A stretch of DNA of 64,000 bases. It comes from Nitriliruptorales bacterium. GTDB lineage: Bacteria > Actinomycetota > Nitriliruptoria > Euzebyales > JAHELV01. Positions 1-64,000 of the stretch are shown piece after piece. The stretch's first letter is position 1; each line of letters starts with the position of its first letter. The stretch spans positions 45,703 to 109,702 of the forward strand of contig JAHELV010000004.1 in the NCBI GenBank assembly GCA_024644015.1, in the 5' to 3' direction. The position numbers and the translations under genes were made by a program. The notes beneath the pieces were generated by a model. The model searched no databases. It saw nothing but the letters and a program-made list of their open reading frames with translations, and was not told where the DNA came from.

Positions 1-1
1 C

Positions 2-1222
2 TGTGAGGGGGAGATCGCCGGGTTCGGCGCGTCCGGGCGCAACGGCGCGTGGTGCTCGGCCGGCATCGGCATGTCCGCGTCCGGGCTCGCGCGACGCTAC
101 GACGCACACACGGCGCGAGCCGTCGTGGAGGTGATGCGCGACACCGTCGACGAGGTGGGCAGGGTGTGCGGGTCGGCCGGCATCGACGCGCACTTCCGCA
201 AAGGCGGGATGCTGCGCATCGCCCGTGGCAGGCACGAGGTGTCGGCGTTGCGGGACGCGGCCGACAGCTACCGCAGGCTCGGACTCGACAGCGGGCTGCG
301 CGAGCTGGGAGCCAGCGACGTGGCGACCCGGGTGCGTGTCGCGGGTTCGCACGGTGCGCTGTTCGACCCGAACTGCGCGACCGTCCACCCCGGTCACCTG
401 GTACGCGGGTTGGCCTCGGCCGTCGAACAACATGGCGCGCAACTGTACGAGCGCACGCCGGTCACCCGGATCGTGCCGGCGGGTCGCGGCCCAGACACCC
501 GCCCGGTCGTACACACCCGGCGCGGACGGCTGCACGCGACCACGGTCGTCATTGCCACCGAGGCATGGACGGCGCGGCTGTCGGGGCACCGCCGAACGCT
601 GCTGCCGGTCTACTCACTGATCGTGCTGACCGAGCCGCTGTCGCAGTCACAGTGGGACGCGATCGGCTGGCAGCGGCACGAGTGCCTCTCGTCGCACCGG
701 CTGACGGTCGACTATCTGTCGCGCACGGCCGACGGGCGGATCCTGCTCGGCGGTCGCGGCGCGCCGTATCACTACGGATCGCGCATCCGACCGCGCTTCG
801 ATCGCCACGGCGCCACCCACGCGCTGCTGCGCCAGATGCTGCGCTCGTGGTTCCCATCACTGTCCAACGTGGCCATCACGCACCAGTGGGGCGGACCGCT
901 GGGCGTGCCGCGCGACTGGCTGCCCAACTTCACCTATGACCCGGTGACCGGTCTCGCCGGCGCATGGGGATACACCGGGCAGGGGGTCGCCGCCAGCAAC
1001 CTGGCGGGCCGCACCCTCACCGATCTGCTCACCGGGCACGAGACGGCGTTGACGCGGCTGCCGATGGCCGGGCACCGCTCGCGGCGGTGGGAGCCCGAGC
1101 CGGTGCGCTGGCTGGGAGCCCGGTACGTCCAGCACGCGTTCGCGCGGACCGACCGCCGAGCCGAACGCACCGGCCGCCCGCCCCGTGGACGAAGCCTCGC
1201 CGAGCGGCTGATGCGGCACTGA
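2..1222 (+). CDS. FAD-dependent oxidoreductase (DAO/PuuB-like amine oxidoreductase), 5' end cut by the window edge
   Basis: The frame of ORF 71..1222 stays open back to nt 2 (CEGEIAGFGASGRNGAWCSAG...). Family-like C-terminal segments are present (HQWGGPLGVPRDW, GYTGQGVAASN). It sits next to a ureohydrolase. Confidence 0.75.
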   Translation, partial: CEGEIAGFGASGRNGAWCSAGIGMSASGLARRYDAHTARAVVEVMRDTVDEVGRVCGSAGIDAHFRKGGMLRIARGRHEVSALRDAADSYRRLGLDSGLRELGASDVATRVRVAGSHGALFDPNCATVHPGHLVRGLASAVEQHGAQLYERTPVTRIVPAGRGPDTRPVVHTRRGRLHATTVVIATEAWTARLSGHRRTLLPVYSLIVLTEPLSQSQWDAIGWQRHECLSSHRLTVDYLSRTADGRILLGGRGAPYHYGSRIRPRFDRHGATHALLRQMLRSWFPSLSNVAITHQWGGPLGVPRDWLPNFTYDPVTGLAGAWGYTGQGVAASNLAGRTLTDLLTGHETALTRLPMAGHRSRRWEPEPVRWLGARYVQHAFARTDRRAERTGRPPRGRSLAERLMRH

Positions 1223-1236
1223 GCCCGGACCATCTG

Positions 1237-2253
1237 ATGCCCGATCGGGACTGCAGTGAGAGGCAACGAGCAGTGGACCACGAACCATTCGGACCCGGCC
1301 GTGAGGCGTACCACGCGCACGGACCATTCGCCGGTGTGCCGGTGGCGCGCCCCGAGTCACTGCGGCCCGGGATGGTGGCGATTCTGGGCGCACCGTTCGA
1401 CTGGGGCGCAACCCACCGTCCAGGCGCCCGTTTCGGTCCCAGGGCGATCCGGGAGGGCGACTACCTCGACATGGACGGTTCCCGGCCACACCTGACGGCG
1501 CGCGTCGATCCATTACGTGCGCTGCCGGTCGTCGACATCGGTGATGTGTCGCTGATCCCCGGCTACACCGAGCGGTCACTCGGCGAGATCGAGCGCGTGG
1601 TCCGCGCGGTCGCCGAAGCAGGCGCGATCCCGATCGTCCTCGGCGGCGACCACACCATCACCTATCCGAGCGCGAGCGCCGTCGCCGACGTCGCCGGGGC
1701 CGGCGACATCGCCCTGATCCACTTCGACGCGCACGCTGACACCGCTGAGACGCACCACGGACAGCTGTACGGACACGGGACGCCCATGCGGCGGCTGATC
1801 GAGTCGGGGGCCGTGCCGGGACACCGGTTCGTCCAGATCGGGCTCCGCGGCTACTGGCCACCGCCGGACACGGTGGACTGGATGCGCGCACAGGGCATGC
1901 GCAGCTACTTCATGGCCGACATCACGAGTCGCGGCCTGCCCACCGTGGTCGACGAGGCGGTGGCCGCAGCGGTGGGCGACGGCGCGCGCGGCGTGTACGT
2001 CTCGATCGACATCGACGTGGTCGATCCCGGCATGGCGCCGGGCACGGGCACGCCAGAACCGGGCGGCATCAGCGGGCGGGAACTGCTCGACACGGTGCAA
2101 CGACTGGGTCGCGAGCTCGACGTGCTCGGAGCCGACCTCGTCGAGGTCGCGCCGCACTACGACCAGCCTGCGGACATCACGGCGCGGCTCGCCAACCGGG
2201 TGGTGCTCGAACTGCTGACGGGCATGGCGGTGCGCCGGCGACGTGTCGGCTGA
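1237..2253 (+). CDS. Agmatinase/guanidino-acid ureohydrolase (arginase family)
   Basis: C-terminal 338 aa of ORF 964..2253, taken from the ATG at 1237. Mn-binding family motifs are present: GGDHTITYP, IHFDAHADT, SIDIDVVDPGMAPGTGTPEPGG. Substrate specificity cannot be called from sequence alone. Confidence 0.85.
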   Translation: MPDRDCSERQRAVDHEPFGPGREAYHAHGPFAGVPVARPESLRPGMVAILGAPFDWGATHRPGARFGPRAIREGDYLDMDGSRPHLTARVDPLRALPVVDIGDVSLIPGYTERSLGEIERVVRAVAEAGAIPIVLGGDHTITYPSASAVADVAGAGDIALIHFDAHADTAETHHGQLYGHGTPMRRLIESGAVPGHRFVQIGLRGYWPPPDTVDWMRAQGMRSYFMADITSRGLPTVVDEAVAAAVGDGARGVYVSIDIDVVDPGMAPGTGTPEPGGISGRELLDTVQRLGRELDVLGADLVEVAPHYDQPADITARLANRVVLELLTGMAVRRRRVG

Positions 2254-2474
2254 GCAGCACGCGGGATCGGCGACGTCGTCGGGCACGACACAGGCCACCG
2301 GGTTGGGGCACGCTCGACGGCATGTCACACTAGCCGCAGCGCCGTCGCTGCAGCGGCCACGCGATCCGGTCGCACGGACGTCGTACACTGCCTCGCCGGC
2401 CACCACCGACGACTGCAAGAACACGCCAGAGAGGACGCGTCAGTGCCGCAGCGCCACCTGCACGGTTCACGGAT

Positions 2475-3596
2475 ATGAGACCCGCGAGCAGCCGACGCGC
2501 GACCGCGTCCCGGCGATGGGCGGCATGGACGGTCGTGTTGGGTCTGGTGGCAGCCGGGTGCGCCACCAACGGTCTACCGCAGAGCGCCATGGACCCAGCT
2601 GGACCCGTCGCGCGCACCGAGGACCAGCTGTGGGATCTGGTCTTCTGGATCGCCGTCGCCGTCTTCGTGCTGGTCCAGGGCCTGATCCTGTACGCGGTGT
2701 TCAAGTTCCGCGACCGCGGTGGCGACGACATCCCGAAACAGGTAGCCGGCAACACCCGGCTCGAGGTGATCTGGACCATCATCCCGACGCTGATCCTGGT
2801 CGGCATCGCGGTCCCGACAGTGCAGACGATCTTCGAGCTCGCCCGGGCGCCCGGCGACGAGGCGCTCGAAGTCCGTGTCGTCGGCAAACAGTACTGGTGG
2901 GCCTTCGAGTACCTGGGCGACGAGGGTCAGGGTGTGATCACGGCCACCGAGCTGCACATCCCGACCAACCGCCCGGTCGCGCTGCAGATGCAGGCCCTGT
3001 CGGCCACGCAGCCCGACCCCGGTCCCGACGCCGATCCCGCAGTCGGCGAGCCCGTCAGCAACGGTGTCATCCACAGCTTCTGGGTCCCGCGGCTGGCAGG
3101 CAAGCAGGACGCCGTCGCGGGCCACACCCGGCTACTGACGATCGAGGCCGACGAGCCGGGCACCTATCCCGGGCAGTGCGCGGAGTTCTGCGGACTGAGC
3201 CATGCGCGCATGCGCTTCTCCGTCATCGCGCACGAACCGGCTGAGTTCGAGCGGTGGATCGCCGATCAGGCCAAGCCCGCGCAGCCGGCCAATGATGGGC
3301 TCGTGGCGCAGGGCCAGGAGCTGTTCTCGTCCCAGCAGTGCATCTCCTGCCACGCGATCCAGGGCTACGAGGCCGCCGCCGGACAGGCAGCCGACGTCCG
3401 CATCGGGCCGAACCTCACGCACTTCGCGAGCCGCCAGACGTTCGCCGGAGGCTTCCTCGACGTCGACGATCCCGAGCAGCTGAAGGCCTGGCTGCGCGAC
3501 CCGCCGGGCATCAAGCCTGGCGCGCAGATGCCAAACCTGGGATTGTCCGACCAGCAGATCGAGGCTCTGAGCGCCTACCTGTACAGCTTGGAGTGA
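2475..3596 (+). CDS. ctaC: Cytochrome c oxidase subunit II with fused C-terminal cytochrome c domain (caa3-type)
   Basis: CuA site HSFWVP...CAEFCGLSHARM. C-terminal heme c motif CISCH with a distal Met (GAQMPNLG). N-terminal lipoprotein-like signal (LVAAGC). Confidence 0.9.
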   Translation: MRPASSRRATASRRWAAWTVVLGLVAAGCATNGLPQSAMDPAGPVARTEDQLWDLVFWIAVAVFVLVQGLILYAVFKFRDRGGDDIPKQVAGNTRLEVIWTIIPTLILVGIAVPTVQTIFELARAPGDEALEVRVVGKQYWWAFEYLGDEGQGVITATELHIPTNRPVALQMQALSATQPDPGPDADPAVGEPVSNGVIHSFWVPRLAGKQDAVAGHTRLLTIEADEPGTYPGQCAEFCGLSHARMRFSVIAHEPAEFERWIADQAKPAQPANDGLVAQGQELFSSQQCISCHAIQGYEAAAGQAADVRIGPNLTHFASRQTFAGGFLDVDDPEQLKAWLRDPPGIKPGAQMPNLGLSDQQIEALSAYLYSLE

Positions 3597-3644
3597 CGGG
3601 CATGATCGACGCGAGTGCGGCTGCTGAGAGACAGGGCGAGTGAC

Positions 3645-5591
3645 ATGACAGCGGTTCCTGCCGATTCCGCCAGCCAGGGTCTGCGGATCCTCAAGCGACC
3701 GAAGGCCGAGACGGGCCTGTGGAGCTGGGTGACCACGACCGATCACAAGAAGATCGGCGTGATGTACTTCCTGGCCACGATGTTCTTCTTCGTCGTCGCC
3801 GGCATCGAGGCGTTGCTGCTGCGCGTCCAGCTGGCGGTGCCCGACAACAACTTCCTGTCGCCCGACCTGTACAACCAGCTGTACACCATGCACGGCGTAA
3901 CCATGGTGTTCTTCGTCGGAATCCCGTTGGGTGCCGCGTTCTTCAACTACATCATGCCGCTGCAGATCGGCGCGCGGGACGTGGCGTTCCCACGACTGAA
4001 CGCGTTCAGCTTCTGGGTGTTCGTCGCCGCCGGCGTGTTCATGTACTCGGGCGTGCTGCTCAACGGACTGCCCAACGGCGGCTGGTTCAACTATGCGCCG
4101 TTGTCCACCACCGTCGGTCCTGACCCATCGGGATACACGCTTGGTGGCGGGTCTGCCGAACTGGCAAGCCAGGTCCACATGGGGCGCATGCTGTTGTACT
4201 CGGTCGGTCTACAGATCGCCGGCATCGCCACGCTGGCCGCGGCTGTCAACTTCATCGTGACGATCCTGAACATGCGCGCGCCAGGCATGACGCTGATGCG
4301 CATGCCGATCTTCGTGTGGATGACCCTGATCGTCGCGTTCCTGCTGCTGTTCGCGCTGCCGGTCATCGGCATCGCGCTGTGGCAACTGCTGTTCGACGTC
4401 CGCTTCGGTGCGGGCTTCTTCAACCCGTCAGTCGGCGGCGACCCCATGCTGTGGGAGCACATGTTCTGGCTGTTCGGCCATCCGGAGGTCTACATCCTGA
4501 TCCTGCCTGCGTTCGGGATCATCTCGGAGATCATCCCGACGTTCTCGCGCAAGCCCATCTTCGGGTACACAGCCATGGTGTTCGCCGGGATCGCCATTGG
4601 TTTCCTGGGTTGGGGCGTGTGGGCGCACCACATGTTCGCCACAGGCATGGGACCGGTCGCCAACACCGCCTTCGGGCTGACCACGATGACCATCGCGGTG
4701 CCGACCGGGGTCAAGATCTTCAACTGGATCGGCACCATGTGGGGTGGCAAGCTGCGCCTCACCACCCCGATGCTGTTCGCGATCGGGACCGTCGCGATGT
4801 TCACGATCGGCGGGCTGTCAGGCGTCACGCACGCGGTCGTGCCCACGAACTACCAGCAGACCGACAGCTACTACGTCGTCGCACACTTCCACTACGTCCT
4901 GTTCGGCGGCCTGGTGTTCGGCGCGATCGGCGGGTTCTACTACTGGTACCCGAAGGTCACGGGCCGGCTGATGAACGAGACACTCGGCAAGATCAACTTC
5001 TGGACGCTGATCGTCGGATTCAACCTCACCTTCGGTTTGATGCACTTCCTTGGATTGTGGGGGATGCCGCGGCGCATCGACACGTACGCGTCCGGCTTCG
5101 GCTGGGACACACTGAACCTGATCATCACCGTCGGCGCGTTCATCATCGCCGGGTCGATCCTGCTGCTGGTCATCAACATGGCAGTCTCGGTACGGCGTGG
5201 GAAGCTCGCCGGTGACGATCCGTGGGACGCGCGAACGCTCGAATGGATGACCTCGTCGCCCCCGAAGCACTACAACTTCCGTGAGATCCCACAGATCAGC
5301 GCCCGCGACGAGTTGTGGCACCGCAAGCACGCAGTGACGGAGGACGGCGCCTACATCCGCGTACCGGCCGGCGGTGCGGGACTCGTGGTCGACCACGACC
5401 ACGAGTCAGACATCCACATGCCGGATCCGTCGTTCTACCCGGCGTTGTCCGCCGTCGGCATGCCGATCATGGGGTGGGCCCTGTTCACCAGCGGGGCGGC
5501 GATGATCGTCATGCTGGCGGTCGGCAGCATCATCACGGTCGGCTCACTGTTCGCCTGGGCGTTCGAGCCCAGCGCCGAGGAAGGTCACTAG
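3645..5591 (+). CDS. ctaD: Cytochrome c oxidase subunit I with ~90-aa two-helix C-terminal extension
   Basis: TTTDHKKIGVMYF, WFFGHPEVYILILPAFG and HHMF motifs. ATG at 3645; an alternative GTG lies at 3615. The extra tail begins around HMPDPSFYP. Confidence 0.9.
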   Translation: MTAVPADSASQGLRILKRPKAETGLWSWVTTTDHKKIGVMYFLATMFFFVVAGIEALLLRVQLAVPDNNFLSPDLYNQLYTMHGVTMVFFVGIPLGAAFFNYIMPLQIGARDVAFPRLNAFSFWVFVAAGVFMYSGVLLNGLPNGGWFNYAPLSTTVGPDPSGYTLGGGSAELASQVHMGRMLLYSVGLQIAGIATLAAAVNFIVTILNMRAPGMTLMRMPIFVWMTLIVAFLLLFALPVIGIALWQLLFDVRFGAGFFNPSVGGDPMLWEHMFWLFGHPEVYILILPAFGIISEIIPTFSRKPIFGYTAMVFAGIAIGFLGWGVWAHHMFATGMGPVANTAFGLTTMTIAVPTGVKIFNWIGTMWGGKLRLTTPMLFAIGTVAMFTIGGLSGVTHAVVPTNYQQTDSYYVVAHFHYVLFGGLVFGAIGGFYYWYPKVTGRLMNETLGKINFWTLIVGFNLTFGLMHFLGLWGMPRRIDTYASGFGWDTLNLIITVGAFIIAGSILLLVINMAVSVRRGKLAGDDPWDARTLEWMTSSPPKHYNFREIPQISARDELWHRKHAVTEDGAYIRVPAGGAGLVVDHDHESDIHMPDPSFYPALSAVGMPIMGWALFTSGAAMIVMLAVGSIITVGSLFAWAFEPSAEEGH

Positions 5592-5594
5592 CGC

Positions 5595-6254
5595 ATGGCA
5601 GACACGGCCTCGAGCAGCGCCGGCGGTACTCCGGCCGCCGTCACCACCGCGGAGGCGAGCCGAGAGGTTCACTCGACCAGCCTCGGATTGTCCAACGAGA
5701 AGCTGGCGATGTGGACCCTCCTGGGATCCGAGTGCCTGTTCTTCGGCGCACTGATCTCGGCGTACCTGGTCTACTACGGCCGCTACAACGGGCTGCCCGA
5801 GATCTCGCCGGCGCTGTTCGACATCCCCTTCACGTCGGTGAGCACCTTCGTCCTGCTCATGTCGTCGCTCGGAATGGTGCTGGCGCTGGCGGCGATCCAG
5901 CGGGGCGACGACCGCGACTTTCGCATCTGGATCCTCGCGACCGCAATGATGGGCACGGTGTTCCTGTCCGGGCAGATCTACGAGTTCACCGTCTTCGTCA
6001 ACGAGGGCATGCGGTTGGACACCAGCCCGTTCGCGGCCTCGTTCTACGTGCTGACCGGCTTCCACGGCATCCACGTGACAGTCGGCGTGCTGATGCTCAT
6101 CACCCTGTGGTCACGGTCGATGACCGGCAACCTGACGTCCGAGCACTCCGACGTCGTGGAGAACATCGGCCTGTACTGGCACTTCGTCGACATCGTCTGG
6201 ATCGTCATCTTCACGGCCATCTATCTGATCCCGTACGAGCAGGCGAGGCTGTAG
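5595..6254 (+). CDS. ctaE: Cytochrome c oxidase subunit III
   Basis: 219-aa polytopic protein with the family pattern FYVLTGFHGIHV...GLYWHFVDIVWI. It starts 3 nt after the ctaD stop. Confidence 0.9.
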   Translation: MADTASSSAGGTPAAVTTAEASREVHSTSLGLSNEKLAMWTLLGSECLFFGALISAYLVYYGRYNGLPEISPALFDIPFTSVSTFVLLMSSLGMVLALAAIQRGDDRDFRIWILATAMMGTVFLSGQIYEFTVFVNEGMRLDTSPFAASFYVLTGFHGIHVTVGVLMLITLWSRSMTGNLTSEHSDVVENIGLYWHFVDIVWIVIFTAIYLIPYEQARL

Positions 6255-6277
6255 CACCTCGAGAGGAGAGCGACGCT

Positions 6278-6595
6278 GTGACCGAAGCCGACGATCCGGA
6301 GCACACAGATCATCCCGACAGTTCGCAGTACATCGTCATCGGCATCATCCTGGCGGTGTTCACCGCCATCGAGGTCGCAATCTCGTTCTCGGCGGTGCCG
6401 ACCGAAGTCGCCATCCCCTCACTGATCGTCCTGACGGTGCTGAAGTTCCTGCTGGTCATCCTCTGGTTCATGCACCTGCGCTTCGACAGCGGGTGGTATC
6501 GAAGGCTGTTCGCATTCGGGCTCGCCGTGGCGTTGGCGATCTACGCCGCGACCATCAGTTTGATGCTCTACGCGGGCAGCAACCGGCCCGCCTGA
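6278..6595 (+). CDS. ctaF: Small cytochrome oxidase subunit IV (CyoD/Bacillus CtaF-like, 3 TM helices)
   Basis: GTG at 6278, 7 nt after GAGAGGAGAG. 105 aa with three hydrophobic helices and the LKFLLVILWFMHL motif typical of this family. This is the last part of track ORF 5315..6595. Confidence 0.75.
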   Translation: MTEADDPEHTDHPDSSQYIVIGIILAVFTAIEVAISFSAVPTEVAIPSLIVLTVLKFLLVILWFMHLRFDSGWYRRLFAFGLAVALAIYAATISLMLYAGSNRPA

Positions 6596-6667
6596 TTCCA
6601 CCTGCGCACATCCCCGCCCGAGGCGTCGAGCAGACGCGGTTGGGCCCACTGACAGCGAAAGAGCACC

Positions 6668-7360
6668 ATGCGCGACGAACTCCGCGAACGCTTCTTCACC
6701 CCCTTCGTGCTGCCGCTCGCAGTGCTCGGCGTGATGCTGCTGATCGGTATCAGCCTTTCGCGCATCCTGATGGCAGTGCCGGCGCTCGCCGCATCGTTCA
6801 TCGCGCTGCTGGCCGCCGGCTACATCCTGGCGATGGCGTTCGTCATCGAGTCGCGCAAGCGCATCGGGGCCCGGGCGCTGGGCGTGGCGATGGCGGTCGG
6901 GCTGATCGGCCTCCTGGCGGCCGGCGCCGTAGCGGGCGCGGCCGGCATGCGCCCACTGGCCGAGGAGCACGGTGGCGACGGCGGTGAGGGCGCCGGTGGC
7001 GGTGAAGTGGCCGTCACCGAACCGGTGTTCGTCGCGATCGACATTGCCTACGAGTCTGCGCCGGATGTGCTGCCCACCGGCAGCGTCGATGTGCGGCTGG
7101 TCAACAACGGGGCCATCGTCCACAACGTCGTGATCGAGGAGCTCAACGACGAGGTGATCCTCGAAGCGGACGGCGGCGGGACCGACCAGAACACCGTCGA
7201 GTTCGACGCCGGTGAGTACACCTACTTCTGTGACATCCCGGGACACCGCGAAGCCGGGATGGAGGGCACGTTGACGGTCTCGGACTCGGCGGCGGCACCG
7301 TCGGGTGACGGCGCCGGTGCCACATCCGAGCAGGCTAGCGTCGGAGCGAGCGAGGGCTGA
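6668..7360 (+). CDS. Membrane-anchored type-1 (blue) copper protein, cupredoxin domain
   Basis: N-terminal multi-helix anchor, Gly/Glu-rich linker, then a C-terminal cupredoxin. Candidate ligands are H in AIVHNVV plus C-x4-H-x4-M in YFCDIPGHREAGM. Confidence 0.75.
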   Translation: MRDELRERFFTPFVLPLAVLGVMLLIGISLSRILMAVPALAASFIALLAAGYILAMAFVIESRKRIGARALGVAMAVGLIGLLAAGAVAGAAGMRPLAEEHGGDGGEGAGGGEVAVTEPVFVAIDIAYESAPDVLPTGSVDVRLVNNGAIVHNVVIEELNDEVILEADGGGTDQNTVEFDAGEYTYFCDIPGHREAGMEGTLTVSDSAAAPSGDGAGATSEQASVGASEG

Positions 7361-7364
7361 GCGA

Positions 7365-8324
7365 ATGCCAGCGGCCAGCGCGGGCGCCCTCGACGACTGG
7401 TTCGCGCGGCGGACGTTCGCGACCTCCGACATCGACCTCGACGAACTCGTCGCGCGCAAGCACGCGACCGGTCTGACTGTCAGCCTGGTCCTGCCGGCCC
7501 GCAATGAGGCCCAGACCGTCGTCGCGGTGATAGACGCCGGCCGGTCTCTTGTGGGGCGGCTGATCGACGAGATCGTCGTGATCGACGGAGCATCCACCGA
7601 CGGCACCGCCGAGCTGGCCACCCGCGCCGGTGCGATCGTCTATACCGACACGCAGATCATGAGCGACTTCGGCCGGTCGCGCGGCAAAGGCGACGCGCTG
7701 TGGCGCTCGCTGCGCGTGACGTCGGGCGACATCGTGGCGTTCGTCGACACAGACATCCGTAACCCCGACCCACGGTTCATGTGGGGCGTCGTCGCTCCCC
7801 TACTACTCGACGACGGCATCGACTTCGTCAAGGCGTTCTACGACCGGCCGATCGAGGCCGGCGGTGTGCTCCTGCCCAGTGGCGGAGGTCGTGTGACCGA
7901 GTTGATGGCCCGCCCACTGCTCAACCTGTTCTGGCCCGCGGTCGCCGGCATGGTCCAGCCGCTGTCCGGTGAGTACGCGGGCCGCCGCGAGGTGCTCGAG
8001 CAGGTGCCGTTCTTCACCGGCTACGGCGTGGAGATCGGATTGCTGCTCGACATCCTGGCCACGCGCGGCGCGGACGCGATCGCGCAGATCGACGTCGGCA
8101 CACGCGTACACCGCAACCAGGATCTGCACAGCCTGTCACGCATGGCGTTCGCAGTGGCCCAGGTCGCGATGGGCCGACTGGCCGCCGCCGAGCGTGCACG
8201 GTTCCGCGACGCGTTCGAGACCCGCTACGTCCAGTTCGGCCGCGACGAGCACGGCCGGATCACGCTGGCGACGACGGAGGTCAGCGGCATCGAGCGCCCA
8301 CCCATGTCATCGCTCACCGAGTGA
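7365..8324 (+). CDS. gpgS: Glucosyl-3-phosphoglycerate synthase (GT81)
   Basis: LVLPARNEAQTV, IVVIDGASTDGT, VDTDIRNPDPRF, GGRVTELMARPLLNLFWP, LSGEYAGRREVL. ATG at 7365, just after the preceding stop. Confidence 0.85.
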   Translation: MPAASAGALDDWFARRTFATSDIDLDELVARKHATGLTVSLVLPARNEAQTVVAVIDAGRSLVGRLIDEIVVIDGASTDGTAELATRAGAIVYTDTQIMSDFGRSRGKGDALWRSLRVTSGDIVAFVDTDIRNPDPRFMWGVVAPLLLDDGIDFVKAFYDRPIEAGGVLLPSGGGRVTELMARPLLNLFWPAVAGMVQPLSGEYAGRREVLEQVPFFTGYGVEIGLLLDILATRGADAIAQIDVGTRVHRNQDLHSLSRMAFAVAQVAMGRLAAAERARFRDAFETRYVQFGRDEHGRITLATTEVSGIERPPMSSLTE

Positions 8325-8432
8325 TGTGCGCAGAGCAGCGGCCGCCATGGTTGCGATCCAGGCAGGATCGCCGCCCAACGCGGGTCCGACGAGAGGTCCT
8401 CGCGGAGCGCGTGTGGACCACGGCTCGGATCG

Positions 8433-10217
8433 TCAGCGGGTCTGACGCATCCATGCGACGCCGTACGGCTCGAGCACGAACGACACCCGACCGTGCGCGT
8501 CGACCGTCGTGGTCCGCGACGGGTCGATGAGGTCGGTCAGCGCTCCACGGACCGTCACACCATCGCCGGCCGATGCCTCGAACCTCTGACGACGCCCCGT
8601 GACATTGTGGACACACAGCACGTGGCTGGATTCGTCCATGGCGCTGCGTTCGTACGCAAGTAGCGGACGCGGCGACGACACGAGCCGCTGCGCACCCGAC
8701 GGGTGGAAGGCCGGCTCGCGGGTGCGCACGGCGATTCGTTCGAGCAGCGATCCGAACGCCTGGTGGCGCATCGACGACGGGTCGTCGAGTTCGGACTCCA
8801 ACGTCGCGCGCTCGAACTTCTGGCGATTGATGGTGCGCAGGCGCTTGGTCTGGCGCACACCGTCGTACCAGTTGCGGCTACCGAGCAGGGCGTGCACGTA
8901 GATGGCCGGCATCCCCGCGAGCGACAGCAGGATCGACTGCGCGGCGAGGTGGCGCTGCAGCAGGCGGCGGGGGGACTCGGCCGTCTCGACCGGGTTCAAC
9001 GCGTCGAAGAACACGGTGTTGAGCTCGTACGGCGACTGCGTGCCGTCCGGCTGCGAGCGGTACGACACCCCGCCGCCGTGCTCCCGTGCGAGGTCGCACA
9101 GGTGCGTGATCTCGGCGGGGGTCAACAGGCCCTCGGCCGGTCGGAGTCCGATGCCGTCGTGACAACCGAGGAAGTTGAAGAACGTCGTCTCCGACGACGG
9201 TGTCGAGATCGTCGTCAACCACTCCTGCAGCTGAGACGTGTCGGCCAGGTGGAAAGCGGACAGCGTCAATGGCGCCAGCGGGAACTGGTAGACCATGTGC
9301 GCCTCGTCATCGCCCGCGCCGAAGTACGACACGTTCTCATCGTGCGGGACGTTGGTCTCGGTCAGCAGCAGGGTGCCCGGCGCAACAGCGTCGAACATCG
9401 TGCGCCACAGCCGTATGATCTCATGCGTCTGCGGAAGATGGATGCACGACGTGCCGAGCGTCTTCCACAGGAACGCGATGGCGTCAAGCCGCAGGACGCT
9501 GGCGCCCTTGGCGACATAGCCCAGCAGCACTTCGCACACCGCGAGCAGCACCTCGGGGTTGGCGTAGTTGAGATCGAACTGGTCGGCGCTGAACGTGCTC
9601 CACACCCACCGCACGCCCGACGCGGTCTCGACCGGCGTCAGCAGCGGTGTCGTCCGGGGCCGGACCACCGAACTGGTGTCGGTATCGGGCGGGAGCTCGA
9701 TGAGGAAGTCGGCGAACGGTGTTGCGCCGCGTCGCCACTCGCGGACCCACGTACCGCGGGCCGAGACGTGGTTGATGACGGCGTCGAGCGTCAGGCGGAA
9801 CTCGTCGGCGAGCGCACTGACGTCGCGCCATGTACCGAGGGCGGGATCGACTGCATCGTAGTCGGCGACCGCGAACCCGTCGTCGGAGGTCGCCGGGTAG
9901 TGCGGCAGCAGGTGGACGCCCGACACGACGCCCGAGACACGCGCCGAGAGGAACTGCTGCAGCGACTGCAGCGGCGGGCGGTCGGGCTCGGTGATCTGGT
10001 CTGCGTACGTGATCAGTGTGACATCACGCTCGTCGAACAGCGCGTCGCGAACGGCGCGGTCGCCGACGGTCCCGACGAACCGCTCGAGCATCCACCACAG
10101 GCGGTCCAGCGTCGCCTCGACCTGCTCGGGCGCGTACAGCACGGTCAGGTGCGCCCGCAGCCGGTCGCGCAGCGCGCGGTCCAAGCGCTCGGGTTGCAGC
10201 GTCACTTGTGCAGACAT
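8433..10217 (-). CDS. Sucrose-phosphorylase-family glycoside phosphorylase (GH13_18); candidate glucosylglycerate phosphorylase
   Basis: LITYADQI, HLLPHYP..SDDGFAVADY, LDAVINHVS, LRLDAIAFLWK, ETNVPHDENVSYFG, FLGCHDGIGLRP. ATG at 10217, preceded by GAAAGG. The longer track ORF start at 10310 was rejected. Confidence 0.8.
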   Translation of the reverse strand: MSAQVTLQPERLDRALRDRLRAHLTVLYAPEQVEATLDRLWWMLERFVGTVGDRAVRDALFDERDVTLITYADQITEPDRPPLQSLQQFLSARVSGVVSGVHLLPHYPATSDDGFAVADYDAVDPALGTWRDVSALADEFRLTLDAVINHVSARGTWVREWRRGATPFADFLIELPPDTDTSSVVRPRTTPLLTPVETASGVRWVWSTFSADQFDLNYANPEVLLAVCEVLLGYVAKGASVLRLDAIAFLWKTLGTSCIHLPQTHEIIRLWRTMFDAVAPGTLLLTETNVPHDENVSYFGAGDDEAHMVYQFPLAPLTLSAFHLADTSQLQEWLTTISTPSSETTFFNFLGCHDGIGLRPAEGLLTPAEITHLCDLAREHGGGVSYRSQPDGTQSPYELNTVFFDALNPVETAESPRRLLQRHLAAQSILLSLAGMPAIYVHALLGSRNWYDGVRQTKRLRTINRQKFERATLESELDDPSSMRHQAFGSLLERIAVRTREPAFHPSGAQRLVSSPRPLLAYERSAMDESSHVLCVHNVTGRRQRFEASAGDGVTVRGALTDLIDPSRTTTVDAHGRVSFVLEPYGVAWMRQTR

Positions 10218-10413
10218 TGCTCGCCTTTCACCAGGCGGCTCATCGGCCGCCCCCGGCCGGATGGCGGGACGGCGGACCCGCCGGCGGGCGGCCCGCCCGG
10301 TGCAGGTCACAGTGAGCCCGGGCCGTTCGGCGTCGTTGCGATCCGGGTAGGCTCGCGTCCGGGCGCCGGGTGCCCATGTTCATCCAGACGTCATCGGCAC
10401 AAGGCGGAGCAGG

Positions 10414-11697
10414 ATGAGTGATCGGGCGACTATTGAGCTTGATGGGGTGACGTTCGACGCGCCCGTCATCGTCGGATCGGAAGGCGAACGTGCGCTCGAC
10501 ATCCGGCGGCTGCGTCTCGACACGGGCCTGGTCACCTACGACCCCGGCTACGGGAACACCGGCAGCGCGCAGAGCGCAATCACCTTCATCGATGGCGAGG
10601 CGGGCGTGCTGCGGTACCGGGGATACCCCATTGAGGAGCTGACGGACGCGAGCTTCCTGGGTGTGTCGTACCTGCTGATCCACGGCGAGCTGCCCACCTC
10701 CGAAGAGCTCGAACGGTTCCGAAGAAACATCACGCTCCACACGCTGCTGCGCGAGGACATGCGACCGTTCTTCGACGCATTCCCGACTGACGCTCATCCG
10801 ATGGCAATCCTCGCGTCGGCCACCAACGCGCTGTCGACGTTCTACCAAGACCACTACGATCCCAGCGATCCTGACGACGTGGAGATCTCGATCTATCGTC
10901 TCATGGCCAAGTTGCCGACCGTCGCGGCCTGGTCATACAAGCGATCGATCGGCCAGCCCTACATCTATCCGAGCAACGAGCTGGGCTACGCCGAGAACTT
11001 CCTGTCCATGATGTTCGCTGTGCCCGCTGAGCCCTACGTCTGCGACCAGGATGTTGCAGACGCGTTGGAATTGCTGCTCATCCTGCACGCGGACCACGAG
11101 CAGAACTGCTCGACCTCAACGGTTCGCATGGTGGGCTCGAGCCACCTGAACCTGTTCGGCTCGATCTCAGCCGGCATCACGGCGCTGTGGGGTCCACGCC
11201 ACGGCGGCGCGAACCAGGACGTCGTGCAGACGCTGATGCAGATCCACGAGTCGGACGACGATGTCAAGGCGTTCGTGGCGCGCGCCAAGGACCCGAAGGA
11301 TCCGTTCCGCCTGCCGGGGTTCGGTCATCGCGTCTACAAGAACTACGACCCCAGGGCGCGCATCATCAAAGAGATCGCTGACCGGGTGGTGGGCAAGCTG
11401 GTTGGCGCCGATCCGCTGTTCGAGGTCGCCCAGCGGCTCGAAGAGGTGGCGCTCAACGACGACTTCTTCGTCGAACGCAAGCTGTATCCGAACGTCGACT
11501 TCTACTCCGGGCTGATCTACCGGTCCATGGGCATCCCGCTGCCCATGTTCCCCGTGCTGTTCGCGCTGGGAAGACTACCGGGCTGGATCGCGCAGTGGAA
11601 AGAGATGACCGAGGATCCGCACACGCGCATCAACCGGCCGCGGCAGGTGTACGTCGGCGCCGGGTACCGAACGTTCGTACCGACCGACGAGCGCTGA
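10414..11697 (+). CDS. gltA: Citrate synthase
   Basis: 427 aa with HADHEQNCSTSTVRMVGSS and GFGHRVYKNYDPRA signatures. Confidence 0.95.
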   Translation: MSDRATIELDGVTFDAPVIVGSEGERALDIRRLRLDTGLVTYDPGYGNTGSAQSAITFIDGEAGVLRYRGYPIEELTDASFLGVSYLLIHGELPTSEELERFRRNITLHTLLREDMRPFFDAFPTDAHPMAILASATNALSTFYQDHYDPSDPDDVEISIYRLMAKLPTVAAWSYKRSIGQPYIYPSNELGYAENFLSMMFAVPAEPYVCDQDVADALELLLILHADHEQNCSTSTVRMVGSSHLNLFGSISAGITALWGPRHGGANQDVVQTLMQIHESDDDVKAFVARAKDPKDPFRLPGFGHRVYKNYDPRARIIKEIADRVVGKLVGADPLFEVAQRLEEVALNDDFFVERKLYPNVDFYSGLIYRSMGIPLPMFPVLFALGRLPGWIAQWKEMTEDPHTRINRPRQVYVGAGYRTFVPTDER

Positions 11698-11729
11698 CCG
11701 ACGGAGAAGCGTGGGCGGCGGGTCTGGCG

Positions 11730-14700
11730 CTATCCGAGCACGCTGCGCAACGCCGACATCGTCACGGAAGCAGGTGCGAGATCCGACGCGTTCTCGTCGT
11801 CTGACATCGCTGCCAGCAGGCCCCAGACCCGCTCCACCTGCATCGTCCGCTCCATGAGCAGCCGTTCGACCGCGTCCTCCCCGGCAGCGTCGGGAGCCAG
11901 ATCCATGGCTTGACGGGAGACCAGCCGGCGGAAGCCGTGCAACTCGTCGAGCAACGTCTTCTGTTCCCACTGCTGCCAGCGGCCCTCGGGCACGATGCGC
12001 TCGATCTGTTCCTGCACACGCTCCAGCGGAAGTTCGCGGCCGACCTGAACGAACGCTGCGGCGACCTGCTCGACGTCACGACCACGTTCGTCAGCGACGT
12101 CCGCAACGTCGGGAACATACGCAAGGTCAGGTCGTTGGACGATTCGCCACGCCGTTCGCTCATCGACTCCCGCCTCGACCACTGCATCGACCAGCTCCCG
12201 GCGCTGTGCCGCGACCCCGGGTGGCGGATCGCTGGGCCACACGTGCTCGAGCTCGACGAACGCGTGCCGGTCCCGCTCGATACGCGACCGAAGATCGTCA
12301 GCCAGCCGCTGCGAGGCGTACCGCCGCGTGTACATCCCGACCAGGCTGTCGATCGGCTGCTTGAGCTGCAGCTGCAGGCCGGGATCCAGCATCCTGTCGA
12401 ACGACTCGATGCGCTGCCAGTCGCTCGCGGCGTCGCTGACCTGCCGGGCGATCCAGTAGGCGCCGGCGATCCGCGCCGGTCCGCAGCCCAGCTGATGCAC
12501 GGTCCGACTGACCGATGTGATCCCCAGGTGGTTGATCAGGTCGTTGGCGAGCAGCATCGCAATCAGCTCGTCGCGGAGACGATGAGCGCCGACCAGCGAC
12601 CCGAAACGCTCGGTGATGGCCGACGGGAAGTAGTGTTCGATCAGCTCGGCCAGCGCGGCCTGCGACGGCAGCTCGCTGTCGGCGAGGCGCGCGGCGAGGT
12701 CCGATTTGGCGTAGCCGACCAGCAGCCCCAGCTCGGGACGTGTCATGCCTCCACCGGCATGTGCCCGGCGTGCGATCTCATCACTGTCCGGCAGCGCCTC
12801 GACCACGCGATCGAGGCGGCCCGCCGTCTCGAGATCGACCATCAGCTGTTCGTAGCTGTCGAGCTCGGCCGCACTGTTGGCCCACTCCTCGCTGATCAGC
12901 CGCGTCTGGGCGCCGACGTCGGCGAGCACACGCTCGGCGATGCCGTCGGTGACCTCGGCCAGCACGGCGTCGCGCTCGTCGCGCTCGAGCGCGCCCGCAC
13001 TGATCGCCTGGCCGAGCAGGATCTTGAGGTTGACCTCCCGATCCGACGTGTCGACGCCGGCCGCGTTGTCGATCGCATCGAGGTTGATGCGACCACCCCT
13101 CCGTGCGTACTGCATGCGCCCGCGCTGGGTGACCGCGAGGTTCCCGCCCTCACCGATGACCCTGGCGCCGACCTCGTCGCCGTTGATGCGTACGGCGTCG
13201 TTCGCCCGGTCGCCAACATCGGCATCTCGTTCTGACGACGCCTTGACGAAGGTGCCGATGCCGCCGGCGAACAACAGATCGGTGGGTGCGCGGAGCAGCG
13301 CGCGGATCAGCTCAGGTGGCGTCAGCGACGCCTCATCCGTTCGTACCAGGTCGCGCACCTCGTCGGTGAGCTCGATGCGCTTGGAGGACCGCGACCACAC
13401 GCCGCCACCAGGACTGAGCCGGTCCCGGTCGTAGTCCTGCCAGGTGGCCCGTGGCAGGTCGAACAGGCGCTGGCGCTCGTCGAAGGCTGTCTCGGGATCC
13501 GGGTCGGGGTCGATCATGATGTCGCGGTGGTCGAACGCGGCGACCAGTCTGACCGCCCTGCTCTGCAACAGCCCGTTGCCGAACACGTCGCCCGACATGT
13601 CACCGATGCCCACGATGGAGATCGGCTCCGTCTGCACGTCGATGCCCAGCTCGCGGAAGTGGTGGGTCACGGCGACCCACGCGCCGCGCGCAGTGATGCC
13701 CATCTGCTTGTGGTCGTACCCGGACGACCCACCGGACGCGAACGCGTCGCCGAGCCAGTATCCGTACTCGTGGCTGATCGCGTTGGCGACGTCGGACAAC
13801 GCCGCCGTTCCGCGATCCGCCGCCACCACGAGGTACGTGTCCTCGCCGTCGTGACAGCGCACGTCATCGGGATGCTGCACTCCGCTGTCCACGATGTTGT
13901 CGGTCACATCGAACAGCCCACGGATGAAGGCCTCGTACTGCCGGCGGACCTCGGCCGCGACCTGGTCATCCGGCACGGGGTGCTTGAGTACGAACCCGCC
14001 TTTGGAGCCCGTGGGCACGATCAGCGCGTTCTTCACCATCTGGGCCTTCATGAGACCCAGCACTTCGGTGCGGAAGTCCTCCTGCCGGTCGCTCCACCGC
14101 ACTCCCCCGCGCGCGACCGGGCCACCGCGGAGGTGGATGCCTTCCATCTGCGGGCTGTAGACGAAGATCTCCCGGTACGGCACCGGCTTCGGCAGGTCAG
14201 GGATCATCGACGAGTCGAACTTCAGGGCGATCTGCGGTGGTCTGGGTGTGCGGTAGCGGTTGGTGCGCGCTGTGGCGTCGATCATCTCCAGGTAGCCACG
14301 CAGGATCCGGTCCTGGTCGAGGCGACTGACCTCTTCGAGCTTGGAGAGCAACCAGCCGCGACTGTCGGTGATGCGGTCCTCGGAGTCCGGAATGCCCGGC
14401 CGGAACCGCGCCACGAAGTACTCCATCAACGCGCGTGCGATCTCGGGGTGCTCGCACAGCGCGTCGTTCTGGAACTGCTCGGTGAACCTCGTGCCGATCT
14501 GGCGGCGATACCGCCGGTAGGCGCGAATCACCGCGACGTCCCGCCAGTGCAGCCCGGCGAGCAGCACCAGTTGGTTCAACGAGTCGGCCCCGGCAGCACC
14601 CGCCCAGATCGCCGCCGCCGCGCCCGCAAGCCGGCGCCCGTCGTCGCCGACGTGAAAGTCGGTGTCCACGGTGAGCCGGACCCCGTAGTCGTGGATGCGG

Positions 14701-16487
14701 TACTCGGTCGCGGTGTCGTCGTCAGGGGTCGCGCCGTTGCCTGCGCCGTGCAACACGTGTGGCACGGACTCGATCACCACGAGCCCGAGGCTCTCGAGGA
14801 TCGGCACGAAGCGGGACAGCTCGACCGCGGGCCCTCGTCGATACAGCTTGAAGCGCAGGCTGGGCGTCGGAGCGGTGGCAGGCGACCGGTCGCGGAACTC
14901 CACACGCATGCGGACATCGCTGTCACCAGCGGCCAGCGCCGCGAGCTCGTAGCAATCGACAACCGCCTCGGCAGGATCGACGCTGTCGCGGTAGGTCGGC
15001 GCCAGGCGCTCGACCCAGCGGCGCACCGCCTCGCCGTCGTCGCCGGACTCGGCGACCACGAGCACCCGCTCGGCCCACGTCCGGCTCAGCGCGCCGATCG
15101 CCTCGCGCAGTTGCCGCGTCACGGCCGGCAGGTCGGCGTCGGTCCACCGGCCGAGCTGCAGCACATACGTGAGCAACGCCTGGTCCTCGTGGAAGCCGAC
15201 GAACGGCTCCACGACGACGCATTCGAGACAGTCGGCGATCTGCTCATCGATCTGCCGCCGAAGCGCGGCGTCGAACCGCGCACGCGACAATGCGACGACC
15301 ACCACGACCGCGGCAGACGGCTCGTGCGCCCACGCGACGACGCGGACAGCGGCCCGTTCGTCGCGAACCAACGTGTCGTAGACGTCGGCCAGACCCGGGG
15401 AGCCCGCCGTGAACAGCGCGTCCTTCGGCAGCGCCTCGAGCACCGACCGCAGCGTTCGCTCGTCGTGGGAGTTGGCCACGACGTCCTCGCCGGCCGCCAC
15501 CTCGTCGACCCACCGCCGCAGGACCGGAATCGTGGTCACCGGCTCTGCCGTCGCCTTCTTGGCGAACAGTCCCACCAGCCTGCGCAGCGGCGGGGGCTCC
15601 ATCCCCGGTACCCGCACGACCACATCGATCATGCGCTCGTGACGGTGCACGGTGCTACGGCGGTGTGTCAGCGACACCGCCAGGGGTGGGCCGTCGGCGG
15701 GCACCGGGCCGGCGGCGGTCGCGGACCGTGCCTGCCCGTCCACGCCCACCTGCGCGAAGAGGCCGAGCGCACTCGACGGCAGCGGCGTGAGCGCGCCGCC
15801 CTCGTCGGCGTAGTCGATGGCACCCAGGAAGACGAAGTGGTCGTCGAGCAGCCAGCGCAGCAGCGCGGCAGCCTCTTCGGCATCCGGAGAACCGGGATCG
15901 AGGGCGTCGAGAGCCTCGATCACGTCGTTCGCGCGACCACACATGGCCGCGAAATCGCCGGTCACACGCTGTACGTCGTCGAGGACGGTCCGCAGCGACG
16001 CCGTGAGGTCGCTGATCTCATCGCCATCGAGCCGGCGACCCAACTCGATGTGGATCCAGGTCTGCAACTCGTCGGCACCGCGCGCAGGGCGCAGCCGTGC
16101 GATCTTCCCGTCACCGTCGCGCTGGACGCCGAACTCGGGATAGGCATGGCTGGCCATCGTCATGCCGGAGCGTTCGAGGTGACCAGCGATCGAGGACATG
16201 AGGAAAGGAGCGTCTTCGATGACGACCGCGATCATCGTTCCGCCGACACCGTCCGGGTTGTAGACCTCCAGGGCGAGCGCTCCGGGCGGGCGCCGTGCGA
16301 TCAGCCGGGCGCCTTCGGCCACGACGGCCGCGCGTGTGTCGGGATCGCTCGGAAGGCCGAATGGATGGCGTCGGACGACGGTGCGCGCGAGGTCGGCACC
16401 CACCGGACGGAGGGATCCGTCGAGCCGCGCCGCGACCCGATCGGCCACGTCATCGGGCTGCAACTCCTCGCCCGCCATCTGCCTCAT
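11730..16487 (-). CDS. Large NAD-specific glutamate dehydrogenase (L180 class, ~1585 aa)
   Basis: The size and the catalytic-core region (GGVRWSDR..., PTGSKGGFV, VVAADRGTA, GITARGAW) match the bacterial NAD-GDH family. The ATG at 16487 overlaps the upstream stop as ATGA. Confidence 0.9.
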   Translation of the reverse strand: MRQMAGEELQPDDVADRVAARLDGSLRPVGADLARTVVRRHPFGLPSDPDTRAAVVAEGARLIARRPPGALALEVYNPDGVGGTMIAVVIEDAPFLMSSIAGHLERSGMTMASHAYPEFGVQRDGDGKIARLRPARGADELQTWIHIELGRRLDGDEISDLTASLRTVLDDVQRVTGDFAAMCGRANDVIEALDALDPGSPDAEEAAALLRWLLDDHFVFLGAIDYADEGGALTPLPSSALGLFAQVGVDGQARSATAAGPVPADGPPLAVSLTHRRSTVHRHERMIDVVVRVPGMEPPPLRRLVGLFAKKATAEPVTTIPVLRRWVDEVAAGEDVVANSHDERTLRSVLEALPKDALFTAGSPGLADVYDTLVRDERAAVRVVAWAHEPSAAVVVVVALSRARFDAALRRQIDEQIADCLECVVVEPFVGFHEDQALLTYVLQLGRWTDADLPAVTRQLREAIGALSRTWAERVLVVAESGDDGEAVRRWVERLAPTYRDSVDPAEAVVDCYELAALAAGDSDVRMRVEFRDRSPATAPTPSLRFKLYRRGPAVELSRFVPILESLGLVVIESVPHVLHGAGNGATPDDDTATEYRIHDYGVRLTVDTDFHVGDDGRRLAGAAAAIWAGAAGADSLNQLVLLAGLHWRDVAVIRAYRRYRRQIGTRFTEQFQNDALCEHPEIARALMEYFVARFRPGIPDSEDRITDSRGWLLSKLEEVSRLDQDRILRGYLEMIDATARTNRYRTPRPPQIALKFDSSMIPDLPKPVPYREIFVYSPQMEGIHLRGGPVARGGVRWSDRQEDFRTEVLGLMKAQMVKNALIVPTGSKGGFVLKHPVPDDQVAAEVRRQYEAFIRGLFDVTDNIVDSGVQHPDDVRCHDGEDTYLVVAADRGTAALSDVANAISHEYGYWLGDAFASGGSSGYDHKQMGITARGAWVAVTHHFRELGIDVQTEPISIVGIGDMSGDVFGNGLLQSRAVRLVAAFDHRDIMIDPDPDPETAFDERQRLFDLPRATWQDYDRDRLSPGGGVWSRSSKRIELTDEVRDLVRTDEASLTPPELIRALLRAPTDLLFAGGIGTFVKASSERDADVGDRANDAVRINGDEVGARVIGEGGNLAVTQRGRMQYARRGGRINLDAIDNAAGVDTSDREVNLKILLGQAISAGALERDERDAVLAEVTDGIAERVLADVGAQTRLISEEWANSAAELDSYEQLMVDLETAGRLDRVVEALPDSDEIARRAHAGGGMTRPELGLLVGYAKSDLAARLADSELPSQAALAELIEHYFPSAITERFGSLVGAHRLRDELIAMLLANDLINHLGITSVSRTVHQLGCGPARIAGAYWIARQVSDAASDWQRIESFDRMLDPGLQLQLKQPIDSLVGMYTRRYASQRLADDLRSRIERDRHAFVELEHVWPSDPPPGVAAQRRELVDAVVEAGVDERTAWRIVQRPDLAYVPDVADVADERGRDVEQVAAAFVQVGRELPLERVQEQIERIVPEGRWQQWEQKTLLDELHGFRRLVSRQAMDLAPDAAGEDAVERLLMERTMQVERVWGLLAAMSDDENASDLAPASVTMSALRSVLG

Positions 16488-16897
16488 CGGTCTGCCACGA
16501 ACGACGCGTGGATGTGCCGGTCGGGGTTGTCGGTATTGGGATCCACGAGCACGATCGACTGCCACGTCCCCAGCACAGGCGCGCCCGCGACGACCGGAAG
16601 GGTCAACGACGGGGAGACGAAGAGCGGCAGCACATGGTCTCCGCCGTGGCCGGGACTGCCGTGCCGATGGCGGTATGTGTCATCGGTCGACGGCAGCAGC
16701 CGGCGCAGAACTGTCTGCACGTCGGCTTCGCTGCCCGAACCCGTCTCCATCAACCCCAGCCCAGCGGTCGCATGCAGCGCAAGAAGGTTGCACAGGCCAT
16801 CACCGCGTCCCCGCAGCCATCCGACGACCTCGGCGGTGATGTCGATGACTGCGAACTGATCACCGGTCGTGATCAGGAACGTTGTGGAGTCCATCAT
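16484..16897 (-). CDS. YjbQ/UPF0047 family protein (secondary thiamine-phosphate synthase-like)
   Basis: 137 aa starting MMDSTTFLITTGDQFAVIDIT..., with HGGDHVLP and GTWQSIVLVD... It is the 3' part of track ORF 16484..17356. Its stop is coupled to the GDH start. Confidence 0.8.
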   Translation of the reverse strand: MMDSTTFLITTGDQFAVIDITAEVVGWLRGRGDGLCNLLALHATAGLGLMETGSGSEADVQTVLRRLLPSTDDTYRHRHGSPGHGGDHVLPLFVSPSLTLPVVAGAPVLGTWQSIVLVDPNTDNPDRHIHASFVADR

Positions 16898-17699
16898 GAG
16901 CCTTGTACCACGGCCCGGACACCGCCACACCGACGTTGTCACCGGCACCTCCGCGCCGCGCCTGCTCGAGCAGTGCACCGGCCGCACGGCGGGGATCATC
17001 GCTGTCGGCGACGGCGTCTGCGACGGCCGCCGCGGCCGATGGGGCGGCCCCGAGGAAGTCGGTGTACCCGTCGGTGGCGAGCACAACCCACGCCGCCGCC
17101 GGTATTCGCTTCCGGCCTCGTGCGAGGCTTCGGCGCATGGCCGCGGCATCCAGGCGGTCCCCGAGAAACCAGCGTGTGCGTGCGGTCGGCCTCCACGCCC
17201 GGCCCTCGTCGACGATGAACAGCGTCGAGTCACCGATGCCCAACCACTGCAGCCCTGTGGGCGTGCGCAGTGCAACGACGAGCGTCGTACGGGACCGGTC
17301 ATCTTTCGACCTGGCGCCAACGGCAACCTGCCGCTCGACCCGCAGCGCGACGGCAATCAGCTCGTCGTCTGTGAGATCAGCCGGTCGCGGGTCGGCGCCG
17401 AGCAGCTCGATGACCGCCTGCACGGCACGATGCGACGCCGCGAGGCCGTTGTGGCCGTCAGCGACGACCAGCAGCTGTGCACGCCCGCCGGCGACTCCAC
17501 CCACCGCGTCCTCGTTCGGGTCGATGCATGGGTACCGCTTGGGTCGCCAGCCTCGTGCGATGCCGACCGCGACGGTGCCGTCCGCACTGGCGGCCGTCGC
17601 TGCGGCTGCCTGGCCGACGTGATCGCGACCAAGGAGCACGACGTGACGAGCGTCGGCGGCAGAGGGGTCGGCGATGCGATCTGCATCTCGGGGCATCAT
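16860..17699 (-). CDS. PP2C-family Ser/Thr protein phosphatase
   Basis: Metal-binding motif series NEDA, VVADGHNG, IGDS, LATDGYTD, GAGDNVGV. The 3' end overlaps the yjbQ start by 38 nt. Confidence 0.8.
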   Translation of the reverse strand: MMPRDADRIADPSAADARHVVLLGRDHVGQAAAATAASADGTVAVGIARGWRPKRYPCIDPNEDAVGGVAGGRAQLLVVADGHNGLAASHRAVQAVIELLGADPRPADLTDDELIAVALRVERQVAVGARSKDDRSRTTLVVALRTPTGLQWLGIGDSTLFIVDEGRAWRPTARTRWFLGDRLDAAAMRRSLARGRKRIPAAAWVVLATDGYTDFLGAAPSAAAAVADAVADSDDPRRAAGALLEQARRGGAGDNVGVAVSGPWYKAHDGLHNVPDHDR

Positions 17700-17705
17700 G
17701 GGGTC

Positions 17706-19088
17706 ATGTCCTCTGGGGATCGTTCCGCGTCGTCGCGCGTCTCGCGTGGCGCCGCACTCGCGAAGCTGTCGGCCTCGACGAGTGCGAACTACCTGAAGTC
17801 ACGGTTGCTTGGCTTCACTGACAGTGACGACGCGGAGCTGCGGTTTCACGCGGCGACGGCGGACAAGATGCTCGACCTGCTGGGCTCCATGAAGGGCGCG
17901 GCGATGAAGATCGGGCAGCTGGCCAGCTTCGTGGACCTCGATCTGCCGCCGGAGGCCCAGGCGATGTACCACGACGTGCTCGCCGATCTGCGCGACTCCG
18001 CACCGCCGGCGGATCCTGCGGCGATCCGCCAGGTCGTCAACGAGCAGTACGGCGCGGAGCCGGAGGAGGTGTTCGCCGCATGGGATGACGATCCGTTGGC
18101 CAGCGCCAGCATCGGTCAGGTCCATCGCGCCGAGCTGCCAGACGGCACACCGGTTGTCGCCAAGGTCCAGTATCCCGGGGTCGCCGAGGCCATCGAGTCG
18201 GACATGGCCAACGCGGAGCTGTTCGCTCCGATGGCGCGGATGATCTCACCGAACCTGCGCATCAAGCCCCTCATGGACGAACTGCGCGACCGGCTGATCG
18301 ACGAGATCGACTACCAGCGCGAGGCGCAGTATCAGGCAGCCTTCAGCGAACGCTATGACGGCCACCCGTTCATCGCGGTGCCGCGAGTGTTCCCTGACTA
18401 CTGTCGACCACGGATCATCGTCAGTGAGTACGTCGAGGGCGCGAGCTTCGACGAGATGCTGCGGACCAGCACCGAACAGCAGCGACAGCGGTACGGCGAG
18501 ATCATCTACCGGTTCGTGTTCGGCTCGTTGCACCGCTTCCGATTGTTCAACGGCGATCCCCATCCGGGCAACTACCTGTTCCCCGGCGACGGGAGCGTTG
18601 TCTTCTTGGACTTCGGGAGCGTCAAGCTGTTCTCGTCGGCGACGCGCGACGCGATTCGACAGCAGCTGCGCGCGGTGCGCGCGGAGGACGTGGACGGCCT
18701 GATGGCTCTGCTGGACGACGCCGGCTTCCTACCGCAGCGGGACAGGCAGGTCGACGAGGTCAAGCTGATGGAGTGGTTCCGCATGTTCAACCGTCCCATC
18801 CTCGAGGACCGGGAGTGGACCTACACGCCCGAGTTCGCACGAGAGGTGATTCGCTCGACGACGGACCCGCGTGCCGGCTACCTCGATCTGCTGCGACGGC
18901 TGAACCTGCCGCCCGACTACCTGCTCCTCAACCGCATCCAGTGGGGTGTCAACTCGATCCTGGGTCGGTTGCGCGCCACGGCGAACTGGTACCGCATCGG
19001 CAACGAGTTCATGGCCGAGGGGCCGCCGTCGACGCCGCTGGGCACGCGCGAGGCGCCGTTCGTCGCCGCCTCGCCGTACCGGGCGTAG
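17706..19088 (+). CDS. ABC1/UbiB (AarF-domain) atypical kinase
   Basis: KIGQLASF, PLASASIGQVHRAEL..G..VVAKVQYPG, FNGDPHPGNYLF, FLDFG. ATG at 17706. The upstream part of track ORF 16869..19088 is antisense to the PP2C gene. Confidence 0.85.
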   Translation: MSSGDRSASSRVSRGAALAKLSASTSANYLKSRLLGFTDSDDAELRFHAATADKMLDLLGSMKGAAMKIGQLASFVDLDLPPEAQAMYHDVLADLRDSAPPADPAAIRQVVNEQYGAEPEEVFAAWDDDPLASASIGQVHRAELPDGTPVVAKVQYPGVAEAIESDMANAELFAPMARMISPNLRIKPLMDELRDRLIDEIDYQREAQYQAAFSERYDGHPFIAVPRVFPDYCRPRIIVSEYVEGASFDEMLRTSTEQQRQRYGEIIYRFVFGSLHRFRLFNGDPHPGNYLFPGDGSVVFLDFGSVKLFSSATRDAIRQQLRAVRAEDVDGLMALLDDAGFLPQRDRQVDEVKLMEWFRMFNRPILEDREWTYTPEFAREVIRSTTDPRAGYLDLLRRLNLPPDYLLLNRIQWGVNSILGRLRATANWYRIGNEFMAEGPPSTPLGTREAPFVAASPYRA

Positions 19089-19095
19089 CCGCAGG

Positions 19096-19470
19096 TCAGG
19101 CCAGCGTCGCGGGCCGAGTCGCGACCGCGGCCTCCTTGGGCGACGGGCCGTACTGGTTGGCGCCGGCCTCGCTGTCGAGGCACATCAGGACCAACAGCAC
19201 GATCACGCCGATGATGGGCACCAGGGCGATCAGCAGCCACCAGCCGCTGCGGCCGGTGTCATGCAGACGACGGACGCTGACCGCAAGGCCTGGGATCAGC
19301 ACCGCGAGGCTGTACAGGGGACCGAGCACGCCGATGCCGAGCGCACCGTCGATCAGCCCCAGCCCGAGCGCGACGAGGACATTGAACAGCGCGAAGTACC
19401 AGTACTCCCGGCGCCGCGCGCGGCCCTCGAAGTGTGCGTACTGCCGCAGGACCTTCAGATACCACTCCAT
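19096..19470 (-). CDS. DUF805 (YhaH/YhaI-like) inner-membrane protein
   Basis: 124 aa starting MEWYLKVLRQYAHFEGRARRREYWYF, with SVRRLHDTGRSGWW. GGGGAG Shine-Dalgarno (SD) sequence upstream of the ATG at 19470. Confidence 0.8.
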   Translation of the reverse strand: MEWYLKVLRQYAHFEGRARRREYWYFALFNVLVALGLGLIDGALGIGVLGPLYSLAVLIPGLAVSVRRLHDTGRSGWWLLIALVPIIGVIVLLVLMCLDSEAGANQYGPSPKEAAVATRPATLA

Positions 19471-19663
19471 GCTGGTGCACTCCCCAGATCGATGACGAGA
19501 GGTCAGCCGTACGTCGACACGCCGGCGACATCGCGTACGTCGGCTGCAACACCACGCGCTTGCATGGTCAGGCGGACCTGCTGTGCACATGCATGCCCGC
19601 GGTTGCACGGCCCCGGACGGAGCTCGCGACTCGCAACCGACGTCGGCGGGAGGTGGTCGTTTG

Positions 19664-19735
19664 AGGCCGGGGCGGGAATCGAACCCGCGAATAAGGGCTT
19701 TGCAGGCCCCTGCCTTACCACTTGGCTACCCGGCC
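19664..19735 (-). tRNA. tRNA-Cys (GCA)
   Basis: Manual cloverleaf: acceptor GGCCGGG/CCCGGCC, anticodon stem GGGGC/GCCCU with loop CUGCAAA, T arm GCGGG-UUCGAUU-CCCGC. No encoded CCA. Confidence 0.9.
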
Positions 19736-19863
19736 GGGACGCGCAACAGTGTACGCGCGAGCTGTTCCCGCGCCGTCGGGGCACGCACATGTCACGTCCG
19801 GCCGGCACGCACCGCGCCGGCCACGGGCGCCATGGTCATCTACGCCGGCCGCCGGCCCGATCG

Positions 19864-20063
19864 TCAGTCGGCGCCGTCCTCCATGGCACGCGCGCGCCGG
19901 AACGACTCCGCCGCCAGGACGCCCCAGCCGATCACACCGAGCACGTGCGCGATCTTCGGCAGTTTCCGACCCTTGCGCGGGTCGATCCTCGAGAAGCGGC
20001 CGACGCGGGTCATCGAGTCGGCCAGCAGCTGATCGGGTCGCAGTCGAGGTGCGCGTTCCACGA

Positions 20064-20067
<4 letters not shown>
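19864..20067 (-). CDS. Hypothetical small protein (67 aa), GTGA-coupled to the icd stop
   Basis: The GTG at 20067 overlaps the icd TGA (20066..20064). There is one hydrophobic segment ([15 protein letters not shown]). No recognisable family. Confidence 0.3.
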
Positions 20068-21272
<1,205 letters not shown>

Positions 21273-21351
21273 CTCTCTTGTTCACAGTCCTCTGCGGCAG
21301 AATATCGGTCCCCGTCGTCGGTGGGCCCACGGGGTGGGAAGGAGCGCGTGC

Positions 21352-23418
21352 ATGTCGGCTGCGTCGCCCCACGGCACGCTGACCGTCGGCCGACCAACTG
21401 CGAGGACGCCCGACCCCCGGGTGATGGCGTCGCGCGGCTTCGTGTCTCTCGTCTGGCTGGTCCTCGTGGCCGAGTTGTCCTGGGCGGTCGCCGGCGTCGT
21501 GCTGGCCATGCTCGGCGTGTTCTCGCTCCCGCTGGTGTTGGCCGCGTGGACCGCACTCGGGCTCGGTCTGTGGGTCGCCACACGGTCCGCACGCTCCGGT
21601 GACGGGGGGCCGACGGCCCGGTCGACCACATGGATCCGCCTGGCTGCGCTCGCCGTCACGCTGACCGCGATCATCGGCAACGGTCTGCTGCCGGGCGAAC
21701 ACCTGCAGACCGGGCGCGACGGCGGCACGTACACGTCGACGGCCGGCTGGATCGCGTCGGACGGAGGCCTGCTGATCGACGCGGAGGTGCCACCGTTCGA
21801 CAACAGCACCGACCTGGGTTTCGACGCCGCCGGCTTCCACGAGATCGTGCCGCACGGCCCGCTGTACGCCCAGTTCATGCACGCATTGCCCGCGATGATG
21901 GCGACGGTCGACCTCGCCGGTGGGATCGACCTCATGGTGCGGACCAACGCACTGATCGGCGGCGTGGCGCTGCTGGCGTTCTATGCGTTCGCCGAGCGTC
22001 TCATGCGACCGTGGCTCGCGCTCGTCGCACAGGTGGCGCTGGCGACCAACCTGGTGTTCGTCTACTTCACCCGGGCACCGTTCGCCGAGCTGCTGATGCT
22101 CGGCATGCTGTTCGGTGGCCTCTGGGCACTGGACCAGGCGGTGTCCCTTTCGGACCGCACCGTCGGCTTCGTGTCCGGACTGCTGCTGGGCGCCACCTTC
22201 CTGGCACGCCTCGACGGACTGGTCGTGCTGCTGATGCTCACGGCCGCACTGCTGCCGCCCCTGGTCGGCGGGCGGTTGCGCCGTGTGGCACCGGCGGCGC
22301 TCGTGGGCATCGCCGCCATCAGCGCGGTGTCAGTGATCGATCTGTTCGTGTTCTCGCCCTTCTACGTGCAACTCCACGTCGACTTCCTGGTGCCGCTCGG
22401 GCTCGCGCTGATGGTCGTCGGGGCGATCACCGGTGCTTCGCACACGGCGCACGGACGCAACGTGGTCGCGGGAGCGCTGCGGCACCGCGCGACCATCGGC
22501 GCCGGGATCGCGATCGCGATCGTCGTCGCGGGCGTGCTGGCCTACACGGTGCGCCCGTGGTTCGCGGTCGCGACCTGGGACCGCACCACACCGATCGGTT
22601 TCCTCCAGCAGACCGAGGGCCAGGCGGTCGACGAGGCCCGGACCTACGCCGAGCAGAGCGCGCGCTGGCTCGGCTGGTATCTGGGGCTACCCGCGCTCAC
22701 CGCCGGCCTGTTGGGCTGGGCGGCGCTCACGTGGCGCACCATCGCCGACCGGCTCGACCGGACGGTTCCCTTCCTGCTGACGTTCAGCGGACTGGCGACG
22801 CTGTACCTCTGGCGGCCGTCGATCACGCCGGACCACATCTGGGCCGACCGCCGCTTCCTGCCCGTCGTGATCCCTGGCCTGCTCGTGTGCGCCGCGTGGC
22901 TGCTGGACCGCCTGTGGTCGCGCACGTCGATCGGGCGACAGCCGCTGGCGAGCCGGGTCGGACTGGCCGCGGTGGCAGTGCTCATGGTGGCGTTACCGCT
23001 TCGCCTCATGTTGCCGGTCGCCGAACTCCACGAGGAGGCGGGGCTCGCCCGCGAGATCGCTGCGGCCTGCAATCGACTCGGTGACGACGCGGCGGTTCTG
23101 CTGCTCGACGAGGAGGGCACCGCAATGCACTATCGGATGACCCAGCCGCTGCGCTCCCACTGCGGTGTCCCCGCGGCTTGGGCCGACGACACCATCACCA
23201 ACCGGCGCGTCCGCGAACTGGCCGGGCGGGCTGGCGACCGCACGCTGTACCTGCTGGCCGAGCGTCCGGAGTCCTTCGAGGGTCGTCCCGTCGGACAGCC
23301 GTTCACACTGCTCGCGCACCGCAGCACGAGATTGGCTCCAACCTTGACTACTCCACCACAGCGCCTGGAAGGCTATGGTCTGGATGTGCTCGCGGCGCCC
23401 GTCACGAGCGCGGGGTGA
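21352..23418 (+). CDS. Polytopic GT-C-fold membrane glycosyltransferase (PMT_2/AftB-like candidate) with a soluble C-terminal domain
   Basis: 688 aa from the ATG at 21352, with GGGAAGGAG 8 nt upstream. About 12 or more hydrophobic helices followed by a ~150-aa non-membrane tail. Directly upstream of the DPPR-synthase gene. Confidence 0.65.
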   Translation: MSAASPHGTLTVGRPTARTPDPRVMASRGFVSLVWLVLVAELSWAVAGVVLAMLGVFSLPLVLAAWTALGLGLWVATRSARSGDGGPTARSTTWIRLAALAVTLTAIIGNGLLPGEHLQTGRDGGTYTSTAGWIASDGGLLIDAEVPPFDNSTDLGFDAAGFHEIVPHGPLYAQFMHALPAMMATVDLAGGIDLMVRTNALIGGVALLAFYAFAERLMRPWLALVAQVALATNLVFVYFTRAPFAELLMLGMLFGGLWALDQAVSLSDRTVGFVSGLLLGATFLARLDGLVVLLMLTAALLPPLVGGRLRRVAPAALVGIAAISAVSVIDLFVFSPFYVQLHVDFLVPLGLALMVVGAITGASHTAHGRNVVAGALRHRATIGAGIAIAIVVAGVLAYTVRPWFAVATWDRTTPIGFLQQTEGQAVDEARTYAEQSARWLGWYLGLPALTAGLLGWAALTWRTIADRLDRTVPFLLTFSGLATLYLWRPSITPDHIWADRRFLPVVIPGLLVCAAWLLDRLWSRTSIGRQPLASRVGLAAVAVLMVALPLRLMLPVAELHEEAGLAREIAAACNRLGDDAAVLLLDEEGTAMHYRMTQPLRSHCGVPAAWADDTITNRRVRELAGRAGDRTLYLLAERPESFEGRPVGQPFTLLAHRSTRLAPTLTTPPQRLEGYGLDVLAAPVTSAG

Positions 23419-23505
23419 ACTCGGGTCCGCGACAAACGGCAGTGGGTCGATCAGGAATCTGGTCCCCGATCGACACTCGACAGACGAGGTGGGTAGCGAA
23501 GCGAC

Positions 23506-24462
23506 ATGGGATCAGCGGCCACTGACTCAGCCACGCCGGTGCAGGACGCCAGCGAGCGCAGCCTGGCGCCTGCGCTCCGTCGACGGTTGGGCGCACTGGT
23601 CACGCTGTCGCGGCCCCGACAGTGGGTCAAGAACGTGCTGGTGCTGGCGGCACCCGTCGCCGCCGGTCGCATCGGGGATCCGTCGACGTTGTCGGCCGCG
23701 CTGCTCGCACTCGTCACCTTCACGATGGTCGCGTCGGGCGTGTACTGGGTCAACGACGCGCTCGACGCGGCCACTGACCGCCTGCACCCCACCAAACGGC
23801 GGCGTCCGGTCGCGGACGGTCGCGTGTCGGCGACGACCGCGTTGTACGGAGGGCTGGCGCTCGAGGTGTGTGCCCTGCTGCTGGCCTGGCTGGCGGTCGG
23901 CCCGCTGCTGGCCGGCGTGCTCGGCGCGTACGCGCTGCTTCAGCTCGCGTACAGCGTCCAGCTCAAGCGCGTGCCGGTGGCCGAGCTGATGGTCGTGGCA
24001 TCCGGCTTCGTGATCCGAGCGATGGCGGGTGGCGTTGCCACCGACATCGCGCTGACCGAGTGGTTCCTGATCGTCACCAGCTTCGGTGCGCTCTTCGTCG
24101 TCGCCGGCAAGCGCTACGCGGAATCGCTCGCCATGGGTGACCTGGCCGGCGAGCACCGCGCGGTGCTCGACCGGTACCCGCAGGCCTTCCTGCAGCAGGT
24201 CGTCGGGGTGTGCCTGGCGGTCACACTGCTGGCGTACTGCCTGTGGGCCTTCCGGACGTCGACCATCATCACCGGACCGACGCCCAGCCTGTGGGTGGCG
24301 ATGTCGGTCGTACCGGTGACGCTCGTGTCGCTGCGCTACCTGCTGCTCGTAGCAGCCGGACGCACCGGTGAGCCCGAGGACCTGTTGCTGCGTGACCGCG
24401 TGATCGGGCTCGGCGCGGTGATCGCCGCGACGATGGTGCTGTTCGGGCTGTACGGGTCATGA
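23506..24462 (+). CDS. Polyprenyl-phosphate 5-phosphoribosyltransferase (UbiA family, Rv3806c-like DPPR synthase)
   Basis: RPRQWVKNVLVLAAP and YWVNDALDAATDR (NDxxDxxxD) motifs. 318-aa polytopic protein. Confidence 0.85.
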   Translation: MGSAATDSATPVQDASERSLAPALRRRLGALVTLSRPRQWVKNVLVLAAPVAAGRIGDPSTLSAALLALVTFTMVASGVYWVNDALDAATDRLHPTKRRRPVADGRVSATTALYGGLALEVCALLLAWLAVGPLLAGVLGAYALLQLAYSVQLKRVPVAELMVVASGFVIRAMAGGVATDIALTEWFLIVTSFGALFVVAGKRYAESLAMGDLAGEHRAVLDRYPQAFLQQVVGVCLAVTLLAYCLWAFRTSTIITGPTPSLWVAMSVVPVTLVSLRYLLLVAAGRTGEPEDLLLRDRVIGLGAVIAATMVLFGLYGS

Positions 24463-25784
24463 CGGTCACCACCCTTTCGGGGTGGGGCCGGGCGGGATCG
24501 AGCGCGGCACAGGTCGTCGCCGTGCCACCCGGCTCGCCGCCGCGCCTCGTCGATCACCCGCGTGGCACCCTCGCGCGCGGCATGGCGCGCAGCTACGGTG
24601 ACGCCGCACGCAACGCCGGCGGGGTGGTGCTCGACATGACCGGCCGCGCGCGGCTGCACAGCTTCGACGACACGCTCGGACACCTGCGCGTGGACGCCGG
24701 CGCGACGCTCGACGAGGTGCTGCGTGCAGTGGTGCCCCATGGCTGGTTTCTTCCCGTCACCCCTGGGACCAGCATGATCACCGTCGGCGGTGCGATCGCC
24801 GCCGACGTGCACGGGAAGAACCATGTGGCCGCGGGCAGCTTCCGCGGTCACGTGCGAGGGTTCTCGCTGCTGCTGGCCGACGGCTCGACGCGCTGGGTCA
24901 CTCCCGATGATCGTGAGGTCTTCGCCGCGACGCTCGGCGGCATGGGGCTGACCGGCATCGTGCTCGACGCCGAGATCGCGCTCCGCCGCATCACCACGAC
25001 GTGGCTGCGCGCCACCACCCGAACGACCGACGATCTCGACGCCACGTTGAGCGCGCTGGACACCTCGAGGGCCGAGTACCGGATCGCCACGCTCGATCTG
25101 ATGCGCACCGACCGCCGGCTGGGACGAGCGATCGTGGAGACCGCCGAGCACGCTGACGAGTCACCAGATGCCGAGCGCCCGCTGGCGTACGACCCGGCAC
25201 CACACCTGACGGTGCCCGCCGGGATGCCCGGCGGCTTGCTCAACAGGGTGTCGGCGCGCGCCGTGACGCGGCTGTGGTTCGCCCGCGCGCCGCGACGGCC
25301 GCGGCAGGATCTTGTCGACATGGCCGGCTTCTTCTACCCGCTCGACGCGATCGCGGACTGGAACCGGCTGTACGGTCCCCGTGGCTTTGTCCAGTACCAG
25401 TTCGCGGTTCCGGTGGGGCAGGAGGAGACGGTGCGCCGCGTGGCCGAACGGTTCGCGACCGCGCGCTGCCCCACGTTCGTGGTCGTGCTCAAGCGTCTCG
25501 GACCGGGGGGCGGCATGCTGTCGTTCCCGATCGACGGGTGGACGATGGCAGTCGACATCCCCGCCGGTGTCGCGGAGCTGTCCAGCCTGTTGGACGGCTG
25601 CGACGAGTTGGTATGTCGGGCCGGCGGCAGGGTCTACCTGGCCAAGGACGGTCGGCTGCGCGCCGAACGGGTGCCGGTCATGTACTCCGAGCTCGACCGC
25701 TGGCAGCAGACGCGGGACCGGCTCGACCCGCACGGCCGGTGGCGCTCGGACCTGGGACGCAGATTGGGGTTGTGCAGGTCATGA
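24459..25784 (+). CDS. dprE1: Decaprenylphosphoryl-beta-D-ribose 2'-oxidase-like FAD enzyme
   Basis: LSGWGR, ARGMARSYGDAA, GGAIAADVHGKNH, GGRVYLAKD. The start ATG overlaps the upstream stop (ATGA at 24459..24462). Confidence 0.85.
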   Translation: MTVTTLSGWGRAGSSAAQVVAVPPGSPPRLVDHPRGTLARGMARSYGDAARNAGGVVLDMTGRARLHSFDDTLGHLRVDAGATLDEVLRAVVPHGWFLPVTPGTSMITVGGAIAADVHGKNHVAAGSFRGHVRGFSLLLADGSTRWVTPDDREVFAATLGGMGLTGIVLDAEIALRRITTTWLRATTRTTDDLDATLSALDTSRAEYRIATLDLMRTDRRLGRAIVETAEHADESPDAERPLAYDPAPHLTVPAGMPGGLLNRVSARAVTRLWFARAPRRPRQDLVDMAGFFYPLDAIADWNRLYGPRGFVQYQFAVPVGQEETVRRVAERFATARCPTFVVVLKRLGPGGGMLSFPIDGWTMAVDIPAGVAELSSLLDGCDELVCRAGGRVYLAKDGRLRAERVPVMYSELDRWQQTRDRLDPHGRWRSDLGRRLGLCRS

Positions 25785-26536
25785 ACGACGCCCTGGGAAT
25801 GCCCGCCACGGTCGTCTTGCTGGGCGGAACGTCCGACATCGGACTGGCCATCGTCGGACGACTGGTCGCCGCCGGTGCGAGCACCGTCGTACTGGCCGGC
25901 CGCGACCGAGCTGGCCTGGACGCCGCTGCCGGCCGGCTGGGGTCCGCCGCGAAGATCGTCGTCATGCCGTACGACGCGCGAAGCGACACCGCACACGCGT
26001 CGGTGGTCGAAGGGATCACCGAACAGGTCGGCGATCTCGACCTGGTCATCTGCGCGGTGGGGATGCTCGGCGAGAAGGATCCGATCACGCAGGACCCACG
26101 TCGTGCGACTGAGGTGATGCACGCCACGTACGTCGGACCCGCCTCGACCCTCCTTGCGGTCGCGCAGCGTATGCGGCGGCAGGGCCACGGCCGCATCGTC
26201 GTGCTGTCGTCGGTCGCCGGCGAGCGGGTACGCGCATCGAACTTCGTCTACGGGTCGGCCAAGGCGGGCCTCGACGGCTTCGCGCAGGGGCTCGGCGACG
26301 CGCTGGCGGGAACGGGAGTCGACGTACTGGTCGTGCGCCCGGGGTTCGTGCGGACCCGCATGACCGCGCACCTCGAAGACGGGCCGTTCGCGACGACGCC
26401 GGAGCACGTGGCGAGCGCCACCGTGCGCGCGCTGGAACGCGGCGACGACCTGATCTGGGTGCCCGGCGTCGTCCGGTGGGTCATGGCCGTCCTGCGACAC
26501 CTGCCCCGTGCGCTGTTCCGGCGCGTGTCCGCCTGA
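25781..26536 (+). CDS. dprE2: Decaprenylphosphoryl-2-keto-ribose reductase-like short-chain dehydrogenase
   Basis: 251 aa from the ATG at 25781 (ATGA overlap with the dprE1 stop). GGTSDIG nucleotide-binding motif, YGSAKAG catalytic YxxxK. Confidence 0.85.
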   Translation: MNDALGMPATVVLLGGTSDIGLAIVGRLVAAGASTVVLAGRDRAGLDAAAGRLGSAAKIVVMPYDARSDTAHASVVEGITEQVGDLDLVICAVGMLGEKDPITQDPRRATEVMHATYVGPASTLLAVAQRMRRQGHGRIVVLSSVAGERVRASNFVYGSAKAGLDGFAQGLGDALAGTGVDVLVVRPGFVRTRMTAHLEDGPFATTPEHVASATVRALERGDDLIWVPGVVRWVMAVLRHLPRALFRRVSA

Positions 26537-26541
26537 CAGCG

Positions 26542-28272
26542 ATGTTGGCTGGCCGCCGCCCGGCGTTGGCCGCCGCCGTCGTGGTCGTCGGGCTTGCCAT
26601 CACGCTGCACGCGCTGAGCATCGCGGGCGTCCGGCGCGTGTCGCACGACGACACGATCAGCTACCTGGCGGCCACCGGCCATCAAGGTGCGTACCAGCGG
26701 ACCGTCGACAACGCCCTCGACCCGGTAGCGCAGTGGGTGCCGGCGCGACGTTGGCAACGGTTCACCCGCGTCGAGCAGCCCTGGCCGCTGTTCACGATCG
26801 CGCAGGACCTCGGCCATCACGACATCCACCCGCCCGTGTACTTCTGGCTGCTGCACGCCTGGGCGTTGCTCGTCGGCGTGCACCTGTGGACAGGCCCGGC
26901 GCTGAACCTGGTGCTGCATGCGCTGACCGCGGTGGTGCTCTGGCGGCTGGCACGCCGCGTGCTCGGCGCGGCGTTGCCCGCGTGGGCGGTCACCGGCGTC
27001 TGGGCCACGCTGCCGGCGGTGGTCCAGACGGCCAACTCCAGCCGGCAGTACAGCCTCGCGGCCCTGTGGGCCGTGCTGCTGGTCTCGTCGTTCCTGCGTG
27101 CCCGCGACGGCGCGACCTTGCGGGTGTTGCTGGCGATGGTCGCATGGACCGCTCTCGGCATGCTCACGCTGTTCACCTTCGGGTTGCTGGTCGCCGGCCT
27201 CGGCGTCGTCTGCGTGGCCGATCTGGCGTCCCCCGAGCGCCGCAGTTCCGCGGTACGACGACTCGCCGCGTTCACGGTCGCGGGCATGGTCTTCATCGCC
27301 GCGCAGCCGTGGCTGCCCGAGGTGCTGGCGCGGCAGCGCGCGCAGGCCGAGCCGTTCAGCATCGCCCAGATGCTGGAACGAGCCAGGGTGCTGGTGACCG
27401 AGCTGCCGAGGTTCGCCATCGCCAACGTGCCGGTACTGCCGGGGATGGTCCTGCTCGCGGCGACGATCGCGATCGCGGTCCTGGCGTGGCGCGAGCGACC
27501 GGCGGCGAGGCCCATCGTCTGGCTTGCGGTGTGGGTGCCCGGCGTGACGGCCGTCGCATACCTTGCGGCCGTGAGCCCGAGCGCGGCGTATCGGGCCCAG
27601 TACTTCAGCATCGCGATGCCATGGGTTGCGTTCCTGCCGGTGCTGGCGTGGCCCCACCTGCGGCCACCACCGGTACGCACGACCGTGGCCGCCGTGGTCG
27701 CGATCGCGGCGCTCGTCAACGTGACGGCGTTCGCACGTCTGGCCGCCGCGCCCCCGGCCACGATCCTCGAGGGCCCGCAGCCGGCCGTGCTTGACAACCT
27801 GGCCCGCGGAGTCCTGCTCAGGATCCTCTGGGACGCCCCGCCTTCGCTGCCCGTGTTCGCCGCCGACCAGGCCACGTTGCTGGCGACCACGGATCGCTGG
27901 CTGCGCTGTGACACGCAACTGCCCTGTCACGCCCGGCCGGTGGTGCTGACCACGCAGGTGCAGTATGAGGCGACCGCCGACGGCCAACGCGAGCTGCTGG
28001 CCGCCGCGGGCCGGGTGCGGCGGGTGTCGCCGGCACCCGACATCGGCGACATCGCCGAGCGCTACAAGCTGTCGGCGCCGGTCGCCGTCGCGGAGCGCAC
28101 CCTGGGCGGTCCCGAGGGAGACAGCCATGCGGGCGCCCGGTCGCGGACCGCGAGCACGATGACACACACCAACACCGCGGCCCGCACCCCTGCAGCGGTG
28201 GCCAGCACGGGGTACGGCGCCGACGGCGACACCCCGAGGCGCCACCCCAGGTACCAGAACTCAGCCCAGTAG
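26542..28272 (+). CDS. Polytopic GT-C-fold membrane glycosyltransferase (GT39/ArnT-like)
   Basis: ATG at 26542, 6 nt after the dprE2 stop. First-loop acidic motif SHDDTISY, multiple TM helices, and a soluble C-terminal part. The last ~70 codons are low-complexity and overlap the convergent gene. Confidence 0.65.
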   Translation: MLAGRRPALAAAVVVVGLAITLHALSIAGVRRVSHDDTISYLAATGHQGAYQRTVDNALDPVAQWVPARRWQRFTRVEQPWPLFTIAQDLGHHDIHPPVYFWLLHAWALLVGVHLWTGPALNLVLHALTAVVLWRLARRVLGAALPAWAVTGVWATLPAVVQTANSSRQYSLAALWAVLLVSSFLRARDGATLRVLLAMVAWTALGMLTLFTFGLLVAGLGVVCVADLASPERRSSAVRRLAAFTVAGMVFIAAQPWLPEVLARQRAQAEPFSIAQMLERARVLVTELPRFAIANVPVLPGMVLLAATIAIAVLAWRERPAARPIVWLAVWVPGVTAVAYLAAVSPSAAYRAQYFSIAMPWVAFLPVLAWPHLRPPPVRTTVAAVVAIAALVNVTAFARLAAAPPATILEGPQPAVLDNLARGVLLRILWDAPPSLPVFAADQATLLATTDRWLRCDTQLPCHARPVVLTTQVQYEATADGQRELLAAAGRVRRVSPAPDIGDIAERYKLSAPVAVAERTLGGPEGDSHAGARSRTASTMTHTNTAARTPAAVASTGYGADGDTPRRHPRYQNSAQ

Positions 28273-36804: not shown

Positions 36805-38637
36805 TCAACCCTCCAGCAGCGCCCGGCGATCACGCTCGAGGCGCTCTCGTTCCGCGCTCAGCTCGCGAACCCGATCGCCATCGACGACTGCGTTCAGCCG
36901 AGCCATCCGCGCGCGTATGTCTGCGAGCTTGCGCGCCAGCGTCGCCGCACGCAACCGCATTACGTTCTCGGCCAGCTTATGCGGGTCAGAGGGGGTCGTG
37001 GGAGGGGCAACGGCAAGTGCCCGGATCCTCGAGCGCGTCGAGTCGTCGGGGAGGCGCTCCAGCAACTGCGCGAGCCCGCGCCACGGCGCTGTCGTCAGGG
37101 CGCCGAACAGCGCCCTTGATGGCTCGGCCGTGAAGTCCTCAGCCGACACCTGGTCCCAGCCCTCGATATCGATCTCCGGATGCTGGATCGCGGCCTGCAG
37201 CACGGCGCGCTCCAGCCGCAGTTGCGGATCACGCGGCTGCGCCGTGCGTCGTGGCGTATCCGCCAGTTGCCGCTCGCTGCGCTCACGCTCCCGGACGCCG
37301 ACCGTTGCGGTGATCTCGCGGTCGAGGTCCCGCTCGATCAGATCCGCCGAAAGACGCACGGCAGGCGCGACGATGTCCCGCACGTAGCTGTAGCGCAGGA
37401 AGCGATCGTCGAGCTGCATCAGCAGCGGGAACGTCCGGCGGTAGGCCGCGACCTGCCCTTCGGGAGTCGCCGTGTCGGCCTCCTGCAGCAGGTAGGCGAT
37501 CTGGAACTCCACCGCCGTTGCGGTGCCCGCCAGCGCCTGAGCAACGTGCTCTGGTCCTCTTGCCGCAAGGTCAGCAGGGTCGTCACCGGCCGGCAGAGGC
37601 AGGACGCCGACCTCACGGACGCCCTGCTCGACCGCAAGGGCCCGCGCACGGTCCGCGGCCTGGTAGCCCGCGGCGTCCGCGTCGAGCGCCAGGATCACGC
37701 GGCGCGCGAACTTCTCGAGCAGCCCGAAGTGCTCAGCCGTCAAGGCGGTGCCACATGTCGCCACCGTGTTGGGCGCCCCGGCCTGATGCATGCCGATCAC
37801 GTCGAGGTAGCCCTCGACCACCACCGCGGCGTCATTCCGCTGGATGTCGGCACGGGCCCAGTTGAGGCCGTACAGCACGCGCGATTTGCGGTACACCTCG
37901 GTCTCGGGCGAGTTGATGTACTTCGGCGCCGTCTGGTCGCGGCCCTGGGTTCGCAGCGCCACCCCGGGCACGATGCGTCCGCCGAACGCGACGACGTCGC
38001 GGCCGCTGGAGTCGTAGATCGGAAAGATGACCCGGCCACGGAACCGGTCGATCAGACCCCGCCGCCCGCGCGTCGCAAGGCCGGCGTCCGCGATCTCCTG
38101 CTGTGAAAAGCCCGCGCCGGTCAGGTGACGCACCAGCGCGTCCCACGAGTCCGGCGCCCAGCCCAGCTCGAAGTGCGCGGCGATCTGCTTCGTCAGACCC
38201 CGCCCGGCGAGGTAGGTGCGCGCGTGCTCGCCCTCGGCGGATTCCAGCTGTGCGCGGAAATACGATTTGGCCTCGCCGAGGCACTCGACCAACCGCGTGC
38301 GCCGGCCCAGGGCGCGGCGTTGACCGGGCGACAGCTCTTCGTACCGCAGCGTCACTCCCTCGAGCCGAGCAAGGCGTTCCACCGCCTCGGGGAACGTCAG
38401 TGCCTCGATCCGCTGGAGGAAGTCGTACACGTCACCGCCGACGTCGCACCCGAAGCAGTGGAAGAACCCCCGCGCCGGGTCCACGTAGAACGAGGGAGTC
38501 CGCTCGTCGTGAAACGGGCAGAGTCCCCGCAGGCGGCTTCCGCTGCGCTTGAGCGCGGTGTAGTCGGAGACGACCGCAGCGAGGTTCGCACGCTCGCGCA
38601 GCGCCTGCACGTCCTCGTCGTTGATCCTGCCAGCCAC
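36805..38637 (-). CDS. dnaG: DNA primase
   Basis: Zinc ribbon CPFHDERTPSFYV..FFHCFGCDVGGDVYDF, and a TOPRIM region (VVVEGYLDVI, ILALDADAAG). GTG at 38637 with GAGGAG 7 nt upstream. The track start at 38697 is possible but lacks an SD. Confidence 0.9.
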   Translation of the reverse strand: MAGRINDEDVQALRERANLAAVVSDYTALKRSGSRLRGLCPFHDERTPSFYVDPARGFFHCFGCDVGGDVYDFLQRIEALTFPEAVERLARLEGVTLRYEELSPGQRRALGRRTRLVECLGEAKSYFRAQLESAEGEHARTYLAGRGLTKQIAAHFELGWAPDSWDALVRHLTGAGFSQQEIADAGLATRGRRGLIDRFRGRVIFPIYDSSGRDVVAFGGRIVPGVALRTQGRDQTAPKYINSPETEVYRKSRVLYGLNWARADIQRNDAAVVVEGYLDVIGMHQAGAPNTVATCGTALTAEHFGLLEKFARRVILALDADAAGYQAADRARALAVEQGVREVGVLPLPAGDDPADLAARGPEHVAQALAGTATAVEFQIAYLLQEADTATPEGQVAAYRRTFPLLMQLDDRFLRYSYVRDIVAPAVRLSADLIERDLDREITATVGVRERERSERQLADTPRRTAQPRDPQLRLERAVLQAAIQHPEIDIEGWDQVSAEDFTAEPSRALFGALTTAPWRGLAQLLERLPDDSTRSRIRALAVAPPTTPSDPHKLAENVMRLRAATLARKLADIRARMARLNAVVDGDRVRELSAERERLERDRRALLEG

Positions 38638-38695
38638 TGCCACACTCCTCGGTGCCGAAGTGAATATGCCAGCTCCCACGGGGGATGATCCGAAC

Positions 38696-39871
38696 ATGCT
38701 CGGGTCGCCGCGTCGGGGTCACGATGATGCACGCGTCACAAACGGCTTGACGACGTCCGTGGCGATGTCCAACGATGATGATCTCGCGCTGGCAGACGGG
38801 CATGAGCCGTTGCTCGCGTTCGAGCCCGGCGACGAGGACGAGTGGCACCGGCTCGCACGCGGCTACCGCCTCGCCGGCCTGCTGTTGAGCGCACACCGTC
38901 TGGGCCTGCTGCGCCACATGGCCGATGGGCGCACCCACACCGCGCAGGACCTTTCGCAGAACCTGCTCGCCGACCCGAAGCTCGTGGTCGACATCTGCCG
39001 TGCGCTGCGGGCAACGGGCCTGCTGGCCGCGGCCGACGACGGGTGGCGGCTGAGTGCGACCGGGGTCCGTCTGGCCGGCGATCGCGCAGCCGCCCTCGAA
39101 CTCGACGCGATGGCCGAGGACTACGGGCGGTGGGGGGAGCTCGACCGCCACGCGAGGCTGCTGCTCCAAGAGGGCCGGACGGAGCCCATCACGCACGGCG
39201 ATGACGCCGTCGACGCCGACGAGCAGGCGGCACGCCGCTACGCACGCCGCATCAGCAACCGACGGCGTCTCCAGTTGAGCAGACTGATCGCGCACGTGCG
39301 TCCGACCCGGCCGCTGACCGTGCTCGACGCCTGGGGCGGCGATGGCTACGCCGCGCGAGAGATATGCAGCGCATGGCCACGTGCCACGTGCACCGTGCTG
39401 GAGATCCCGACGATGGCGCGCATAGCGACCGAGTCGTGCGCCGGTCACCCGCGAATCGCCGTGGTGTCAGCCGACCCGGCCGCCGACGCACCACGCGACG
39501 CGCTCGGCGGCCGCACGGTCGACGTGGTGGTCCTGTCCCATGTGCTGCAGAGCGTCTCCCGCGAACGTCGCCGTGAGCTGTCCGCCCAGGTGGCCCGCGT
39601 GCTCGCACCAGGAGGCTGCCTGCTGTCGAGTGAGTACGTGTTGCGCTGGAACGACCGCGACTCCCTCGATGTCCTGCTGTGGGCTGTGGCCCGCACGGCG
39701 GCCAACTGGCAGGGTGACGCGCTGCGGGAGAGCGAGCAGGACATGCTGCTGCGCGGTAACGGGCTCGCCGCGGTCGCGTCGTGGTGGGTCACACAGTCGA
39801 CCCGGGCGGTGCTCGGCGTCAAGCCGGCTGCCGGCGTCGAGCCCGCGCTGGAGGTCCGCACTGTCCGATGA
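38696..39871 (+). CDS. Class I SAM-dependent (O-)methyltransferase with an N-terminal winged-helix dimerisation-like domain
   Basis: VLDAWGGDGYAARE (motif I-like), VVVLSHVLQSV, LAPGGCLLSSEY. The start is ambiguous (ATG at 38666, 38696 or 38765). Confidence 0.65.
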   Translation: MLGSPRRGHDDARVTNGLTTSVAMSNDDDLALADGHEPLLAFEPGDEDEWHRLARGYRLAGLLLSAHRLGLLRHMADGRTHTAQDLSQNLLADPKLVVDICRALRATGLLAAADDGWRLSATGVRLAGDRAAALELDAMAEDYGRWGELDRHARLLLQEGRTEPITHGDDAVDADEQAARRYARRISNRRRLQLSRLIAHVRPTRPLTVLDAWGGDGYAAREICSAWPRATCTVLEIPTMARIATESCAGHPRIAVVSADPAADAPRDALGGRTVDVVVLSHVLQSVSRERRRELSAQVARVLAPGGCLLSSEYVLRWNDRDSLDVLLWAVARTAANWQGDALRESEQDMLLRGNGLAAVASWWVTQSTRAVLGVKPAAGVEPALEVRTVR

Positions 39872-40058
39872 CGCCAGATCGAGCCCTCCGGGAAGTCAAC
39901 CGCGCACACTGTGGAGCGGAAGACGCGGTACATAGCGCGGCCGCCTCCCCACGCGGCACAGGTGCCTACCCACCACGGCGGCGGACGACTACGTTGGCGC
40001 GTGTCGCGATGACCACCGCTGATAGCCACATCTGCAAGCCGACCCAAGGAGTGTCGTC

Positions 40059-40370
40059 GTGCAACGCGTCACATTGCGTGAGCTGGCCACCGCCACACGC
40101 ATCGCCGATGCGTTGGTCTACACCGTCGGGGTCGCCGGCGTCGTCGCCGGCGGGCTGCTGCTGCGCAGCGGTTCCGTCGGGTTCGCTGTGGTCGCCTGGA
40201 CGCTGACCTTCGTGGCGGGCGCAGCGCTGCGGCTCCTGTCGACGATCACCCGCGGCATCGCCGACATCAAAACCGAGCTCGACCGGCTTCCAGATCCGTC
40301 GCCGGCGCTGCCGCACCAGGACCCGGACGCCCCGCCCGACCCGTACCGCCGCTGGGGCGGCTGGCACTGA
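40059..40370 (+). CDS. Hypothetical two-TM small membrane protein (103 aa)
   Basis: GTG at 40059 with AAGGAG 7 nt upstream. Two hydrophobic helices and a Pro/Asp-rich tail. No family recognised. Confidence 0.45.
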   Translation: MQRVTLRELATATRIADALVYTVGVAGVVAGGLLLRSGSVGFAVVAWTLTFVAGAALRLLSTITRGIADIKTELDRLPDPSPALPHQDPDAPPDPYRRWGGWH

Positions 40371-41792
<1,422 letters not shown>

Positions 41793-41942
41793 GTGGTCCT
41801 CCAACTTCGTGGAGCCTGGTTCCACGAAACACGTGGCGGACGGGCCCCGCCCGCCACAAAGTACGAGTCGGCCCCAGGGTGGCTCCGCAGGGACCGCGAC
41901 ATCGGCCATCATAGGGTCACGGTCGGTGAGAGGACCAAGACG

Positions 41943-43085
41943 ATGCAGCCCACCCCAACCCTCCAGTCCAGCGTGTGGCGGATCGTCGGCTCGATCGCAG
42001 ATGTCGTGACGGTCGCGCGTGTCCGGCGCAAGCTGTCCAGCGGCAGCCTCGAGCCCGTCGAGCTGGTGCCGCACCGCGGCTACGGCACGCCGGCATGGTT
42101 GTTTGTGCAGGCGCGCGTGCTCGAGTCGCACGGTGTCACGCCGGGAACCGCGACCGACCCCTGGTGGCGCAACGTGTTCGCCGCCTACCGCCGGTTCGTG
42201 TCGCTGGAGATCCCCGGTGCGATCGTACGCGCGTCGATCGACGGACAGCAGGTCGAGGCCACCGCCGATGTCGACGGCTACGTCAAGGTCGAGATCGCCA
42301 ACACGAGGCCTGATCGCACGGGCTGGCGTCGCGTCGAGCTCAGACTGGTCGCACCCCCGGACGGACAGCGCGACGGCCGCGCGACCGCAGACGTGCTGGT
42401 GCCCGATCCACGCGCCACGATCGGCGTGATCAGCGACGTCGACGACACGATCCTGCACACCGGCCTCACGCAGACGGCCGGCATGCTGCGCACGACCCTG
42501 CTGCACAACGCCACGACCAGGTTGCCGTTCCCTGGCGTCGCCGCCTTCTACCGCGCCCTGCACGAGGGCGACGGCGCCGCGACGCGCCCGGTCTTCTTCG
42601 TGTCGGGAAGCCCGTGGAACCTGTACGACATGATCGAGCGCTTCATCGAGATCCAGGAGATCCCAGCTGGTCCGCTGTTCCTCAAGGACTGGGGCGTCGA
42701 CGAGCACAAGTTCATACGGGAGGACACCCACGCCTACAAGCTGGCTCGGATCGGCCTGCTGCTGCGCACGTATCCCGACCTGGACTTCGTCCTCATCGGC
42801 GACAGCGGCCAGCAGGACCCGGAGATCTACACCGACGTGATCAACCGCTGGCCGGAGCGCATCGCCGCGGTCTACATCCGCGACGTGACATCGGACGCGT
42901 CCCGCGACGAGGCGGTTCAGACGCTGCTGCGCACGCTCGAGGCGCACCACGTGCCCTCGGCATTCGGTGCATCGACCATGAGCGCAGCCACGGACGCCGC
43001 GTCACGCGGCCTGATCGACCCCGGCCGGCTCGACGAGATCCGGCGCGCGTGTGAGGCCGACAGCGCAGATGTCGCGTCCAGCTAG
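41943..43085 (+). CDS. App1-family (DUF2183) phosphatidate-phosphatase-like protein
   Basis: [13 protein letters not shown] (DxDxT), [28 protein letters not shown] at 41943 after GAGAGGA. Confidence 0.8.
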
Positions 43086-43095
43086 CCGCCAGACC

Positions 43096-43123
43096 TTGGC
43101 AGGCGGGCGAATTCTGGTAGCGT
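43096..43123 (+). promoter_or_regulatory. Candidate sigma-70-type promoter for gluABCD
   Basis: TTGGCA (43096..43101), a 16-nt spacer, then TAGCGT (43118..43123), about 35 nt upstream of the gluA ATG. Pattern match only. Confidence 0.3.
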
Positions 43124-43157
43124 CCCCACGAGGTCGGTCGTAGAGAAAGGCCAGGGG

Positions 43158-43901
43158 ATGTCCGAGCAACCACTCATCGGCATGCACGGTGTGAACAAGT
43201 GGTTCGGCGAGCTGCACGTCCTCAAGAACATCAACCTCGATATCGACCACCGCGAGGTCGTGGTGGTCATCGGCCCGTCCGGATCGGGCAAGTCGACGTT
43301 GTGCCGGGCCATCAACCGGCTCGAGCCGATTCAGGAGGGCGAGATCACGATCGACGGTGAGCGCCTGCCCGAGGAGGGCAAGGATCTCGCACGGCTACGT
43401 GCGGACGTCGGCATGGTGTTCCAGCAGTTCAACCTCTTCGCCCACAAGACGATCCGCGAGAACGTGACGCTCGGGCCGGTAAAGGTCCGCAAGCTGGACA
43501 AGAAGGAAGCCGACTCGCGCGCCCAAGAGCTCCTCGAGCGGGTCGGTGTCGCCAACCAGGCGGAAAAGTACCCTGCGGAGCTGTCGGGCGGGCAGCAGCA
43601 GCGCGTCGCGATCGCACGGGCACTGGCCATGAGGCCCAAGGCCATGCTGTTCGACGAGCCGACGTCGGCCCTGGACCCCGAGATGATCGCCGAGGTCCTC
43701 GATGTGATGCTTGAGTTGGCCGAGGAAGGTACTACGATGGTCGTAGTGACCCACGAGATGGGGTTCGCGCGCTCGGCCGCCCGTCGTGTCGTGTTCATGG
43801 ACGAGGGGCAGATCATGGAGGTCGCGCCTCCAGACAGGTTCTTTGATCACCCGGAAACGGAACGGGCGCAGGACTTCCTCTCGAAGATCCTGGCCCACTA
43901 G
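43158..43901 (+). CDS. gluA: Glutamate/polar amino acid ABC transporter ATP-binding protein
   Basis: [37 protein letters not shown]. First gene of a four-gene gluABCD-like operon. Confidence 0.9.
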
Positions 43902-43919
43902 CTGGAAGGAAACCAGCCA

Positions 43920-44969
43920 ATGCAAACACGACGACTGCGAGTCTTCGGACTCGTCATGATCCTGATGCTGCTGCTCGCGGCATGTGGCGGAGGCGACGAC
44001 ACCGCCACGAGCGGCGACACCGAAGCGGCAGCCGCAGGCACGAGCGAGGCGGCTGCGCCGTCCGGCGCCACGGTGGGTGTCGACGCGGCGGGCGTGCAGG
44101 CTCTGAAAGACAAGGGCACCATCATTGTCGGCGTCAAGTACGACCAGCCGCTGTTCGGTGTCAACACGCCGAGCGGCGTCGAGGGCTTCGACGCTGAGAT
44201 TGCCAAGCTGATGGTCGAGGGCATCTTCCAGGACGGCGATCCCGACAGCCACATCGAGTTCCAGGAGGCGGTGTCGGCCAATCGCGAGCCGTTCCTGCAG
44301 AACGGCGAGGTCGACATGGTGATCGCGACCTACACCATGAACGAGGAACGCGACCAGGTCGTCGACTTCGCGGGGCCGTACTACAACACCGGCCAGCAGC
44401 TGATGGTCCCCGAGGGCAACCCCTCGGGCATCCAGTCACCGGAGGACCTCAACACGGCCGACATGACAACCTGCTCGGTGGAGGGATCGACGTCGCTGCA
44501 GAACTTCCAGGAGCTCGCACCCGACGCCGACACGATCACGTTCGACACCTACACGAAGTGCGCCGAGGCCATGAACGACGGACGCGTCGACGCCACGACG
44601 ACCGACGGGGCGATCCTGTTCGGCCTGGTCGACGAGTTCGGCGGCTTCGAGGTCGTGGGTGAGGAGTTCAGCGACGAGCCATACGGCATCGGCATACCGG
44701 ACGGCGCGACGGACGTGCGTCTGTACCTCAACGAGCGCATCTGCCAGATCCAGCAGAATGGCGAGTGGGACCAGGCATACGCCGACACAGTCGGCGTCGT
44801 TTCCGACACGCCCGAGCCGCCTGAGATCGGGCCGCCGCTGGCGTACGACCAGATGTTCCCCGAGGGCAGCGAGTGCCCGCAGGCCAGTGCGGCCGGCGGC
44901 ACGTCATCGGAGGCTGGCAGTGAGATGACCAGCGAGCCCGCCGCGACCACTTCGGAGGCCGCCAGCTAG
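43920..44969 (+). CDS. gluB: Glutamate-binding lipoprotein (family 3 solute-binding protein)
   Basis: Lipobox LLLAACGGG. Family-3 SBP pattern (IIVGVKYDQPLFG, VDMVIATYTMNEER). Acidic Ser/Thr/Ala-rich C-terminal tail. Confidence 0.85.
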   Translation: MQTRRLRVFGLVMILMLLLAACGGGDDTATSGDTEAAAAGTSEAAAPSGATVGVDAAGVQALKDKGTIIVGVKYDQPLFGVNTPSGVEGFDAEIAKLMVEGIFQDGDPDSHIEFQEAVSANREPFLQNGEVDMVIATYTMNEERDQVVDFAGPYYNTGQQLMVPEGNPSGIQSPEDLNTADMTTCSVEGSTSLQNFQELAPDADTITFDTYTKCAEAMNDGRVDATTTDGAILFGLVDEFGGFEVVGEEFSDEPYGIGIPDGATDVRLYLNERICQIQQNGEWDQAYADTVGVVSDTPEPPEIGPPLAYDQMFPEGSECPQASAAGGTSSEAGSEMTSEPAATTSEAAS

Positions 44970-45037
44970 TCGGTTTGCTGTAACGCGGCGGGCCGGCTGT
45001 CGATGGCCGGCCCGCCGCACTGCACGAAGGAGAGCGG

Positions 45038-45691
45038 ATGGACCCGATCAGCTTCCTGATCGAGAACTGGGACCTCTACGTCAACGGGTTCATCCGCACC
45101 TTCCAGGCCGCCAACCTGGCCTTCGTGTTCGCCATGGTCGTTGGTGTGATCATCGCATCGTTCAGAGTCGGCCCGATCCCGCCGTTGCAGCGCTTCGCGG
45201 CGTTCTACGTGACCGTGTTCCGCAACACGCCGTTGCTGATCATCTTCTTCTTGTTCTTCTTCGGACTCCCGAAGCTCGGCTTCACGTTCTCGCCGTTCAC
45301 GTCCACGGTGATCGTGATGTCGTTGTACACCGGCGCCTACCTCAGTGAGACGGTCCGGTCGGGCATCAACTCCGTCGACCCCGGTCAGGCCGAGGCCGCG
45401 CGTGCCGTCGGGTTGAAGTTCCGTGAGGTTCTCGGGACGGTGGTGGTCCCGCAAGCGCTGCGGACGGTGGTGGGACCGATCGGCAACCTCTACATCGCGA
45501 ACGGCAAGAACACGGTGATCGGGACGACGATCGGGCTGTTCGTCGAAACGACGGCCGCGCAGCGCCTCGCCAACAGCACCGGCCAGCCCATCGCGGCGTA
45601 CACGGCGGCTGCGCTGTTCTTCGTGGTCTGGTTGTTGATCGCGGCGCAGGTGTTCACGTCCATCGAGCGCCGCGTGGCGATCAAGCGATAG
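45038..45691 (+). CDS. gluC: Amino acid ABC transporter permease
   Basis: 217 aa, HisM/GlnP-type. EAA loop GAYLSETVRSGINSVDPGQAEAARAVGL. Confidence 0.85.
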   Translation: MDPISFLIENWDLYVNGFIRTFQAANLAFVFAMVVGVIIASFRVGPIPPLQRFAAFYVTVFRNTPLLIIFFLFFFGLPKLGFTFSPFTSTVIVMSLYTGAYLSETVRSGINSVDPGQAEAARAVGLKFREVLGTVVVPQALRTVVGPIGNLYIANGKNTVIGTTIGLFVETTAAQRLANSTGQPIAAYTAAALFFVVWLLIAAQVFTSIERRVAIKR

Positions 45692-45700
45692 GCGAGACGG

Positions 45701-46615
45701 ATGAGCTCGGTACTCACGGAGGATCTCGGACCTCGCGGGCGGCAGCGTGTGCGGATCGCCACGTGGATCTCACTCGCTGCCGTTGCTGCGATCATCGCCT
45801 TTGCGATCTACCGATTCGCCGCGACCGGAAACCTCGCGCCCGAGCTGTACCAACAATTCATCGACTTCGACGAGGGGTGGCCGCAGTTCGTCATCGCGGG
45901 GCTGGGCAACACGATCAAGGCCGCGCTGATCGCCATGGTCTTCGCGACGGCCATCGGTTTCATCCTCGCCCTCGCCCGGATCGCCCAGAACGGCGTGCTC
46001 CGAGTGTTGGCGCGGGTCTACATCGACGTGTTCCGCAGCATTCCGCTGCTCATCCTCATCCTGTTCGGCTTCTTCGGGATCCAACAGTTCGTCGACATCT
46101 CGCAGCTCACGGGCCTCATCATCGGACTGACCCTCTACAACAGCGCGGTGCTCGCCGAGATCTTCCGCGCGGGCATCCTCTCACTTAGCAAAGGCCAGTC
46201 CGAGGCGGCGTCATCGCTCGGCATGACGTACTGGCAATCGATGCAGCTGGTCATCCTGCCGCAGGCGGTGCGGCGCATGATCCCGGCGATCGTGGCCCAG
46301 CTGGCGACGCTGACGAAGGACACGTCACTCGGCTTCATCATCGGATACGAGGAGGCGTTGCGGCGCGCCGGTGCGCTTGCGCAGGCGCCACCGAGCAATC
46401 AGCTGCAGGCGTTCATCTTCGCCGGAATCCTGTACTTCATCGTGATCTTTGCACTGTCACGGTTGGCGCGCTACCTCGAGCTTCGGTCCCGCAAGCGGTA
46501 CGGAGCAGCCCGGATCGAAGGTGCCCCGGGCATGGAGGACATCGACGCGCTCAGCGAAGAGGTGGACATCGAAGAAGCCGAGCTTGCCGAGCCGACACCG
46601 GTCATCAGCGCCTGA
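45701..46615 (+). CDS. gluD: Amino acid ABC transporter permease
   Basis: 304 aa. SAVLAEIFRAGILSLSKGQSEAASSLGM loop. Charged C-terminal extension. Confidence 0.85.
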   Translation: MSSVLTEDLGPRGRQRVRIATWISLAAVAAIIAFAIYRFAATGNLAPELYQQFIDFDEGWPQFVIAGLGNTIKAALIAMVFATAIGFILALARIAQNGVLRVLARVYIDVFRSIPLLILILFGFFGIQQFVDISQLTGLIIGLTLYNSAVLAEIFRAGILSLSKGQSEAASSLGMTYWQSMQLVILPQAVRRMIPAIVAQLATLTKDTSLGFIIGYEEALRRAGALAQAPPSNQLQAFIFAGILYFIVIFALSRLARYLELRSRKRYGAARIEGAPGMEDIDALSEEVDIEEAELAEPTPVISA

Positions 46616-46629
46616 CGCCCGACCGGAAG

Positions 46630-46664
46630 ACCGCACGGATCCCGTAGGGTGGTCCGTGCGGTTT
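46630..46664. terminator. Stem-loop between convergent gluD and the ALDH-like gene (candidate bidirectional terminator)
   Basis: Perfect 10-bp inverted repeat ACCGCACGGA (46630..46639) / TCCGTGCGGT (46653..46662) with a 13-nt loop. A TTT run (46662..46664) begins at the last stem base. Confidence 0.5.
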
Positions 46665-47530
46665 CAGACGCCGACGGGGTGCCAGACCGTCTTGATCTCC
46701 AACGGCGCAAGCAGGCGCCGGGTGCCCGGGTCGGCGGACCAGTCGGGTTCGTCCGGTGGCGCCGGCAGCACTCGCTTGACGTTCTCCGCCGCGGCCTCCT
46801 CCAGTGGCGTGCGCCTGTCGGACTCCACCCCCGTCAGGTCAATCGCGTTGACGTCCATGTGCGACGCGAGTACCGGCGCAAGCTCCGACGTGTGACCGGT
46901 CAGCAGGTTCACGACTCCGCCGGGTAGGTCGGAGGTCGCCAGCACCTCCCCCAGACTGATCGCAGGAAGCGGCCGCTGCTCACTGGTGACCACGACCGCC
47001 GTGTTGCCGGTGACGATGACCGGTGCGACGACGCTGACCAGTCCGAGCAGACTCGATGCCTGCGGTGCCATGATCGCCACCACGCCGGTTGGCTCGGGGA
47101 CGCTGAAGTTGAAGTAGGGGCCGGCGACCGGGTTGGCCGCACCGGCGATCTGGCTCACCTTGTCCGCCCAGCCGGCGTACCAGACCCACCGATCGACGGC
47201 CGCCCCGACGGCCGCCGCACACTTGGCACGCGACAAGCCCTCCGACTGCCGGACCTCCTCGGCGAACTGGGCGGCACGGCCCTCCAGCATCTCCGCGACG
47301 CGGTAGAGAATCTGGGCGCGGTTGTACGCGGTCCGTCCCGACCAGCCCGCGAACGACCTGCGGGCCGCGACGACGGCATCCCGAGCATCCTTGCGGGACG
47401 CGCGCGACGCATTGGCCAGAAACTCGCCGTCGGCCGACTGTATCTCGTAGCTCCGCCCCGACTCCGAACGCGGGAAAGCGCCGCCCACGTACAGCTTGTA
47501 GGTCTTGCGCACCGCAAGACGGTCGCTCAT
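46664..47530 (-). CDS. Truncated aldehyde-dehydrogenase-like protein (cofactor-binding half only, no catalytic Cys/Glu region)
   Basis: 288 aa from the ATG at 47530. It aligns to an ALDH N-terminal half (KLYVGGAF, AARRSFAGWS, PTGVVAIMAPQ, GVVNLLTG) but ends after DVNAIDLTG, with no ELGGK or catalytic Cys block. Confidence 0.75.
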   Translation of the reverse strand: MSDRLAVRKTYKLYVGGAFPRSESGRSYEIQSADGEFLANASRASRKDARDAVVAARRSFAGWSGRTAYNRAQILYRVAEMLEGRAAQFAEEVRQSEGLSRAKCAAAVGAAVDRWVWYAGWADKVSQIAGAANPVAGPYFNFSVPEPTGVVAIMAPQASSLLGLVSVVAPVIVTGNTAVVVTSEQRPLPAISLGEVLATSDLPGGVVNLLTGHTSELAPVLASHMDVNAIDLTGVESDRRTPLEEAAAENVKRVLPAPPDEPDWSADPGTRRLLAPLEIKTVWHPVGV

Positions 47531-47763
47531 GGTTCCCGTGGCGCCACGTCGGTTGCACCCAGGTCCTCCGGCGTGATCGGCACGCCGTTGAGCGTGAGCT
47601 GGCGAACCGCCAGGTGGTTGATCTCCAGGTCGGCCATCGTGACGCGGCGCATTGCGGTCTGGCCTATCGCCAGCCGCCCGATCGCCAGTGCGCCGACGGC
47701 GCCGGCGCCCAGAGCGAGCGCTCCAGTCGCCACTGCTCCAACTGCCTTGCGTGTCACTGTCAT
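47527..47763 (-). CDS. Small Gly/Ala-rich hypothetical protein (78 aa)
   Basis: ATG at 47763. Its stop overlaps the downstream ATG (ATGA at 47530..47527). GALALGAGAVGALAIGRLAIG segment followed by an alternating hydrophobic pattern (LEINHLAVRQLTL). Confidence 0.5.
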   Translation of the reverse strand: MTVTRKAVGAVATGALALGAGAVGALAIGRLAIGQTAMRRVTMADLEINHLAVRQLTLNGVPITPEDLGATDVAPREP

Positions 47764-47832
47764 ATCGTGCCCGATCCGTGTCGCGTGCCCTGATGCTAAC
47801 CCGACCATCCGGGTCGCGGCGTACCGCGGGTA

Positions 47833-47941
47833 CACGCGGGCGCACCAAGGCCCGAATACGGCCGCAACCGCACCCACACCGTCACCCGACCACCACGCGG
47901 GCGCACCAGGGCCCGAATGGGGCCGCAACCGCACCCACGCC
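47833..47941. repeat. Two 48-nt imperfect direct repeats (44/48 identical), 61-nt period
   Basis: 47833..47880 is CACGCGGGCGCACCAAGGCCCGAATACGGCCGCAACCGCACCCACACC. 47894..47941 is CACGCGGGCGCACCAGGGCCCGAATGGGGCCGCAACCGCACCCACGCC. Both lie in the 201-nt spacer between the ALDH stop and the small-ORF start. Confidence 0.8.
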
Positions 47942-47964
47942 GCCGGCACACGTGCCGATCGGCC

Positions 47965-49407
47965 TCATACAGCCAGGTACGGGCCAAGGCCATGGCGGCC
48001 ACCCTCGCGGCCGAAACCCGACTCCTTGTACCCGCCGAACGGGCTGGTCGGGTCGAACCGGTTGAACGTGTTCGCCCACACCACACCCGCACGCAGACGC
48101 TCGGCCATCCACAGGATGCGACTGCCCTTGTCGGTCCACACCCCGGCCGACAGGCCGTATGGCGTGTTGTTGGCCTTCGTGACCGCCTCGTCGGGCGTGC
48201 GGAACGTCAGCACCGACAGGACCGGTCCGAAGATCTCCTCGCGTGCGATCCGGTGCGACTGGCTCACTCCGGTGAACACCGTCGGCGCGAACCAGTAGCC
48301 GCGGTCGGGCAGCTGGCACTCGGGCTGCCAGCGCTGCGCGCCCTGATCCACACCGCTGTCGGTCAGCTCGGTGATGCGCGCGAGCTGCTCGGCGGAGTTG
48401 ATCGCGCCCAGGTCGGTGTTCTTGTCGAGCGGATCGCCGACACGCAGCGTACCCAGCCGCCGCTTGAGATGGCCCATCACCGGCTCGAGCACGGACTCCT
48501 GCACCAGCAGGCGCGACCCCGCGCAACACACATGGCCCTGGTTGAAGAAGATGCCGTTGACGATGCCCTCGACAGCCTGGTCCAACGGTGCGTCGTCGAA
48601 GACGATGTTCGCGGCCTTGCCGCCCAGCTCCAACGTCAGCCGGGTCGGCCGGCCCGCCAGCGCGCGCTGGATCTGCTTGCCGACGCTGGTCGAACCCGTG
48701 AACGCCACCTTGTCGACGCCGGCATGGTCCACCAGCGCCTGGCCGGTCGCGCCTGCGCCCGTGACGATGTTGACCACGCCGGGCGGCAGGTCGATCTGCT
48801 GCAGGATCTCGGCGAGCAGCAGGGCGCTCAGCGGCGTCGTCTCGGCTGGCTTCAGCACGCAGGTGTTGCCCGTGGCGAGTGCCGGTGCCAGCTTCCACGC
48901 CGCCATCAGCAGCGGGAAGTTCCAGGGGATGATCTGGCCGGCGACGCCGAGCGGCCGGGGGTCGGCACCGTACCCGGCATGGCTCAGCTTGTCCGCCCAG
49001 CCGGCGTACGAGAAGAAGTGCGCGGCCGCCGTGGGGACGTCGACGTCACGCGACTCCTTGATCGGCTTTCCATTGTCGAGCGTCTCGACGACCGCCAGCT
49101 CGCGCGCCCGCTCCTGGATCACCCGTGCCAGCCGGTACAGGTACTTCGCGCGCTCGGCGCCGGGCATCGGTCCCCAGACGTCGGTCTGCGCGCGACGCGC
49201 GGCGGCCACCGCGCGATCGACATCCTCCGCGCCCGCCTCGCTGACCGCGGCGAGCACCTCCTCGGTCGCCGGGTTCACGGTCTTGAACGTCGCGCCGCCC
49301 TGCGCTTCGACGAACTCGCCGTCGATGAACAGCCCGTACTCACTGCGCAGATCGACGATGTCGCGCGACTCGGGTGCCGGCGCGTACTGCCAGTTCGTCG
49401 CAGTCAT
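47965..49407 (-). CDS. NAD(P)-dependent aldehyde dehydrogenase (full length)
   Basis: 480 aa with FTGSTSVGK, LELGGKAA (catalytic Glu), FFNQGHVCCAGSRL (catalytic Cys), EEIFGPV. Confidence 0.9.
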   Translation of the reverse strand: MTATNWQYAPAPESRDIVDLRSEYGLFIDGEFVEAQGGATFKTVNPATEEVLAAVSEAGAEDVDRAVAAARRAQTDVWGPMPGAERAKYLYRLARVIQERARELAVVETLDNGKPIKESRDVDVPTAAAHFFSYAGWADKLSHAGYGADPRPLGVAGQIIPWNFPLLMAAWKLAPALATGNTCVLKPAETTPLSALLLAEILQQIDLPPGVVNIVTGAGATGQALVDHAGVDKVAFTGSTSVGKQIQRALAGRPTRLTLELGGKAANIVFDDAPLDQAVEGIVNGIFFNQGHVCCAGSRLLVQESVLEPVMGHLKRRLGTLRVGDPLDKNTDLGAINSAEQLARITELTDSGVDQGAQRWQPECQLPDRGYWFAPTVFTGVSQSHRIAREEIFGPVLSVLTFRTPDEAVTKANNTPYGLSAGVWTDKGSRILWMAERLRAGVVWANTFNRFDPTSPFGGYKESGFGREGGRHGLGPYLAV

Positions 49408-49416
49408 GGTGCGCCC

Positions 49417-50361
49417 TCAGTCGATCGTGTAGTAGTCGGGCCCCGCGTAGGCGCCGGTGCGCTGCTTGTCGCGCTGCATCAACAGATCGTTGAGCAGGCT
49501 CGACGCGCCGAATCGGAACAGCTCCGGAGTCAGCCAAGCGGGCCCCGCGATCTCGTGGACGAGCACCAGGTACCGGATGGCATCCTTGGCATCCCGGATG
49601 CCGCCGGCCGCTTTGACACCGACCTTGCGCTCGATGATCTCCTCGGCATCGCGGACCGCCTCGAGCATGACCAGCACGACGGGCCGGGTCGACGCGGGAG
49701 CGATCTTTCCTGTCGAAGTCTTGATGAAGTCGGCGCCGGCCAGGATGGCAAGCCACGACGCGCGACGCACGTTGTCGAGCGTGGCCAGCTCCCCGGTCTC
49801 GAGGATGACCTTCAGGTGGGCGTCACCGCACGCCTGCTTGGTGGCGACGATCTCGTCTGCGACCGCGCTGTAGCGACCGGCCAGGAAAGCCCCGCGATCG
49901 ATGACCATGTCGATCTCGTCGGCGCCGGCCGCGACGGCGTCCTTGGTGTCGGCCAGCTTGACGTCCAGCGACGCCCGGCCCGAAGGGAAGGCCGTTGCGA
50001 CCGAGGCCACCTGCACCGGCGTGCCACGTGTGTGCTCGACGGCCACAGCCACCATGTCGGGGTACACGCAGACGGCCGCGGCCGGCGGGACCGTGTCGTC
50101 GGTCGGGTCGGGCCTGACGGCCTTCGCACACAACGCGCGCACCTTGCCGGGGGTGTCGGCGCCCTCCAGCGTCGTCAGATCCGTCATACGGATCGCCCGG
50201 TCCAGCGCCCACAGCTTGGCGTCGCGCTTGATCGACCTGGTCGCCAGCGCAGCGGCGCGCGCCTCGGCACCGACCTGATCGACACCGGGCAGGCCGCGGA
50301 GAAATCGGCTCAACGCAGCGTCGGATGCAAGGAGCTCCCGTTGCGCAGAGGCGGTCGTCAT
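49417..50361 (-). CDS. deoC: Deoxyribose-phosphate aldolase (long actinobacterial form)
   Basis: VCVYPDMV, FPSG..SLDVKL, ADEIDMVI, LKVILETGEL, ADFIKTSTGK (Schiff-base Lys). ATG at 50361. Confidence 0.9.
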   Translation of the reverse strand: MTTASAQRELLASDAALSRFLRGLPGVDQVGAEARAAALATRSIKRDAKLWALDRAIRMTDLTTLEGADTPGKVRALCAKAVRPDPTDDTVPPAAAVCVYPDMVAVAVEHTRGTPVQVASVATAFPSGRASLDVKLADTKDAVAAGADEIDMVIDRGAFLAGRYSAVADEIVATKQACGDAHLKVILETGELATLDNVRRASWLAILAGADFIKTSTGKIAPASTRPVVLVMLEAVRDAEEIIERKVGVKAAGGIRDAKDAIRYLVLVHEIAGPAWLTPELFRFGASSLLNDLLMQRDKQRTGAYAGPDYYTID

Positions 50362-50374
50362 CGTGGTGTGCAGG

Positions 50375-51520
50375 CTACCGCCGCCGGCTGGCCTTGTCGT
50401 CATCCAGCCACACGACCCCCGTGCCATGTGCTCCGCACCGCGCGAGCGTCCGTGTCCGACCGCCGGGCCACAACGTCAGCAGCACACCGTGATGGCGCAG
50501 GTGGCTCACCGGCTCGAGGCGGACCCACGCCAGCGGCCGGTCGCTCGACGCCCGCGCCGCGGCCCGGGTCACGGCGGCAACGAAGCGCCTGCGGGTCACA
50601 CCGTCGAGGTACTCGAGGACGACCGAGTGGTAGAGCACGGTCACCACGCCTCGGGGCAGGTCCGCCAGCTGCTGGCGGGTCCAGCGATCCAGCGACGCGC
50701 GGTCGACGATGGCCGGCACGCGGTCGGCGAGCGCCAGCGTGCCGCGAAGCCGCGCGTGACGGTCGTCCTGGTCGGCCCACAACGACGCGGTCAACGTCAG
50801 CCGACCGTCCGCAGTCGACGGGTCGACCGGGTGGAGGTCGCAGCCCCGACGATCGACGACCTGGAGGTGGCTGGGCGCGTCCGGCGGCGCGATCCGCCAG
50901 TGCGACGACAGGTCGACGGGGCTGTCGTCGTCGCCGAGGTGTCCGCCGCCACCGCCGATGCGGAAGTGGTCGCACCGCAGGTTGAGGCCGGCGCTCGCCC
51001 CCACCTCACGCAGCCGCAGCGGGAGACCGGTCACCCTTGTTGCCTCGATGAACCCAACCGCCAGCGCCGCGCTGCGGCCCACTTCATTGGTCTGGCAGGG
51101 GCGCGCTACGAGAGCCGACACAGCGGGCGGATCCTGCGTCAGTGTTGCGCGGAACGCCGCCCACACCCCGTCCAACGAACCGGTGCCGCCCACGCTGGGA
51201 TAGAACGGCGCGAGCAGCTCCGCGTGGCCCTCCAGCACCATCCGGTGCACCGCGGCCATCAGGCGCAGCGCCAACGCGTCGGCGCGGCCGGGCGCACTGT
51301 GGTCCCGGAGCGCCTCCCACGTTGGCCCGCCGGCTTCGCAGTCCGCCGCCGCGCGCGCCAACAGGTGGCTGTACAGCGGCGACCCCATCGCGGCGCACGA
51401 ACGGGCCTGGTCCGCCAACTGCCGTGCGGTGCGTCGGCGCGCGTGCGACTGCGACGGCTGGGCCGGTCCGCCCGTCGGATCGTCTGTCGCAGCAGCGGCA
51501 CTCGGCATACTGTCGGCCAT
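50375..51520 (-). CDS. DUF2332 family protein
   Basis: C-terminal ~380 aa of track ORF 50375..52069 (GSPLYSHLL..., CQTNEVGRSAAL, EVGASAGLNL, LYHSVVLEYL). The start is ambiguous: ATG at 51520 or 51508, or TTG further in. Confidence 0.7.
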   Translation of the reverse strand: MADSMPSAAAATDDPTGGPAQPSQSHARRRTARQLADQARSCAAMGSPLYSHLLARAAADCEAGGPTWEALRDHSAPGRADALALRLMAAVHRMVLEGHAELLAPFYPSVGGTGSLDGVWAAFRATLTQDPPAVSALVARPCQTNEVGRSAALAVGFIEATRVTGLPLRLREVGASAGLNLRCDHFRIGGGGGHLGDDDSPVDLSSHWRIAPPDAPSHLQVVDRRGCDLHPVDPSTADGRLTLTASLWADQDDRHARLRGTLALADRVPAIVDRASLDRWTRQQLADLPRGVVTVLYHSVVLEYLDGVTRRRFVAAVTRAAARASSDRPLAWVRLEPVSHLRHHGVLLTLWPGGRTRTLARCGAHGTGVVWLDDDKASRRR

Positions 51521-52988
51521 GCCCGCAGTGCTCGCGTCAGCCATCGTGTTCGCCACCTCAGCTGGTGTGCTGGTGCTCGAGATTCTCGCCGGACGCCTGC
51601 TCGCACCATACGTCGGTGTCACGCTCGAGACGTTCACGGGCATCATCGGCACCGTGCTCGCCGGTATCGCGCTGGGCAGCTGGTGGGGAGGTCGGCAGGC
51701 CGATGTCCGCGACCCGCGAACCATGCTCGGACCGGTCATCGCCGTCGGCGGGTTGCTGGCGCTGGCGTCCCTTCCGATCGTGCGGCTGTTCGGTCCGGCG
51801 CTGGCCGGACGCAGTCCGGTGACGATCGTGACGCTGGCGCTCCTAGGGTTCTTCGCGCCCGCCGCCGTGTTGTCGGCGGTCACCCCGATGGTCATAAAGA
51901 TCCAGCTCGACAGCCTGCGCGTCACCGGTCGTACCGTGGGCCGCCTGTCCGCGATCAGCACCATCGGTGCACTGTTCGGCACCTTCGCGACCGGGTTCGT
52001 GATGCTCGCCGCCTTCCCTACGCCGCCGATCGTGATCGCGCTGGGCAGCGTCCTGGTCGCTGTCGGCATCGGCTTGTGGGTCTGGCTGCCCCGTCAGGAC
52101 TCGGGTTCGCCGTCGGCCCTTGCGTTCGGAGCGGTGGCGCTCGCAACGGTCGGGCTGGTCGTGGGAACGCCATGCGAGCGCGAGACCGCGTACTTCTGCG
52201 CCACTGTGGTCGCAGACACCGCCCGGTCAGGTGGGCGTCTGCTGGTGCTCGACACCTTGCGACACAGCTATGTCGACCTCGACGATCCGACACACCTCGA
52301 GTTCGACTACGCCCGCAACGTGGTCGATGTGATCGCTGCGACGTACCCCTCTGGCGCGCTGGATGTTCTGCACATCGGCGGTGGCGGCTTCACGCTCCCG
52401 CGCTACCTGGCCGCGACCAGGCCGGGTACCAACAGCCTGGTGCTGGAACTCGACCCCGACCTGGTCCGGTTGGCCCGCGACGACCTGGGCCTGCAAACCG
52501 GGCCGCTGCTGGATGTCCGAACCGGAGACGCACGCCTGGGCATCACCGAGTTGCCCGACGACTCCAGAGACGTCGTGATCGGCGACGCCTTCGGCGGTCT
52601 GGCGGTGCCGTGGCACCTGACGACCGCGGAGTTCCTCGATGAAGTCAACCGCGTGCTGCGTCCGGGCGGCATATATGTGCTCAACATGATCGACCATCCC
52701 CCACTGGCCTTCGCCCGGGCGGAGGCTGCCACGCTGCGCAGAGTCTTCGACGAGGTCGCGATCGTCGCGCCGTCCGAGCGACTCGCAGGTGCGGTCGGTG
52801 GCAACTTCGTCATGACCGGCGGCGACGTCGATGTGCAGAACGTCGCGTTGCGCCTTGACTCCCGCAACGCCGCCGACGAGGTCATCACCGGCGCCGATGT
52901 CAAGCAGTTCACCGGCGACGCACCGGTGCTCACCGACGCCTACGCACCAGTGGACCAGTTGCTCGAGCCGCAGCCGACGGCCGGCTGA
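51519..52988 (+). CDS. Fused membrane-domain / spermidine-synthase-like (class I MTase fold) protein
   Basis: About 7 N-terminal TM helices, then HIGGGGFTLPRYL, LELDPDLV, VIGDAF, LRPGGIYVLN. ATG at 51519. Confidence 0.75.
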   Translation: MPAVLASAIVFATSAGVLVLEILAGRLLAPYVGVTLETFTGIIGTVLAGIALGSWWGGRQADVRDPRTMLGPVIAVGGLLALASLPIVRLFGPALAGRSPVTIVTLALLGFFAPAAVLSAVTPMVIKIQLDSLRVTGRTVGRLSAISTIGALFGTFATGFVMLAAFPTPPIVIALGSVLVAVGIGLWVWLPRQDSGSPSALAFGAVALATVGLVVGTPCERETAYFCATVVADTARSGGRLLVLDTLRHSYVDLDDPTHLEFDYARNVVDVIAATYPSGALDVLHIGGGGFTLPRYLAATRPGTNSLVLELDPDLVRLARDDLGLQTGPLLDVRTGDARLGITELPDDSRDVVIGDAFGGLAVPWHLTTAEFLDEVNRVLRPGGIYVLNMIDHPPLAFARAEAATLRRVFDEVAIVAPSERLAGAVGGNFVMTGGDVDVQNVALRLDSRNAADEVITGADVKQFTGDAPVLTDAYAPVDQLLEPQPTAG

Positions 52989-53093
52989 GGTTCGGGGGCG
53001 CGGCGCCATGCCCGGCCTTCCGCCGTTGCGCCACGGCGAACGACCAGTCTGGACCTGCCCCATCGCCGCCCGCGCGATCCCGCGATGGCACGG

Positions 53094-53825
53094 TCAGACG
53101 GTTCCGAACCGGCGGGTCCGATGCTGATACTCGCCGACCGCGTCGCGCAACGCCCGGCGGTCGAAATCCGGCCAGTACAGGGGCGTGAACACCAGCTCCG
53201 CATAGGCGGCCTGCCACGGCAGATAGTTCGACAACCGCTGCTCGCCCGACGTCCTGATCATCAGATCGACGTCGGGGGCGTCCGCCGTGTACAGGTTCCG
53301 CTCGACCGCTGCCTCGTCGATCTTCTCGGGATCGAGCTCTCCAGCGGCGACCTGCCGCCCCAACGCCCGCGCCGCGTCCACGAGCTCGGCGCGACCGCCG
53401 TAGTTGAACGCGATCTGCAGCGTCATCCGCCGATGGTGGCGGGTGGTGGCCTCGCTGTCGGCCATCAACCGGCGCAGACTGGCGGGAATCGGGCGGGTGT
53501 GCCGGCCGATGAAGCGGATGCGCACCTGCCGGTCGTCGAGCTCACCCGTGCGACGCCGTAGCAGGTCACGGTTGAAGTTCATGATGAACCGGACCTCGCT
53601 CGGCGGCCGCCGCCAGTTCTCGGTCGAGAACGCGTAGACCGTCAACCAGCGGATCCCAAGCTCGAGCGCGCCCTCGACGGTGTCGAACAGCGCGTGCTCG
53701 CCGGCCTCGTGACCCGCGCGGCGGGGCAGGTTGCGCTCCCCGGCCCAACGGCCGTTGCCATCCATGATGATCGCAACGTGCCGCGGCACCCGCTCGGGAT
53801 CGATCGCCACGTCGGCATCGCTCAC
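53094..53825 (-). CDS. uppS: Isoprenyl (undecaprenyl/decaprenyl) diphosphate synthase, cis-prenyltransferase
   Basis: HVAIIMDGNGRWA, LTVYAFSTENWRRP, RTSGEQRLSNYLPWQAAYAE. The GTG at 53825 overlaps the recO stop (GTGA). Confidence 0.9.
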   Translation of the reverse strand: MSDADVAIDPERVPRHVAIIMDGNGRWAGERNLPRRAGHEAGEHALFDTVEGALELGIRWLTVYAFSTENWRRPPSEVRFIMNFNRDLLRRRTGELDDRQVRIRFIGRHTRPIPASLRRLMADSEATTRHHRRMTLQIAFNYGGRAELVDAARALGRQVAAGELDPEKIDEAAVERNLYTADAPDVDLMIRTSGEQRLSNYLPWQAAYAELVFTPLYWPDFDRRALRDAVGEYQHRTRRFGTV

Positions 53826-54544
53826 CGTGGCACCAGCTCCCAGGCCTTGAGCGACCGTCCGAGGTGATACGCGAGAAAGCTGTTGATCAGCGCACTGACC
53901 GTTCGCCGCACCCGTTGGTCCGCGGCGGTCTCCATCCCCCACTGCGACGCCGCCAGCGAACGCAGCAGCGACAGCGCCTGAGCGTCGAGCGGACGGGTGC
54001 CGTTGGGAGCGCATCGGACGCACACCACCCCACCGGCAGCCAGATGGAAGACGTCGTGAGAACCGGGCGTTCCGCATCCCGCGCAGGCGTGGAGCTGTGG
54101 ATGGTACCCGGCGACCGACGCCAGACGGAGCAGATAGGCGTCGAGCACGGTCGCAGGCCACCGCGGCACGGTGGCCAGCTGGCGCAGCCCGTCGAGCAGG
54201 AGAACGTACAGGCGGCTGGCGCGTTCGCCCTCCTGTGCGATGAAGTCAGCGGCTTCGACCATGCTCGATCCGCACGCCGAAAGCACATAGTCCTCGCGCA
54301 CGCCGGAGAAGCCGTCGATCAGCTCGGCCTGGGTCACGATGTCGAGGTTGCGGCCCTCGTAGAGCTGCAGGTCGACGTGGCTGAACGGCTCCAGTCGACC
54401 GCCGAAGCGCGAGCCAGGCTTACGCACGCCCTTGGCAACCGCCCGCACCTTGCCTCTGCCGCCGGTCAACAGGTTCACGATGCGGTCGGTCTCTCCGAGC
54501 TTGTAGGTGCGCAGGACGACACCCTGCTCGCGGTACAGCGCCAT
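53822..54544 (-). CDS. recO: DNA repair protein RecO
   Basis: MALYREQGVVLRTYKLGETDRIV... OB fold, and a zinc motif CAGCG...CVRC. ATG at 54544. Confidence 0.9.
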   Translation of the reverse strand: MALYREQGVVLRTYKLGETDRIVNLLTGGRGKVRAVAKGVRKPGSRFGGRLEPFSHVDLQLYEGRNLDIVTQAELIDGFSGVREDYVLSACGSSMVEAADFIAQEGERASRLYVLLLDGLRQLATVPRWPATVLDAYLLRLASVAGYHPQLHACAGCGTPGSHDVFHLAAGGVVCVRCAPNGTRPLDAQALSLLRSLAASQWGMETAADQRVRRTVSALINSFLAYHLGRSLKAWELVPR

Positions 54545-54649
54545 GCATGCCAGGCTACGGCGCGACACCCACGGCAACAGGTAGGCGCACCACCCACCAG
54601 CGCGTGGCCGACCACTACCCCACCAGGCAGCCAGCCGCCCCATTGAGCA

Positions 54650-55624
54650 TCAGTACCCGAGCCGATTGAGTGCGCGTGGGTCACCCTGCCAGTCCTTGAG
54701 CAGCTTGACCCGCAGCTCCAGGTAGACACGCGCGTCGAGCAACGCCTCGATGGCAGGGCGCGCGTCGGTTCCGATGTCGCGCAGCACCGCTCCACGCTTG
54801 CCGATCACGATGCCCTTCTGGGACTCGCGCTCGACGAAGATCGTCGCATGCACAACGGTCACTTCGCCGCTGCCAGGCAGCAACTCGTCGACGACGACCG
54901 CGACCGAGTGGGGGACCTCCTCTCGCATGCGGATGATCGCCTGCTCGCGGATGCGCTCGGCAATGCGCTGCTCGACCGGCTGGTCGGTCACCTGATCCGC
55001 AGGGAAGTACGGCGGCCCCTCCGGCATGCGCTCGACGATCAGCCGGCGAACGACGTCGACCCCGACACCGTCGCGTGCCGAGACCGGCACGATCTCGGCC
55101 CAGTCACCGAGCCGGGAGACCGCGTCGAGCGCCGGCAACTGGTCCGCCTTGCTCAGCCGGTCGACCTTGTTGGCCACCGCGATGGTGCGGTCCGCATGCT
55201 CGGCGAGCAGCTCGGCCACGAACTGGTCGCCCCGGCCGACGCCAGACGCTGCGTCGACCACGAACAACAGCACGTCGACGTCAGCCACGGCGTCTCGCGC
55301 GACCTCGTTGAGCCGGCTGCCGAGCAGCGTCCGCGCCTTGTGCAGGCCAGGCGTGTCGACGAACACCACCTGTACGCCTTCGTCGTGCAGCACGCCGCGC
55401 ACCGCGCGTCTCGTTGTCTGCGGCACCGGTGTCGTGATGGCCACCGGAACACCGACGAGCGCGTTGAGCAGCGTCGACTTGCCCACGTTCGGACGCCCGA
55501 CGATCGAGCAGAAGCCCGACCGCAGTCCCGTCTGCTCAGCGATCACTCGGTCGCCTGCGCCGTCGCCGCGCGGACCGCTCACGCCTGTGGGTTCCGCGGA
55601 GCCTGGTTCCGCTGCGGCGCTCAC
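54650..55624 (-). CDS. era: GTPase Era
   Basis: G1 GRPNVGKST, DTPG, NKVD, and a KH domain. The GTG at 55624 lies at the end of the tandem repeat; an alternative GTG lies at 55546. Confidence 0.9.
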   Translation of the reverse strand: MSAAAEPGSAEPTGVSGPRGDGAGDRVIAEQTGLRSGFCSIVGRPNVGKSTLLNALVGVPVAITTPVPQTTRRAVRGVLHDEGVQVVFVDTPGLHKARTLLGSRLNEVARDAVADVDVLLFVVDAASGVGRGDQFVAELLAEHADRTIAVANKVDRLSKADQLPALDAVSRLGDWAEIVPVSARDGVGVDVVRRLIVERMPEGPPYFPADQVTDQPVEQRIAERIREQAIIRMREEVPHSVAVVVDELLPGSGEVTVVHATIFVERESQKGIVIGKRGAVLRDIGTDARPAIEALLDARVYLELRVKLLKDWQGDPRALNRLGY

Positions 55625-55706
55625 GCCGGGGCCTCCGCGGAGCCTGGTTCCGCTGCGGCGCTCACGCCGGGGCCTCCGCGGAGCCTGGTTCCGCTGCGGC
55701 GCTCAC
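55578..55706 (-). repeat. 41-nt tandem repeat (two identical units, one diverged 42-nt unit, one 5-nt unit start) spanning the cdd stop to the era 5' end
   Basis: Plus-strand units CTCACGCCGGGGCCTCCGCGGAGCCTGGTTCCGCTGCGGCG at 55620..55660 and 55661..55701. A diverged copy lies at 55578..55619, and CTCAC restarts at 55702. Two 14-codon ORFs (55706..55662 and 55665..55621) both read VSAAAEPGSAEAPA. Confidence 0.9.
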
Positions 55707-56146
55707 GTGCCCTCGAGCGTGGCCGGCCCGAAGCCGTCGCGCAGCAGATCGCGTCCGAGCACGTAGCGGGTGACCGCGCCGGTATCGCCGGTTGCGAGCA
55801 CCTCCAGGTCGGGCCCGAACTCGTAGAGAAACTGCCGGCACGTCCCGCACGGAGTGCACACGGCCGGGCCGGTGCCGACCACGGCCAGCATACGAAACGA
55901 CCGTTGCCCGTGCGCCACGGCGTAGGCGCCGGCGACGCGCTCCGCGCAGATGGTCGCCGGATAGGCGGCGTTCTCAACGTTGGCGCCCGTGACGATCGTG
56001 CCGTCGTCGGTCCGCAGCGCGGCACCGACGCGGAACCGCGAGTAGGGGGCGTACGCCCGGTCGCGGGCGTCGACGGCCGCCTCGACCAGTTCGCGCTCGT
56101 CGGATGACAGGGATTGCGTCGAACCCGTCGACTGCCCGCTCGTCAT
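55703..56146 (-). CDS. cdd: Cytidine deaminase (homotetrameric type)
   Basis: 147 aa. Zinc motifs CAERVA and CTPCGTCRQFL. The start ATG overlaps the upstream stop (ATGA at 56146..56143). Confidence 0.9.
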   Translation of the reverse strand: MTSGQSTGSTQSLSSDERELVEAAVDARDRAYAPYSRFRVGAALRTDDGTIVTGANVENAAYPATICAERVAGAYAVAHGQRSFRMLAVVGTGPAVCTPCGTCRQFLYEFGPDLEVLATGDTGAVTRYVLGRDLLRDGFGPATLEGT

Positions 56147-57402
56147 TCGTCATCCTCGTCGGCGCGACGCTCGACGAGCACCTGCCAGATGCGCCGACCT
56201 CGGACCTGCTCGGCCGTCAGCTGGATCCCGTCGACCGCGACGCGCTCGCCCGGCGTCGCGATGTGACCCAGCATGCCGAACAACAGGCCACCGACGGTGT
56301 CCCACTGGTCGTCGGGCAGCCGGGTATCGACGAGCTCGGCCAGGTCACCGACCGGCAGTCGGGCGTCGACCCGCCACCGCTCGCCGTCGAGGACCTCGAC
56401 GAGCGGCAGCTCCTCGTCGTACTCGTCGACGATCTCGCCCACCAGCTCCTCGAGGATGTCTTCGATCGTGACGAGACCGACCGTGGCACCGTACTCATCG
56501 ACGACCACGGCCATGTGGACCTGCTGGGCCTGCAGCTCGCGAAGCAGCTCCTCGACATTCTTGAGCTCCGGTACGACCAGCGCCGCTCGCATCAGGTCGG
56601 TCCACTGCTTGATCTCGCCGGTGTGCAGCAGCGCCAAGATGTCCTTGGCGTAGATGATCCCCTCGATCTCGTCGCGATCGTCTCCGTGCACGGGAATGCG
56701 GGAGTGGCCGGCGCGAAGGATCACGTCGACGACCTCGTCCAGCGGCGCGTCGGCGGCGACGGCGACCATGTCGGGACGCGGCACCATCACCTCGCGTACG
56801 ACGGTGTCGCCAAGATCGAACACCGCACTCAGCATGGCATGCCGCGATGCCGACAGCGTGCCTTCGGAGCCGGCGACGTCCACCAGGTCGCGCAGGTAGT
56901 CAGTCGTCACGACGAGCACCGGCTCGTCAGAGTCCCCGGGGGTGACCGTGCTCCCCAGACGGCCGATCAGGCGGGCGAACGGACCGAACACGACAACCGG
57001 CAGGCGGACGACGCGCGCGAGCCGGACGGCCACGCGCTCGGGACGGGCGCCCACGACACCGGCGGGCACGACATCGGCGGCCAGATACAACGTCAGCACC
57101 GCCAGGAGGGCGCCGAGGGTCAGTCCGGCCACTCCGCCGATCAGGTCGAGACCTACCGCGGCGAGCACGACAACGTATGCGCCCCGCAGCATGGTCGTCA
57201 GCAGTGACAGCACCGCGAGCGTCTGCGGTAGCGCGCTGACCAGTTGCAGCAACGTATCGGCGCCCGGCATGTCGTCGGCGTCCAGCTTCTCTGCGCGGGG
57301 GGCACTGATCCGCGCCACCGCCGTCTTCGCCGTCTCGAATACGCCGGTGAAGATGAGCAGCAAGGCCGCGAACGCCAGGACGAGCCACAACTGGGTGGTC
57401 AT
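56143..57402 (-). CDS. DUF21-CBS pair-CorC/HlyC domain membrane protein (TlyC/CorC family)
   Basis: N-terminal 4-TM DUF21, tandem CBS domains (VMVPRPDMV..., HSRIPV), and a C-terminal CorC_HlyC domain. Confidence 0.9.
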   Translation of the reverse strand: MTTQLWLVLAFAALLLIFTGVFETAKTAVARISAPRAEKLDADDMPGADTLLQLVSALPQTLAVLSLLTTMLRGAYVVVLAAVGLDLIGGVAGLTLGALLAVLTLYLAADVVPAGVVGARPERVAVRLARVVRLPVVVFGPFARLIGRLGSTVTPGDSDEPVLVVTTDYLRDLVDVAGSEGTLSASRHAMLSAVFDLGDTVVREVMVPRPDMVAVAADAPLDEVVDVILRAGHSRIPVHGDDRDEIEGIIYAKDILALLHTGEIKQWTDLMRAALVVPELKNVEELLRELQAQQVHMAVVVDEYGATVGLVTIEDILEELVGEIVDEYDEELPLVEVLDGERWRVDARLPVGDLAELVDTRLPDDQWDTVGGLLFGMLGHIATPGERVAVDGIQLTAEQVRGRRIWQVLVERRADEDDE

Positions 57403-57848
57403 CGCGCTCGACCGCCTGCGGCGGTGAACTCGGCGAGAAGCGCAGCAGTCAGCCCGAACATCCGTGTGCGCTCAGCATCGGCGACGTGATCGTGGCCGAG
57501 CAGATGCAGGATGCCGTGAACGACCAGCAGGTCGATCTCGGCCGTTGGCGTGCAGCCGCGCCCGGCCGCCTGGTCGATCGCGACCCGTGGACACACGACG
57601 ACGTCGCCGAGCAGTCCGGGCACCCCCTCAGTTGCCTCGTCGACGCCGTCGATGGGGAACGCCAGCACGTCCGTGGGACCTGTGCCCGCCAGATGGTGTT
57701 CGTTGAGATCGCGGATTCGCGCCACGTCCACGCACGTGATCGCCAGCTCGAGCTCGGGTGGCACGTCGAGGCGCGCCAGAACGTACCGCCCGAGTCGCTC
57801 GAGCCGATCCTGGTCGACAGGGTCGGTCTGCTCGTCGATGACGCGCAC
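57399..57848 (-). CDS. ybeY: Endoribonuclease YbeY (rRNA maturation factor)
   Basis: TDVLAFP and the HGILHLLGHDH zinc motif. GTG at 57848 (VVRVIDEQ...) was chosen because it aligns with the usual family N-terminus. Upstream in-frame codons were rejected. Confidence 0.85.
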   Translation of the reverse strand: MRVIDEQTDPVDQDRLERLGRYVLARLDVPPELELAITCVDVARIRDLNEHHLAGTGPTDVLAFPIDGVDEATEGVPGLLGDVVVCPRVAIDQAAGRGCTPTAEIDLLVVHGILHLLGHDHVADAERTRMFGLTAALLAEFTAAGGRAR

Positions 57849-57948
57849 GACATGATCCGCGGGGCGCGGGGAGCCAGACGCGCGCGCCGTGGTCGGATCC
57901 TGGACAGCCGCCCCGGTCGCGGGCGGTTGCCCGCGACGTCGGGACGGC

Positions 57949-58974
57949 TCAGGACTGCCGGATACCACCCTCAGTCCCTTCCACCTGGTCGTACCGCTCG
58001 TAGGCTTCGACGATCTGTTGGACGATCCGATGCCGCACCACATCGCGGCCGGTCAGCTCGGCGAACGCCACGCCCTCGATATCGGCAAGCACGTCGCGGA
58101 CCACTCGCAGACCCGACCGTCGGCCGGACGGCAGATCCACCTGCGTGACGTCACCGGTCACGACGGCCCGCGACCCGAAGCCAAGGCGGGTGAGGAACAT
58201 CTTCATCTGCTCGGCCGTGGTGTTCTGGGCCTCGTCGAGCACGATGAAACTGTCGTTGAGCGTGCGTCCACGCATGTACGCCAGCGGCGCTACCTCGATC
58301 GTGCCGCGCTCCATGAGCAGTGTCAGCTGCTCGGCGTCCATCATGTCGTGCAGCGCGTCGAAGAGCGGGCGCAGGTACGGGTCGATCTTCTCGTACAGCG
58401 TGCCGGGCAGGAAGCCGAGGCGCTCGCCGGCCTCGACCGCGGGCCGCGTCAACAGGATCCTGTTGACTTCCTTACGGCGCAGCGCTTCTACGGCCATCGC
58501 CATGGCCAGGTACGTCTTACCGGTACCGGCGGGCCCGATCGAGAACACGACCGTGCTCGATCGCATCGCGTCCAGGTACGCCTTCTGCCCCGGGGTCTTC
58601 GGCCTGATCAGCCGGCCGCGGTGCCGCAACGCGGTGTCGCCAAGCACGTCAGCGGGGCTGACGCCTTCGTCGTCGCGCACCATCTCGATCGTTCCGTGCA
58701 CCAGTGATTCGTCGAGCTCGTAGCCGCGTTCGAGCAGCTTGACGAACTCGTCGAACACCCGCAGGACCTGCTGCGCCTCACCGTCGTGACCCGAGATGGT
58801 GACCTCGTTGCCCCGCACGAGGATCTCGACGGAGAACGCCCGCTCGACGATCCGCAACAGCGCGTCACCCGTTCCCAGCAGTGACAGCATCGAGTGCTCG
58901 ACGGGGATGGAGATCTTGACGCTGGTGGTACCTGGCAACGAGGGCTCTTGTCGGTTGGGCGGTCCTTGGTTCAA
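57949..58974 (-). CDS. phoH: PhoH-like ATPase
   Basis: GPAGTGKTYLAMAMAVEAL Walker A, IVLDEAQN Walker B, and an N-terminal KH-like region. The start is uncertain; the TTG at 58974 was taken to give ~341 aa. Confidence 0.8.
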   Translation of the reverse strand: MNQGPPNRQEPSLPGTTSVKISIPVEHSMLSLLGTGDALLRIVERAFSVEILVRGNEVTISGHDGEAQQVLRVFDEFVKLLERGYELDESLVHGTIEMVRDDEGVSPADVLGDTALRHRGRLIRPKTPGQKAYLDAMRSSTVVFSIGPAGTGKTYLAMAMAVEALRRKEVNRILLTRPAVEAGERLGFLPGTLYEKIDPYLRPLFDALHDMMDAEQLTLLMERGTIEVAPLAYMRGRTLNDSFIVLDEAQNTTAEQMKMFLTRLGFGSRAVVTGDVTQVDLPSGRRSGLRVVRDVLADIEGVAFAELTGRDVVRHRIVQQIVEAYERYDQVEGTEGGIRQS

Positions 58975-59036
58975 GAGTTTAGCCCTGACGTGACGCCGTT
59001 GGAACGTCGGAAACAGCACGCCGACCTCATGGGCGG

Positions 59037-59447
59037 CTACACATCTTCCAGCGCTTCCACCGCCCCGCGGATGGTCCGCGCCGCAGCGTCGAGGTCCTCC
59101 GGCGCGGGGTTGGGATTGGCGTTGCCGAAGTCGAGATCGTTGACGCCGTCGATCGGCACCAGATGGATGTGGACGTGCGGAACCTCCAGGCCGGCGAGCA
59201 TCATGCCGACCTTCGTCGGCTCGTACGCCCGGTGGAGCGCCGCGGCCAGCCGTTGGGCGATGCGCATCAGATGCTCCCATTCCGTGGGAGCCAGATCGAT
59301 CCAGTGATCGACCTCGAGCCGTGGGACGACGAGCGTGTGGCCGGCGCGCAGCGGGTTGACCGACAGGAACGCCACGCAGCGGTCGTCGGTGTACACGAAC
59401 CGACCAGGCAGTTCGCCGTCGATGATGCGAGTGAACACGCTCGGCAT
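59037..59447 (-). CDS. HIT-family (histidine triad) nucleotide hydrolase
   Basis: 136 aa from the ATG at 59447. IIDGELPGRFVY... and the triad HVHIHLVP. Confidence 0.9.
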   Translation of the reverse strand: MPSVFTRIIDGELPGRFVYTDDRCVAFLSVNPLRAGHTLVVPRLEVDHWIDLAPTEWEHLMRIAQRLAAALHRAYEPTKVGMMLAGLEVPHVHIHLVPIDGVNDLDFGNANPNPAPEDLDAAARTIRGAVEALEDV

Positions 59448-59457
59448 GCCAGCGCCC

Positions 59458-59694
59458 TCAGCGCCCGTTGACCGGCGTCGTGGAAACGCTGCCACGATCC
59501 GCCGGTTCGGCGGGCTCCGTCGCGATGGCGCCCGGCCGTTCGTGTGGTGCCCGGCCGCACTCACATTCGCCTGCTGAGCCCGCTGCCTTGCGCGCCATGC
59601 CCAGCGTCGGCAGCACCGTCGTGCCCGGAGGGGTCTCCAGCCGGACCTCGCCACAGCGGGGGCAGATGACCCTGTTCGCGCTTGGACCGCTCAT
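59458..59694 (-). CDS. Hypothetical small Cys-containing (zinc-ribbon-like) protein, 78 aa
   Basis: CPRCG ... CECG pairs. It fits exactly into the gap between the peptidase stop (59701) and the HIT start (59447). GAGGAG lies 11 nt upstream of the ATG. No family recognised. Confidence 0.4.
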   Translation of the reverse strand: MSGPSANRVICPRCGEVRLETPPGTTVLPTLGMARKAAGSAGECECGRAPHERPGAIATEPAEPADRGSVSTTPVNGR

Positions 59695-59700
59695 CGCCTG

Positions 59701-61745
<2,045 letters not shown>

Positions 61746-61746
<1 letters not shown>

Positions 61747-63602
61747 CACGACGGGTCCGGAAAGCTGAGCACCACGAGGTCGCGGGTGGTCCTGGTCAGC
61801 GCGACGTACAGCGCCGCGCCGCCTTCTTCGCGTGCGATGACCTGGGGCGCGACCAGCACGACCGCGTCGAACTCCAGGCCCTTGGCCTGTCGTGGCGTGA
61901 TGATGGCGACGTCGCCGGAGGACAGATCGTCGAACGTACTGGCCAGCGACGGTGGCGCGATGACCGCCAGGGTTCCCGGCGCGTCGATGAGGTCGGCGAT
62001 CCGCTGCTCGACGGTGCGCGTGAGCGACGACGGCGACACCGTCTCGAGGCGGGGCGGACGTCCGCTGTACCTCACCGACCGCGGCGGATGGTGGCGGATC
62101 CCGGTCACGGCAGCCTGCTGCTCGACGAACGTCATCACCTCTGCCGGCGTGCGGTAGTTGACGGTCAGTTCGCGGACGGTCAGCCGGCCCGGCAGGTGGG
62201 GTGCCAAATCGTCCCACGCGTGCAGTGCGGTCGGGCTCATCGCCTGATCGAGATCTCCGACGATGGTCATGGATCCCGCAGGGCAGCGCCGCACGAGCAT
62301 GCGCCACTGCATCGCCGACAGCTCCTGCGCCTCGTCGACGACGATGTGGCCGTACACGTCGTCGCTGCTGGGTTCAACGGGCTGCATCTGCTGGCGCAGC
62401 AGCGCACGTGCCTCGGCGCGGCGGCCCGCGTCGACGCCCAGCATGTCGATCGTCTCGTCGATCCGACCGGCCTCGTCCGTGGCGCGTCCGCCTCGTGGCC
62501 GCCGGCGGTCGACGGCCTCGACCAGGACGTCGAGCAGCGCGACATCCGCGTCGGTCCAGCCGTCGCGCACCGTTCCTGCCAGGGCTTCGATGTCGGCGGT
62601 GGGCAGGACGTCCGACGCCACCTTGCGCAGCAGGTCGTGGTCCGTGAGCAGGACCCGCAGCATCGTGCCCGGCAGGGTCTCCCACTGGTCATCACCTACC
62701 TCCGACCACGGCCAGCGACGGACCAGGCGCCCGAGCACCGTGGCCATGCGAGCGTCGCCTTTGACCCGCTGCAGATCCGCCGACTCGACGAGCGTCGCCA
62801 GGTCATCGCCGAGCAGGTCCACGACGCGCGCCATGCGGACGGCCCGCTCGCCCAGTCCCGGCAGCACGTCACCGATGTAGCGCAGGAACCGCGCGCTGGG
62901 GCCGATGATCAGCACGCCGCTGTGCGCGATGCGCTGTCGGTTGGCGTACAACAGGTACGCGACGCGGTGCAGTGCGACCGCCGTCTTGCCGGTTCCGGGG
63001 CCGCCCTGGACGACCGTCACGCCCTCCAGTGGCGCGCGGATGACTTCGTCCTGCTCACGTTGGACGGTGGCGACGATGTCGCCCATGCGGTCACCACGCG
63101 GACGTGCGACGGCAGCGAGCAGCGCCGCTTCCCCGACCAGTTCGACGTCGCCCGATCCGGCGGCCGCCGCGTCGAGCAGTTCGTCGTCGAGACTGACGAT
63201 CCGGCGGCCACGCATCTGCATGTGCCGCCGTCGACGCAGCCCCATCGGCTCGAGCGGCGTCGCACGATAGAAGGCCGCCGCTATCGGCGCCCGCCAGTCG
63301 ACGACGAGCGTCTCGTACCGGTCGTCGCTGATGCCGAGCCGGCCGATGTGCCAGACTTCGCCGTCCTTCTCGTCGATTCGACCGAACACGAGCCCGTACT
63401 CGGCAGCGTCGATCTGGTCGAGCCGGTGCAGCGTCGACCGGACGAGCGCGTCGCGGTCGTGGCGTGCCTGGTGGGTGCCGCCGCGGCCCTGCGCCAGCAC
63501 CTCGGAAGAGCGCTCCTGCGCCCGCGTGCGCAGCACTTCGAGGCGTGCATAGGCACGATCGACGTGCGCCTGCTCCTGCTGGAGCTCGCTGTCAGTGGTC
63601 AC
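61746..63602 (-). CDS. helD: HelD-like UvrD-family ATPase (RNA-polymerase-associated helicase-like protein, actinobacterial class)
   Basis: N-terminal coiled-coil (LQQEQAHVDRAYARL), LVFGRID..HIGRLGI, LVVDWRAPIAAAFY, Walker A GGPGTGKTAVALHR, DEAQELS. The start is ambiguous (GTG at 63602 or GTG at 63683). Confidence 0.8.
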
Positions 63603-63760
63603 GGCTGGGGCTTTCCCGCTCGCCCCGCGTCGCACCCCTGCACCTTCATTTCGCAGCGGCCAGACCGCCGCAGTAGCAACCACGCAGGACGCAACGACGC
63701 GGCCACGAGCCGACCGTCGTGGTCAGCCGGATGGATGAGGACGTGCGGGACGGTGGACAC

Positions 63761-64000
63761 TCAGCTGCCGAACACACCCCGCAGCCGGTCGAACAGCCCG
63801 CGGTCGGTCGACGTGACTGGTCTGTCCTCACCGCGCAGCTCTGCGAGCTCGTGGACGAGCGCACGTTGCTGCTCGTCGAGAGCGCGGGGGATCTCGACCT
63901 GGCAGTGAACGTAGAGGTCACCGCGCGCGCCGCCGCCGTTGAGTTTGGGCATCCCCGCCCTGCGGACGGTCAGCACCGTGTCGGGCTGCGTGCCCGCGGG
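63761..64000 (-). CDS. dnaJ: Chaperone DnaJ, C-terminal end only (gene continues beyond the window)
   Basis: The frame is open to nt 64000. ...VRRAGMPKLNGGGARGDLYVHCQVEIP..L...Q..L is the typical DnaJ C-terminal domain II and tail. Confidence 0.8.
   Translation of the reverse strand, partial: PAGTQPDTVLTVRRAGMPKLNGGGARGDLYVHCQVEIPRALDEQQRALVHELAELRGEDRPVTSTDRGLFDRLRGVFGS

Follow-up and report, generated by a model that had tools for sequence, protein, structure and literature searches.

A dispersed family of short repeats with MIRU-like architecture at stop/start junctions of Euzebyales-like Actinomycetota

Between the genes cdd and era, on the minus strand of a 64-kb stretch of actinobacterial DNA (termed here the window, and analysed over its full length of 64,000 nucleotides), lies an array of short tandem repeats that form small open reading frames. 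The locus raises the question of whether the array arose by duplication at this one junction or is one copy of an element that is found elsewhere as well, and what the array would mean for translation of the downstream gene. The most probable answer, at a probability of roughly three in four, is that the array represents one locus of a family of 38–42-nt repeats, dispersed in Euzebyales-like Actinomycetota, which has the architecture of the mycobacterial MIRUs and an unrelated sequence.

The 3′ end of cdd reads ...GGC ACG TGA on the minus strand, and the stop codon lies within a GTGA (55706..55703). Two identical 41-nt units follow, and each is a 14-codon open reading frame with both the start and the stop codon situated within GTGA (Table 1). 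A preliminary description of this DNA had claimed the cdd stop within GTGA, the two identical units and the identical 14-codon open reading frames, and both the sequence and the ORF listing agree; the GGAGG that it placed 7 nt before GTG is also seen in both units. A third, diverged 42-nt copy inside era had been claimed as well. This copy is present: the era open reading frame from GTG 55624 begins VSAAAEPGSAE, and the first 32 nt of unit 3 are as in units 1 and 2, after which the 3′ end has diverged to GGAACCCACAGGC with loss of the GGAGG. A fourth GTGAGCG begins directly after unit 3, at position 55582 on the minus strand.

The array, with a whole length of 124 nt in the MAG assembly, is real and non-random. 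Tandem Repeats Finder places it at 55576..55707 with a period of 41, 3.2 copies, 95% matches and a score of 234, and no other tandem repeat of the window comes close to it. The exact 41-mer is present twice and the 23-nt core three times, with no occurrence of either in 100 shuffles. A search of the window with an nhmmer profile of 28 units showed no copies besides the three units, diverged copies included. The upstream genes ybeY, corC-like and cdd are joined one to the next by ATGA −4 overlaps, thus the array sits within a chain of −4-coupled genes.

Table 1. Features of the cdd/era region and the further loci of the repeat family (positions in the window).
Feature	Position	Strand	Remarks
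ybeY	57399..58043	-	upstream operon gene
corC-like CNNM/CBS gene	56143..57402	-	upstream operon gene
cdd (cytidine deaminase)	55703..56146	-	Pfam dCMP_cyt_deam_1, E=8.8e-19; stop TGA 55705..55703
Repeat unit 1	55666..55706	-	41 nt, begins GTGA, sequence GTGAGCGCCGCAGCGGAACCAGGCTCCGCGGAGGCCCCGGC
Mini-ORF 1	55706..55662	-	VSAAAEPGSAEAPA-stop, ORF listing
Repeat unit 2	55625..55665	-	41 nt GTGAGCGCCGCAGCGGAACCAGGCTCCGCGGAGGCCCCGGC, identical to unit 1
Mini-ORF 2	55665..55621	-	VSAAAEPGSAEAPA-stop, ORF listing
Repeat unit 3	55583..55624	-	42 nt = 3n; in frame with era, codons 1-14 of longest ORF
GGAGG of unit 1 (Shine-Dalgarno-like)	55673..55677	-	7 nt before GTG 55665
GGAGG of unit 2 (Shine-Dalgarno-like)	55632..55636	-	7 nt before GTG 55624
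23-nt family core GCAGCGGAACCAGGCTCCGCGGA	55675..55697, 55634..55656, 55593..55615	-	one per unit
10-bp palindrome CTCCGCGGAG inside core	55683..55674 in unit 1	-
era, longest ORF, 324 codons	54650..55624	-	Pfam MMR_HSR1 + KH_2
Loci with a gene on both sides			uvrC/rapZ, tsaD/GNAT, rsmD/coaD, sufD/Rieske, iolB/iolD, tRNA_bind/folB, nusG/rplK; Pfam + ORF tables
Loci with unassigned downstream side			GT4, NYN, dksA-type; Pfam + ORF tables
Loci with non-coding upstream side (3)			ligD, birA, unknown gene; Pfam + ORF tables
Remaining loci			unassigned/PaaA-like, inside anmK (L010/L017), one contig end; Pfam + ORF tables

Three in-frame start candidates are found for era, i.e. GTG 55624, GTG 55582 (GTGAGCGG...) and GTG 55546. 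The best Shine-Dalgarno (SD) sequence among them is that of GTG 55624, and GTG 55582 is probably the start codon that era used before the insertion, to judge from sequence comparison with relatives. The N-terminal extension of Era in the clade consists of 0–36 residues before the conserved RSGF...GRPNVGKS and is unconserved. Era N-termini in the clade very often open with V/M-S/T, as is expected where the start lies within an RTGA overlap.

The closest Era, SufD and FolB homologues carry the names Euzebyales, Egibacteraceae or Nitriliruptorales, and the next Era relative after the window's own is 88% identical, with no contig of the same species at this locus in the collections searched. In the MAG GCA_019347695 (L002), where the era DNA is 82.6% identical, cdd and era are joined by a bare ATGA overlap and the repeat is not there. 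The N-terminus of Era in this relative (MTADRGADGVLDTGARLRSG) is similar to the stretch after GTG 55582 of the window (VSGPRGDGAGDRVIAEQTGLRSG), and the filled site in the window shows GTGA on either side of the array. The simplest history is thus an insertion of 124 nt at a GTGA overlap at 55582, with duplication of the GTGA. AEPGSAE is absent from all of the closest 60 Era homologues inspected, of 120 retrieved. The genome with the empty junction carries the core at other loci. A second relative (L001, GCA_965612135) displays a different spacer at the cdd/era junction, a 71-nt GTGA...GTGA segment with a 24-codon open reading frame and GAGGAGG, and no second copy of this spacer was found in the sequence data searched.

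The wider distribution was followed with two core scans. One scan, for the exact 23-nt sequence GCAGCGGAACCAGGCTCCGCGGA, covered one genome per species and gave five stretches, which lie in two other MAGs and never at cdd/era; by this exact-core search each of the two MAGs has 2 loci, and the 64-kb window has 1. A scan of metagenome contigs with CAGCGGAACCNGGCTCCGCGGA as the query matched 14 contigs from soil metagenomes. Duplicates were merged before the loci were counted (L010=L017, L016=L021 and L005+L007). What remains are 16 further independent loci, or 17 with the window, which are non-homologous and have Pfam-verified neighbours (Table 1). These different flanks exclude chimeric contamination from one locus. 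The choice between a dispersed family and a local duplication, which the preliminary description had left to such a check, thus falls to the dispersed family.

The element is oriented in the sense of the genes at 16 of 16 evaluable loci, as determined by codon-position GC phasing (binomial p=1.5e-5). Viral contigs gave 0 core matches, and a phage-borne element was rejected for this reason. The reciprocal empty sites, uvrC-rapZ and the other host junctions, are not present in the 64-kb window. Contigs frequently break within arrays of this family (L005, L007, L008, L009, L033, L034, L036), and the family may be low-copy or may be under-represented in assemblies.

The units share a common order, RTGA, about 5 nt, the 23-nt core, and GGAGG plus 7 nt, with the next RTGA directly after. 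A typical 41-nt unit can be written [A/G]TGAGCGCC-GCAGCGGAACCAGGCTCCGCGGA-GGCCCTGNC, followed by the next RTGA. The GGAGG with its 7-nt spacing recurs in units of other loci, and the majority of copies have ATGA or GTGA at their boundaries. Arrays hold 1–3 or more units, with unit lengths of 38, 39, 41 or 42 nt. When the frames are followed computationally from the stop codon of the upstream gene (a relay simulation), an unbroken RTGA −4 chain connects this stop with the start of the downstream gene in the window and in L003, L004, L006, L009, L011 and L018, the last with an additional 6-codon linker open reading frame; in L007, L012 and L020 the chain is unbroken from the first RTGA onward. 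Units that take part in such relays are 41 or 38 nt long (3n−1), and L004 combines 39+38=77. Units fused to proteins carry no stop codon and measure 39 nt, as in L008 and in the two units at the C-terminus of SufD, or 42 nt, as in unit 3 of the window. The claim that a 3n−1 length preserves the stop/start overlaps at any copy number is borne out in arrays of one, two and three units, all of which keep the −4 chain.

Across the loci the core is read in all three frames, as AAEPGSAE, QRNQAPR or SGTRLRG. Thus the conserved object is the nucleotide layout and not a peptide. There are exceptions to the layout: copies without RTGA boundaries are found in L008 and in L019, the nusG-rplK spacer, and an intragenic copy is found in anmK (L010/L017). 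The coupling layout is therefore common but not obligatory. In L012, L015 and L020 the array lies at the 5′ end of a gene and has no gene upstream of it.

Copy number differs at two of the sister loci. At the tRNA_bind/folB junction, assemblies with 98–100% identical FolB show either one 41-nt unit (L025) or two (L029-L032, L035), and three more contigs begin within the array. The flanks of this junction are unchanged except for a 1-nt deletion in L030. In the alignment, 12 of 82 columns are variable within the units vs 0 of 70 in the flanks; ATGA and GGAGG contain no variable column, a restriction that is only weakly significant (p=0.04). The 41-nt period is retained even in those folB arrays where the core palindrome CTCCGCGGAG is destroyed.

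A second example is SufD. Within one 90% cluster, two units are found at the C-terminus of one protein (P0241, which is L014) and one unit in two others (P0121, P0243), while P0242 of the same cluster has a diverged copy of the unit. In the sufD DNA alignment the sequences differ by a clean 39-nt indel and by one substitution in the flank; the GTGA that links sufD to the Rieske gene is retained. It had been claimed that copy number can vary without uncoupling the neighbouring genes, and the one-unit differences between conspecific assemblies at folB and sufD, with junctions intact, are in accord with this. More distant SufD orthologues carry degenerate tails, e.g. GAGEPGDAEAQK. Old copies thus decay, and a search with the exact core sees only the young ones; since the search used the exact core, selection of the copies accounts in part for how conserved the core appears.

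According to reviews of the original report (Supply et al. 1997), MIRUs are 40–100 bp in length, are present in 40–50 copies per M. tuberculosis genome and are situated inside operons (PMC3184786). They insert at start codons and carry an internal open reading frame that is coupled at −4 to its neighbours (PMC12548453, PMC3184786); the ends of this open reading frame overlap the adjacent genes, and filled sites show tetranucleotide direct repeats (PMC3184786). The repeats reported here resemble MIRUs in several respects. The unit is short, 38–42 nt, which is at the lower edge of the published 40–100 bp. It is dispersed at non-homologous loci, where it lies between co-oriented genes and points the same way as they do. 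Each unit is a small open reading frame whose start and stop overlap the preceding stop and the next start (−4, RTGA), with an internal Shine-Dalgarno-like motif 7–8 nt before the next start. A tetranucleotide is repeated on either side of filled sites, with the corresponding empty site in the relative L002, and tandem copy number differs between close strains, here at the folB and sufD loci. The unit length is 3n−1 in both cases, 41 and 38 nt here and 53 and 77 nt in MIRUs (PMC4213456); for MIRUs a 3n−1 rule would follow from these two unit lengths. The published MIRU292 unit, of 53 nt (3n−1), reads when rotated ATGAC...GGAGGAG + 8 nt + ATGA.

The sequences themselves are another matter. A comparison with MIRU292, the sole MIRU compared, on both strands gave a local score of 17 vs 14.5±3.0 in shuffles (p about 0.2–0.4). 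With no significant sequence similarity to MIRU292, the family is MIRU-like and not MIRU proper. It also differs from MIRUs in its host, which belongs to the Nitriliruptoria, order Euzebyales, and not to Mycobacterium, in its shorter units, and in the 39- or 42-nt (3n) variants without a stop that are fused to proteins; copies per genome may be much below the 40–50 of M. tuberculosis. The MIRU-like design proposed in the preliminary description is supported at the level of architecture. As far as can be judged from the units, this is a sequence-unrelated family of the MIRU kind that agrees with MIRUs in every architectural feature that is testable. Within the literature searched, and with MIRU292 as the comparison, it is a previously undescribed family of small repeats at stop/start junctions of Euzebyales-like soil actinobacteria; the literature search found no description of MIRU-like elements outside mycobacteria. 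The sole literature match for the term 'miru-like' concerns a Trichodesmium species.

Small dispersed elements of other kinds share some of these features. Dyad symmetry is the defining property of REP and MITE elements, which do not consist of open reading frames with overlapping stops and starts. Like REP/BIME and MITE elements, the repeats found here are small, GC-rich, dispersed, sometimes tandem, and located within operons, but they display no stable hairpin, and there are no terminal inverted repeats in the unit. Rickettsia palindromic elements (RPE) are 105–146 bp, palindromic and typically found inside open reading frames (PMC3184786). As with RPE, some copies are part of host proteins (the interior of AnmK, the tails of SufD, IolB and RsmD, and the N-termini of Era and the PaaA-like protein); however, the typical site here is a stop/start junction and in-frame copies are a minority. 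A closer parallel is formed by bicistronic-design or leader-ORF cassettes, in which a short open reading frame has an internal SD and a stop that overlaps the start of the next gene, and in which the leader delivers ribosomes to the gene of interest (PMC12548453). The three loci with an array 5′ of a gene and no gene upstream (L012, L015, L020) are exactly like such a leader cassette. Unlike these cassettes, the repeats are natural, repeated, mobile or amplifiable, and stacked in tandem.

For the cdd/era locus the following history is proposed. In the ancestral state the junction of cdd and era would have been a plain GTGA overlap, with era starting at 55582. A unit would have been inserted at this start codon, with the GTGA duplicated in the process, and slippage or unequal recombination would have amplified the unit to three copies; arrays would grow and shrink in the same manner. 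Unit 3 would have gained one base, to 42 nt, and lost its GGAGG, and is presumably now read as an N-terminal extension of Era.

As a relay unit is 3n−1 nt long, each GTG opens a 14-codon open reading frame, the stop codon of which is the TGA within the next GTGA. A ribosome that terminates on cdd may therefore restart on mini-ORF 1, then on mini-ORF 2 and then on era, in a putative translational relay through the mini-ORFs. Restart at the overlapping GUG or AUG after each UGA would be aided by the internal GGAGG of the unit. With this layout the element could persist and change in copy number with little polar effect on era, and insertions of such units would survive because the coupling layout keeps era coupled to cdd. 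The element would then be a stealth passenger of translationally coupled junctions. A wider reading is put forward here tentatively, with somewhat less confidence than would be needed to prefer it: the repeats may form a second family of mobile coupling cassettes that evolved independently, would actively target start codons or −4 overlaps and would survive by rebuilding the coupling.

A regulatory role of the core is the main rival to the relay reading. The core itself may be what is functional, as a site for a dimeric protein, as an internal promoter or regulatory site, or as an RNA hairpin, with the mini-ORFs a tolerated by-product. Consistent with this, the 23-nt core is identical across genomes in which era is only about 83% identical, it carries a perfect 10-bp palindrome along with a 5-bp stem, copies without RTGA boundaries exist (L019 and L008), and the MIRUs in senX3-regX3 are reported to have promoter activity (PMC4213456). 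However, the identity of the core is partly an artefact of the exact-core search. The stem and the palindrome are the whole of the dyad symmetry of the unit, and both are mutated in conspecific copies; the conspecific folB arrays mutate core and palindrome freely, while ATGA, GGAGG and the 41-nt period are fixed. RNA folding is no better than in dinucleotide shuffles, with z=+0.87 for the array and z from −0.7 to +1.2 for single units, and the Rfam covariance models gave chance-level matches alone (E>1), outside the repeat. A consensus scan, which is sigma-70-centred and hence weak evidence, showed no promoter or terminator. A symmetric DNA site would also not be expected to show a strict sense orientation or the frame rule. 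A function of the core of this kind is considered unlikely. A structured RNA or a REP-like element, as the identity of the repeat, was rejected on the grounds that folding is as in shuffles and that there is no Rfam match.

An assembly artefact, i.e. a repeat collapsed or expanded by a metagenome assembler, has to be weighed since the window is from a MAG and several contigs of other assemblies end inside arrays, so that assemblers evidently struggle with this family. It is very improbable here. The 124-nt array is shorter than a typical read, the diverged unit 3 anchors it in unique sequence, and arrays of the same design are found inside contigs from the NCBI, JGI, ENA and Logan pipelines with identical or nearly identical flanks.

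It is barely plausible that the repeat codes for a peptide or protein module with a function of its own (AAEPGSAE), such as a flexible linker or a signal. The in-frame N-terminal tails (Era here, the PaaA-like protein in L013), the in-frame C-terminal tails (SufD, IolB, RsmD) and the internal segment of AnmK could be taken in this way, but the loci differ in the frame in which the core is read, all three being in use, and the resulting peptides are unrelated, most copies are separate 13–26-codon open reading frames, and tails come and go between near-identical proteins.

The idea that replication slippage duplicated the cdd/era junction in tandem at this locus and nowhere else, with an accidental 3n−1 length, would fit a unit that is unique within the 64-kb window and an Era N-terminal extension that varies in relatives, so that duplications there are tolerated, but its likelihood is close to negligible and it was rejected by the core scans of MAGs and metagenomes, as the same core, usually with the RTGA and GGAGG frame, is found at 16 non-homologous loci in independent assemblies.

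The interpretation of the array as a locus of a dispersed, MIRU-like family has several consequences. The arrays are potential VNTR markers for uncultured Euzebyales populations. Gene starts beside such arrays are ambiguous, as in the case of Era, and both the contigs that break at arrays and the protein tails derived from the element matter for annotation. Natural variants of the same junction, with 0, 1, 2 and 3 units, provide material for testing termination-reinitiation relays.

MIRUs have been used as typing markers for 25 years. How they spread, and why they are situated at start codons, are long-standing questions. An independent family with the same design makes these questions on the spread and function of MIRUs testable by comparison. 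The presence of the same design in an unrelated family, in a distant actinobacterial class, suggests that it is the design that is selected (RTGA, 3n−1, internal SD, sense orientation) and not a particular sequence. If the tentative reading as a second family of mobile coupling cassettes is true, the combination of RTGA, 3n−1 and internal SD would be a convergent solution, and MIRU-type elements would be a general class across Actinomycetota and not a mycobacterial curiosity.

The two junctions upstream of cdd in the window both consist of ATGA overlaps of −4, so that the entire ybeY-corC-cdd-era block forms a chain of stop/start overlaps. The cdd/era junction of the closest relative, GCA_965612135 (L001), has a 71-nt spacer (3n-1) that differs from the window repeat, and is edged GTGA...GTGA. 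This spacer carries a 24-codon open reading frame whose start lies inside the cdd stop, GAGGAGG 5 nt ahead of the era TTG start, and a stop that shares 8 nt with era (TTGAGTGA). The first 16 nt resemble the start of a repeat unit (GTGAGCGCGTCAGCGG); the spacer could be a decayed repeat copy or another subfamily.

The tRNA_bind/folB junction of a relative whose FolB is 75% identical to that of L018 does not display the canonical unit. In the L028 stretch a 47-nt spacer, GTGA...ATGA, holds a 16-codon relay open reading frame and GGGAGGA; in L026 the frame is broken by a one-G difference from L028 in a G-run. This spacer may be an old, diverged member of the repeat family. L030, a folB junction from ERZ27256841, has a 6-codon linker open reading frame with a 1-nt deletion that alters the intermediate frames. 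The distance from GTGA to the final ATGA totals 98 nt (3n-1) after the deletion, and thus a single long open reading frame still stops in the TGA overlapping the folB start.

Coordinates of repeat copies, junctions and array-bounded contig ends
Sequence	Positions	Feature
Window	57399..57402	ybeY/corC-like junction
Window	56143..56146	corC-like/cdd junction
L001	2934..3008	cdd/era junction
L028	555..605	tRNA_bind/folB junction
L026	554..603	tRNA_bind/folB junction
L030	~405..420	folB linker
L019	6090..6134	nusG-rplK spacer copy
L010	2716..2781	anmK interior
L017	533..468	anmK interior
L005	1..76	contig end in array
L007	173..231	contig end in array
L008	1..61	contig end in array
L009	1..72	contig end in array
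L033, L034, L036	start	contig end in array

A single core copy without RTGA boundaries is situated in the nusG-rplK spacer of L019, in sense orientation, with the ATG of rplK following 24 nt downstream. This is where an L11 leader would be expected.

Seven contigs from different assemblers start or end within arrays, and the repeat family is thus a recurrent source of contig breaks, with true copy numbers that are probably higher than those assembled. L005 and L007 belong to one MAG and resemble the two sides of a single rsmD/coaD array.

Repeats are also read as protein. The interior of anmK (anhydro-MurNAc kinase) contains ~1.5 units in frame, which break the AnmK Pfam match into two stretches. 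The insertion is identical in two different metagenomes and, being in frame within a gene, behaves like the Rickettsia palindromic elements. Six SufD orthologues (P0134, P0141, P0142, P0144-P0146), 70-75% identical to that of L014, have C-terminal tails with one canonical AEPGSAE or degenerate forms (GAGEPGAAEAQK, AEPSSAKART). Comparison of these tails suggests an old repeat insertion at the sufD 3′ end, since decayed or renewed in separate lineages.
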